Notes: generated by a model from the sequence alone, not told the origin. Counted from the stretch's first letter, positions 1 through 64,000 are shown. The stretch: DNA of 64,000 nucleotides from a virus (IMGVR_UViG_3300010167_000010:256001-320000), one strand, 5' to 3'. Numbers and translations are program-made.

Positions 1-186
1 TTCATGTAAAAAAATAATTTTTTTAGTCTTATAATGTTCTTTTAATACTGGTATAAGCCGATCTAAATCATCATAATCTTCACATAAAATCGCAAATTTT
101 TCATTTTCTTCTTTTAATATTTGTTTAATCTGGCGGGTACGAAGATATTCATTACCCTTTCCAAAACATATGATAGCTGTATTCAT
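1..186 (-). CDS. hypothetical protein, 5' part (runs off the window start)
   Basis: Hand translation MNTAIICFGKGNEYLRTRQIKQILKEE...KKIIFLHE, open to position 1; ACTAAATA motif starts 10 nt before the ATG. Confidence 0.7.
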   Translation of the reverse strand, partial: MNTAIICFGKGNEYLRTRQIKQILKEENEKFAILCEDYDDLDRLIPVLKEHYKTKKIIFLHE

Positions 187-197
187 AATATTTAGTT

Positions 198-926
198 CTA
201 ACAATTCACAATAATGTGTTCTTGTTGCCAAGTTAAGAATATTTCTATAGTAGACATTATCAGATTGGGGATAGAGAGCTTCAATTTTTTATCACAACTT
301 AATAAAACTTGAGGAACTTCAATCTCAAATAAAGCTAAAAATTGACTATTTTCTTCAGTAAATAGTTCTCTTAAAACTTCTTCTAATTTGTCTGGCATTA
401 ACATAGTATAAAGTTGATAATATTCTATATTATCTATAATATATTCTATTGCATCTGCATATATTTGATTATCAAATTTATCATAAGATGGACCAATTGC
501 TTTTAATACTAAAGGGTGAGTAGTATATTCTTTTCTAAAACAAGCTTCCCAAGCTTCTTCTTCTGTAGACCCATCATCGATATAAATTAATTTATATTCA
601 TTATATCGTCTCATGATTAAATCTGCTATTGCTTCTTCATTTATTATTTCAAAATCGTAAACATAAGAAGATACATAAGCAATATAATAATCTTGAAATT
701 CTGCATCTGGGAAAATTTCTTTTTCATCTTGAGTTAAAAGTTTAGTTATATGCTTTACGATAAATTTTGTTATTTTTTCTTCACCATCACTTTCTATAAC
801 AAAATTATATTTATTCATAAAAGCAAAATAAAATTGCATCGAAATTAAGTTTATATTATGATGTAATTTTACTAAATTAAGTTTATCAGTTTGAAGCTGA
901 TACATTTGTTGTTCATCTAATTCCAT
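198..926 (-). CDS. hypothetical acidic protein
   Basis: 242-aa ORF; TCTAATTA variant of the late-type motif 10 nt before the ATG; no recognised family motif. Confidence 0.7.
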   Translation of the reverse strand: MELDEQQMYQLQTDKLNLVKLHHNINLISMQFYFAFMNKYNFVIESDGEEKITKFIVKHITKLLTQDEKEIFPDAEFQDYYIAYVSSYVYDFEIINEEAIADLIMRRYNEYKLIYIDDGSTEEEAWEACFRKEYTTHPLVLKAIGPSYDKFDNQIYADAIEYIIDNIEYYQLYTMLMPDKLEEVLRELFTEENSQFLALFEIEVPQVLLSCDKKLKLSIPNLIMSTIEIFLTWQQEHIIVNC

Positions 927-940
927 AATAATTAGAGAGT

Positions 941-969
941 TTGAACAATAATGATAAATGTCTTATATT
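941..969 (+). promoter_or_regulatory. sigma70-like early-type promoter (orphan)
   Basis: TTGAAC-N17-TATATT with TCTTATA, same layout as the copies at 17241, 33223, 46039 and 59552. Confidence 0.55.
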
Positions 970-992
970 ATATAGGGAGAGGTGTGCCTATT

Positions 993-1319
993 TTACGAGT
1001 CTGGTGACGTAGGAATTCGATCTCTTATATATAATCTTACATCTGAATTAAAAAATAAAATATCTGCAATGAGACCAATTTGAATTGTGTCACCACCAAT
1101 TATATAAATTTTTCTTTCCCTATCTTCAAATACTAGAAATGAATTTGGCATTACTCTGACTACTGTGTGACCAGTTAAACTTTCCCCAACTCTTATAGGT
1201 CTCCAAACATTTGGACTTGTTTCTAAATCACATTGACCTCGAACCTCTGTCACAGTATATTGTGCAAAAAGTAATGATACCGAAAATATAAATAAAATTG
1301 TAAATAAAATTTTTCTCAT
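993..1319 (-). CDS. secreted protein with FecR-like N-terminal beta domain
   Basis: Sec signal peptide MRKILFTILFIFSVSLLFA then YTVTEVRG...WRPIRVGESL...VRVMPNSFLVF. Confidence 0.55.
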   Translation of the reverse strand: MRKILFTILFIFSVSLLFAQYTVTEVRGQCDLETSPNVWRPIRVGESLTGHTVVRVMPNSFLVFEDRERKIYIIGGDTIQIGLIADILFFNSDVRLYIRDRIPTSPDS

Positions 1320-1362
1320 AAAAATAAATTAACTCCGTATTATAAATAGAAGACTAAATATT

Positions 1363-1845
1363 ATGACGTACGACTTCTGGCAAAAAACTGGGATGATAAA
1401 ACCTTTCACATCAATAGAACAATTTGAAAAATATGAAGCTGATTTATGTAAATTGCCAAAATTAGATATGTATGCTAACACAGCTCTAAAGAAAAGCAAA
1501 ATTAAAAAAGGAGTAAATATATTATCAGAAAAATTTGATAGTTTTGCCGAATTTACTTTAGTACAATATATGAGATTGATAAAAGGATATGTTGTAGAAA
1601 GAAATAAAAAAATGTATTTTTTAACTTATGTAGATCAAAATGGAAAAGTATGTAAATTTTATCCGGATTTCGTAATCAATGGAAAATTTGCTGAATGTAA
1701 GGGTAAAATGTCAGATAAAGATCTATGTAAATTACAACAATGCCCAGAAGTAGAATGGTATTTTCAATCTGAAATAGAGATAATGTCTAAAGAATTAAAT
1801 AAAGCTTTTCCTGATTGGCGCTCTGAGTTTATCCAAACTAACTAA
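1363..1845 (+). CDS. PD-(D/E)XK nuclease (TnsA-like / head-completion-like)
   Basis: FYPDFVINGKFAECKG motif, preceded by FDSFAE. Confidence 0.65.
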   Translation: MTYDFWQKTGMIKPFTSIEQFEKYEADLCKLPKLDMYANTALKKSKIKKGVNILSEKFDSFAEFTLVQYMRLIKGYVVERNKKMYFLTYVDQNGKVCKFYPDFVINGKFAECKGKMSDKDLCKLQQCPEVEWYFQSEIEIMSKELNKAFPDWRSEFIQTN

Positions 1846-1851
1846 TTTATT

Positions 1852-4800
1852 ATGGCAACGCAGCACCTATATTATTTCTTAGTAATCAATAAAGATATAC
1901 AGAATTGGAATACATTTGATTTACCATTAAGTGATAATTCGGTATTTTCTAATGGTTGGCTTGACCAACAATTTCTCACAGATGAAGAATTAAAAGATTT
2001 TAATAATAGATTAAAATATCAACAAGGTATTTATTATAAAAATCAAGAAGTAATAAATATTACTGGTGATGATCCAGATGATCAACTTCAACAAAATTTT
2101 GAAATAAAACAAGATGGTTGGTATGAGATAATGTTAACATCAGCTGGCGGTGGTACGTCTGAATCTGAAAATTATTTTAATCATGATCATATTTATTGTT
2201 GGTTTAGAGAACATGTTGCTACACTACAATTTATTAAATTTTATGGTGATTATTCTTGGTTATATTTTGAAGAACAAACTAATGGTACTATAACTGTTTT
2301 TAAAGGTACATATCGTTGTACCAATTTTGTTTTAATGTTAGATTATGAAGGAAAATGTGAGGGTTTAACTTATGCTAATAAACCAGCTTATAGACAAAAT
2401 GCAGACGGAAGCTTTTCTTCGGATATTGAAAATCACGGTAATTTTTTACAATTTATAGATAATTTAACTGTTCATCAAAATGCTAATAGATATCCCGATA
2501 TATTTTTACCCTTCAGAGCTGCAGTTAGAGCTACAGATGGGACTATTATTACACCAGCTAGACCAGAAATTAGAAATTTTAGAAATTTAACTTTTGAGTT
2601 CGATGAAGAAACTGAAGTTAAAGAAAATTTTGCTTATTCATTTTTATATTTTGATAGACAAGTAGATAATACTAAAGAATTATTTAGAAAATTATTTTTT
2701 ACTGGAAGAATTCGCGGACAATTTAAAGCTAGATCAAAAGATACAGATTGGCAATTAGACTCAAGTAGACTTCAACAAGGAGTATCTTTTGTTCAAAATG
2801 TAAATTCAGCATGGTCAGCAACTAATGAGACTGTTTATTTAAGAAATTGGTATATTCATGATGCAATGAAATTTAATCATAGTGACCCCTGGAACAATTT
2901 TTCCGAGGGTGAAAATAGAATTTTAAGTCAAAATAATCCTACAATAAATAATGCATATTATCCTTTACCAGAAGGCTCTGGGACATGGATTCAACATTAT
3001 AATCCAAACCCAATAATCTTAAATGTCATAGGAGATAAACCTTTAAGATATGGCGGCAACGGTGGAATGTTTCATCGATTTTTAAACTTAGAAAAATCTA
3101 CTTTAAGTTTTGGTATTGGAAAAAATGGATTATCATTTTCAGATTTTTGGGTTATTGGAAATACTAATATTGATAGATACGGAAGATTTAGTGAAGGTTT
3201 AACATCCGGTGCTGGATCATATGTTCAATTAATTGAAAATGATATTACTGTTTTAGTAGCTGGTGGTGGTAGCGTAGCAGGACAAAATGGTGGATACGCA
3301 TCTATAAATAATAGGGATGGGAGGGGCAGTAATGAAAGAGGAGTAGTGTTTAATCTTTTATTACCAGAAGAATTTCAACATAGATTAGGTGGTATGGGAG
3401 ATAATTTTAGTCCTCCTATAGCAAGTAATCCAGATAATCCACAAATTGGGTTTAATTTAAATAGAGAAATAGAATTTGTTTCGCGGGGAAAAGATGGTCG
3501 ATTTTTATATAATAATTCTGAAATTTTAGGAAATGGTTTAGGTGGTAATGGTGCTGGAATATTTAGAACTTTAACAGGTTTTAATTATTATAGAAAATCA
3601 GAATCTGGTCAATTTATAATGAGATATCTTGGCCCAAAATCTTCTGCAACATATTATAATATTTTAGATTATGATGTTACTCCAACTAGTGATATAGCTA
3701 ATATTTCTTTAGATACAAATATTAAAATTCCAGCAGCAACTACTTTAGAATATAAATTTTTATTTAGACAAAATATGGGAATTGATCCTGGCGAAACTAT
3801 AGTTGTTATTGATAGAGATGAAGAAAAATTAGTAGATGATGAAAATATTCCAGAAACATATTTAAGTTTGGCGGGATTTGCTGAACAATATCCAGGTACT
3901 TTTGTTCTTACACAAATAACGCCTAATATTCAAAAATTATCTTTTGTATCTATAAATAAACATATTAAAATTTTTATAGAAACAAGACTACGTCATTATA
4001 GGGTTTTTTATAAAGATCATGATGATATAAGAAGTATTGAAGGAATTCCACAATTTGGTGAAAGGGCTGGGAGAGAAATCGATTTAATAATAACTTTTAA
4101 TAGACCAGACGTAAATTTAGATATTCAAGCTTTAACTTTATATGGAAATTTAAGATTTGGTTTGCAGACTGGGGATATACAAAACGTAACTTCAACTTAT
4201 AATCATTTAAGAAGAGAACAAAGAATTTCATTTATTATGCCAGAACATGATGTAGAACTTCTTATAGAAAATAATATAAAAACGATTTATAAACTTACAA
4301 TGACTCCTAGAAATGCAATAAACAGACCAGCGTCTGGAAATTTACCAGCATTACAAAATGGTATTATTAGTGGGATTCAATGGGGTTATAATATTCATGA
4401 TATAACAAGTCCACTTGCTGATATAGATACTGAAGTTGTTGCAGGACAACAAATTTATGTGAAACTAACTTTACATAGAAGAACTAGAATAGATAGATAT
4501 CAAAGTACTTTTCCAGAAGGAACAATAATTGAAAGAGAAGGTATGAATCTTCAATCTAATCAATTTTCTGATAATGAACAATGGTTTTATTTTAATATGC
4601 CTGAAAGATCTATAAATATAGATTTATTTCTAGAATTAAGAACTTATAAACTTATTTTAATTCCAGATAGATATAGACGTTTAAATCCTTATTCGTTTGA
4701 TGGTAGGGAAGACTATGAACCTGGTGAACGTGCTAATATTATTTTTGAAATAGAAAATTATTATAAATTATCTGAAAAAGGTGGTTTAATAATAAATAAT

Positions 4801-6585
4801 ATTAATTATCCAATTGATTTGAATGATAAAAGAATGCAAATTCAATGTATAGTTAGATTTGATACAGATACGAGAGCTAATGGATATTTTGTTGATTATG
4901 TAGATAATGATAGAATTAGATTTCCAAAAGTAGAATCAGTTCAATTTAATATTATTTTTAGAAATTCTGATATACAAATATTTTTTGATTTAACTTATTT
5001 AAAAAATTCTACACTTTTTTGTTGTGGACAAACAGTAACATCGAACGTTAGAATTATTGTTCATAGTATTTTAAGATTAATGATAGCTGGATCAAAATCT
5101 GGAGATGGTGGAAAGGGGACTGATGGAGGCCCAACACCTAGAAGATCAAACTCCCAATGGCACGGCGGCGCATCGGCCGCAAATGCACTAAGTGGAAGTT
5201 TACGAGGTTTAATGGGGGGCGCTGGTGGAAGCGGATTTATTGGGGGAGATGGTGGTGCAGGTGTAGATGCAGCTGGAGCTAGATTTTTCGTTGTTACTTG
5301 GCAAGGATTTTTACCTTATGATTTAAGAATTTTACAAGAAGATGGCGGTGGTGGTGGCCCAGGTGGCCACGGATTTATTGGTGGGGGCGCGGGTGCTGGT
5401 GGTGGTCAGGGCTCTGCGTCATGGTCTGGAAATGGGTTTAAGGGTGAAGACGGTAGATCTTTTTTACATGATAATAATTTAACAGAAAGTAATAATCATT
5501 CTATATGGCGCGGTGTTTTAGTAGATTGTTTGATAGAAATTGAAGAAGGAATTATTTATATTGCAACCGGTGGTAATGGTGGAAATGGGAGTGGTGGTCC
5601 TGGTGTAGATCAAGGTGAATGGGGAAATTCGGGGGCCGGAGGCGGAGCCGGCGGCCCGTCTTATTTTTATTCACCTACTACTAGATTTGTTATTTTAAGT
5701 CATAATCCAATATGCGCTACTTTTCTAAATAAAAGTGAAGGAGAGGGTACTTCTTTAGTTAATCAATTTAATTTATATCAACAACATTCAACTTTAAATT
5801 TTGATATGGACTTAAATCAATGGAGGAGACAAGGTTTAAATAGAGAAGTATCAGTTGCAGAGTTTTCTGCAGTTAGACCAAATGCACCAGATGATTTTTA
5901 TAAAGGTATTATAGCTTCTGGAAGTAGGGTCGGAAGAATGATTTTTCAAAAAACTCAAAAAAATGGGTCACATACTCAACAACGTGAATGGGGGAATGTA
6001 CCACCAGTATTATTTAATTCTCCTGTAGCCCAACTTTCTCCAGGAAGAAATACATTTTTAGTAGGAGATGAAAGAAACTCAAATTTTATGATATGGGGTG
6101 TTGATACTACAAACGAGCCAAGATTTAGAGGTTATGGTTTTGGTGGTGGCGCAGGACCTGCGCCAATTCCGACTAATCCAGGAAATTGGTATTTAAGTTG
6201 TGAATTATATGGTGATAATTTAAGAATGATTACACAATTTAATTTAGCTATAGGTGGAAGACGCGGGTTTTTCCCAAATTTATTATTTATTGGTGGTGCA
6301 CTTCAAACTCAACGAATATTATTACAACAAGCAGCAAGTAGAATCCCAAGTCTATATGTTTATAATGAATTGACAAGAAATGTTGCATTGAATCAAAGAA
6401 TTGATTGGGCTTATAACGTTGGTTTTGAATATGGGGGCGACTTAATTCCATTTAATGGTGGTGGTTGTAGAATTATATTTTTAGGAGAGAGAAGAAATAA
6501 TATTGCAATTAGTCCAACACAATTAACAGGAACATTTACTACATATAATTATGCAACAAATCAAATTCCTCTTAATAACTTTTAG
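1852..6585 (+). CDS. large glycine-rich putative virion protein (tail fibre/adhesin-like)
   Basis: 1577 aa; Gly-rich segments (LVAGGGS, GGAGGSGFIGGDGGAG / GGPGGHGFIGGGAGAG) and repeated F.MPE..v.l beta-sandwich-like units; late-type motif upstream. Confidence 0.55.
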   Translation: MATQHLYYFLVINKDIQNWNTFDLPLSDNSVFSNGWLDQQFLTDEELKDFNNRLKYQQGIYYKNQEVINITGDDPDDQLQQNFEIKQDGWYEIMLTSAGGGTSESENYFNHDHIYCWFREHVATLQFIKFYGDYSWLYFEEQTNGTITVFKGTYRCTNFVLMLDYEGKCEGLTYANKPAYRQNADGSFSSDIENHGNFLQFIDNLTVHQNANRYPDIFLPFRAAVRATDGTIITPARPEIRNFRNLTFEFDEETEVKENFAYSFLYFDRQVDNTKELFRKLFFTGRIRGQFKARSKDTDWQLDSSRLQQGVSFVQNVNSAWSATNETVYLRNWYIHDAMKFNHSDPWNNFSEGENRILSQNNPTINNAYYPLPEGSGTWIQHYNPNPIILNVIGDKPLRYGGNGGMFHRFLNLEKSTLSFGIGKNGLSFSDFWVIGNTNIDRYGRFSEGLTSGAGSYVQLIENDITVLVAGGGSVAGQNGGYASINNRDGRGSNERGVVFNLLLPEEFQHRLGGMGDNFSPPIASNPDNPQIGFNLNREIEFVSRGKDGRFLYNNSEILGNGLGGNGAGIFRTLTGFNYYRKSESGQFIMRYLGPKSSATYYNILDYDVTPTSDIANISLDTNIKIPAATTLEYKFLFRQNMGIDPGETIVVIDRDEEKLVDDENIPETYLSLAGFAEQYPGTFVLTQITPNIQKLSFVSINKHIKIFIETRLRHYRVFYKDHDDIRSIEGIPQFGERAGREIDLIITFNRPDVNLDIQALTLYGNLRFGLQTGDIQNVTSTYNHLRREQRISFIMPEHDVELLIENNIKTIYKLTMTPRNAINRPASGNLPALQNGIISGIQWGYNIHDITSPLADIDTEVVAGQQIYVKLTLHRRTRIDRYQSTFPEGTIIEREGMNLQSNQFSDNEQWFYFNMPERSINIDLFLELRTYKLILIPDRYRRLNPYSFDGREDYEPGERANIIFEIENYYKLSEKGGLIINNINYPIDLNDKRMQIQCIVRFDTDTRANGYFVDYVDNDRIRFPKVESVQFNIIFRNSDIQIFFDLTYLKNSTLFCCGQTVTSNVRIIVHSILRLMIAGSKSGDGGKGTDGGPTPRRSNSQWHGGASAANALSGSLRGLMGGAGGSGFIGGDGGAGVDAAGARFFVVTWQGFLPYDLRILQEDGGGGGPGGHGFIGGGAGAGGGQGSASWSGNGFKGEDGRSFLHDNNLTESNNHSIWRGVLVDCLIEIEEGIIYIATGGNGGNGSGGPGVDQGEWGNSGAGGGAGGPSYFYSPTTRFVILSHNPICATFLNKSEGEGTSLVNQFNLYQQHSTLNFDMDLNQWRRQGLNREVSVAEFSAVRPNAPDDFYKGIIASGSRVGRMIFQKTQKNGSHTQQREWGNVPPVLFNSPVAQLSPGRNTFLVGDERNSNFMIWGVDTTNEPRFRGYGFGGGAGPAPIPTNPGNWYLSCELYGDNLRMITQFNLAIGGRRGFFPNLLFIGGALQTQRILLQQAASRIPSLYVYNELTRNVALNQRIDWAYNVGFEYGGDLIPFNGGGCRIIFLGERRNNIAISPTQLTGTFTTYNYATNQIPLNNF

Positions 6586-7375
6586 TTTTATAAAGTTCTA
6601 CTATTTTTTCTTGAGTTTTTTTATCAAAATTATGAAGATGTTGTTTAATAAGATTTAAATTTGAATCAGAAAAATCATCAATTTTATTACTTATTTCTTT
6701 GGCAAAAACAAAGTTTTCTTTTTCTGTAAATTTACTTAATACTTGTTTTTTTAAATTTTTTGTTTGAATTTCTTTTTTATATGTATCAAAATCATTCTCT
6801 AATTTTTTTATAGAATTATCAATTAAATATTGTATTTCATTTTTTAACTCATCTATATTATTTTTAAAAAAATAAAAATAGGCATTATTTAAAAATATTT
6901 TAGAATATTCATCAGAAATTGATGTTGGAAATTCTGAGTTTTCAAAAAATATTTCGTAATCTATACCAAATTTTCTAGGAAGCCAATTATCTCTAGGTTC
7001 TTTTTTATATCTATTATAAAGAATCTCTTTTTCTGATGGTAGCATTAATATCATAAATTTAATTAAAGAATCTTTAAAAATTTCTGAAAAAGCTTTTATT
7101 AGTAAATCGTTTTCAGAATAAAGATTTAAGTTTTGACTTTCAAGAAAAAAACAATCGAAACAACTTAAAAGTTTATTTTCCTTTTTAAAATATTCGAGCA
7201 TAAAACGTTGTCTATTATTCCAATTTTCTTTTAATAGATTCTCATCATCTAAAACAGCAATATCATCTTTATATATTTCTTTCAATTTTCTTATAGTAGT
7301 AGATTTCCCTGAATAGGGGCAACCAAATAATATAATAATAATTTTTTGATTTTCTTCCATAATTATATAGTTCAC
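6572..7375 (-). CDS. P-loop kinase (AAA_33/NMP kinase-like); real start probably 7360
   Basis: IIILFGCPYSGKST Walker A near the N-terminus; EILYNRYKKEPR lid-like motif. Confidence 0.65.
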   Translation of the reverse strand: MNYIIMEENQKIIIILFGCPYSGKSTTIRKLKEIYKDDIAVLDDENLLKENWNNRQRFMLEYFKKENKLLSCFDCFFLESQNLNLYSENDLLIKAFSEIFKDSLIKFMILMLPSEKEILYNRYKKEPRDNWLPRKFGIDYEIFFENSEFPTSISDEYSKIFLNNAYFYFFKNNIDELKNEIQYLIDNSIKKLENDFDTYKKEIQTKNLKKQVLSKFTEKENFVFAKEISNKIDDFSDSNLNLIKQHLHNFDKKTQEKIVELYKTKSY

Positions 7376-7383
7376 TAATTATT

Positions 7384-8226
7384 ATGATAGATTTTGATAA
7401 AGTGAATAAAATAAATAGAAAAGTCTATAATGGAGATACTTTACAATTAGATAATATTATTTCTGTTGAATTTAGAATAGATTTAATAAATAATATTTTA
7501 AAAGAAGACGATTTTTCTATTTTCTTTTCAAAAAATACTGAACAAAAACATATATCTCATATAGAAAGAATAACTAATGGATTACCGTCTGAATTTTATA
7601 TTACTGATTTTTCTAATTATAAAAAATTACCTACTAAAGGAATAAAAACAAATATTACAGGAAAAAATCTTTTACCATATATATCTAAACTTCTTAATAA
7701 AGAAAATTTTTATATAAATAATTTTTTTTATTTTAATCACTATGATTCTATAAATTTAAAAGGAGAACATCAAGATAAGTATTATTATATTGATATAGAC
7801 TTAGATAATAAAAAATTAAAAAAAGGACTAGGTTTAATTAATAAACGTTTTTATAATAAAAATTTTATAAGTGAAATTCTCCGATACGATTATAAAACTT
7901 TAGAATTAAATAAAATTTATATTTGTCACAATCATTATGATATAAATGACACTTATATGTTTCCAATATTTGAACAATATAAACCATGGCAAATTTTTTA
8001 TTATTTTACACCAGATGATTTAGATAATCCAAAAGAATGCCTTTTTGATGGTAGACAGTGTATGTTAGCTACTAAAGAACTTTTTATTAAATATTTTGGA
8101 ACAGATAATTTACCAGAGTATTCTGATCCAGAGAATAGAGAAAAATTTAATCGTTGTTATATTAGAGAAGCACAATGGTATTGGGAAAGTATACAAGCCG
8201 GAAAAAATGTTTATAATTCTATATAG
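7384..8226 (+). CDS. hypothetical protein
   Basis: 280-aa ORF; ACTAATTA 10 nt before the ATG. Confidence 0.7.
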   Translation: MIDFDKVNKINRKVYNGDTLQLDNIISVEFRIDLINNILKEDDFSIFFSKNTEQKHISHIERITNGLPSEFYITDFSNYKKLPTKGIKTNITGKNLLPYISKLLNKENFYINNFFYFNHYDSINLKGEHQDKYYYIDIDLDNKKLKKGLGLINKRFYNKNFISEILRYDYKTLELNKIYICHNHYDINDTYMFPIFEQYKPWQIFYYFTPDDLDNPKECLFDGRQCMLATKELFIKYFGTDNLPEYSDPENREKFNRCYIREAQWYWESIQAGKNVYNSI

Positions 8227-11200
8227 GAAGAAATTCTGGAAAATATCTTGTAACTATATCAAAATTATCAAAAACAGAAACAAGTGAGATTGGATTATTA
8301 TCTCCATCTTCCATAATTCTAATTTGTGGCCTACCAATATAAAGAGCATTAGCAACTAAAAATTCTTGTATTTTAGCCGCATCCTCGGTCATATCAAATT
8401 CATTTATAAAATTTTCTGATAAATAAGGAATTATATAAATTGAATTTTCTTCAATATTAGAATTTCTTGTAATTAAAACATTTGTGTCAACTACTCTTAT
8501 TACAGATATTTTTCCTATACCAGAATCTGCCATATATATTAAATATTTATTTGTTATATTAAGAGGTCTCCACCATAATAGATAAATATCATCATATTTT
8601 TCTGCAACAATAGTTTGTCTTGGATAAGAAGTTATTTCTTTTGGATGATCAAAAGGTTCTTCATTTAATGCTAAATGTAATTGATTAGAAACATCTTTTT
8701 CACCATGAATTTTTGTCATCATATCATAATCAGTTGGAATATGAGAACCATAAAGAGCAAATCTATCAATTGTTGGTCTATGAATAATAATATCTGATTT
8801 AGTATTTACATTACTTATAATACCTCTAATACCTAAATCACTAGTTTGAATAAAACCATCAACAACTAAACCGCTAACAAAACCATTTACATAACCAAAT
8901 ATATATCTATTACTTAGATTACCCCATCTATTTCCACTTGTTCCACTTGAAGCTCCCCAGGTTGCTGACCAACGTTCAATACTTGTTAATTCACCACTTA
9001 TTATGCCTCTTTCAGCTATTCTTCCATTTACAATACCAGAAATAAATACATTATCAAAATAAGTGAATCCTGGTGATAAAGCCCCTGTTCCCATTGCAGC
9101 AGCTTGATTATAACCATTAAATGTTGCTGTACCAAAATGAGTAAATAATCCAGAATAATCGCCGTATTTTTTATTTCTAATAGCTTCATTAGATAAAATA
9201 ATACCAGGACCACCATTATTTCTCCATAAATTATTAGCTTCTGTTCCTGAAGCTCCAGAGAAATGATTAGAATCTTGATATATTTCCATAATAGCTTGAT
9301 TACCATAGTCTAAGTTTATATCTGTTTCTGTATACTGATAAGCTAATGAATCATAAAAACCAAATAATGGTTGATGGTCAATAATTTGTCCTTGAATATT
9401 TCGTATTGGTACAAGAGCACCACTATTTTCAGATATAGTTGTAGTAACATTTCCTGGACCAATCCCAATAGTATTTTGATTTCCTGAAAGTGATGGAACG
9501 TTAACCCTAACATTATCAATATTTACTTCATACTCAGTTGGTTCTCTTGTAAAATCTATACCAATAATATCTCCAATAAGTATATTACCATCTGAACCTG
9601 TTGGAGAATTTTCGATCCATTCAGGGAAAGTTATAAAAGCCCTATAAGTAATAGTTACAGAATTAGAATTAGAAGAATCGTTTGCAAAACCAGTATTTAC
9701 AGTAGCACTAACAGATGAATTAGATGTTCCACCATTAAAAGTAATTGGATTAGGAATTGATATATTTTCTCCAAAAGAAATATTTCTATTAGAATTATGA
9801 TGTTGTAAAATAATATTTCCAGGTGTCCAGGCTGGTTGTTGTTTTAATTGGGCTATATAAGTTGGTGGGACTTCTGGTATATCTGGGATTGGTGGATCAA
9901 CATCAGGATCTCCTGGAATAAATGGTGATCCTGGGTTCGTTTGTATAATATCTAATTCTAATGGAATAAAAGTATTAGTAACATCAAATATTTTTACTAT
10001 ATTAGGATATTCTGGAATTAAAACAGTTGCTCTTCCATGAACTGACACATCATTATGCCCATTAACTGTAGTCATAAATCCAGATAATGTTCCGTTAACC
10101 CGACCACTAATATTTAATGCTTGAGTTCTTCTAATAGTTCCAGATATCCACTCATCTTCAATTGGTCTAATGTATTGATCATGTTTTAATTCGATTCCAC
10201 TTGTTAAATCAGCTCTAATAATTTGTTCACCTAAATCGAAATAATTTCTATATAATCTTAAACCAGAAATTGGTCCAATATTATTTATTCCAGATAAATT
10301 AGAATGAATTTTTGTATTTATATCTTCGCCTTCGCGTTGGCCTTGCCAAATACCACTATAATTAAAATCGTGAGTACCAGAAGAATTAAATCGATATTTC
10401 ATGAAATTATTCCCATGCATATCTGTTTTTACTAAATTAAAAGTTCTATATTCATCTCCTACGTCTGGGCTTCCATCTGCAGGCCACCATTCGCTTACAC
10501 CTTCAGAATTAGTTCGATATTCACCGCCCCAACCCCAAGGATTATCCATGTAAGTCATCATTGTAACTGAGTGAACGCCAGAAGTTAATCGAGAATCTAC
10601 ACCAGCTGATATATTCATTCTATGTAATTCATTTAATTGTTGTTCAGTAAATCCCATTACTTCTTCACGAGATTCTTGTTCGGTCATATAAAAATGAGCT
10701 GTCCACTTTACTCCTGAAAAATGTTCTACATTAAATAAACTTGGATCTTTAGGTCTCCAATAATCTACAACTGAACTTATATTTTGTCTATTAAGAATAT
10801 AAGTAAATTTTGGTTTATATTGATAATCTTTATTAGTAAAATTTTCAGGTTTATGGATCGGTCTTATTTTTAAAGTCCAACCAGACGATATCTTATGTTT
10901 TTCAAAACCAAAAGCTGAATATTCTCCATTATATTTTATGTTTGCTTCTAAATGAGAAAATGATTCAGAACTATTTTTTAATATAAGTCTATTATTTATA
11001 TCATTTTTATCAAAAGGATAATTTGGTCTAAAAGTATAAAAACCAGTTGAAGATCTATCATATTGTTTATATTTATCTATAACAGTTAAATCAGCATTTA
11101 TTGAATGAGTATCTATATCACAATTTTCTCTTATATAAGATAATTTTGAAATAATATCGTAAAGAATACCTTCAACAGATTGGGAAGCAAATGATGATTG

Positions 11201-14200
11201 ATATATCATCACTCCTGGGATATTAGGATCTTCAATTATTACTCTATCATTGTCACCCATCATATCTGAGTGCCACCATCTATTATAAGTATTAGAACCT
11301 AACCAAAGATCTTTTCTAAAATTAAAATAATTTGTATTTCTATTTTCTTTTATATGGCTAATTGGCCATGCAAAAGGTCTTCCTCTTGTTGTAAAAACAT
11401 TTCCATCATTAAAAGGCACTTCAAATTGATAGCCGCCTTCTCTAGTACCCGTATCTCTATTGAAAAATGAATGCGATTTTTGTATATAAATATTTTTTGC
11501 TGAATCATTTGCAGATTGTACTCGAGTATCTGGGGCAGGTAAACTTGTTTGAATATAGTGATTAGAAATACCTTCCGCGTTAAATCCTCCTTGTTTAGCT
11601 AACCACCAAATATAAACTCTGTGAAAATTTCCATTTGAAGTTCCACCATTACTATTTATTAGATTAAGCCAATCTTGTTCTGTTACATAATTACCAAATA
11701 ATTCATTATTTATATCTATAAAATTAGAATGATATGCTTCTGCGGAAGTAATATCTCTCGTTATATTATTTATAACATTAAATCTTCTCATAGCACCCAT
11801 TTGACGAAGTATCCCACCTTCATCTAAACAAGCGTTTAATTTTTCGTATTTATCTAATTGACTTTGAATTTGTAAACCATGAATACCTTTTGGCATTGTT
11901 TCATAATCTGAACCAAATAAAGCTCTTTCTATTCTTAATAATCTGTCTTGTGTTTCTTTTGCTGCATAATTTAATAAACCAATATTTGTTTGAAATACTT
12001 GATATTCACCACCTGTTGTATTTCCATAACTATCTCTTACAACATTACTAAACATCATATTTATTTCTTGAACAATATGTTCCCATTCACCTCTATGTCT
12101 TATATTACTCGCATTAATAGAAGCGTATTGATAAGATGTACCGCTTATTGGGATGTAATTTATTGATGTTGTACCATCTCCATTATCTACTTCAATTTCT
12201 TGTGGTGGAAATATATGTCTAATAAAATCATTTGGTAACCATTTCTCTAAACTAACATTTCGAGGATCTGTTAAATCACCACTTGTCATCCAATCTCTTG
12301 CTAAAGTAGTAATTCTTCTATTATTTTTATTTAAATCAGAAGTATAATTAAAAAATCCTACTGGTACTTCGTGTAAAGTTTTAAGTGCTGATCTTGGTGT
12401 TAAATATAAACCAGATGGATTTTCTTGAGTTCTTCCTTCAATATAATTTCCATAGTGATAATCTATAGTTTCATTTGTCCAAGAATTGAACTCAGTTATA
12501 TTTTCATCTGCAGTAGATGGGGCAACTAATTTAGGAGCAAACTCAGCTAATAAACCAACAATTTGATTATCAAAATCATATTGCCAATCTATACTTCTTT
12601 GATTTAAAACACCCGAGGCCCAATTTGTTACAATTCTTTTTTCAGTTACAAAATTAACTGTTTGAGCTCCCGTTAAATCTGGATCCCAGTGTGGACCATA
12701 AATAACGTTATGTTGTTTTCTATATCTCCCAGAAATTGGGGAGTCTTGTTTAATTTGTATTTGTGAAGCACCTGACATATTTAATATCCAAGATGTTTCA
12801 TCGTTTATCCCAGTAATGCCACTATGCATTTCACCAAAAAATAAAGTATCTTCAGTTACTAAATTTTGGCCATCTGTATGTGGTTTCCATGGAAAATGTT
12901 CTACCAATTGATTCAAAAATAAACTATGATATTGAACAGGTCTTCTTCTAATAAATATTTGAATTAAAAGTTGTCTATCAGGCCTTCGTCCATGTGGCCA
13001 ACATAATCCTAAACATTGGCTATTTGGAATATCACTCGGGCCACCTGGTTTAGTTGCCATTCTTAAATACCAAGAACCTAATACTGGATCAAAGTTTATT
13101 ACCCATTCAAATCCACACCACAACCCTTGTCCATTAGTATAAAAACCAGGTGAAAGATAAACGCCCATATCTACATTATGAATACCTACTGGTCCTTGTC
13201 TTGGAACTTTTGCAACTATATCATAATTTTCTATATTTCGACCTTGTCCATCAATATGCGCACCTAAATTTACTAAGTAATCAATATTAAATCTAATATT
13301 AGTGCTAACATAATCCATTGGATTAAGGCCTTCTATTTGTGGATCATAAATAAAATTAAAAGACATTTGAGGCCAAACATATTGCATATCATCTGGTGCA
13401 CCCTCTTGATTATAATTTATTTGAGAAGATACAACACCATTTTGTGCACTATAAAATACATCTTTAAATTTAAAGTAACCACCAATTATAGAATTTGGAC
13501 CAGAATCAAAAGTAAAATTGCCATCAATATCTACCCATGGCCCTGTTGGGTTTCCATCTGGAGAATATAAATACATTCCAGTATGCATTGTAGTTCTTAA
13601 TAATTGCTCAAAATTTATTGCACCACCACTTACTTTATGTATTTCATTTATATTTATTTCTATAAACCCCGGTTCAACTATTATTCTATCAGTTTCTCTA
13701 TCGGTATATGCAGGTTTAATAGTTCCGATAGCATCGAATTTTTTAAACATTCGAGGATATCTACAATCTACTAAAACTCTATTATAATCTAAAATTATAC
13801 CAACTTTATATTCAAACGAGTCTGCTGCCCCCTCATGTGTTATAGCACCATTTGCTAAATAAAGTTCTTTACCAAAATCTTCAACATTAAATTGAAAACC
13901 GCCTCTTATTATATTCCCTGAAGCGTCTTTTATTTGCTCACCTTCTAAAATACCTAATCGATGACACAATACATTTGTATCACAATATTCTTCTAAATCT
14001 ATTTCATCGTTTTCATTTGGCTTAGCTAAAAAGGCTCCAATTGGACTTCGTTGTGCACTATTTCTTAATAAAATTTCATCTGAAGTAATAACGATACCAA
14101 TTGGTCTATTATTTAATTCTTCTATTTTAACAAAAATTAATCTATCTGCATTTTGATTTTCATATTTTATCAATCTATTATTTGGATCAGAAGGTGCAAT

Positions 14201-14938
14201 TCTAACATCAAATTGTGTAGAGTCAATCATACCTCTAACGTCACCAGCTGGCTGAACTTCAATAACTATTTGTTGTTGATCTAATAAATCAGCTTTTCTA
14301 GGAGCATCTGCTAGTCTTCCAACTGAAATAATATTTGCACCATTATAATAAGCGTGTGTAATATCAATAGTTAACCCACCCGGTTTTCCAAAGTTATCGT
14401 CTGGATGATTTGATACATAAACTGGTTTACCAATATCATCTTCGTAATTCCAAACATATCTAACTTTATTTCCAGATGTATCTGTAATATAAGGTGGATG
14501 AAATATATTTTCTCGAGTATCATTTAAATCATATTCTATTTGACCCCGTGATAAAATATGTATATGATTTAATATATTAGGAAAAGTTGGATTTACAACA
14601 GCATTACCTGGTTCTAATGCAATACCAATACACCATTGATATTTTCTAGGATTAGTTGGTACTACTGCGGGGTCAGCTGAACTTTGTACGATAGCATCTA
14701 AGTCTTCAAATAAACCAACTGAAACTGGTTGTCCTCTTTTAATATAAGCTTCATTTGGAAGAATAACTTCGTTATTATCTTTTACATTATTACCAACTTC
14801 ATATACTGACAATGGGACAACCCAATTTGATGGTTCATCTGAAGCTATTTTATATCTTAATTGTTTAGACTTTTCATTTATCCAAATATTTCCTGGCTGA
14901 TTTAATCCATTTAATGATACATCAATTTTATCATTCAT
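8219..14938 (-). CDS. very large putative virion structural protein (tail/baseplate/fibre)
   Basis: 2239 aa, beta-rich, Pro-rich linker, late-type motif upstream; function inferred from size and context. Confidence 0.5.
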   Translation of the reverse strand: MNDKIDVSLNGLNQPGNIWINEKSKQLRYKIASDEPSNWVVPLSVYEVGNNVKDNNEVILPNEAYIKRGQPVSVGLFEDLDAIVQSSADPAVVPTNPRKYQWCIGIALEPGNAVVNPTFPNILNHIHILSRGQIEYDLNDTRENIFHPPYITDTSGNKVRYVWNYEDDIGKPVYVSNHPDDNFGKPGGLTIDITHAYYNGANIISVGRLADAPRKADLLDQQQIVIEVQPAGDVRGMIDSTQFDVRIAPSDPNNRLIKYENQNADRLIFVKIEELNNRPIGIVITSDEILLRNSAQRSPIGAFLAKPNENDEIDLEEYCDTNVLCHRLGILEGEQIKDASGNIIRGGFQFNVEDFGKELYLANGAITHEGAADSFEYKVGIILDYNRVLVDCRYPRMFKKFDAIGTIKPAYTDRETDRIIVEPGFIEININEIHKVSGGAINFEQLLRTTMHTGMYLYSPDGNPTGPWVDIDGNFTFDSGPNSIIGGYFKFKDVFYSAQNGVVSSQINYNQEGAPDDMQYVWPQMSFNFIYDPQIEGLNPMDYVSTNIRFNIDYLVNLGAHIDGQGRNIENYDIVAKVPRQGPVGIHNVDMGVYLSPGFYTNGQGLWCGFEWVINFDPVLGSWYLRMATKPGGPSDIPNSQCLGLCWPHGRRPDRQLLIQIFIRRRPVQYHSLFLNQLVEHFPWKPHTDGQNLVTEDTLFFGEMHSGITGINDETSWILNMSGASQIQIKQDSPISGRYRKQHNVIYGPHWDPDLTGAQTVNFVTEKRIVTNWASGVLNQRSIDWQYDFDNQIVGLLAEFAPKLVAPSTADENITEFNSWTNETIDYHYGNYIEGRTQENPSGLYLTPRSALKTLHEVPVGFFNYTSDLNKNNRRITTLARDWMTSGDLTDPRNVSLEKWLPNDFIRHIFPPQEIEVDNGDGTTSINYIPISGTSYQYASINASNIRHRGEWEHIVQEINMMFSNVVRDSYGNTTGGEYQVFQTNIGLLNYAAKETQDRLLRIERALFGSDYETMPKGIHGLQIQSQLDKYEKLNACLDEGGILRQMGAMRRFNVINNITRDITSAEAYHSNFIDINNELFGNYVTEQDWLNLINSNGGTSNGNFHRVYIWWLAKQGGFNAEGISNHYIQTSLPAPDTRVQSANDSAKNIYIQKSHSFFNRDTGTREGGYQFEVPFNDGNVFTTRGRPFAWPISHIKENRNTNYFNFRKDLWLGSNTYNRWWHSDMMGDNDRVIIEDPNIPGVMIYQSSFASQSVEGILYDIISKLSYIRENCDIDTHSINADLTVIDKYKQYDRSSTGFYTFRPNYPFDKNDINNRLILKNSSESFSHLEANIKYNGEYSAFGFEKHKISSGWTLKIRPIHKPENFTNKDYQYKPKFTYILNRQNISSVVDYWRPKDPSLFNVEHFSGVKWTAHFYMTEQESREEVMGFTEQQLNELHRMNISAGVDSRLTSGVHSVTMMTYMDNPWGWGGEYRTNSEGVSEWWPADGSPDVGDEYRTFNLVKTDMHGNNFMKYRFNSSGTHDFNYSGIWQGQREGEDINTKIHSNLSGINNIGPISGLRLYRNYFDLGEQIIRADLTSGIELKHDQYIRPIEDEWISGTIRRTQALNISGRVNGTLSGFMTTVNGHNDVSVHGRATVLIPEYPNIVKIFDVTNTFIPLELDIIQTNPGSPFIPGDPDVDPPIPDIPEVPPTYIAQLKQQPAWTPGNIILQHHNSNRNISFGENISIPNPITFNGGTSNSSVSATVNTGFANDSSNSNSVTITYRAFITFPEWIENSPTGSDGNILIGDIIGIDFTREPTEYEVNIDNVRVNVPSLSGNQNTIGIGPGNVTTTISENSGALVPIRNIQGQIIDHQPLFGFYDSLAYQYTETDINLDYGNQAIMEIYQDSNHFSGASGTEANNLWRNNGGPGIILSNEAIRNKKYGDYSGLFTHFGTATFNGYNQAAAMGTGALSPGFTYFDNVFISGIVNGRIAERGIISGELTSIERWSATWGASSGTSGNRWGNLSNRYIFGYVNGFVSGLVVDGFIQTSDLGIRGIISNVNTKSDIIIHRPTIDRFALYGSHIPTDYDMMTKIHGEKDVSNQLHLALNEEPFDHPKEITSYPRQTIVAEKYDDIYLLWWRPLNITNKYLIYMADSGIGKISVIRVVDTNVLITRNSNIEENSIYIIPYLSENFINEFDMTEDAAKIQEFLVANALYIGRPQIRIMEDGDNNPISLVSVFDNFDIVTRYFPEFLPI

Positions 14939-14953
14939 ATTATTTAGTTTCCT

Positions 14954-17209
14954 TTAGAACATTTCATCACTACGTACAGGAATTAATGTAGATTGTTTAG
15001 TAGAATGCCATTTTCCATCAGCTCCTAAATAAACTGCCCATGAAGGTACAACTTCTTTATTATCGGTAGTCATATCGTCTGTAATTTCTCCTAAACCTAT
15101 TCCATAACTTATAGTTTCTCTGTGATATCTTTCATCATATACTGTATTAGGTTGATTAAAAGAATTTTTAGCATCATATTCTTTATGTAATTGATATAAT
15201 CCACCAGCATTAACATTATATTCTTTATCGTCTGAATTATTTCTGCCAATCATTCCATTATATACACCAAAATTTTGTATATGTGTAATATAATAACATA
15301 AATTCCAACGTAAACCTTTTAATTGAGATTCTATTTCTCGTAATGACCAAGGATTAGTTGATGGATTATATGATGTTGGTAAATTAATTGTATCTATTCT
15401 TTCTTTAATTAAATCTATATTTCCACTATTTACAATTAAAGTATTTAAGTCTATAAGTTCTTTAATTATATTATATTCTATTTGAGATGGATTATTTATC
15501 CAAGATGTAATTTCATAATGTGGTTCTTCAGCATCTAAATTATAATCTATATTTGTTGGATCACCTATTACATCAGCATTTGTTCTATAATTTTTAAATT
15601 TATGGCTTCTAATTGATGGTCGAGTATCAACAGTAACACGTCTATCATTTAAACCTCTAGGATAACCAGCTTCTTCATTTTCTGAAACAGCTTCATTATC
15701 TGGTTTTCTACCTCCAGCTAATTCTTTAATCATTTTCCAAAGTTCATCTATTGTTGGAGATATAATACGACCATTCATTATTAAATTTCCATCTTTTGGA
15801 ATTAAGATTGGAAAATCGTTATAATCTTCTGAACCTTTTCTAGATTCTGGATCAAACCAAACTTGGGGTGGAGTATCTAATGCTTCTGATGTAAAATGTG
15901 GGGTATCCATTCCATCAATTTGCAATTCGAGTGGCTCAACAGGAAGTGCACCAATTCTACTATGTGGATCATCTGCATTTTCTATAATAAAATCCATTTG
16001 TTGACGGAAATTAAAATTGCCTTGTCTAGTTGGTAATAATGTATCTCTTAGAATATCTACTGATGGAGTTGTTGATGGTAAATAAGGTCGCGATGCTCTT
16101 GCTAAATCGCGAGCTGCTATTGCTCCTTCTGAAAATAATTTATTATATCTTTTAAAATCACCTGTTTTAGTTAACATTAAATTTTCGTGAATAACTTTAG
16201 CTGATTTATTTAGAGATTGATCGAAATCTCTATAATCTATATAATCGGCAAAGAAAGAACATTTAATCCAAACATAACAATGTTCTAATAAATATCTTAA
16301 TACTGGGTTTATATGAAGAACTATAATCCCATTACATGAAACAAAATCGTTAACTTCATTTTGCGTTAAATTTATTCTAGCATTATAATATTTCATTAAA
16401 TTTTGCCAAACATTAACAGAAGAATAATTTACACAAAGTCCATTATAAGCTCTAATTTGATAAGTGTCAACATTCGTGCTATCATCATATTCACCAAAAA
16501 GAAATCTATCTTCAAAAGCCCTATCTCTATTAGATAAAATAATGTCTGCACCATCAACATTTCTAGAAACATAATCTTCTTCAACTGCAATTTTCCAAGG
16601 ATAGGGATAATCAGCCCAAGTATTTGGTTCTTCTCTATTTAATGGAACTAATACTGAATTATTATAAAAATCGAAAGATGTTTGTGGTTTTAATGCTGCA
16701 TCTTTATCCCATATTTTAAATCCTCGTGACTTAAAAAAATCTAAACTATCAGGATCTTGTGGGTTTAATAAAGTTAACAAATTTCCTATATCTGTTTGCG
16801 AAGCATTTCTTATATATGTAGTAACATTCGCTGGATTTAAATGTAATGGTTTAACTCTTTTATCAAATTTTGGTAAACAAATATCAAAACCAGATTTTGC
16901 CCATTGTTCAAATGTTGTTCCACCATCTCCAGGTGAGTCTTCTTTTATTAAATCTCTATAACCTAATTGAAAACTAGGAAATCTATAAATATTTTGATCA
17001 AATACTATAATATTATGTTGTAATTCTAAACCCATAGACTTAAATGAAGATTCAGTTGCATTTTTTACATATCTGGTACACAATCTATTTGCAGCATCAG
17101 TAAAAAACATCAAATCAAATAGAGAAACTTGCATTGCAACAGGTCTATAGTTACTTTGTGATAATGGAACCTTCCATTCTCTATATAAAGTTATCGGATT
17201 ATTAGCCAT
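14954..17209 (-). CDS. putative virion structural protein
   Basis: 751 aa, co-oriented with the 2239-aa gene; ACTAACTA 10 nt before the ATG. Confidence 0.45.
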   Translation of the reverse strand: MANNPITLYREWKVPLSQSNYRPVAMQVSLFDLMFFTDAANRLCTRYVKNATESSFKSMGLELQHNIIVFDQNIYRFPSFQLGYRDLIKEDSPGDGGTTFEQWAKSGFDICLPKFDKRVKPLHLNPANVTTYIRNASQTDIGNLLTLLNPQDPDSLDFFKSRGFKIWDKDAALKPQTSFDFYNNSVLVPLNREEPNTWADYPYPWKIAVEEDYVSRNVDGADIILSNRDRAFEDRFLFGEYDDSTNVDTYQIRAYNGLCVNYSSVNVWQNLMKYYNARINLTQNEVNDFVSCNGIIVLHINPVLRYLLEHCYVWIKCSFFADYIDYRDFDQSLNKSAKVIHENLMLTKTGDFKRYNKLFSEGAIAARDLARASRPYLPSTTPSVDILRDTLLPTRQGNFNFRQQMDFIIENADDPHSRIGALPVEPLELQIDGMDTPHFTSEALDTPPQVWFDPESRKGSEDYNDFPILIPKDGNLIMNGRIISPTIDELWKMIKELAGGRKPDNEAVSENEEAGYPRGLNDRRVTVDTRPSIRSHKFKNYRTNADVIGDPTNIDYNLDAEEPHYEITSWINNPSQIEYNIIKELIDLNTLIVNSGNIDLIKERIDTINLPTSYNPSTNPWSLREIESQLKGLRWNLCYYITHIQNFGVYNGMIGRNNSDDKEYNVNAGGLYQLHKEYDAKNSFNQPNTVYDERYHRETISYGIGLGEITDDMTTDNKEVVPSWAVYLGADGKWHSTKQSTLIPVRSDEMF

Positions 17210-17240
17210 AATAGTTAGTTGTAGAAGTTTTAATTACATT

Positions 17241-17269
17241 TTGAACGCTATATGTTAATTTCTTATATA
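17241..17269 (+). promoter_or_regulatory. sigma70-like early-type promoter
   Basis: TTGAAC-N17-TATATA directly upstream of the topoisomerase IB ATG. Confidence 0.65.
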
Positions 17270-17273
17270 ATAT

Positions 17274-18977
17274 ATGAATATGAGTAAACAAGCACGGTTC
17301 AAATCACTACAATCAAATGGTCCAGTATTCCCCAAAAAATGGGAACATAAGGGCTACCACGCGGCTGGAGAAAAGCTTCCCCTTCTTGCAGAAGAAATGG
17401 CTTGGAAAGCAGCTCGTTTTATTGGTTCAGATTATGAAAAAGAATGTTTCGCATCTGATTCTAATATGTGGAAATGCTTTTATCCAGAATTGACCAAATC
17501 GCAACAAAAATTATCACATGCTGATTATATTGCGATGATGAGTGGTATGAAGGCAACACAAGAGATTTTAAAAGAAGAAAAGAAAGCTCTTTCAAAAGAA
17601 GAAAAAATAGCAATTAAAAATGAAAAAGAAGCTCTTAAAGAAAAATACGGATTCGCAATTCTTGATGGTGAAAGTGTTCCCCTTTCCGGATATATGATTG
17701 AAGAGTCAAATTGGATTTTAACTCGCGGTAAAGATCCCCGAAAATTTTGTTGGAAATATGCTGTAGAAAAATCTGATGTTACTTTGAATATTGTAAATGG
17801 AAAACCAGTTTCAGGATTTAATTGTATTTCTGATAATACAGTTATTTGGGTAATGCGATATAAAATTAAATGCGGAAGACCTGAGATGAAGGCTTTTATG
17901 GAGCTCAATAAAATTATTGCTTTTGCTCCTTCTGTTTCAGTTCGTCAAGCTAATAATTCTGGAAAATTTGATAAATCTAAAAATATTCTTAAAAATTGGA
18001 ATAAAATTCAATCTCAAGTTCTTGCTGATGCTACCGATTGTTCATTAAAGAAAAATCCTAAGCATGAAGCACTTATCGTGTATCTTATTCAAGAAACTGG
18101 TATTCGTATTGGTGGTGAAAAAGATGAACGAAGAGCTAAAACTTATGGAATGAGTACTCTTGAAAAAAGACATATAACTCTTGGTTCAGATTTTACAGTA
18201 ACATTTGATTTTCTTGGAAAAGATAGTGTTCCTGAAACGAGAACAATAATTATTGATGAAAATGTTTGGTATAATCTTGAAAGTCTTTTAGCTTGTAGAG
18301 ATACAAATGAAAGAATATTTAATAATGATATAGACGTTAATGGTTACCTCAAGAAAATACATCCTGGTGCAACAGTTAAAAATCTTCGTACTGTAAAATG
18401 TAATGAAGTTTTGGTAAAAAATCTTAAAACAAAAAAAGTTACAAAAACAAATACTGAGGCCGAAAAGCTTAGAGCAATATTTGAAGCAAATCTCGAAATT
18501 GCAAAGACAATGAATCACCAAAAAAATATTGGTAAAAATCAAAAAGAAGGTGAAGTAAAAATTGCTGAAAAAGTTCAAAAAGCGAAAGCTCGTGTAAAAG
18601 AACTTAAGAAAAAGCATAAAGAGAAAATAATTAAACTTGATACTCAGGTAGCAAAAATTAAAATTGCTTTCAAAGGCATGAAGATATTAAAAGAAAAACT
18701 TGCCAAAATTGAAGAAACAAAAATTAAAATGATTGCTCAAATGGAAAGAGCAGTAATGAGCATTGAAAAAACAGAATTTGCTCTTGACAAGAAAAAACTT
18801 ACTGCGGATATTGCTTTGGGAACTTCCCTTGCAAATTATGCTGACCCTAACGTAATATATTCTTATTGCAAATACGTAGATCTCCCAATTGAAAGAATAT
18901 ATTCTGCTAGTCAGAGAAAAAATCTAACTTTTGCTGAAAGTGTAGATGCAAATTATTGGATAAATTACCCAAGTTAA
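17274..18977 (+). CDS. top1: DNA topoisomerase IB, long eukaryote/Thaumarchaeota-like form
   Basis: NGPVF, YGFAILDG, TRGKDP, GIRIGGEK, FDFLGKDS, KNLRT, MNHQK, Lys-rich coiled-coil linker, IALGTSLANYADP; complete R-K-R-H-Y catalytic set. Confidence 0.93.
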   Translation: MNMSKQARFKSLQSNGPVFPKKWEHKGYHAAGEKLPLLAEEMAWKAARFIGSDYEKECFASDSNMWKCFYPELTKSQQKLSHADYIAMMSGMKATQEILKEEKKALSKEEKIAIKNEKEALKEKYGFAILDGESVPLSGYMIEESNWILTRGKDPRKFCWKYAVEKSDVTLNIVNGKPVSGFNCISDNTVIWVMRYKIKCGRPEMKAFMELNKIIAFAPSVSVRQANNSGKFDKSKNILKNWNKIQSQVLADATDCSLKKNPKHEALIVYLIQETGIRIGGEKDERRAKTYGMSTLEKRHITLGSDFTVTFDFLGKDSVPETRTIIIDENVWYNLESLLACRDTNERIFNNDIDVNGYLKKIHPGATVKNLRTVKCNEVLVKNLKTKKVTKTNTEAEKLRAIFEANLEIAKTMNHQKNIGKNQKEGEVKIAEKVQKAKARVKELKKKHKEKIIKLDTQVAKIKIAFKGMKILKEKLAKIEETKIKMIAQMERAVMSIEKTEFALDKKKLTADIALGTSLANYADPNVIYSYCKYVDLPIERIYSASQRKNLTFAESVDANYWINYPS

Positions 18978-19432
18978 TTATGAATATGAAAAATTGGAAA
19001 TACAGTTGGAAAAGCGTAACAGACAAAGATTATATAGACTCTATTATGATCTTCTGGAAGTTTTTTAAAGAAAATTATCAAAATGTTTTCGTTTATAATG
19101 CTTGCCATTATGAAATTCGTTTAATAACTTTAAATATTGGAAGAGGAAAAGAAATTCTTTCTTCAGAAGCTGCTTCCAAATCTACACAAAAAGATGAACA
19201 TCATCTTGTAGAAGCAAAACAATTTCTTGATGAATTTAAATACTGTGTTGATAACAAAATTGAATTTACAAGAAAGGATGCAAAATCTTGGCTTATTAAG
19301 GCTAGAAATATTTACGTTACTAAACCAGAGCACAATATTTTACATTCTAAAGTTTTCAAAGATTATAGAAAAAATAATCCGACAGAGAATATAATAAAAG
19401 TTTTAGAAAAATTTGGAATTATTTTAATTTAA
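18956..19432 (+). CDS. putative degenerate HNH-type nuclease
   Basis: DEHHL...NIYVTKPEHNILH resembles an HNH core; start probably at a downstream Met. Confidence 0.35.
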   Translation: MDKLPKLIMNMKNWKYSWKSVTDKDYIDSIMIFWKFFKENYQNVFVYNACHYEIRLITLNIGRGKEILSSEAASKSTQKDEHHLVEAKQFLDEFKYCVDNKIEFTRKDAKSWLIKARNIYVTKPEHNILHSKVFKDYRKNNPTENIIKVLEKFGIILI

Positions 19433-19460
19433 TTCTTATATTTTATTAAGAGGAAAGAAA

Positions 19461-21896
19461 ATGATTTTAGACAACAAGAATTATAATATTGAAAACAATT
19501 TGGAAACTGAATCTAGCGAATTTGAAATTGCTGCTAATGCAAAAATGTTTGATATATTATCAAATAAAATTTATGAAGATCCAATCAGAGCAGTAATTCG
19601 TGAGCTTTCCTGTAATGCTATCGATGCTAATATTGAAGTAGAAAATATTGAACCATTTAAAGTTTATCTTCCAACCCAAAATTATAAATCTTTAATTATT
19701 GAAGATAACGGTATAGGCATGACCCATGAAGATGTTATGACAGTTTATAAATCTTATGGAAAATCTACTAAATCTAATTCTAATAAGGTAATTGGTGCAT
19801 TAGGTTTAGGCGGGAAAACACCTCTTGCTTATACTTCACAATTTATTTTAGAAACTGCAAAAGATGGAAAGAAAAATAGTTATATAATTTTTAAAGATGA
19901 AGATGGTATTCCAAACGTTACTTTAACTTCTTCAGAAGATACTGATATTTCTGGAACAAAAATTGAAATGATTGTTCGTAATGAAGATATCGATCTTTTT
20001 ATTACAGCAGCTATTAAAACTTTTGTTTTCTTTGATAAAATGCCGATAATTATGAGAGGAGAAGACGAGTTTTATAGAGTAATATATCAAAAATTTAGTA
20101 ATACTATGGAAATAGGAAAGGCTAAATTAGCTTTTGATGAAGCTAGATTTTTATTAAAGAATGATTATATTTCTAATGAAAGCAACGGTGGCGATATTAT
20201 TATTCGTAAAATATTAAATAGCTATAATAGTACACATGGAATTATTATGGGACAAGTTTATTATTCAGTAAATCCTAAAGCAATTTTAAGAGATGGTTAT
20301 GGAACAGCTGCTGAAGAAGTATTAAATTTTCCAAATTATAGTAATTATTCTGGCATAAGAAAAGTTATTCATGTAAATCTTGGTGATGTATCTTTTCAAC
20401 CTTCACGTGAAGTATTAAATTATAATAAATCTACAATTGCTTTACTTCAAAATAGATTTTATAATCATTTTGAAAATTATATCGTAAATATGGAAAATTA
20501 CAAGGATCCAAAAACTTTCTTGAAGAATTTTTCTAAAATAAATTATGCAAAAGATGTAGTAAAAATCTCTACATGGGATGATACAAATCAAGATGTTTCT
20601 TCTATAAGAGATTTATATAAAAATGTTATAAATTATTTGTATTCTGAAATTGATCAAAAAGAAGCAAATTATTATATTAAGCAACGCCATAATGGAACTT
20701 GGGAAGTACAAGCTATAGCTCAAGACAGCGCATCAAAAATACAAGACTTAAACACTACAAAAAGTATTTTTTCTGATATATTTGTAGAAAACAAAATAAA
20801 AAATATTATTGTATTAGATGATGCAAATATTTCTGAAAAACTGGATAATTTTCATAAGAAAGCTTTAGAAAAACAAAGATTTTATTTTACTACTCCAATA
20901 AGTTTAAGAAATAAACTTGTTCTTCTTGATAAAACTATAAATACATTATGTGTAACTGAAAAGACAGCAAAAAAATTAAAAGCTTTTCTAAAAATAGATT
21001 TTATAAATTGTTCTAAATTAGTAGTTACAAAAGAAGCTAAAATTAAAACAAAATCTGAAAGAGATACTTCTGCAAAATGTTATAATTATACTGAAAGAAG
21101 ATATGCCGAAATTAATGAAGTATTAAAAATTACTAAGAAAAATAAAGTTACATATGAATGTTTTGAAGGAGAAGTAAATAAGAAAGGTTGGTGGTATACT
21201 CCTTTATTTGATGTAATAAATAAGAGTACAAAAATAAATAAGCAGGCTTGTATTAAAATAAATTATCATGGAAGCTATAATAATTGCAGTAATAGAGTAG
21301 AAGATTTTAATACGATATTTAATATGCTTCCCAGTAATAGACCGCATCATTATTTGGTAGATTGGAATTTCTTTAAAAAATATATTATTGGAAATAAAAA
21401 TTGGGTTCATATAAATGATTATGCAACCAATTTAATTAAGGATAATTTTAATACAATTTCAACTAACGCATTAAATATAATTTTATTTGGTGATTCTCCA
21501 TTTTATAGATCAACTCAAGCTGAGGCATTATTAAAACATGGAACTGAAAAATATCTTAATTTTGAAAATACAGCTTTTGGAATAGAATGTCAAAGAAAAA
21601 TTAATGAATCGTTTAATAAAGAAACTGATATTAGCTTAAATAAAAAGACAGTATCTACATTTCATAATTCTCTTATGGGAATGAAAGAATATTTTAGTTC
21701 AGACAGTTTTAATAAACTATTAAAAGATTTTGAAGAATTAAAATTAAAATTAGAAGCTGTCAATATAAAAAGAGTAAATTATTGTACAGAAATATATGAA
21801 AAATATCCGATGATTATTTATGCATTAAAATCTGATTTCGATAAAGATCACTTAATAAATTATATTGCAGAAAAAGAGAGCTTAGTATTAAAATGA
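19461..21896 (+). CDS. rIIA: rIIA-like protein (N-terminal GHKL ATPase domain)
   Basis: FEIAANAKMFDILSNKIYEDPIRAVIRELSCNAIDA, IEDNGIGM, YGKSTKSNSNKVIGALGLGGK, GDVSFQPSREVLNY. Confidence 0.85.
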   Translation: MILDNKNYNIENNLETESSEFEIAANAKMFDILSNKIYEDPIRAVIRELSCNAIDANIEVENIEPFKVYLPTQNYKSLIIEDNGIGMTHEDVMTVYKSYGKSTKSNSNKVIGALGLGGKTPLAYTSQFILETAKDGKKNSYIIFKDEDGIPNVTLTSSEDTDISGTKIEMIVRNEDIDLFITAAIKTFVFFDKMPIIMRGEDEFYRVIYQKFSNTMEIGKAKLAFDEARFLLKNDYISNESNGGDIIIRKILNSYNSTHGIIMGQVYYSVNPKAILRDGYGTAAEEVLNFPNYSNYSGIRKVIHVNLGDVSFQPSREVLNYNKSTIALLQNRFYNHFENYIVNMENYKDPKTFLKNFSKINYAKDVVKISTWDDTNQDVSSIRDLYKNVINYLYSEIDQKEANYYIKQRHNGTWEVQAIAQDSASKIQDLNTTKSIFSDIFVENKIKNIIVLDDANISEKLDNFHKKALEKQRFYFTTPISLRNKLVLLDKTINTLCVTEKTAKKLKAFLKIDFINCSKLVVTKEAKIKTKSERDTSAKCYNYTERRYAEINEVLKITKKNKVTYECFEGEVNKKGWWYTPLFDVINKSTKINKQACIKINYHGSYNNCSNRVEDFNTIFNMLPSNRPHHYLVDWNFFKKYIIGNKNWVHINDYATNLIKDNFNTISTNALNIILFGDSPFYRSTQAEALLKHGTEKYLNFENTAFGIECQRKINESFNKETDISLNKKTVSTFHNSLMGMKEYFSSDSFNKLLKDFEELKLKLEAVNIKRVNYCTEIYEKYPMIIYALKSDFDKDHLINYIAEKESLVLK

Positions 21897-22747
21897 TTAA
21901 ACACATAATTACAGATGAAGCAATTTTAATTCCCACATCTAAAGGAGTTATTCAATATCAAAAAGATGATGATCTCTATAATGATATTTTAACCCTTGTA
22001 ATGAAAGAAGATTCTACATTAGAAGATATTAAAAAATTAAATTCTTCTTGTAATTATGAAGATGATGATATAGTTTTTATTCAAGAAAAAAATACAGATT
22101 CAGTAGAAGTTATTTTTAATGGAAGATATCATTTTTTAAATCATACTTTTGTTTCTAGACTTATTCAAATGTTAAAATTAAATGATGGTTTTCAAATGAA
22201 ACACGCAGCTAATTTTATCAAAAGATTATTAAAAAATAATTTTAATTTAACTAATACTTTAGAAAAATTATTAGAAATTGGTTTTTTATATACTCCTTCT
22301 GGACAAATTATTTCAGTAAAAAATTTTGAAAATGAAGGCAAAGGTGTTTTTGCAAAAAAGAGGTCTTTTGCTGAAAAAGATATGATTAAAAAAACTTTCA
22401 TTTTAATAAACCCTGAAGACATTGATGCTCATTTTAATTTTGATCAATATATAGTTTTAGCTAATGTTATGGGCCCTGAAATTTTTGGAGAAAAATATCA
22501 AACATTTCTTAATGGTTCTTGTATAGGTGATGCAGATGAATTATTTAATATATTTAATGTTTTTGAAAAATGCAAAAATAACTATTTATTAAAAGATATA
22601 GAAGATTTTACAAGCTTTAATAAAGAGATAGAAGAAAAATTAGGTGTAGAAATAAATATGAAAAATAGAAAAAGTTCTGAAGTAGTTCTTTCTATATCTC
22701 GTTTAATGAAGTTTAAAAAAATAGTAAATAATATCTTATTTGACTAA
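21893..22747 (+). CDS. divergent rIIB-like protein
   Basis: Translationally coupled to rIIA; NFIKRLLKN...GFLYTPSGQIISVK resembles the rIIB core. Confidence 0.45.
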   Translation: MIKHIITDEAILIPTSKGVIQYQKDDDLYNDILTLVMKEDSTLEDIKKLNSSCNYEDDDIVFIQEKNTDSVEVIFNGRYHFLNHTFVSRLIQMLKLNDGFQMKHAANFIKRLLKNNFNLTNTLEKLLEIGFLYTPSGQIISVKNFENEGKGVFAKKRSFAEKDMIKKTFILINPEDIDAHFNFDQYIVLANVMGPEIFGEKYQTFLNGSCIGDADELFNIFNVFEKCKNNYLLKDIEDFTSFNKEIEEKLGVEINMKNRKSSEVVLSISRLMKFKKIVNNILFD

Positions 22748-23501
22748 TATGAAAAGTTATAATTGGAATCCTTTTTCACTTGTAGATAGTCCCACAGGTT
22801 CAGCTGCAGTAGTTTATACATGCGGCTGCCATTTAAGTTGTCCTTATTGTTTTAATCCAGAATTACGACAATTTAATTCAGGTAATTTTGATAAAAAACA
22901 AATTATAAAAAAAATTAAATCTCTTCAAATTGTACCAGACCCAATAGTTAATGGTTCTGAAATTTTTAATACAGTTGAATGGCTTATTATTTCAGGTGGA
23001 GAACCATTAGATGCTCCTAGTAATGAACTTGTAGAAATAATAAATGTCGGGGCTGAAACAGATTTAAGAATTGGGTTTTTTACATCTGGTTATAATATAC
23101 ATCAATTTAAACAGATAATCGATCAAACTGATATAGAATATTTTCATATAGATTATAAAGGTTTAGAAAATGATAAAGAAACTTTAGAATCTATAGAATA
23201 TTTATATGAAAGATTTTGTAGTAGATATAATCATATGTATATTCATATAAATACTACGATAATGAGATCATTTCATACAGAAGAAAAATTATTTGAAATG
23301 AAAAAGAAATTAATGAAAATATTATATAAAAATAAAAATATTCCAATTTTTATAAATAAACCAGATACTTCTGATAGATTATTATTTTGGACTTTAACAC
23401 CTATATCTATAAATCATCAAAACACTTTAACAAAATTAAATTATATTAAAGATGGTTTTTTGGAAGAAGATTTAGATTTTTTAAAAGCAATTGTAAAATA
23501 A
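22740..23501 (+). CDS. radical SAM protein, anaerobic RNR activase-like (NrdG2 type); ATG start likely 22749
   Basis: SLVDSP...AVVYTCGCHLSCPYCFNPEL (CxxxCxxC) and ISGGEP. Confidence 0.8.
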   Translation: MTNMKSYNWNPFSLVDSPTGSAAVVYTCGCHLSCPYCFNPELRQFNSGNFDKKQIIKKIKSLQIVPDPIVNGSEIFNTVEWLIISGGEPLDAPSNELVEIINVGAETDLRIGFFTSGYNIHQFKQIIDQTDIEYFHIDYKGLENDKETLESIEYLYERFCSRYNHMYIHINTTIMRSFHTEEKLFEMKKKLMKILYKNKNIPIFINKPDTSDRLLFWTLTPISINHQNTLTKLNYIKDGFLEEDLDFLKAIVK

Positions 23502-23502
23502 A

Positions 23503-25791
23503 TTATGCACGATTTCTTCTAAAAATATTTCCTAAACCTCTGCGTGCTGGTGCAGCAGCTTCAGCTACTTCTGGTGCATTTGGGAAATATTTAAATTCTT
23601 GACCTCTACCTGCATCAAAACTTACTACCCTACCAATTTGTTGGCCTGCTTCATTATAAGCGTTTCCGTCTCTAACAAACATTTCAACTCCATCTATAGT
23701 CATTGGTCTAGCTGTATAAAATCCTCCAGTTTCATTGGGTAATACAAGAATATCTTCATTGCCTCTTGCAGTTGGTAAATTAACTGTTGTCGGTTGTCCA
23801 GAGGTTGCAACTTCATGACCAATCGTGCCAGGTCTAGGATTATTCATAGAATTAAAACCATCTGGCGATTGAATAGCTAAATTACCATTCCCATCACTTA
23901 CAAAATTAATTTCATTTGCAGCTTGTTGTGCTACTTGTTGGTTTACGCCTTGTCTAGCAATTTCATCTGCAATTACATTATCTGGAATAACTTGACCATT
24001 TGCTAAATTTTCACCAATATCAGCTATATTTTTTAATGCCTCATCATTTAATTCTACACCATATTTTTGACAAATTTGATTTAATTGATATGTTTCATAT
24101 GGGTCTATTATAGTTTTTATTGGTTCCATTCCTGGAGGAGTAATATCTGGAACTAATTCAGCTACTATTATTTGAGCTTCATTAGGATCTAATCCATTTT
24201 GTTCAGCTATTTCAATAATAGCATTATTTATTTCTTCAGTACCAGCTCCAGCAGCAACTTGTTGTTCAATTACATCTAAACATTTTGGAACTATGTCATA
24301 AACTGCATCTGATTGTAAACCATCTGCAACTAAATTTCCACATATAGATTCTAATTGTGCTGGACTTATATCCCCACCCTGAGAAATAATTTGATGTGGC
24401 GAAATTCTTTGTTGGGCCCAGTTTATATCAGCTTGTGTTAATTGAACTTGAGTACCATCTGTACGAGTTATAACATCCCCAACGTTTGCTTCTGCTTGTG
24501 CTGCAATAGAATTATGAACTGTACTAGGTGGTTGTGTTTGTGCAGTTAAAGTTTCTATAGAATTCATTGCTTCAGCTTCAGCTGCCGATATTGCGTCACT
24601 AGACGATGCAACAATCTCTGCTGCTTCTGGAATTGCCGCCGCAAATGCGCCTGCTAAAGAAGAAACTCCAGCTTGTAATGCTGCGGAAGCTCCCATCATA
24701 AATCCACCACCAAGTGCAACACCACCAAGAATAGAAGCAAAAGTTTTTAAGAATATTTTACCCTTATCTGATGATTGTAATTTTTTTAATATCCATTGTG
24801 CTATTTTATTTTTAGAATTTTGTAATGCTTCAATAATAGTGTCATATGCTTTTTCTCCTAGTTGACCGCCTTTTTCGGCTCCATATTTTCCAAACTTTAA
24901 CATAAAGTGGGCAACTACAATACCAGTTACAGCTCCTAATAAAATTCCTGGAGGACCAAATGGTGCAAACATTGCTCCAAATTTAAACATTGATGCACCA
25001 TAAGCTAATGGTTTAGCTATTTTAGCAACAACACCACCAATTTTTCCAAGTAAGCCTTTTAAGAAACCACCTTTTTTACCAGCAGGTTTAATTGTATCAG
25101 CTAATTCTTGTGATGCTTGTTTATATGTAACTTGACCATGTAATATTTTAGATTGTAATTCTCTAGCTATATCTTGAGCAGTTTTTTCAATTTCTGGAAT
25201 TGTCATTGCTTCTAATTCTTCTGTTTCTGGAATAGATTCAATTTCAATTTTTCCCATTTCTCTATCGTTATCTAATTTTTGTTCTATAGGTGTTTCAGCT
25301 GGTCTATTTGCTCTATCATCTCTTCTTTTTTGTAATCCAGAACGAATATCGTCACCTGGGGTATCTTTTTTTAATTTACGTCTAATATATGCGGCGTCAT
25401 TTTCTCTATCTTTTCTAGCTCTTTCTCTACCAAAATAATCTTCATCTGATTCATCTGATTTACGAACTAATTTACGTTCTTGTAAATGATTACTATCTTC
25501 AAATAAAGATATTCTAGCATATTCTTCTAATAAACGATTTTTATTTTCTCTTAAATTAAATGACGGGTTAAAAATTTGTTCTTCTAATCTCATCATATTT
25601 ATAATTGCTTCTCTTAAATAAGGCCAATCTTTATCACAAATAGCTGGTGCAATTTCTTTATAAAATTCACTTAATTTAAATTGTGGAAGCCAAGTTCCTT
25701 CGCGAGCTTCTCTTAGTATTTGTTGATTTTCTCTTAATCGAATTTTTCGTTCACGAACTGTTTCATTATTATTTAAAAAATTATCTATCAT
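23503..25791 (-). CDS. putative internal head/ejection protein with Gly-rich hydrophobic helices
   Basis: 762 aa; N-terminal domain paralogous to 25792-26781; many L/I-x-E motifs; hydrophobic segments PPGILLGAVTGIVVAHF and SILGGVALGGGFMMG. Confidence 0.4.
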   Translation of the reverse strand: MIDNFLNNNETVRERKIRLRENQQILREAREGTWLPQFKLSEFYKEIAPAICDKDWPYLREAIINMMRLEEQIFNPSFNLRENKNRLLEEYARISLFEDSNHLQERKLVRKSDESDEDYFGRERARKDRENDAAYIRRKLKKDTPGDDIRSGLQKRRDDRANRPAETPIEQKLDNDREMGKIEIESIPETEELEAMTIPEIEKTAQDIARELQSKILHGQVTYKQASQELADTIKPAGKKGGFLKGLLGKIGGVVAKIAKPLAYGASMFKFGAMFAPFGPPGILLGAVTGIVVAHFMLKFGKYGAEKGGQLGEKAYDTIIEALQNSKNKIAQWILKKLQSSDKGKIFLKTFASILGGVALGGGFMMGASAALQAGVSSLAGAFAAAIPEAAEIVASSSDAISAAEAEAMNSIETLTAQTQPPSTVHNSIAAQAEANVGDVITRTDGTQVQLTQADINWAQQRISPHQIISQGGDISPAQLESICGNLVADGLQSDAVYDIVPKCLDVIEQQVAAGAGTEEINNAIIEIAEQNGLDPNEAQIIVAELVPDITPPGMEPIKTIIDPYETYQLNQICQKYGVELNDEALKNIADIGENLANGQVIPDNVIADEIARQGVNQQVAQQAANEINFVSDGNGNLAIQSPDGFNSMNNPRPGTIGHEVATSGQPTTVNLPTARGNEDILVLPNETGGFYTARPMTIDGVEMFVRDGNAYNEAGQQIGRVVSFDAGRGQEFKYFPNAPEVAEAAAPARRGLGNIFRRNRA

Positions 25792-26781
25792 TTATTTACC
25801 CTTCATCGCGGTTCTAGTATTTTTATCTTGAGCTATAGTAGCTGTATTTGCATTTCTTGCTACCTCATCTGCCGCCCTTTGATTTGCACCTTTATTTGCT
25901 GCAGCACTTACAGTATTTTGAAATTGATTTACATTGTTTTTAATACCTTGTCCAAAATTTTGAATTTTATTTTTAACGCCCTTTACTGTATCGAATGCAC
26001 CACCTATCTTATTAGCAAGCCATCCACCACCTCCGCCCATTTGTTTATTAGCATTATTTATTTGATGACCTGTACCAGTATCAACTTCTTTTTTATTATC
26101 TTGTGCAGGAGCAGCTTGATTATTCTGTGTAGCAGCATTATTTTGATTATTTTCGGCAGGTTGTTCTGCACTACCTTCTTGGTTTTGATCTTGGCCTTCA
26201 CTTTGATCAGCTTGTTCGTTTCCGCCTTCTTGGTTTTGTTCTTCTCCATCTTGATTTTCAGAATTTTCTTCTGCAGGTGGTGCTTCTTGATTTTGACCTT
26301 CCTGATTATTTCCTTGATTTTGATTATCAGGTTGTTGATTACTATCTCCACCAGCATTTACTTCATTAGATAAATTATCTAATTCAGTTTTAATTTTATC
26401 AATCATATTTTGAATATTACCAGTATTTATTTCTTCTCGTAATGAATTAGATCTTAAACAAGCTATATTAAAATAATATTCTAATAATCGAGTATTACTT
26501 TTATCTAAATTAAAAGCTGGAGAAAAAATATGTTGTTCTAAAAATTTAAGTTTATTTACAACGGTATCTAAAACTTTCTGTTCTTCTAAATTAAAATGTT
26601 TATAATAAGGTTTATATAATTCTGATAATTTTTTAATTGGGATAAGTTCACCTCTTCTTATTCCCATTAAAGTCTTTTTATAAATTATATCTTCAGTTTT
26701 TTGTTCTCTTACTGTTTTATAAGAATCTGCATACTGAATAAAACTATTTATATTACTATTATAAATATTCTCAAAGTTCAT
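25792..26781 (-). CDS. putative internal head protein, Q/N/E low-complexity
   Basis: Shares KLSE(L/F)YK...LE..IF.P.FNL....RLLE.Y with 23503-25791; central Q/N/E-rich tract. Confidence 0.4.
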   Translation of the reverse strand: MNFENIYNSNINSFIQYADSYKTVREQKTEDIIYKKTLMGIRRGELIPIKKLSELYKPYYKHFNLEEQKVLDTVVNKLKFLEQHIFSPAFNLDKSNTRLLEYYFNIACLRSNSLREEINTGNIQNMIDKIKTELDNLSNEVNAGGDSNQQPDNQNQGNNQEGQNQEAPPAEENSENQDGEEQNQEGGNEQADQSEGQDQNQEGSAEQPAENNQNNAATQNNQAAPAQDNKKEVDTGTGHQINNANKQMGGGGGWLANKIGGAFDTVKGVKNKIQNFGQGIKNNVNQFQNTVSAAANKGANQRAADEVARNANTATIAQDKNTRTAMKGK

Positions 26782-26789
26782 ATTTTCTC

Positions 26790-27494
26790 CTAATAATTTT
26801 GTACTATAGAACTCATTGGTACCTGTAAATTACGAGGCATCATAGTATTTATTTTTCTTCTAAAATTGATAAACTCTTGGGGAATATCACACCATCTTAA
26901 TGGACATCTTTTCCAACCAACTGTTTCCCAATGTGTAGTTAAAATTTCTACTGTTCTATTATTTCTCGTTAAAATATCTACAACTAATTTTTCTAATGAA
27001 TCCATTGTTGCTGGAGTAAATAAGCCATCCCATGCTGAATGACATAATCCAATTCCAATAGCATGCCAATTATTAGTTCTATTTCTACAAACATCTTCAC
27101 CATATAATCTTCTAGCAAAATCTGTATAAATTTTTCCAGATTTTGGATCATTTTGAGAACTTCCTACATGCCAAGCTACTTCATTTTCTGGCACAACTCT
27201 CATAATTTCACCATCAATGCCAATTAAATATTGATAAGAACCAAAGGCTTGTGCTGATTCAAACCAGCGTCTGTTTGCAGTTGGTGTAGTACCAGGATTA
27301 GCTACCCAATGAATAGCTATAGCCCTTAATTCTCTCATTGCATCACCACGTCTGTTTTGACTACCTCGAGGTAGTAATTGTTCATTTATATTCAATTGTT
27401 TAATCTCCTCTTCTTTTTCTTCATATTCTTCTATTTCTGATTTTTCTTTTATTCCAAATAATATTCGGAATATTTTCATTAAAAAATCTATCAT
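26790..27494 (-). CDS. N-acetylmuramoyl-L-alanine amidase (Amidase_2), probable endolysin
   Basis: IAIHWVAN, SYQYLIGIDGEI, VAWHVG, AIGIGLCH, TTHW...KRCP (His/His/Cys zinc ligands). Confidence 0.85.
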   Translation of the reverse strand: MIDFLMKIFRILFGIKEKSEIEEYEEKEEEIKQLNINEQLLPRGSQNRRGDAMRELRAIAIHWVANPGTTPTANRRWFESAQAFGSYQYLIGIDGEIMRVVPENEVAWHVGSSQNDPKSGKIYTDFARRLYGEDVCRNRTNNWHAIGIGLCHSAWDGLFTPATMDSLEKLVVDILTRNNRTVEILTTHWETVGWKRCPLRWCDIPQEFINFRRKINTMMPRNLQVPMSSIVQNY

Positions 27495-27781
27495 GCAGTA
27501 ACGTGTCTATTATTATGTTTCTTAAATTCTTTTAAGAATTTTTTCATTAAACGAATAATAATATCTTCTCTATAATGTTCATTACTTTGTTTAAATACTT
27601 TATCAAACTTATCGTCGATATCTCTTCTTAATTCTTTTATTTCGTTAAAAGCTTTATCAATATTATCTTTATTTGATTGATTTATAATAGTCCATTTACT
27701 TGCATTCCAAAAACCAGTTCCTATTAAACCGGCTATCATTATTATAACAGTAACTAAAGATATAATTGTTGATGTGTCCAT
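27491..27781 (-). CDS. holin-like single-TM coiled-coil protein
   Basis: N-terminal TM IISLVTVIIMIAGLIGTGFW then coiled coil; coupled to the amidase. Confidence 0.45.
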   Translation of the reverse strand: MDTSTIISLVTVIIMIAGLIGTGFWNASKWTIINQSNKDNIDKAFNEIKELRRDIDDKFDKVFKQSNEHYREDIIIRLMKKFLKEFKKHNNRHVTA

Positions 27782-27782
27782 T

Positions 27783-28379
27783 TTATTTGATTTTCTCCTT
27801 TTTCATCCACCAAAGCAAGAAATCATCAATTTGGCCATCTAATAATTTTGATTTACCAATAGTTGTAGTTCTATATACTCCGGCATCATCATTTCTTTTT
27901 CTATCTTCATTTTCTATTTCGGTTCTTTCTTTTCGTTTTTTAGTAATAATTCCTTCTCTCCAAGCTTCATAAGATGAAGGACCACCTTTTTCACCATCTA
28001 AAGTACCATCTTCTTTTAATGTCCCACCATTAGTCCATTTTTGTAATTGATAACGAACTAAATTGACATTACTATCTTCATTACATAAATCTTCTTTTAA
28101 TCTATTACTTGTAGCTGCCTTAAAAATTTCTTCATTTAAAACTTGTAAAGTTCCAATAAGCTCTTCACTTTCATCTAATTCTTCACCATAATTTAAATAA
28201 ACATTATTTTCTTCTATTTTATCTAAATCAGTTTTTTCTACTAATATTCTTTGATTTTCAGGTGTTGTAGCATTTAAAGAACTAGGTCCTCCATCAGAGG
28301 CTGTTACACATTCATAAATATTTTCAAAAATGTTATTCTTGTTCATCATAATTTTCCTTTGGCTCTTGATTATACCCAC
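27783..28379 (-). CDS. hypothetical protein (possible head protein)
   Basis: Acidic, DGGPSS/GGPSS repeat, L-x-E motifs; real start probably at a downstream Met. Confidence 0.55.
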   Translation of the reverse strand: MGIIKSQRKIMMNKNNIFENIYECVTASDGGPSSLNATTPENQRILVEKTDLDKIEENNVYLNYGEELDESEELIGTLQVLNEEIFKAATSNRLKEDLCNEDSNVNLVRYQLQKWTNGGTLKEDGTLDGEKGGPSSYEAWREGIITKKRKERTEIENEDRKRNDDAGVYRTTTIGKSKLLDGQIDDFLLWWMKKEKIK

Positions 28380-28695
28380 CGATATATCCGCCCATTGTTG
28401 AGTTTATTATTTGAATAATTTCTTCTTGGGTTGCACCCCATCCTTTAGAGATCATTTCAATTGCTTCAGTTTTTGAGAAATCTTCATTTAAAACTAAAGA
28501 AACAAAATCTCCAGTTATTTCATCACACTCGAAATCTTTAAAAGAGATATCATCATCTTCATCGAAATCATAATCAGATGATTCTCTAATTTTATCGTTT
28601 AATCTATCATATTTATGAATAAATGATTCTTTTATTGGAATCTTCTTTTCATAAACAGACTCAAAAATTTCATTTAAAGTTTTGTTGTCTTTCAT
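28333..28695 (-). CDS. hypothetical acidic protein (possible head protein)
   Basis: LNE/IFE/IKE/IRE motifs; ACTAAATA 10 nt before the ATG. Confidence 0.6.
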   Translation of the reverse strand: MKDNKTLNEIFESVYEKKIPIKESFIHKYDRLNDKIRESSDYDFDEDDDISFKDFECDEITGDFVSLVLNEDFSKTEAIEMISKGWGATQEEIIQIINSTMGGYIGGYNQEPKENYDEQE

Positions 28696-28724
28696 ATTAT
28701 TTAGTATTTTATTTTACAATAAAT

Positions 28725-28750
28725 AAAAAGGCCCTGAAAATCAGGGCCTT
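28725..28750 (-). terminator. Rho-independent terminator
   Basis: AAGGCCCTGA-aaa-TCAGGGCCTT inverted repeat with U-tract on the minus strand. Confidence 0.75.
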
Positions 28751-28754
28751 CAAG

Positions 28755-28850
28755 TTATTTCTTTTTCTTTGGTTTTTGCTTTTGTTGTTTTGGAGCAGCA
28801 GCAGGCTTATTCGTCTTCGCTGTCTTCTTCTTCGCCATCGTAATCGCCAT
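28755..28850 (-). CDS. small Lys-rich basic peptide (not in ORF track)
   Basis: MAITMAKKKTAKTNKPAAAPKQQKQKPKKKK; GAGGAGG 9 nt upstream, inside the acidic ORF; stop directly before the terminator. Confidence 0.5.
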   Translation of the reverse strand: MAITMAKKKTAKTNKPAAAPKQQKQKPKKKK

Positions 28851-29016
28851 TTTCATCTTCCTCCTCTTCGTCATATTCTTCTTCATCGTAATCATCATAT
28901 TCATTACAAACTTCGTCGTATAAATCAGCTAAATCTACTTCAGCTTGTTCTCTACTACCGTCTTTTATAGTTTCAATGATCTCTTCAAGTCGTTCAATTA
29001 ATTCCTCATCTTTCAT
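28807..29016 (-). CDS. small highly acidic protein
   Basis: 69 aa, more than half D/E; AAGGAG RBS upstream. Confidence 0.75.
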   Translation of the reverse strand: MKDEELIERLEEIIETIKDGSREQAEVDLADLYDEVCNEYDDYDEEEYDEEEEDENGDYDGEEEDSEDE

Positions 29017-29045
29017 ATTAAATATTCTCCTTTATAACTTAGTTA

Positions 29046-29777
29046 TTAGTCTAATCTTTGAGTCCATTCAGTTGGTGATTTCCAATCTGCGTTTTGACCT
29101 AGGTCTAAAGTATTTCCACCGAATTGAGGATAATCCATATCCATAAATTGGAAAGTAACTGTAAACTTATTAGGATCTGTTCCTTCAGTACTAAATGCAA
29201 TACCACCCATTTTTGATACCCAAACGTTATAAAAAGACCATAAAGCTAATGGATTCATTTTACTTCTTGTAGTTAAGTGACCATAAGTATCTTGAATATC
29301 TTCTGGACCAGCGTCAGCTTTTTTTCCTGTACCATTTGGGCTGTTAACTGTTGTTGCATAATATGCGCCGGCAATTGTTCCAACGTCTACTCTTCCAAAG
29401 AATTGTGTTGCATTAGATACACCACCAGTTACTGGATCTACTACTGCCATTAACCAAGCACTAAATCTACGTCTTAAGTCAAATGCAGCATCTTCTCTAA
29501 ATTCTATTTCAAATTGTCTATCTAATACTAAAGTAGCATTTGGTCTTTTAATTGTAATACCGTGATATTTTATTTCATATGTTCCAACTTCAACATCTGG
29601 AATATTAAAAGCTGTTGCTCTAACAGTTATTGGATATGATTGAAATGGGTTTTGATCTGGTTGTCCACTTGCAGATGGGAAGTAAATCTTAATATCATAC
29701 ATTTGGACTAAAAGGTCGGCACCTGAGTTTACTAAACCTCTAATAGGTGCAGTTGTTTTATTTGCATTATAAGCCAT
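29046..29777 (-). CDS. tail tube protein (T4 gp19-like)
   Basis: ATAFNIP...EIKYHGITIKRP...EIEFRED..FDLRRRFSAW...VDPVTG...FYNVWVSKMGGIAFS...FTVTFQF. Confidence 0.75.
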   Translation of the reverse strand: MAYNANKTTAPIRGLVNSGADLLVQMYDIKIYFPSASGQPDQNPFQSYPITVRATAFNIPDVEVGTYEIKYHGITIKRPNATLVLDRQFEIEFREDAAFDLRRRFSAWLMAVVDPVTGGVSNATQFFGRVDVGTIAGAYYATTVNSPNGTGKKADAGPEDIQDTYGHLTTRSKMNPLALWSFYNVWVSKMGGIAFSTEGTDPNKFTVTFQFMDMDYPQFGGNTLDLGQNADWKSPTEWTQRLD

Positions 29778-29832
29778 TTTTATCTCCTATAAATAAATAG
29801 ATTGTTTTCAAATATTCTTTATAACTTTAAAA

Positions 29833-30567
29833 ATGATACTAACTAATATGATTACTGATACTAGTTTTATTACTGAATGTTGGCATGCTGAAAAGATAGA
29901 TAATTATAAAGATCTAATGGATTATATGAAACAATTTAAAAAAGAAACTTGGGAACGTATGAATATTATGATAGAAAAACATCATATTACACCAGCTTTT
30001 GAATGTAAAGATTTAGATCAAGAGGAAGAAATTTGGCTTCCAGTTGGAATACATTTTAGAGCCCATCTTTTACGAGCTCGAGATTATGTATCAGAAAGCA
30101 TGAATATGGAGCCTTATATTGATTATGCTATTGGGAACTATACTGAAGCATTTTGTATATTACGACCACATAAACGATTACAAAATATATTCTATAAAGA
30201 ATTTACTGAAGCAGAAGAATGTTACGAAAAGTTTTTTAAGCCGGCAACTTATGAAGCAGCCTTTGGAAAACGAAAGGCAACTTTAATAAAAAGAAAAATA
30301 GCAAAAGCAATGAGTAATCTTGATCCAATAATTATAGCTAAAAGAAATAAAAGTATTTCTAAATATGCAAAAACTAGACCAGAATCTCATAATCAAGCTA
30401 TTTCTAGAGGAAAAATGAAAACAGTAATTCATATCAATACTGGAAAATGTTATAAAAACGCAGGGGCGGCTGCTATTATAACTGGTATTAGTTTAACTTC
30501 AATAAAACAATGTTGTCAAGGAAAAATAAAATCAGTTAAAAATCAACAGTTTGAATATATGTTGTGA
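29833..30567 (+). CDS. free-standing HNH-family homing endonuclease with NUMOD1-like C-terminus
   Basis: EKHHITP...IHFRAHLLRA; VIHINTGKCYKNAGAAA..TGISLTSIKQCCQGK. Confidence 0.7.
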   Translation: MILTNMITDTSFITECWHAEKIDNYKDLMDYMKQFKKETWERMNIMIEKHHITPAFECKDLDQEEEIWLPVGIHFRAHLLRARDYVSESMNMEPYIDYAIGNYTEAFCILRPHKRLQNIFYKEFTEAEECYEKFFKPATYEAAFGKRKATLIKRKIAKAMSNLDPIIIAKRNKSISKYAKTRPESHNQAISRGKMKTVIHINTGKCYKNAGAAAIITGISLTSIKQCCQGKIKSVKNQQFEYML

Positions 30568-30661
30568 TCTCTGATTTTGTTTCCTTTTTAAATTTATCTT
30601 TAAAAACGAAAGAGATTTCGAGATCAAAATTTGATTACACTATAAAGTTAATATAAAATAT

Positions 30662-30976
30662 ATGAATAATAGACAGAAAAAGAAAGAAGGTGCTAGGGTA
30701 CATAACAATACTATGGATATCGCAACAAACATTTTTCCCGTCGGAGCTTGTTCTTGTGAGAAAGGTGAGTTATTTATGTATTTGGCTTCTAATCCAGAAA
30801 ACATTTTTAATATTTACTGTACAAATTGTATCGTAAGAAGAAACTTAAACATTATTGATCAATACACAGATATAAAGCTTTTTTATAATCCATCTTTAAT
30901 ACTTAAAACTTTAGTAGATACTTATGGTGAAGAACAAATAAATAAATTATGGGAAAACAAATGGCAAAAAGAATGA
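30662..30976 (+). CDS. hypothetical protein with possible Zn ribbon
   Basis: CSC...CTNC; AGTTAAT motif 16 nt before the ATG. Confidence 0.55.
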   Translation: MNNRQKKKEGARVHNNTMDIATNIFPVGACSCEKGELFMYLASNPENIFNIYCTNCIVRRNLNIIDQYTDIKLFYNPSLILKTLVDTYGEEQINKLWENKWQKE

Positions 30977-31293
30977 TCGGTTATTTAGAATTTGATTTAG
31001 ATGATCAAAAAAGAAAATCTCGGGAAAATACTATTTATTTTCATTTAAGTGATGACGTAGATAAAAAAATACTTAAAAAAGATGTTAGTGCTTTTATTTA
31101 TAAAGCTGATAACGTTTCACACTTTATAGTTAATGAAGATAATTATAAAAAATATAAAAAAGCTTTAGAAGAAAATAAAGAACATTCTCAAGAAATAGAA
31201 AAATATAAAAAGGAGATTAAATTATTAAAGAAAAATATTGAAGATCATAAAGTAGAAATTCAATCTTTAAGTGATAATTTATTATTTAATTAA
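30949..31293 (+). CDS. hypothetical protein, C-terminal coiled coil
   Basis: ORF in tight operon. Confidence 0.55.
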   Translation: MGKQMAKRMIGYLEFDLDDQKRKSRENTIYFHLSDDVDKKILKKDVSAFIYKADNVSHFIVNEDNYKKYKKALEENKEHSQEIEKYKKEIKLLKKNIEDHKVEIQSLSDNLLFN

Positions 31294-31482
31294 ATGAAAT
31301 ATAAAATAGATGAAGCAGTATTAAAACAAAATTGGCAAGGAAATGTTGATGTTGCTATAGCAATAGCTCTTAATAATATTGCAAATGAATTATCTCGAAG
31401 AAATGACATAGAATATGCCGATAAAATAAATCACGATGAAGATAAATTTTATTTATATCAATCATTGCAGGAGAAAAAATGA
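31294..31482 (+). CDS. hypothetical protein
   Basis: 62-aa ORF abutting neighbours. Confidence 0.55.
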   Translation: MKYKIDEAVLKQNWQGNVDVAIAIALNNIANELSRRNDIEYADKINHDEDKFYLYQSLQEKK

Positions 31483-31649
31483 AAGAATTAAGATTAGGTG
31501 ATATAATTGCTTCTTTTGATAAAACTGGAGCATTAGTTTTTACTGATGCTTATAAAGAAAACAAAGAAATTTGTTGGATAAATAAAATAGGTGTAACAGC
31601 CTTAAAAAAATTTATTGAAGATAATATGGAGGAACAAGATGAAATTTAG
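31479..31649 (+). CDS. hypothetical 56-aa protein (not in ORF track)
   Basis: AGGAG RBS; MKELRLGDIIASFDKTGALVF...EEQDEI; fills the gap and overlaps both neighbours. Confidence 0.6.
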   Translation: MKELRLGDIIASFDKTGALVFTDAYKENKEICWINKIGVTALKKFIEDNMEEQDEI

Positions 31650-32127
31650 AAACGGATTTGTAAGCAATAGTTCATCTTCATCATTTATTGTAGTTGGAAA
31701 TGAACCATTACAAATTCATAAATTACATGTAGCTTATGGTGATGTTAAAACATTACAGATACCTCAAACATTTGGTGGGACAGCCGATTGGGAATGTGGG
31801 ATATATAATACATTTATTGATAGATTAAATTGGGTATCACTTATGTGTTATTGTTCATGGTCGCCTAATCAAGAAGATAACGGATGGACTGATATGTTCG
31901 TTGATGTTCTTAAAGAAAACTTAGATTTAGAACATATTAAAATAAATTGGATATATGATGAAGATTATCATGAAGTTTTTACTGCTGATAAAGTTATATA
32001 TGAATTAAATCATGGTTCACACCCAAATAATAATCCAGAAGAAATGGAAAAAATATTTTCAAATAAAGAATCACTTAAAAGATTTTTATTTGCACCAGAT
32101 TCTTCTATTAAAATAGAATGGGATTAG
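31639..32127 (+). CDS. phage protein of the MKxRNGFVSNSSSSSF family
   Basis: GGAGG RBS then MKFRNGFVSNSSSSSFIV; paralog at 41112. Confidence 0.75.
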   Translation: MKFRNGFVSNSSSSSFIVVGNEPLQIHKLHVAYGDVKTLQIPQTFGGTADWECGIYNTFIDRLNWVSLMCYCSWSPNQEDNGWTDMFVDVLKENLDLEHIKINWIYDEDYHEVFTADKVIYELNHGSHPNNNPEEMEKIFSNKESLKRFLFAPDSSIKIEWD

Positions 32128-32177
32128 AATAATTTTCTCTTATGTTTTTCATCTACTAATTATTAAGGAGAAAAAAT

Positions 32178-32618
32178 GTGAATGAAAAACGTATCAAAAA
32201 TATCATTATCATTGTTCTTAGCGTTGCTTTTATTATTAGCACCGCTATCGCCATCTATTATGGCCGCACAGGAAGTATCGATTACGCCAATCAGCTTCGA
32301 GATACAATCAACAGATTGGAATCCAACAATGATGAATTACGAACAGCTAATGCTGAACAAGGCAGAACACTTACATCAGTCCTTGACGACCTTGAACATG
32401 CAAATCAATATATCACTGAACTCGAACACAACCACGGACTCGCCATTGGGGTTTCTAGACGAACAAATGAGAGACTTATTGAATTTACAAGCTCAATGGG
32501 AACTATTGGAACAGACATCACGGGACTTATTGAGCGACAACGAAGAATTGATATCATTGTTAGAGAGCTCTGGGAGGATAATCGCGAGTTTAGAGCAGCG
32601 CTTGGCATCAGCGACTAG
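32178..32618 (+). CDS. i-spanin-like protein (N-terminal TM + periplasmic coiled coil)
   Basis: GTG start 7 nt after AAGGAG; TM IIIIVLSVAFIISTAIAIYY; heptad coiled coil. Confidence 0.55.
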   Translation: MNEKRIKNIIIIVLSVAFIISTAIAIYYGRTGSIDYANQLRDTINRLESNNDELRTANAEQGRTLTSVLDDLEHANQYITELEHNHGLAIGVSRRTNERLIEFTSSMGTIGTDITGLIERQRRIDIIVRELWEDNREFRAALGISD

Positions 32619-32922
32619 GGGGGTAACCGACGCACTAGAAAATTGGTGGCATATGGAGAATTTATTAGATGAACAACGTGAACTAGTTGCTATTGCTCAT
32701 TTACAAATTAATCAATGGGAAAGAGCTCACTTTCAACTTCAAAGACGTGTTAAATTGGGACCTTACGTTTTTGCCATTGGCGGAATTTGTTTCGTTGGTG
32801 GTGGATCTGTGATGGGAATGGGGATTGCAAACAATGATATTCAGCAAACAATGACAGGTGCAGGTATCGTTGTAGGAACTGGACTTATCTACATTTTAGG
32901 CCGAACATTTAATTGGTGGTAA
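32182..32922 (+). CDS. signal-peptide, coiled-coil protein with C-terminal Gly-rich hydrophobic hairpin (possible o-spanin analogue)
   Basis: +1 frame over the previous ORF; SLSLFLALLLLLAPLSPSIMAA signal without lipobox Cys; ends FNWW. Confidence 0.55.
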   Translation: MKNVSKISLSLFLALLLLLAPLSPSIMAAQEVSITPISFEIQSTDWNPTMMNYEQLMLNKAEHLHQSLTTLNMQINISLNSNTTTDSPLGFLDEQMRDLLNLQAQWELLEQTSRDLLSDNEELISLLESSGRIIASLEQRLASATRGVTDALENWWHMENLLDEQRELVAIAHLQINQWERAHFQLQRRVKLGPYVFAIGGICFVGGGSVMGMGIANNDIQQTMTGAGIVVGTGLIYILGRTFNWW

Positions 32923-32950
32923 TGACTAAATTCTATAAGGAGGTCATATC

Positions 32951-33190
32951 ATGGCTGAACAAAGAGATATTGGACAAAAGATTAGTGACACAATCACAAT
33001 CGTATTTCCAATGGTTATTGCACTTTTAGCTGCTCTCGGGTTAGCAGGAATAGAAATACTCGAAGGACAAATAATGTACATCTCATTCTTAGCAATGGGT
33101 ATTGTTTCTACAATCGCAAGCATTTGGTTTAATAAGACAATTGGTGTTGGTTGGTTCTGCGGAAACAAAGATTGTTTACCAAAAAATTAA
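32951..33190 (+). CDS. holin-like 2-TM small membrane protein
   Basis: AAGGAGG RBS; two hydrophobic helices; follows the spanin-like pair. Confidence 0.55.
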   Translation: MAEQRDIGQKISDTITIVFPMVIALLAALGLAGIEILEGQIMYISFLAMGIVSTIASIWFNKTIGVGWFCGNKDCLPKN

Positions 33191-33197
33191 AAATATG

Positions 33198-33224
33198 GAG
33201 GAGCTTTTCAGCTCCTCTTTTTTT
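33198..33224 (+). terminator. Rho-independent terminator
   Basis: GAGGAGCT-tttc-AGCTCCTC followed by T7. Confidence 0.8.
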
Positions 33225-33251
33225 GAACATATTCTTTATAAAACTTATATA
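33223..33251 (+). promoter_or_regulatory. sigma70-like early-type promoter
   Basis: TTGAAC-N17-TATATA. Confidence 0.6.
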
Positions 33252-33273
33252 TTATTATATGGAGAAATATTAA

Positions 33274-33582
33274 ATGAATCAAACCAGAATTTCTATAGCT
33301 ACAGCTGCCGCAGAGGCATGTAATGGGAAACTTGTTTCCACACAAAAACAATTAGAAAATGGAACTTATATGTTTCAATTTGGTGCAGCACCAGAAAAAA
33401 CTTATGGAATTTATGCGTCTGGTGCAGTTAGGTGCTTAGGAAAAGGTTCTAATCATAAACAATATAGCCATACATATATGACACCATTACTTTTTAATAG
33501 ACTTCCTGGTGATAGAAGAGAAATCCGTCGAGTCTCATTTGATGAAGGCTTAGCATATTTGATAAATCGTTTCAAAAATTAA
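33274..33582 (+). CDS. hypothetical early protein
   Basis: GGAG RBS; own promoter; downstream hairpin GGCCGGA-gaga-TCCGGCC (33592-33609). Confidence 0.7.
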   Translation: MNQTRISIATAAAEACNGKLVSTQKQLENGTYMFQFGAAPEKTYGIYASGAVRCLGKGSNHKQYSHTYMTPLLFNRLPGDRREIRRVSFDEGLAYLINRFKN

Positions 33583-33649
33583 GATAACTCAGGCCGGAGA
33601 GATCCGGCCAAAGTTAATTTAAAACTTATAAAATTTCTTATATTTATTT

Positions 33650-35020
33650 ATGGAGAAGAAAATGGCTGAAAAAGAAAAAGAAGTAAATAATGATCAAGAT
33701 GATCGTAATCCTAATCATGTTAGAGATTTAATATTTACTGCATTGAGCATTACTGAATATACACAAATTCCAATGCTTTTTTTGGGAAATCCTGGAATTG
33801 CTAAAACAACAGGCGTTCGTCTTTGGGCTGAAACTTATGGATATCGAGTTACGACCTTGATTGGAACACAAAGAGTTGCTGAAGAAATTCTTGGTTATAT
33901 GGTAAATGATACTGGAGAAAAACGTCTCATAACTTATACTCCAGATTGGTTTGACGAAGTTGTTGAGAACAAGAAAGCAGGATTTAAAACCCTTCTTTTT
34001 ATTGATGAACTTTCACAAGCTCCTGATAATGTTCAAGGTGCAATGTTGCAGCTTATTTTTGATCGCCGAGTTGGTGGTAGAGCAAATTATCTTCCCGATG
34101 ATTGTCTCGTTGTTTCAGCTGCAAATTATAAGGGAAATATTCCACCTCAGTGCGGTATTCAAGCTCCTACATTAAATCGTTTTTGTATAGTTAACGTTAA
34201 TCCAATTGATGGAATTGGTCTCATAACGGAATTTTTACAATCAGAAGAAGAAAGAAAAGATAAAATTCCAGTTTTCGGCCGAGTAGAAATTTCTCCTCGT
34301 ATTGAAGATACAGCGAGAAAAGTATTAAAAGATACATTAGCAATTTTATTTTCTACATATTGTAGAAAAGATGATAAAGAAATGACGCTTGATGTAAATA
34401 ACACAAATTTTAGTGATATATTTGATCAACCAGGTCCAATTCATAATTTTATAACCGGTAGAACTGTTCATTATATGTATAAACTTGTTATTGGTTTTAT
34501 TCATCTTAGGCTTATACGGAAAATACATAAAGAAATAATTGCTAATTTAGTTTTAGGTCTTGGTGGTCTTGGTACAAATACATTTAAGAATGAAAAACAA
34601 AAAGAAGATTTCCAAACTTCACTTCTAACCGGTTTCCAAAAAATACTTCGTCGTTCAGTAGAATCAAATATGGAAGAAATAAATTCTGTAGAACTTGATT
34701 TTACCGATAAAACTATTGAAGAAGGAATCTCAATGTGGATGAGATCTCAAGAATCTAATGGAAATATTAATGATATAAATCTTCAGCGGTTAATGGAACT
34801 AATCAGAAAGAATTATGGCTCTTCAGAAACTAAAATGACTGCTACGCTTACAAAAAATTGGGATTCAAAAAGAGTTTTAGGTGATTTGCAAAAATTAAAT
34901 ACTTTGGCAGGATATCTTAAATCAGCCCAAATGATGGAAATTGGTCCTTTGGTAAAAGAACTTGAAGTAATTGCTGCATCTTGGGACACATATAAAACTG
35001 CCATTCTTAATTCAATATAG
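33650..35020 (+). CDS. MoxR-like AAA+ ATPase
   Basis: GNPGIAKT Walker A, LLFIDELSQA Walker B, VVSAAN sensor, LNRF arginine finger. Confidence 0.85.
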   Translation: MEKKMAEKEKEVNNDQDDRNPNHVRDLIFTALSITEYTQIPMLFLGNPGIAKTTGVRLWAETYGYRVTTLIGTQRVAEEILGYMVNDTGEKRLITYTPDWFDEVVENKKAGFKTLLFIDELSQAPDNVQGAMLQLIFDRRVGGRANYLPDDCLVVSAANYKGNIPPQCGIQAPTLNRFCIVNVNPIDGIGLITEFLQSEEERKDKIPVFGRVEISPRIEDTARKVLKDTLAILFSTYCRKDDKEMTLDVNNTNFSDIFDQPGPIHNFITGRTVHYMYKLVIGFIHLRLIRKIHKEIIANLVLGLGGLGTNTFKNEKQKEDFQTSLLTGFQKILRRSVESNMEEINSVELDFTDKTIEEGISMWMRSQESNGNINDINLQRLMELIRKNYGSSETKMTATLTKNWDSKRVLGDLQKLNTLAGYLKSAQMMEIGPLVKELEVIAASWDTYKTAILNSI

Positions 35021-35029
35021 GAGAAAAAG

Positions 35030-35248
35030 ATGATTGTAATAATTACAACCAAAACAGGTGAAAATAAGAAAGCTTTTATTAGAAATCAAATTTTTAAAGA
35101 AATTGATCAAAATAATAAGCCAATAGGTCCAATAACTACTTCTACAATAAAATCTATTTATTGGCCAATAAAGAACAAAATTGAAGATATTCCTATAAAA
35201 GAGTGGATGAAAACTGCAGAAGAAAATAATTTCTGGGGAATGGATTAA
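35030..35248 (+). CDS. hypothetical protein
   Basis: AGGAG RBS; 72 aa. Confidence 0.6.
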   Translation: MIVIITTKTGENKKAFIRNQIFKEIDQNNKPIGPITTSTIKSIYWPIKNKIEDIPIKEWMKTAEENNFWGMD

Positions 35249-35273
35249 TCTTATATAATATTAAGAGGATTAA

Positions 35274-37169
35274 ATGGGAAAAATAACTACTAAAACATTA
35301 GATAAATCTGTATTTGTATTGGTTCCAAAAACTAATAGACAACAAGCTGAAAAAATGTTTCATGCCGCACCTTTTTATGATGCAAAAGGAAAAATAGATT
35401 TTTTTGGTAATACATTACCAATTATAGATTTTGAAACAACTAGACTAATAACTAGATCAGATGTAATGTATCTTCAACAAATGTTGGATGTTATTTATCC
35501 AAAATCTCGTTATACTCCTACAAAACTAAAATTAGCAAATGATGATCTCATAGAACATAGCACAATGGTAAAATATACTGATAGGGCACATCCAAAACTT
35601 AAAGCAGCGGGTGTGCTCGCCTGTGTAATGAAAGAATGGCGAAATATGTTTAACATATTTATTAATGAAGATATGGAAAATGAATCTTATGATTCAGCTG
35701 ATCTTCATGAAAAAGGCCATATTCTTTTTAATCATACAGCTGGAACAAAAATGTATATTGAACAGTTTAGAAAAGAAATTGATAAAATATGGGATTTAAA
35801 ACTTGCTAAATATTTTGAATCTACAACATTTAAAAACTCTAAAGATAAAATAGTTAGAATGCTTTTTAATGAATTTTCTAATATTGCACAAGATATGGAA
35901 ATAAATTCTAAATTATTTGATAATGGTGAATGGGTTAAAGCTAAAAAAACATTAGCTCGTTCAGCAACTGTAGTTCATTATCTTGATGTTTATAGAGAAT
36001 TTGATGAATTAAGTGGTTTAATTAAAAATGAAAATGCTAGAAATTTAGGACACAAAAGTTATGAGAAAATAGTTAAAAAGTTTTTAATTGTTCTTTCTAA
36101 TATTATTGATCGTATTGATGGAAAAGAAGGTGATTTTAAATTTTGTTATCCAACAAATAAAGGTTGGCCGGAAAAACTAGATTGGATGACATATATGATT
36201 CTTCTTGTAAAAGATATTGATGATACTATGGAACAAGTACTAAAACAAATACAAGAAAAACTTCAAGCAGGTGCAGCAGCACAAGGTTCAGGAAATGGTG
36301 GTGCAGGAACAGGAACTGCAGGTGGCCAGAAAAAAATCTCTCAAGATATTTTAGATGAATATTTTGACCAAGATAAAAGTGAAAAAGATGCAATGGACGA
36401 TGCCAATGAAGGTGGCGGTATAGGTGATGATGAAGATGATGAAGAAACTGGAGATGCATCGTCTGGTGGAAGAAGTCAAGGTGGAGAAGGTAGAGGAAGG
36501 GGTTCATCTCCTGTTGAAGTAGAGTTTGAAACATGTGAAACTTTTGATAGTTTTACAAAATTTTTAAGAAAAAATTGTTTAGGAAAAAAGAATCGCCGTT
36601 GGAATTCAGACGTATTATATAATTCTAATAGAGGAAAATTTGCATCGCGTGTTGTAGTTCCTAGAAGACATTTAATTGAAAAATGGATGCCAACTGAATG
36701 TCATATTATCGTTGACGTTTCTGGTTCAGTACCAACTGATTATGTTGAAAGAGTTATAAACAGTATTGTTGATACAAATTCTGGAATTGATTTAGCTCGT
36801 TCACATATTATATTTTGTGATACTTCTGTAGTAAGTGATGAAATAATGAATGCTAGAACAAAATCAGTTTATTCTGGTGGTGGTACAGAAATTGCTGAAG
36901 GAATTAAATATGTTGCTAAAAAAGGATATTGTTCAAAAAGAACTGATAAACTTTTTATAATATCAGATTTCCAAGATAATTTAAATGCTTGGGTACAAGC
37001 AGCACAAGAAATTCCTGGAATTAAATATGCTATTGGTTATAATGTAACTAATAAAGAAGATTGTAATAGAATATTCGATCATGCAGGTTATGGTGGTCGT
37101 GGTGATGGTGAATTTAAACAAAAATGGAATAACACTTTTAAGACAGTATTTATAACAGAAGTAATTTAG
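35274..37169 (+). CDS. zincin metallopeptidase + vWA domain protein (DUF2201-like)
   Basis: LHEKGHIL, NIAQDMEINS, acidic/Gly linker, IIVDVSGS MIDAS, GGGTE, IISDF. Confidence 0.85.
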   Translation: MGKITTKTLDKSVFVLVPKTNRQQAEKMFHAAPFYDAKGKIDFFGNTLPIIDFETTRLITRSDVMYLQQMLDVIYPKSRYTPTKLKLANDDLIEHSTMVKYTDRAHPKLKAAGVLACVMKEWRNMFNIFINEDMENESYDSADLHEKGHILFNHTAGTKMYIEQFRKEIDKIWDLKLAKYFESTTFKNSKDKIVRMLFNEFSNIAQDMEINSKLFDNGEWVKAKKTLARSATVVHYLDVYREFDELSGLIKNENARNLGHKSYEKIVKKFLIVLSNIIDRIDGKEGDFKFCYPTNKGWPEKLDWMTYMILLVKDIDDTMEQVLKQIQEKLQAGAAAQGSGNGGAGTGTAGGQKKISQDILDEYFDQDKSEKDAMDDANEGGGIGDDEDDEETGDASSGGRSQGGEGRGRGSSPVEVEFETCETFDSFTKFLRKNCLGKKNRRWNSDVLYNSNRGKFASRVVVPRRHLIEKWMPTECHIIVDVSGSVPTDYVERVINSIVDTNSGIDLARSHIIFCDTSVVSDEIMNARTKSVYSGGGTEIAEGIKYVAKKGYCSKRTDKLFIISDFQDNLNAWVQAAQEIPGIKYAIGYNVTNKEDCNRIFDHAGYGGRGDGEFKQKWNNTFKTVFITEVI

Positions 37170-37189
37170 AACATAGTTAATTTAATATT

Positions 37190-37366
37190 ATGTGGAAAGA
37201 ATGGTTAAGAGATTGCGGTATTTGTTATGGTGCTATATTTGCTATTATAGGATTATTAGTTTTATTTAGTCTTCCAATTTTTCATTATATTTTTGGAATA
37301 TTAATCATTGGATTTATAATATTTGTTTGTATTCAATTTGTCAGAATAATAAAGGCAATTGAATGA
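37190..37366 (+). CDS. small 2-TM membrane protein (not in ORF track)
   Basis: MWKEWLRDCGICYGAIFAIIGLLVLFSLPIFHYIFGILIIGFIIFVCIQFVRIIKAIE; AGTTAAT 15 nt upstream. Confidence 0.6.
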   Translation: MWKEWLRDCGICYGAIFAIIGLLVLFSLPIFHYIFGILIIGFIIFVCIQFVRIIKAIE

Positions 37367-37629
37367 TAGATAAAGAATTATTTGTTGTCGGTGTTCATGA
37401 TAAAAAATCTGGTTACAAACAAATATGGCATATTGATGAATATAAAAAAGTAAAAGTTACATATGATGCCTGTTTATCAGGTGCAAAAAATCAAGGTTTA
37501 GATCCAGATTCTTTATTTTTATTTCCTTTCCCACCTGATGATGAAGTTGTTGAAAAATTTAAGTTAACACATGATTTTTTAAAATGGCTTCACGATACTA
37601 CAAAACCAATTATTCAAAATTTTAAATGA
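37363..37629 (+). CDS. hypothetical protein
   Basis: Coupled ORF (ATGA overlap). Confidence 0.6.
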   Translation: MIDKELFVVGVHDKKSGYKQIWHIDEYKKVKVTYDACLSGAKNQGLDPDSLFLFPFPPDDEVVEKFKLTHDFLKWLHDTTKPIIQNFK

Positions 37630-37970
37630 GTAAACAACAAAAAATAAGATGGAATATAACTGCTCATACAGATGAAGGCGATCCAATAGCTCTTAAAGAA
37701 TATCAAGATGTAAATTATAAAGATGCACCGGTATCTATAAATGAAATAGATAAAATATCTATTGGAAGTTGGGCTTATAACCCAGATGGTAAAGTAACTA
37801 AAAATCATTCTGAAGACGGTATAGAAAAAATATTTATAAGTCAAAAAAAATATAATGAATTAGCAAGATCAAGTTTAATAGCACAAGGAAAAGTAATTTC
37901 TTTAATAGAAGAAAAAGAGCAATTAGAAAATCAATTAAAATACTATAAATCGTTATGTGAGTTAATATAA
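37626..37970 (+). CDS. hypothetical protein
   Basis: Coupled ORF. Confidence 0.6.
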   Translation: MSKQQKIRWNITAHTDEGDPIALKEYQDVNYKDAPVSINEIDKISIGSWAYNPDGKVTKNHSEDGIEKIFISQKKYNELARSSLIAQGKVISLIEEKEQLENQLKYYKSLCELI

Positions 37971-38067
37971 TTAAAGAAGAGATACTAATTATTATAGATT
38001 ATTTCTATATGACTGAAGTATAGTAAGTCAATAATTAGTGTGAACAATTTCACAATAGGAGAAAAAA

Positions 38068-39453
38068 ATGAGTGAACAAACAAAACAAGAAGTCGTAACG
38101 GATCTCGACCCTAGCTTTTTTCAAGCTTATTCAAAAAAGGTCGCAGAAGAATCAAAAAAATCAACAGGACAATCTAATTTCCCACAAAGAGAATTCGAAG
38201 ACATCGGTTATACTGGATTAGAAACAGGTGTAAACAAAATTTATAGAGTAATTGGTGCACCTCCTGGTTCAGAAACTATGGGTTATGTTAGAAAAAATTA
38301 TGACCCAAAACAAGTTATGATGTGTGAAGTAAAGGATGATGAAGGTAAAAAATTTACTATTCGTCTTCCATTAAGAGAAGATATTGCTGCACATAATCAT
38401 ATTTTACATCGATTATATGACAAAATAACAGAGGTGGTTTGGGTTAACAGAAAGAAAGTTTTTGTAAATGAAACTAAATACCCAGATCTATGGAAGATGA
38501 TTACTAAAGGTAATTATACTGAAAATGATGGCAAAACTTATTCAATTTCGGCAGGATTTAAGTCTACAACATATACAGTAATGAATGTTATAGATAGACA
38601 AGATGATTGGTGTGAAAAAAATAAGCATACTAAAATTTTGTGTAACGATATTGGTGTATCAACAAATCCAAAAACACAAGAAGTTACTTATTGGCCAAAA
38701 CCTGGTATTAAAACTTTTTCTTTAAAGAAAAGATTAGCAGAAATCGTCGGTAAGTATGGTAATTTAGAAACGTACGATATCGCTTTTAAGAAAACAGGTG
38801 AACAGGACAATCCTCTTGAATTAAGAAACGCATCTCTTTATAAATCTAAGAGTATGATGGAAGAAATAAAGAATACAGATGGAACTTTACCAGATGAAAA
38901 TATTATCATTTGTGGTCCACTTACTTCAGAAGAAAAATCTTATGTAAGATATGATTTAGATAAATTATATCAACCAACATCTTATACAAAACTTCTAAAA
39001 AGAGTTGCAGCATTATTTAAGCTTACAGATGCTTATTTAGGTTCGAAGTTTTTCCAAGAACTTGAAGATCTTTCTGAAAAAGAAAAGGAAGAATGGGCTC
39101 GATTATATCCTAAGGGAGAAAATAATGATGAAGCAGAACAGGTTGCAGTAGAAAATAAAACTATAAATGAAGAAGTTAAAAAGGAAGAAGCACCTGTAAC
39201 ACCAAAAAGACGAACTGCAATTGGTCCAGTAGCAAATTTATCTGATGATAAAATTGCTTTACTTAAAGGTTGGTCAAAACTTAATGATCATCAAAAATCT
39301 TTAATTAAAGATATTAAAACTAAAGACGGAGTAGTATCAGAAATTGAATGGGAAGAGTGTGATGAGACTAAAGGTCTTTTCGCTTGCGATTGTCACTTAC
39401 CTTCACCTGAAACATTTGAAACATGTCCTGGCTGCGGAGCCAATTTCGTTTAA
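38068..39453 (+). CDS. putative single-stranded DNA-binding protein (gp32-like) with C-terminal Zn ribbon
   Basis: YRVIG, VMNVIDR and YDIAFKKTG resemble gp32-type OB fold segments; CDC...CPGCG at the C-terminus; strong RBS. Confidence 0.45.
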   Translation: MSEQTKQEVVTDLDPSFFQAYSKKVAEESKKSTGQSNFPQREFEDIGYTGLETGVNKIYRVIGAPPGSETMGYVRKNYDPKQVMMCEVKDDEGKKFTIRLPLREDIAAHNHILHRLYDKITEVVWVNRKKVFVNETKYPDLWKMITKGNYTENDGKTYSISAGFKSTTYTVMNVIDRQDDWCEKNKHTKILCNDIGVSTNPKTQEVTYWPKPGIKTFSLKKRLAEIVGKYGNLETYDIAFKKTGEQDNPLELRNASLYKSKSMMEEIKNTDGTLPDENIIICGPLTSEEKSYVRYDLDKLYQPTSYTKLLKRVAALFKLTDAYLGSKFFQELEDLSEKEKEEWARLYPKGENNDEAEQVAVENKTINEEVKKEEAPVTPKRRTAIGPVANLSDDKIALLKGWSKLNDHQKSLIKDIKTKDGVVSEIEWEECDETKGLFACDCHLPSPETFETCPGCGANFV

Positions 39454-39848
39454 TAGGAGGAAGCGGAGATGAAATATTCTCCGCTAATTTTATGTTATTA
39501 GTTAGAATAAATCCAGGCGAGGATTATATAATTGAAGATGATTCTATATTTAATGATTCTACATTTAGATTAAAAGATATTCCACCAGAAAAAGTTCATA
39601 GAGTTTTCCATAGAATAATAGAATTATCTGAAGAAGAAATGATTAAATATTTCGGTGAAAATTATAAAGAACAACCAAATGTTACAAAATCACAAGTAGA
39701 ATTTTCTTTTCAACCATTATCACAAATGCCTTTTAATTTTAAAAGATTTTTTATAAATATGAATAATATTATTTTTTATGGTGAACTTACTGAAGATTGT
39801 GGATTATTAATGTTATTTAATAAATATAAAGCTGAGATGAATTTATGA
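39423..39848 (+). CDS. hypothetical protein (start probably 39492)
   Basis: ORF coupled to the nucleotidyltransferase. Confidence 0.55.
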   Translation: MSWLRSQFRLIGGSGDEIFSANFMLLVRINPGEDYIIEDDSIFNDSTFRLKDIPPEKVHRVFHRIIELSEEEMIKYFGENYKEQPNVTKSQVEFSFQPLSQMPFNFKRFFINMNNIIFYGELTEDCGLLMLFNKYKAEMNL

Positions 39849-40591
39849 GAGCTTATATATTAGCTGGTGGAAAAGGTACACGTCTATCATCAATAAATAC
39901 AGAAGATAAACCAAAATGTTTAGTAGAAATAGCAGGTAAATCTATTTTAGAATGGCAATTACTACAACTTAAAAAATATGACATTAATGATGTAATAATT
40001 ATCACGTGTTATAAAGCTGAATTGATAAATGATTGGATAAAAGAAAAACAAAAAGATAACGAATTAAAAAATCAACTTTGGGGATTAAATATAATAATTG
40101 TTACAGAAGAAACACCAATGGGAACTGGTGGAATAATTTGTGCACTTAGTCAAGCTTTATTAGATAATGAAGATTTAAATGAACCATTTTTAGTAATTTA
40201 TGGAGATATAATTTTTAATTTTAATTTCAACGATTTTATAAATTATTCGAGAGGAAAAACAGCAGTTGTTGTTACACATCAATCAGATCATCCCCATGAT
40301 AGTAGTTGTGTAGAAATAGAAAATAATGAAATTATTAAATGGTGGAAAAAAGGACAAGCACCAAATTATTGTGATACAACAGTAACTGGTATTAGATATT
40401 TTGATCCAAAATTATTTGAAAATTTTGAAAATAGTGTTTTAGATCTAGAAGAAGATATTTTAAAACCATATCTTAATAATGGAAAAATTATAAATACTTA
40501 TTATACAGACGAATTTATTAAAGATATTGGAACTCCAGAAAGATTTATTAAAGTAGAGAAAATAATTCAAGAAGGATTATATGAAAAATAA
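39845..40591 (+). CDS. sugar-1-phosphate nucleotidyltransferase (HddC/GMPP-like)
   Basis: ILAGGKGTRL...KPKCL, EETPMGTGG, FLVIYGD, KDIGTPER. Confidence 0.85.
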   Translation: MRAYILAGGKGTRLSSINTEDKPKCLVEIAGKSILEWQLLQLKKYDINDVIIITCYKAELINDWIKEKQKDNELKNQLWGLNIIIVTEETPMGTGGIICALSQALLDNEDLNEPFLVIYGDIIFNFNFNDFINYSRGKTAVVVTHQSDHPHDSSCVEIENNEIIKWWKKGQAPNYCDTTVTGIRYFDPKLFENFENSVLDLEEDILKPYLNNGKIINTYYTDEFIKDIGTPERFIKVEKIIQEGLYEK

Positions 40592-41108
40592 AGCTATTTT
40601 TTTAGATCGAGATGGTGTTATAAATGAAGCAATAAAAGAAAATCCCTGTGTTAAATCACCAGAAGAATTTTATTTATTACCATCTGTTATTCAAGCAATT
40701 CGTAAAATAAATGAATCTGATTATTTAGCAATAATTATTACTAATCAACCTGGAATTGCCCAAGGATTATTTATTAAAGAAGATTTAGAAAGAGTTCACG
40801 ACTACATGATTCATTTGTTACAATTTGGTGAAGCTAAAATAGATGATATTTTTTATTGTCCGCATCATCCTGAAAAAGGTTGGCCGAATGAAGTTAAAGA
40901 ATTAAAAATTCAATGTGAATGTAGAAAACCATTACCGGGATTATTAAAATATGCATCAATGAAGCATGGTATAGATTTATCTCAAAGTTTTTTTATTGGT
41001 GATAGAATTCAAGATACATTAGCAGGTCAGGCAGCTGGTTGTAAAACTATTCAGATAGAAACAAATGGTAGTTTATTAGAAGCAATCAATTTTATATTAG
41101 GAGAATAA
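40581..41108 (+). CDS. gmhB: D,D-heptose 1,7-bisphosphate phosphatase (HAD IIIA)
   Basis: AIFLDRDGVIN, ITNQPGIA, YCPHHP...CECRKPLPG, FIGDRIQD..AG. Confidence 0.85.
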   Translation: MKNKAIFLDRDGVINEAIKENPCVKSPEEFYLLPSVIQAIRKINESDYLAIIITNQPGIAQGLFIKEDLERVHDYMIHLLQFGEAKIDDIFYCPHHPEKGWPNEVKELKIQCECRKPLPGLLKYASMKHGIDLSQSFFIGDRIQDTLAGQAAGCKTIQIETNGSLLEAINFILGE

Positions 41109-41111
41109 AAA

Positions 41112-41489
41112 ATGAAAACAAGAAACGGTTTCGTTAGTAATAGTTCAAGCAGCTCATTTGTAATTGTCGGACATTATTTTGATGAAGAAAATTTAATGGA
41201 ATTAAAAAATAAGTTAGGTTTTATCACAGATGAAGATGATGAAAATTACGATTATGATGAATTAGAAGAAAAAATGTATAGTATTTTAGATGAAAATGGT
41301 TTCACTTATCATTTTGATGATAATGGTTTATATGTTGGATTAGAATTTTTAGAAATTGAAGATGATGAAACTAGAAAACAATTTTATGAAAGAGTAAAAA
41401 CAAAAATAAAAAATGCTTTTGAAGTAGACGTTGAACCAGAATTAGTCAATGCAGTAATTGGTATGGGTGGTGAATTGGAGTGGGGTTAA
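41112..41489 (+). CDS. phage protein of the MKxRNGFVSNSSSSSF family
   Basis: MKTRNGFVSNSSSSSFVI; paralog at 31639. Confidence 0.75.
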   Translation: MKTRNGFVSNSSSSSFVIVGHYFDEENLMELKNKLGFITDEDDENYDYDELEEKMYSILDENGFTYHFDDNGLYVGLEFLEIEDDETRKQFYERVKTKIKNAFEVDVEPELVNAVIGMGGELEWG

Positions 41490-41498
41490 TCTATATTT

Positions 41499-42092
41499 AT
41501 GGATGAAAAAACATTTCAAGAACAAAATACAACAATACAAAGAAAAACAATTTGCGTAAATCTAATCGGCGCGCCTGGTTCGGGAAAATCGACAGGTGCA
41601 GCTTATATTTTTGCAAAACTTAAAATGCAAGGTATAAATTGTGAACTAGTAGTTGAATATGCGAAGGACAGAGTTTGGCAAAACGATTTGGAAGTATTTC
41701 GTAATCAATTTTATGTAACAGCAAAACAATCACAACGAATGGCTAGATTACAAAACAAAGTTGATATTATAGTTACAGATAGCCCACTTTTAATGGCGGC
41801 TTATTACGCAAAAGATAAACCATATTACAAGCCTTATGTAGAAGTATTACAACATCTTCATAATGAGTATCTTAACATAAATTGTTTAATAAAGAGAGTT
41901 AAACCATATAATCCAAAAGGTAGATTTCAAGATGAAGCGGGAAGTGATGCAATGCAATCTGAATTTATAGAAATGTACGCAAAAGAATTTGGAGTAACTC
42001 TCGATGATTTTAAAGGTAATGAAAAAGGTTATAATGAAATTATTAAAGGTGTTTTAGAATGTCATCAAAAAGAATTTATAAATTTTAATTAG
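41499..42092 (+). CDS. AAA_28/NadR-like nucleotide kinase
   Basis: NLIGAPGSGKST, ELVVEYAKD, IVTDSPLL, GRFQ. Confidence 0.75.
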   Translation: MDEKTFQEQNTTIQRKTICVNLIGAPGSGKSTGAAYIFAKLKMQGINCELVVEYAKDRVWQNDLEVFRNQFYVTAKQSQRMARLQNKVDIIVTDSPLLMAAYYAKDKPYYKPYVEVLQHLHNEYLNINCLIKRVKPYNPKGRFQDEAGSDAMQSEFIEMYAKEFGVTLDDFKGNEKGYNEIIKGVLECHQKEFINFN

Positions 42093-42101
42093 GAGAAAAA
42101 T

Positions 42102-42308
42102 ATGAAGAAAAGAGATCCAGAAATAACAGAAGCTTTAGGTTTAAAGAAAGAATATGATATGTTTATTAAAAATGCATCAAGACCAGGGGCTCCAAAAATA
42201 GAATCTGATTATTATCATTCTATGGCACAAAGAACAGCAAGTGGAATAAATTGGAAACATTTAGAAAAGAAAAAGAAGAAAGAAGAAAGAGATAATTACG
42301 ATAGTTAA
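42102..42308 (+). CDS. hypothetical protein
   Basis: AGGAG RBS; 68 aa. Confidence 0.6.
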   Translation: MKKRDPEITEALGLKKEYDMFIKNASRPGAPKIESDYYHSMAQRTASGINWKHLEKKKKKEERDNYDS

Positions 42309-42317
42309 TTTAATTTT

Positions 42318-43055
42318 ATGTTAAAAAAATGGACCCAATGTCGACAATGTAAATCTAAACAGTCACCAACTATTCCAGCTGGGTATTTTAAAACAGAAGA
42401 AATAAAAAATGGAATACATTATATTGTAACAAAAGAATGTTTATGCCACAAAAATTGGAGACTTGAAGAAGAAAAATATCAAAAATTTATAAGTTCAGGT
42501 TTCGATAAAGATAAATATAATTTAAACTTTGAAGATTATAAGGGAACCCAATCAATAGGAAATATAACTCGATTAAAAAATTATATAGAATTATTTCCAA
42601 AAGATGATAAAGTAAGAAAAACTATTTTATATTTTTGGGGTTTAACTGATACTCAAAAAACTACTGTAGCTACTATTATAGCTAATAAATTACTTTCTCA
42701 TTTTGATATTAGATATAAAATATGTGATGATTTATTTAAAATAATAATAGATAATCAATATTACCCAGAAAATGAAGAATATGAAATTAAAGTTCAACAA
42801 TGTATAAACTGTGATTTACTTATTATTGATGATGTATTTAACGAAATATATACTGATAAACAACTTCCATTTTTAGAAAAGTTTATTCAAAAAAGAATAG
42901 ATAATAAAAAAGGAATTATATTTATTTCTAACGTTCATTTAGCAGATATAAAAAATATGTCTATTAAAAACTTAATTAAAAAATATACTGATAAAAATAA
43001 AACAGAATTTAATTTTTTCGATATTTATAATGATATTCCAGAGGTATTATTTTAA
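42318..43055 (+). CDS. DnaC/IstB-like helicase loader
   Basis: N-terminal CxxC...CxC, LYFWGLTDTQKT (degenerate Walker A), DLLIIDD, IFISN; coupled to the helicase. Confidence 0.7.
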   Translation: MLKKWTQCRQCKSKQSPTIPAGYFKTEEIKNGIHYIVTKECLCHKNWRLEEEKYQKFISSGFDKDKYNLNFEDYKGTQSIGNITRLKNYIELFPKDDKVRKTILYFWGLTDTQKTTVATIIANKLLSHFDIRYKICDDLFKIIIDNQYYPENEEYEIKVQQCINCDLLIIDDVFNEIYTDKQLPFLEKFIQKRIDNKKGIIFISNVHLADIKNMSIKNLIKKYTDKNKTEFNFFDIYNDIPEVLF

Positions 43056-44449
43056 TGGCTAAATCAGATATAGATCAATTTACTGAAAAAAGATTATTAC
43101 AAACTTTATATTTTCAACCAGAATTTTTAGAAGATCAACTTGTAAATGAGGATATATTTTCATCTTCATCAACTAGAAATATTTATAAATCTTTACTATT
43201 TTTAAAAAATTCAGCAATACCATTTACTCGTGATGCATTATTACAAGAATATGGAAAATTAGATTTAGATGCAAATCCTGCTGTTATAGACTTAATAACT
43301 CAAAAACAAAATCAATCTTTAACTACAATAAAAGATATTATAACACAATTACAAGATGCTAAAAAGAGAAGAAGGGCCGCCGCAAATTTAAAAGCAGCAA
43401 TTAAAAAAATAGATGAAGTTACTCATTTAAATGAAGTTAACGTTGTAGATATAAAAGATTTAATTGGTGATGCTGAAAGTTCTTTAATCTTAGAAGATTA
43501 TTCTACAAAAAAGGTAATGGGAATTCCTGAGTGGATGGATAATTATAATAAAGATTTAAATGCTAGAAAAAAGGGAAAACAATATTATTTTTATAATTTT
43601 ATATTTGATGAATTAATTTTGAGTGGACCACAACCTGGCGAAATTGGGATTATAGCGTCAGCATCTGGTTCAGGTAAAAGTACATTATGTCTTAACTTAG
43701 TTAATTCTTTAATTGATGTAAATATTCCTTGTATGTATTTTTCTCTAGAAATGTCGTCAACAACTACTATGGATAGATTATTATCTAAAAGATTAGAAAT
43801 AAAATATAGTGATATAGTTGCTCCACAAGATCAGGGTCAATTTGAAGATTTATGTAGTTTAATAGAATCTGAAAGATTAAATTTAATTCAAAATACTAAA
43901 TTTCGTTTTTCAGAAGATCCTTCAATGTCTTTAAGTGATTTAAGAAAATATATAAAGAAATTTCAAGCTGAAATTGGTCAAAATTATTGTATAATAGTTT
44001 TAGATTTATTATCAATGATTACTGATTTTACTAGAATGAAAAACGGAATGAATTTTGCACAAGTTATTGAAGTTGCTGTTAATCAACTATCTGCGTTATC
44101 TAAAGAATTAAATATTCATATAGTTGGTGTATTACAATTAAATAGATCTTCAGAAGCAGATAAAAAATGTCATGACTTAAAAGATTTACAACAATTTAGA
44201 CCAAATCGTTCACAAATAAAAAATGCACATGGTTGGGTTGAAAGATGTAGATATGCAATTACAACTTTTAGAGAAAAAATGTATGCTGAATTATATTTAC
44301 AACCTGAACAATATGAAAATATGATAGATATAATCGAGTGTCAAGTTGTAAAAGGAAATAATTTTAAATTAGGTAAAACAGTTAAAGGAATATTTAATGG
44401 AGAATATTTCACAATCGAGCCACTTCCTTCTGAAACTACTTTTAATTAA
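43055..44449 (+). CDS. dnaB: replicative DNA helicase (DnaB family)
   Basis: ASASGSGKST, YFSLEM, IVLDLL, VLQLNR. Confidence 0.9.
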   Translation: MAKSDIDQFTEKRLLQTLYFQPEFLEDQLVNEDIFSSSSTRNIYKSLLFLKNSAIPFTRDALLQEYGKLDLDANPAVIDLITQKQNQSLTTIKDIITQLQDAKKRRRAAANLKAAIKKIDEVTHLNEVNVVDIKDLIGDAESSLILEDYSTKKVMGIPEWMDNYNKDLNARKKGKQYYFYNFIFDELILSGPQPGEIGIIASASGSGKSTLCLNLVNSLIDVNIPCMYFSLEMSSTTTMDRLLSKRLEIKYSDIVAPQDQGQFEDLCSLIESERLNLIQNTKFRFSEDPSMSLSDLRKYIKKFQAEIGQNYCIIVLDLLSMITDFTRMKNGMNFAQVIEVAVNQLSALSKELNIHIVGVLQLNRSSEADKKCHDLKDLQQFRPNRSQIKNAHGWVERCRYAITTFREKMYAELYLQPEQYENMIDIIECQVVKGNNFKLGKTVKGIFNGEYFTIEPLPSETTFN

Positions 44450-45087
44450 ATATATTTAAAATGATATCCTTTCATACATATTCCTAACCGCGCCGCTTTA
44501 TTTACACAAGTTATATTCATTTTAAGGCCAGCTTCTTTTGCTGAATTAAATATTTCTTTAGTTTCAATGCATATTATTTTTTTAGAATTATCATAATTAA
44601 ATTTATATTTTCTTCCTAAATAAAAATTATCAGGAATATTTTCATTTTTATGAATTCTTTTATTTTCTTTTCCATTAGTTATCCATATATAATTTTGATT
44701 TGAAAATTTATTTTGTCCTTTATTTCCACCTGATATATAGCCTTCAGGTTGTTTTTCTTGAAATTTTAAACTTATTCCATTAGTCCACCATTTTTTATTT
44801 CCCATTTTTTCTCTCATTTTTATTTTCCATTCTTCTGAATGTTTTTGTATTTTTCCTAATTTATTATGCAAAGCAGTATGCTCATCTGAATACATTGGTA
44901 TAACTTTCCAATTTTCATATGGGCTATTAAAATCATAATGATGATATACTATTCGTATATTAGGCCTTTTTAATTTCATTTCTTTAACAATAAATTTAAA
45001 AATTAAAACCATTATTTTATAATTTTTAAATCCTTTTATCTTAATTGGATCATTATTTGGTGTATTTAACCATTCTTTTCGAGTCAT
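44446..45087 (-). CDS. free-standing HNH homing endonuclease with NUMOD repeats
   Basis: VYHH...EHTALH; KWWTNG / WITNG repeats; IICIETKEIFNSAKEA. Confidence 0.7.
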   Translation of the reverse strand: MTRKEWLNTPNNDPIKIKGFKNYKIMVLIFKFIVKEMKLKRPNIRIVYHHYDFNSPYENWKVIPMYSDEHTALHNKLGKIQKHSEEWKIKMREKMGNKKWWTNGISLKFQEKQPEGYISGGNKGQNKFSNQNYIWITNGKENKRIHKNENIPDNFYLGRKYKFNYDNSKKIICIETKEIFNSAKEAGLKMNITCVNKAARLGICMKGYHFKYI

Positions 45088-45116
45088 ATTATTTAGTTAT
45101 TATTTTACTATAGAGT

Positions 45117-45719
45117 CTAATCCTCTTTTTTAATTATTTGATCTATAATTAAACTATTAATAAAAAAGTATTCAGACGCTTCTTCTAAAGTTTTAAATTT
45201 TCCAGAACGATAATTTTTTAAGAAAATAACTAAACTACCGCCATTAAATTTATATCTAAAACTTTCTCCAATTTCATCATTAAGAAATGAACTTTCTTCT
45301 AATAATAAAATTGCAATTTGTTTCCAAGCTAATATTTTATCTATTCGATACATACGAGTACCAATAACACGCATTTCATATTTAGATAAATTATTTATAT
45401 CATGTCCTTTTTCTACTTTTAATGCTAATTCACTTGAAGTTAATTCATGTTTTTCTAAAATTTCTTCTATTATCCTAGGATAATGCTTTTCTACTAAAAG
45501 AGATTTAATATCAGCTATAAAATCTTTTGGATCTTGCTCATATTTAAATGGAAAAAAATATTTACTATTTGAATTGACATGAGTAATTAAAACACCTTCT
45601 TCTCCATTTTGTATTTTAATTATCATTGAAAGTAATACGGGTGATTTTTTACAAAAATTTGTAAATTTTGAACTGAACTTATCTTTCCACCATTTGGCAG
45701 AAAATTTGTTATCTAACAT
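45117..45719 (-). CDS. hypothetical protein
   Basis: AAGGAG RBS; ACTAATTA upstream. Confidence 0.65.
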   Translation of the reverse strand: MLDNKFSAKWWKDKFSSKFTNFCKKSPVLLSMIIKIQNGEEGVLITHVNSNSKYFFPFKYEQDPKDFIADIKSLLVEKHYPRIIEEILEKHELTSSELALKVEKGHDINNLSKYEMRVIGTRMYRIDKILAWKQIAILLLEESSFLNDEIGESFRYKFNGGSLVIFLKNYRSGKFKTLEEASEYFFINSLIIDQIIKKED

Positions 45720-45820
45720 ATTATTATTTCTCCTTATATATAAGTTGTTCTTAGTAATTAGTTTTGAATTTATTTTTTTAAGTTCTTATATAAATTTAAT
45801 AAATAATTAAGGGTGGTTTT

Positions 45821-46042
45821 ATGAATAAAAAGCAAAAATACAATATTCACGATATTGTAAAAATTTCTAATTCTCTAGATTTAGAACATACAGATAGAAG
45901 ATGTAAAGAATGGACAATTAGATCGGTAGAATTTTTAAATTATACTGATCCATCTTCTAGACGGTTTATCTATGGTATGGCTAATAAAGCCGGTGATATC
46001 TTAGATTATGTTAAAGAAGATGAAATAATTGGTGTTATTTGA
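45821..46042 (+). CDS. hypothetical small SH3-like protein
   Basis: KYNIHDIVK...YVKEDEI; TTGAAT...TCTTATA promoter variant upstream. Confidence 0.55.
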   Translation: MNKKQKYNIHDIVKISNSLDLEHTDRRCKEWTIRSVEFLNYTDPSSRRFIYGMANKAGDILDYVKEDEIIGVI

Positions 46043-46067
46043 ACAATCTTTCTTATAATCTTATATT
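46039..46067 (+). promoter_or_regulatory. sigma70-like early-type promoter
   Basis: TTGAAC-N17-TATATT then TGTAAGGGAGATTA leader shared with the 59552 unit. Confidence 0.65.
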
Positions 46068-46091
46068 ATATATGTAAGGGAGATTACAGAT

Positions 46092-46367
46092 ATGACAAAG
46101 ATTTTAATCACTATTCAAAAACCAGACTTGACTAAGGGGATTTCTAATACTCCTCATTATCAAGCAATTCGGACTCTGCCATTTGGAATCGAGAGTGGGG
46201 CTTATCCAGTAGGCGATGATTTCGTCGTAGAGATTAAGGGCCGTAGATCAGAACAGGCCTTTCAAGCTGCAACTTCTTTCATGGAAAATTATCCTGGTGA
46301 GATTTTTAGTGCCTTTCAACACTCTGGAAAACGAGTAACAGATCTTATGCCGGCTGTGGCTGGCTAA
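46092..46367 (+). CDS. hypothetical early protein
   Basis: Monocistronic unit: promoter, GGGAG RBS, terminator. Confidence 0.7.
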   Translation: MTKILITIQKPDLTKGISNTPHYQAIRTLPFGIESGAYPVGDDFVVEIKGRRSEQAFQAATSFMENYPGEIFSAFQHSGKRVTDLMPAVAG

Positions 46368-46372
46368 ATAAT

Positions 46373-46396
46373 AGCCCCGGATAATCCGGGGCTTTT
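46373..46396 (+). terminator. Rho-independent terminator
   Basis: AGCCCCGGA-taa-TCCGGGGCT then TTT. Confidence 0.75.
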
Positions 46397-46444
46397 GTTG
46401 TATATAGTTAATATACAAATATAATTATCATTAAGGAAGATAAA

Positions 46445-46828
46445 ATGGCGAAAGCAAAAAAAGAAAAGAAACCTTCATATGTTTATACTATTTCGGACAT
46501 TGAAGCAAAATATAAAATTTTTATGAATCCGGATTTAGAAAAAAGAACTGCATTAAAAGAACGTGTCATGTTAAATGGTGGATATTGTCCATCTAGAAAT
46601 GAAAAAACATCTGATAATAGATGTATGTGTAAACAATTTCAAAATAGAGATAGTGAGGGTTGGTGTAAGTGTCGGCTTTATTTTAAAGAAGCAAGAACAA
46701 AAAAGCAGGCAGCTGCATTTCAAAATTCTACCTTTGAAGCTAATGAAAAGAAAGAAAAAGAATTAGAAAAACAATTAGCAAAAGAAGAAAAACTAAAGCA
46801 GAAGGAATTAGAAGCATTAAATGAGTGA
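46445..46828 (+). CDS. ferredoxin:thioredoxin reductase catalytic-subunit-like Fe-S protein
   Basis: GGYCPSR...CMCKQF...GWCKCRLY matches CPC/CxC/CHC spacing. Confidence 0.7.
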   Translation: MAKAKKEKKPSYVYTISDIEAKYKIFMNPDLEKRTALKERVMLNGGYCPSRNEKTSDNRCMCKQFQNRDSEGWCKCRLYFKEARTKKQAAAFQNSTFEANEKKEKELEKQLAKEEKLKQKELEALNE

Positions 46829-47486
46829 ACAACGAGTAAAACGTAGACCAGTTACGTCAGCATCAGCTGACGTAATTGATAATTTAAAAGATATAGAAAA
46901 AAGTCAAATAAATGGTATTGTGGTAGAAGTTGGTCAATATCCTGAAGTCCCAGAGGAATTATTTAATCAAGAAAAACCATATAAAGAAGCTGAAGAAAAT
47001 TTAGTAATATTTGTAGAAAAACAAATAGAACTTATGAAAGAAAATCTTCTTTTTGGCGGGATGGCTGAGCCATCATTTTATGCTTTAAATCAATCTTTAA
47101 TGAATTATGAGTCGGTGCTATTAGGGCTTATCGCTTTACATCAAGAAATGAGAATACAAAAAGATATTGCAAACGAAAAATACGAAAATTTTTATGCTGA
47201 AAAATATTGTGAAATAAAAATGCAACAAGTTAGTTTGGGTAAAAGTGCAAACTTTACAGCAGCAAGAGAAATTGAAATGTTTGTTAGAAAAAATTGGTTA
47301 AAAGAATTATCTCAATTAAAAGCTGAATATATAAAAATAGAAAATAAATACAATTTTATAAATCATTTAATGTCTGGTTGGGAAAAATATGCTTTCGTAT
47401 TAAATACATTATCAAAAAATGCCCAGGCAGAAGCTGCTGCATCTGGGATAAGTAAAAAAGAATTTGGTGATGAAAGTATAAATTAA
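46821..47486 (+). CDS. helical protein, possibly UvsY-like recombination mediator
   Basis: Long helices with UvsY-like layout (EKYENFY...EIEMFV...FINHLM...KYAFVL); weak similarity only. Confidence 0.3.
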   Translation: MSEQRVKRRPVTSASADVIDNLKDIEKSQINGIVVEVGQYPEVPEELFNQEKPYKEAEENLVIFVEKQIELMKENLLFGGMAEPSFYALNQSLMNYESVLLGLIALHQEMRIQKDIANEKYENFYAEKYCEIKMQQVSLGKSANFTAAREIEMFVRKNWLKELSQLKAEYIKIENKYNFINHLMSGWEKYAFVLNTLSKNAQAEAAASGISKKEFGDESIN

Positions 47487-47498
47487 ATAGGAGAAATT

Positions 47499-47873
47499 AT
47501 GTTCGGAAAGAAAAAGAACGATTTAGTCGGAGATTGGGGAAAACAAGTTCAAAAAATATTAGAACAGTCTGTTGCCATTACATCAGCAAATATTTTAGGG
47601 ATAGAAGACCTAGAAGATACTGGTAGATCTAAATTAGTATCTGAAATACAAAATCTTGTAAAAGAAACAGCTGAACTAATTCAAGAAAATTGTGAACATC
47701 AATTTGAAAAGTCTTTAGTAAATAAATTAGATAGATCACCATTTGGCTCTTATTCATATACTAAATCTACCAGTATTCCAAAAGAAAGCTTATTTGAAAT
47801 TATTGATGAAAGATTAAGAGAACATAATTTAATTAAAACTCCTACTGGAACACCTCTTAAAAAAGAGAAATAG
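47499..47873 (+). CDS. hypothetical protein
   Basis: AGGAG RBS; 124 aa. Confidence 0.65.
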   Translation: MFGKKKNDLVGDWGKQVQKILEQSVAITSANILGIEDLEDTGRSKLVSEIQNLVKETAELIQENCEHQFEKSLVNKLDRSPFGSYSYTKSTSIPKESLFEIIDERLREHNLIKTPTGTPLKKEK

Positions 47874-47876
47874 ATA

Positions 47877-64000: not shown

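Follow-up and report, generated by a model that had tools for sequence, protein, structure and literature searches.

A long, TOP1-type topoisomerase IB in the genome of a huge tailed bacteriophage

A 64,000-nt stretch of viral DNA (hereafter, the window; positions 256001-320000 of an IMG/VR record of 329,018 bp that has direct terminal repeats and is rated 100% complete by CheckV) encodes a 567-aa protein (P0001) that belongs to the long, TOP1-type topoisomerases IB (TopIB) and not to the short poxvirus/bacterial type. With a probability of roughly 0.8, we consider this protein a functional long TopIB, encoded by a vertically inherited core gene and acting as the phage's own swivelase for its 329-kb genome. 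Directly shown are the protein's family, fold and intact catalytic residues, the phage context, synteny and conservation of its gene, and the lack of other detectable topoisomerase families in the genome.

Domain architecture and active site

The gene spans positions 17274-18977 on the plus strand, begins with an ATG and lies opposite a stop-rich minus strand; its assignment as a long-type TopIB gene draws on the reading frame, Pfam, phmmer, AlphaFold2 and Foldseek. An alternative genetic code was ruled out, as table 11 gives long, open frames. The initial annotation, made from the sequence alone, had placed the start at 17241, which is instead the first base of a promoter-like TTGAAC. The Pfam search recovered three domains, all scoring above the gathering cut-offs. 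The cap/DNA-binding region (residues 8-197; 17295-17864, plus strand), which contains R151, matches Topoisom_I_N (PF02919; 3.3e-22, 79.5 bits versus a cut-off of 25) over profile positions 2-201 of 213. [quoted passage not shown] Both profiles that had been proposed as a check of the long form, Topoisom_I_N and Topoisom_I, were thus found, while the same Pfam search returned no viral N-terminal domain family of the virDNA-topo-I_N type.

Every motif singled out beforehand—NGPVF, EEMA, YGFAILDG, TRGKDP, DNTVIW, IALGTSLANYADP and PIERIYSASQR—is present in the translation, and the parallel to human TOP1 that had been drawn from them extends end to end: when searched against PDB sequences with phmmer, residues 8-555 align with the human enzyme (E 2e-42). 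Caldiarchaeum TOP1 (6z01; 1e-38) and Leishmania TOP1 (2e-33) were also recovered, whereas for the short enzymes of variola, vaccinia and Deinococcus the match is confined to the core (1e-5 to 1e-6).

An AlphaFold2 model, built from an alignment of 35 relatives, reached a mean pLDDT of 92 and a pTM of 0.82. Its top Foldseek match is DNA-bound human TOP1 (1k4t; TM 0.83 over 591 columns). The TM score to the Caldiarchaeum enzyme is just 0.46, because the 6z01 crystal captures an open apo form and our model is closed. Short TopIBs superpose over about 230 columns only (3e-7). The long, Lys-rich linker noticed in the initial annotation is modeled as two long helices (residues 423-465 and 471-509; 18540-18800, plus strand; pLDDT about 90), with Lys at 25 of 87 residues; these helices, together with the whole-chain superposition on 1k4t, identify it as the antiparallel coiled coil that joins core and C-terminal domain.

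Aligned to the human protein by phmmer (human numbering taken from the 1a31 chain as index + 174, with human Y723 at index 549), R151 corresponds to R364, R278 to R488, K316 to K532, D317 to D533, R372 to R590, H415 to H632, N521 to N722 and Y522 to Y723. The catalytic set R278/K316/R372/H415/Y522 is invariant in the 35 relatives and in 90 long TopIB rows, as are the equivalents of R364 and D533. Retention of the catalytic set and of the camptothecin-contact residues R364, D533 and N722, as previously suggested, therefore holds for the window protein; across the 35 phage rows, the N722 position is more variable (N in 21, S in 11, A in 3). A small, strongly supported clade of metagenomic long TopIBs adjoining the eukaryote/NCLDV group (P0261, P0093, P0195) carries His at the R364 equivalent and Ser at the D533 equivalent, with the catalytic pentad intact.

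Carrier genome, locus and predicted role

Matches to PHROG families include, in the region that directly precedes the window, a baseplate wedge protein, a Dda-like helicase, a clamp loader and an SbcC-like nuclease, and, as the next conserved gene downstream of TopIB, an rIIA homologue (19461-21896, plus strand; phrog_612, 5e-85); a DnaB-type helicase and a GroEL-like chaperonin are encoded within the window. Pfam models for terminase (PF03237, PF17289), sheath (PF04984) and gp23 (PF07068) gave no match in the 329-kb genome, whose structural genes must therefore be divergent, and phage identity accordingly rests on the PHROG matches. No NCLDV capsid family was found in this genome, whereas two giant-virus bins scored 1e-55 in the same search. 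By its gene content, the carrier is confirmed as a tailed bacteriophage, a T4-like huge phage, so that the proposal of a eukaryote/archaea-type long TopIB in a bacteriophage stands on both the three domains and the phage genes. A eukaryotic virus or contamination was ruled out by synteny in five independent records together with these genes. The genome has a G+C content of 28%; around the TopIB gene it is about 0.28-0.30, low as throughout the window and with no break at the gene.

The virus is known from an uncultivated record and its host is likewise uncultivated. A full-length flagellin gene (50492-51346; Flagellin_N and Flagellin_C, Atlas clusters) lies closest, among Atlas clusters, to flagellins of Spirochaetota, which provides a lead toward a spirochaete host; it is possibly a motility-interference gene. 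Two genes in the window are very large, encoding 1577 aa (1852-6585, plus strand) and 2239 aa (8219-14938, minus strand), the latter kept beside the TopIB locus in related phages at 36-41% identity. Neither Pfam nor PHROG returned a match for the neighbouring genes of 751, 2239, 1577 and 762 aa.

The order of the 2239-aa gene, a 751-aa gene, TopIB, rIIA and two small genes (g2239-g751-TopIB-rIIA-g284-g253) is kept in four related phage contigs (L002-L005), with the first two genes on the minus strand and TopIB and rIIA on the plus strand. The 751-aa gene (14954-17209, minus strand), of unknown family, is thus a conserved, divergently oriented upstream neighbour. Identity between the window and these contigs amounts to 52-64% for TopIB, as compared to 36-44% for rIIA, 34-53% for the 751-aa and 36-41% for the 2239-aa protein. 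With synteny kept and identity above that of its neighbours, TopIB is an old, well-constrained resident of the lineage. The gap between TopIB and rIIA (18978-19460) measures about 480 bp in the window and about 30 nt in L002 and L003. A 158-aa ORF (18956-19432; TTG start, internal ATGs, no Pfam match) lies in this gap and may be an inserted small gene.

Ahead of the TopIB gene lies a promoter-like motif (17241-17269, plus strand), recognized by sequence and by conservation upstream of the L002, L003 and L005 orthologues. It consists of TTGAAC (17241-17246), 17 nt and TATATA—overlapping a TATAAT at 17266-17271—and stops 5 nt short of the ATG; the 64-nt gap preceding this start codon shows no Shine-Dalgarno sequence. 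TTTTGAA and CTTATA(T/A)(A/T) blocks are common to the upstream regions of four TopIB orthologues, and the ATG follows the -10-like box by 5-7 nt in four of the five sequences compared (window included). Across the window, TTGAAN{16,20}CTTATA occurs seven times, always on the plus strand (941, 6388, 17241, 33223, 45764, 46039, 59552), as compared to 1.25 occurrences expected by shuffling, which makes TTGAAY-N16-20-CTTATA a candidate for a class of early or middle phage promoters. For the sites at 33223 and 59552, the next ATGs (33274 and 59604) lie about 25 nt beyond the motif. A simple sigma-70 scan did not list the 17241 site, since it accepts only second hexamers with T in sixth place and spacers of ≤18 nt.

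This arrangement supports a near-leaderless TopIB mRNA made from a sigma-70-like promoter of the phage, in line with the nearly leaderless gene foreseen in the initial annotation; by analogy with the sigma-70-like early promoters of T4, expression would be early. At the start of the divergent 751-aa gene, a CATAATA(G/A)TTAGT block (window 17195-17222, minus strand) is invariant in five phages; read on the minus strand, it gives ACTAAYTATT-ATG, a motif abutting the start codon, with no Shine-Dalgarno sequence. The two divergent genes thus seem to depend on promoters of different classes.

Profiles for type IIA and type IA topoisomerases (DNA_topoisoIV, DNA_gyraseB, Topoisom_bac) found no match in the 329-kb genome by Pfam, but were positive in 12 to 14 of 14 control genomes. 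A very divergent enzyme could escape them; Pfam models also missed the capsid, terminase and sheath of this phage. Among 20 TopIB-bearing phage-like records, a single one (G013) encodes a Topo IIA. As that record also has a split TopIB, the two enzymes are not strictly exclusive.

In T4, topoisomerase II (gp39/gp52/gp60) removes torsional stress during phage replication. We infer that the window protein is enzymatically active and serves a comparable purpose. N-terminal cap and catalytic core would close around the DNA duplex as a clamp; Tyr522, helped by R278, K316, R372 and H415, would nick one strand and form a 3'-phosphotyrosyl link; the DNA would swivel, with the coiled-coil linker controlling the rotation, before the enzyme reseals the nick. 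The predicted outcome is that supercoils of both signs are relaxed with no need for ATP or Mg. As a vertically inherited core gene of a T4-like huge-phage lineage, here probably infecting spirochaetes, TopIB would act as the swivelase for phage replication and transcription in place of the type II topoisomerase of T4-type phages. The phage could also draw on host gyrase and topo I.

A different target is conceivable: produced early, TopIB might relax the host chromosome, collapsing host transcription and counteracting gyrase, rather than serve phage DNA. Its sigma-70-like promoter suggests expression by unmodified host polymerase, its gene adjoins rIIA, which is an early gene in T4, and TopIB enzymes relax both supercoil signs without cofactors. 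However, no sequence feature directs the protein to host DNA specifically, and the status of a core gene encoding the sole detectable topoisomerase fits a need on phage DNA. We judge such a host-takeover function unlikely, albeit compatible with, and not mutually exclusive to, the proposed swivelase role on the phage genome.

Distribution and phylogeny

An exhaustive profile-free search with the window protein returned 1887 proteins at E ≤ 1e-3, with 194 at E ≤ 1e-30. About 40 representatives (50% clustering), 545-590 aa in length, align end to end at 30-66% identity. In a word-indexed search, the nearest relatives (52-64% identity) reside on contigs of up to 328 kb, followed by Thor-/Thaumarchaeota and eukaryotes at 27-31%. 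An alignment-based scan of IMG/VR identified 160 relatives, many of which come from giant-virus bins and show 25-30% identity. Of the TopIB-bearing IMG/VR records that are not bins, 13 (this genome included) contain rIIA and three contain gp23, and NCLDV capsid is found in none. Within 185,579 species genomes, the phage-type motifs matched just three contigs, all from MAGs, with giant-virus contamination in at least one of these bins. Neither tblastn nor megablast gave a match among GenBank phages (50,697 records for tblastn), a set from which the window's own record may have been withheld. Neither outcome set out beforehand as a refutation was observed: Topoisom_I_N does match, and the long form has no counterpart among these phage records. 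As long TopIB is widespread in uncultivated huge-phage contigs, that of the window is no singleton but one member of a large clade. A non-exhaustive literature search turned up no account of long TopIB from phages; the phage-borne branch thus appears undescribed, with the window providing a further intact member.

Published work assigns long TopIB to eukaryotes and archaea, and short TopIB to poxviruses, mimivirus and bacteria (PMC2621148, PMC8748870, PMC8097291). The initial annotation had likewise regarded the long form as known from eukaryotes and some archaea. Both occurrences were recovered here, yet the long form is not confined to these groups, as it is common in metagenomic giant-virus bins.

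The searches also turned up several unusual records. Contigs from two MAGs, labeled 'Candidatus Kapaibacterium' (L091/G031) and 'Rickettsiales' (L090/G030), carry a giant-virus-type long TopIB; the presence of three NCLDV capsid genes in the former bin (G031) indicates contamination with giant-virus DNA. In the 385,934-bp IMG/VR record that encodes a Topo IIA (G013), TopIB is split into adjacent ORFs of 307 and 266 aa (L014:10001-11750), with the split point near window residues 303/308, inside the catalytic core and between the R488 and K532 equivalents. Another locus (L033:9983-10783, G021) bears the C-terminal half alone, and the representative search contained many half-length relatives (P0121, P0123, P0128, P0130, P0136 and others). 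A 121,517-bp, 92% complete IMG/VR record (L048, G024) encodes a long TopIB that branches with Thorarchaeota (SH-aLRT 95) and not with the phage group; rIIA, gp23 and NCLDV capsid are all absent from it, and the record may stem from an Asgard-archaeal virus or represent a fragment of archaeal DNA.

Trees were inferred with FastTree (308 rows) and with IQ-TREE under LG+G4 (90 full-length rows, 539 columns). Both resolve three sectors, namely archaea, eukaryotes plus giant-virus sequences, and the phage rows. In the LG+G4 tree, archaea (Thaum- and Thorarchaeota) are supported at 100/100 and eukaryotes plus giant-virus sequences at 100/99. All 35 phage-associated rows share the remaining side, at a UFBoot of 74 and an SH-aLRT of 97, and stay together in 75% of bootstrap trees; among them, the window TopIB and those of L002-L005 form a 100/100 clade. 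A rooted tree (LG+C20+F+G4) used 12 short bacterial TopIBs as outgroup over 219 core columns only, the outgroup having a very long branch and a misaligned C-terminal Tyr region. Here, the root fell in a thaumarchaeal grade, and the phage rows (91) and eukaryotes plus NCLDV (94) came out as sister groups, with an SH-aLRT of 97 for the pair. A root between phages and all others was 3.4 log-likelihood units better and not rejected (p-AU 0.59). Because the AU test does not fix the root, we make no claim as to donor or direction.

In these trees, no sampled clade of cellular or giant-virus sequences encloses the phage TopIBs, a topology that favours a separate phage-borne lineage over recent cross-domain transfer. 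Of the two origins offered in the initial annotation, cross-domain transfer or a deep viral lineage, the latter is hence the one favoured and a recent transfer is disfavoured, within the limits set by the unfixed root. Doubtful, though worth stating, is the stronger version, in which phage-borne long TopIBs constitute an ancient viral lineage that is sister to, or the source of, eukaryotic and giant-virus TOP1. If true, viruses would have carried TOP1 into the eukaryotic stem, in place of vertical inheritance from archaea, much as a viral source has been proposed for eukaryotic Topo IIA (PMC9752973).

That the gene was instead lately acquired in a shared habitat, whether the donor was archaeal, eukaryotic or a giant virus, is very unlikely. 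Best identities outside the phage group—Thor-/Thaumarchaeota, eukaryotes and giant-virus bins—are just 27-31%, and the unfixed root leaves room for an ancient transfer in either direction. A recent event, however, is at odds with the separation of the phage rows from the archaeal and the eukaryote/NCLDV sides, with the depth of the phage group (30-66% identity, about 40 clusters at the 50% level) and its spread over several phage types, with the synteny kept in the window's subclade, and with the even G+C around the gene.

Comparison with known topoisomerases

TopIB fold and chemistry are common to tyrosine recombinases, and a junction-resolution role has been proposed for the poxvirus topoisomerase. 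That the window protein is a DNA-processing or recombination enzyme, resolving replication intermediates or acting at the terminal repeats rather than as a swivelase, is nonetheless highly improbable: despite the direct terminal repeats of the genome and weak Foldseek matches to P2 integrase and XerH, ranked after the topoisomerases, the whole TOP1 architecture is retained, including the cap and the rotation-controlling linker, and no recombinase-specific feature or associated site was seen.

The window TopIB has implications for both TOP1 evolution and phage biology. Long TopIB has been treated as a marker of eukaryotes and a few archaeal phyla and was used to argue that their common ancestor already had it (PMC2621148). 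The deep, diverse branch in tailed phages of bacteria adds a third reservoir of the long form and the giant-virus bins a fourth, and scenarios for the origin of TOP1 must include both. Huge T4-like phages may be able to run a genome of more than 300 kb with a swivelase replacing the phage type II topoisomerase. As small, tail-less TOP1 homologues with a linker of human length, phage TopIBs could also serve as models for linker function and for camptothecin-type poisons.

The likely functional counterpart, T4 topoisomerase II, is an unrelated, ATP-dependent type IIA enzyme; T4-type topoisomerase II had no match in this genome (Pfam) or in 19 of the 20 TopIB-bearing phage-like records. The short TopIBs of vaccinia/variola (2H7G), Deinococcus (2F4Q), mimivirus and bacteria share the core fold and Tyr chemistry, but measure about 310-400 aa, have a different, small N-terminal domain and lack the linker; 12 aligned bacterial representatives carry Asn at the position of window His415. 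TopIBs of giant-virus (NCLDV) bins are virus-encoded, too, and full-length, with every domain present and 25-30% identity across residues 8-561, yet they group with eukaryotes, come from records with NCLDV capsids and have short linkers, with median His-to-Tyr distances of 68-73 residues as compared to 95 in eukaryotes and 210 in Thorarchaeota. Archaeal TOP1 (CsTOP1, 6Z01; Thaumarchaeota, Thorarchaeota) is likewise long and tail-less (about 520-560 aa) but forms its own clade apart from the phage rows; linker helices are shorter in CsTOP1 and most archaeal TOP1, and much longer in some Asgard archaea (PMC8748870). Human/eukaryotic TOP1 (Topo70; 1K4T, 1A36, 1A31) has the same cap, core, coiled-coil linker and C-terminal Tyr domain. 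Compared to the human enzyme, to which it is about 25-30% identical, the window protein dispenses with the long, charged N-terminal extension of eukaryotic enzymes, has a longer linker (His-to-Tyr distance of 107 versus 91 residues) and is encoded by a phage, behind a bacterial-type promoter.
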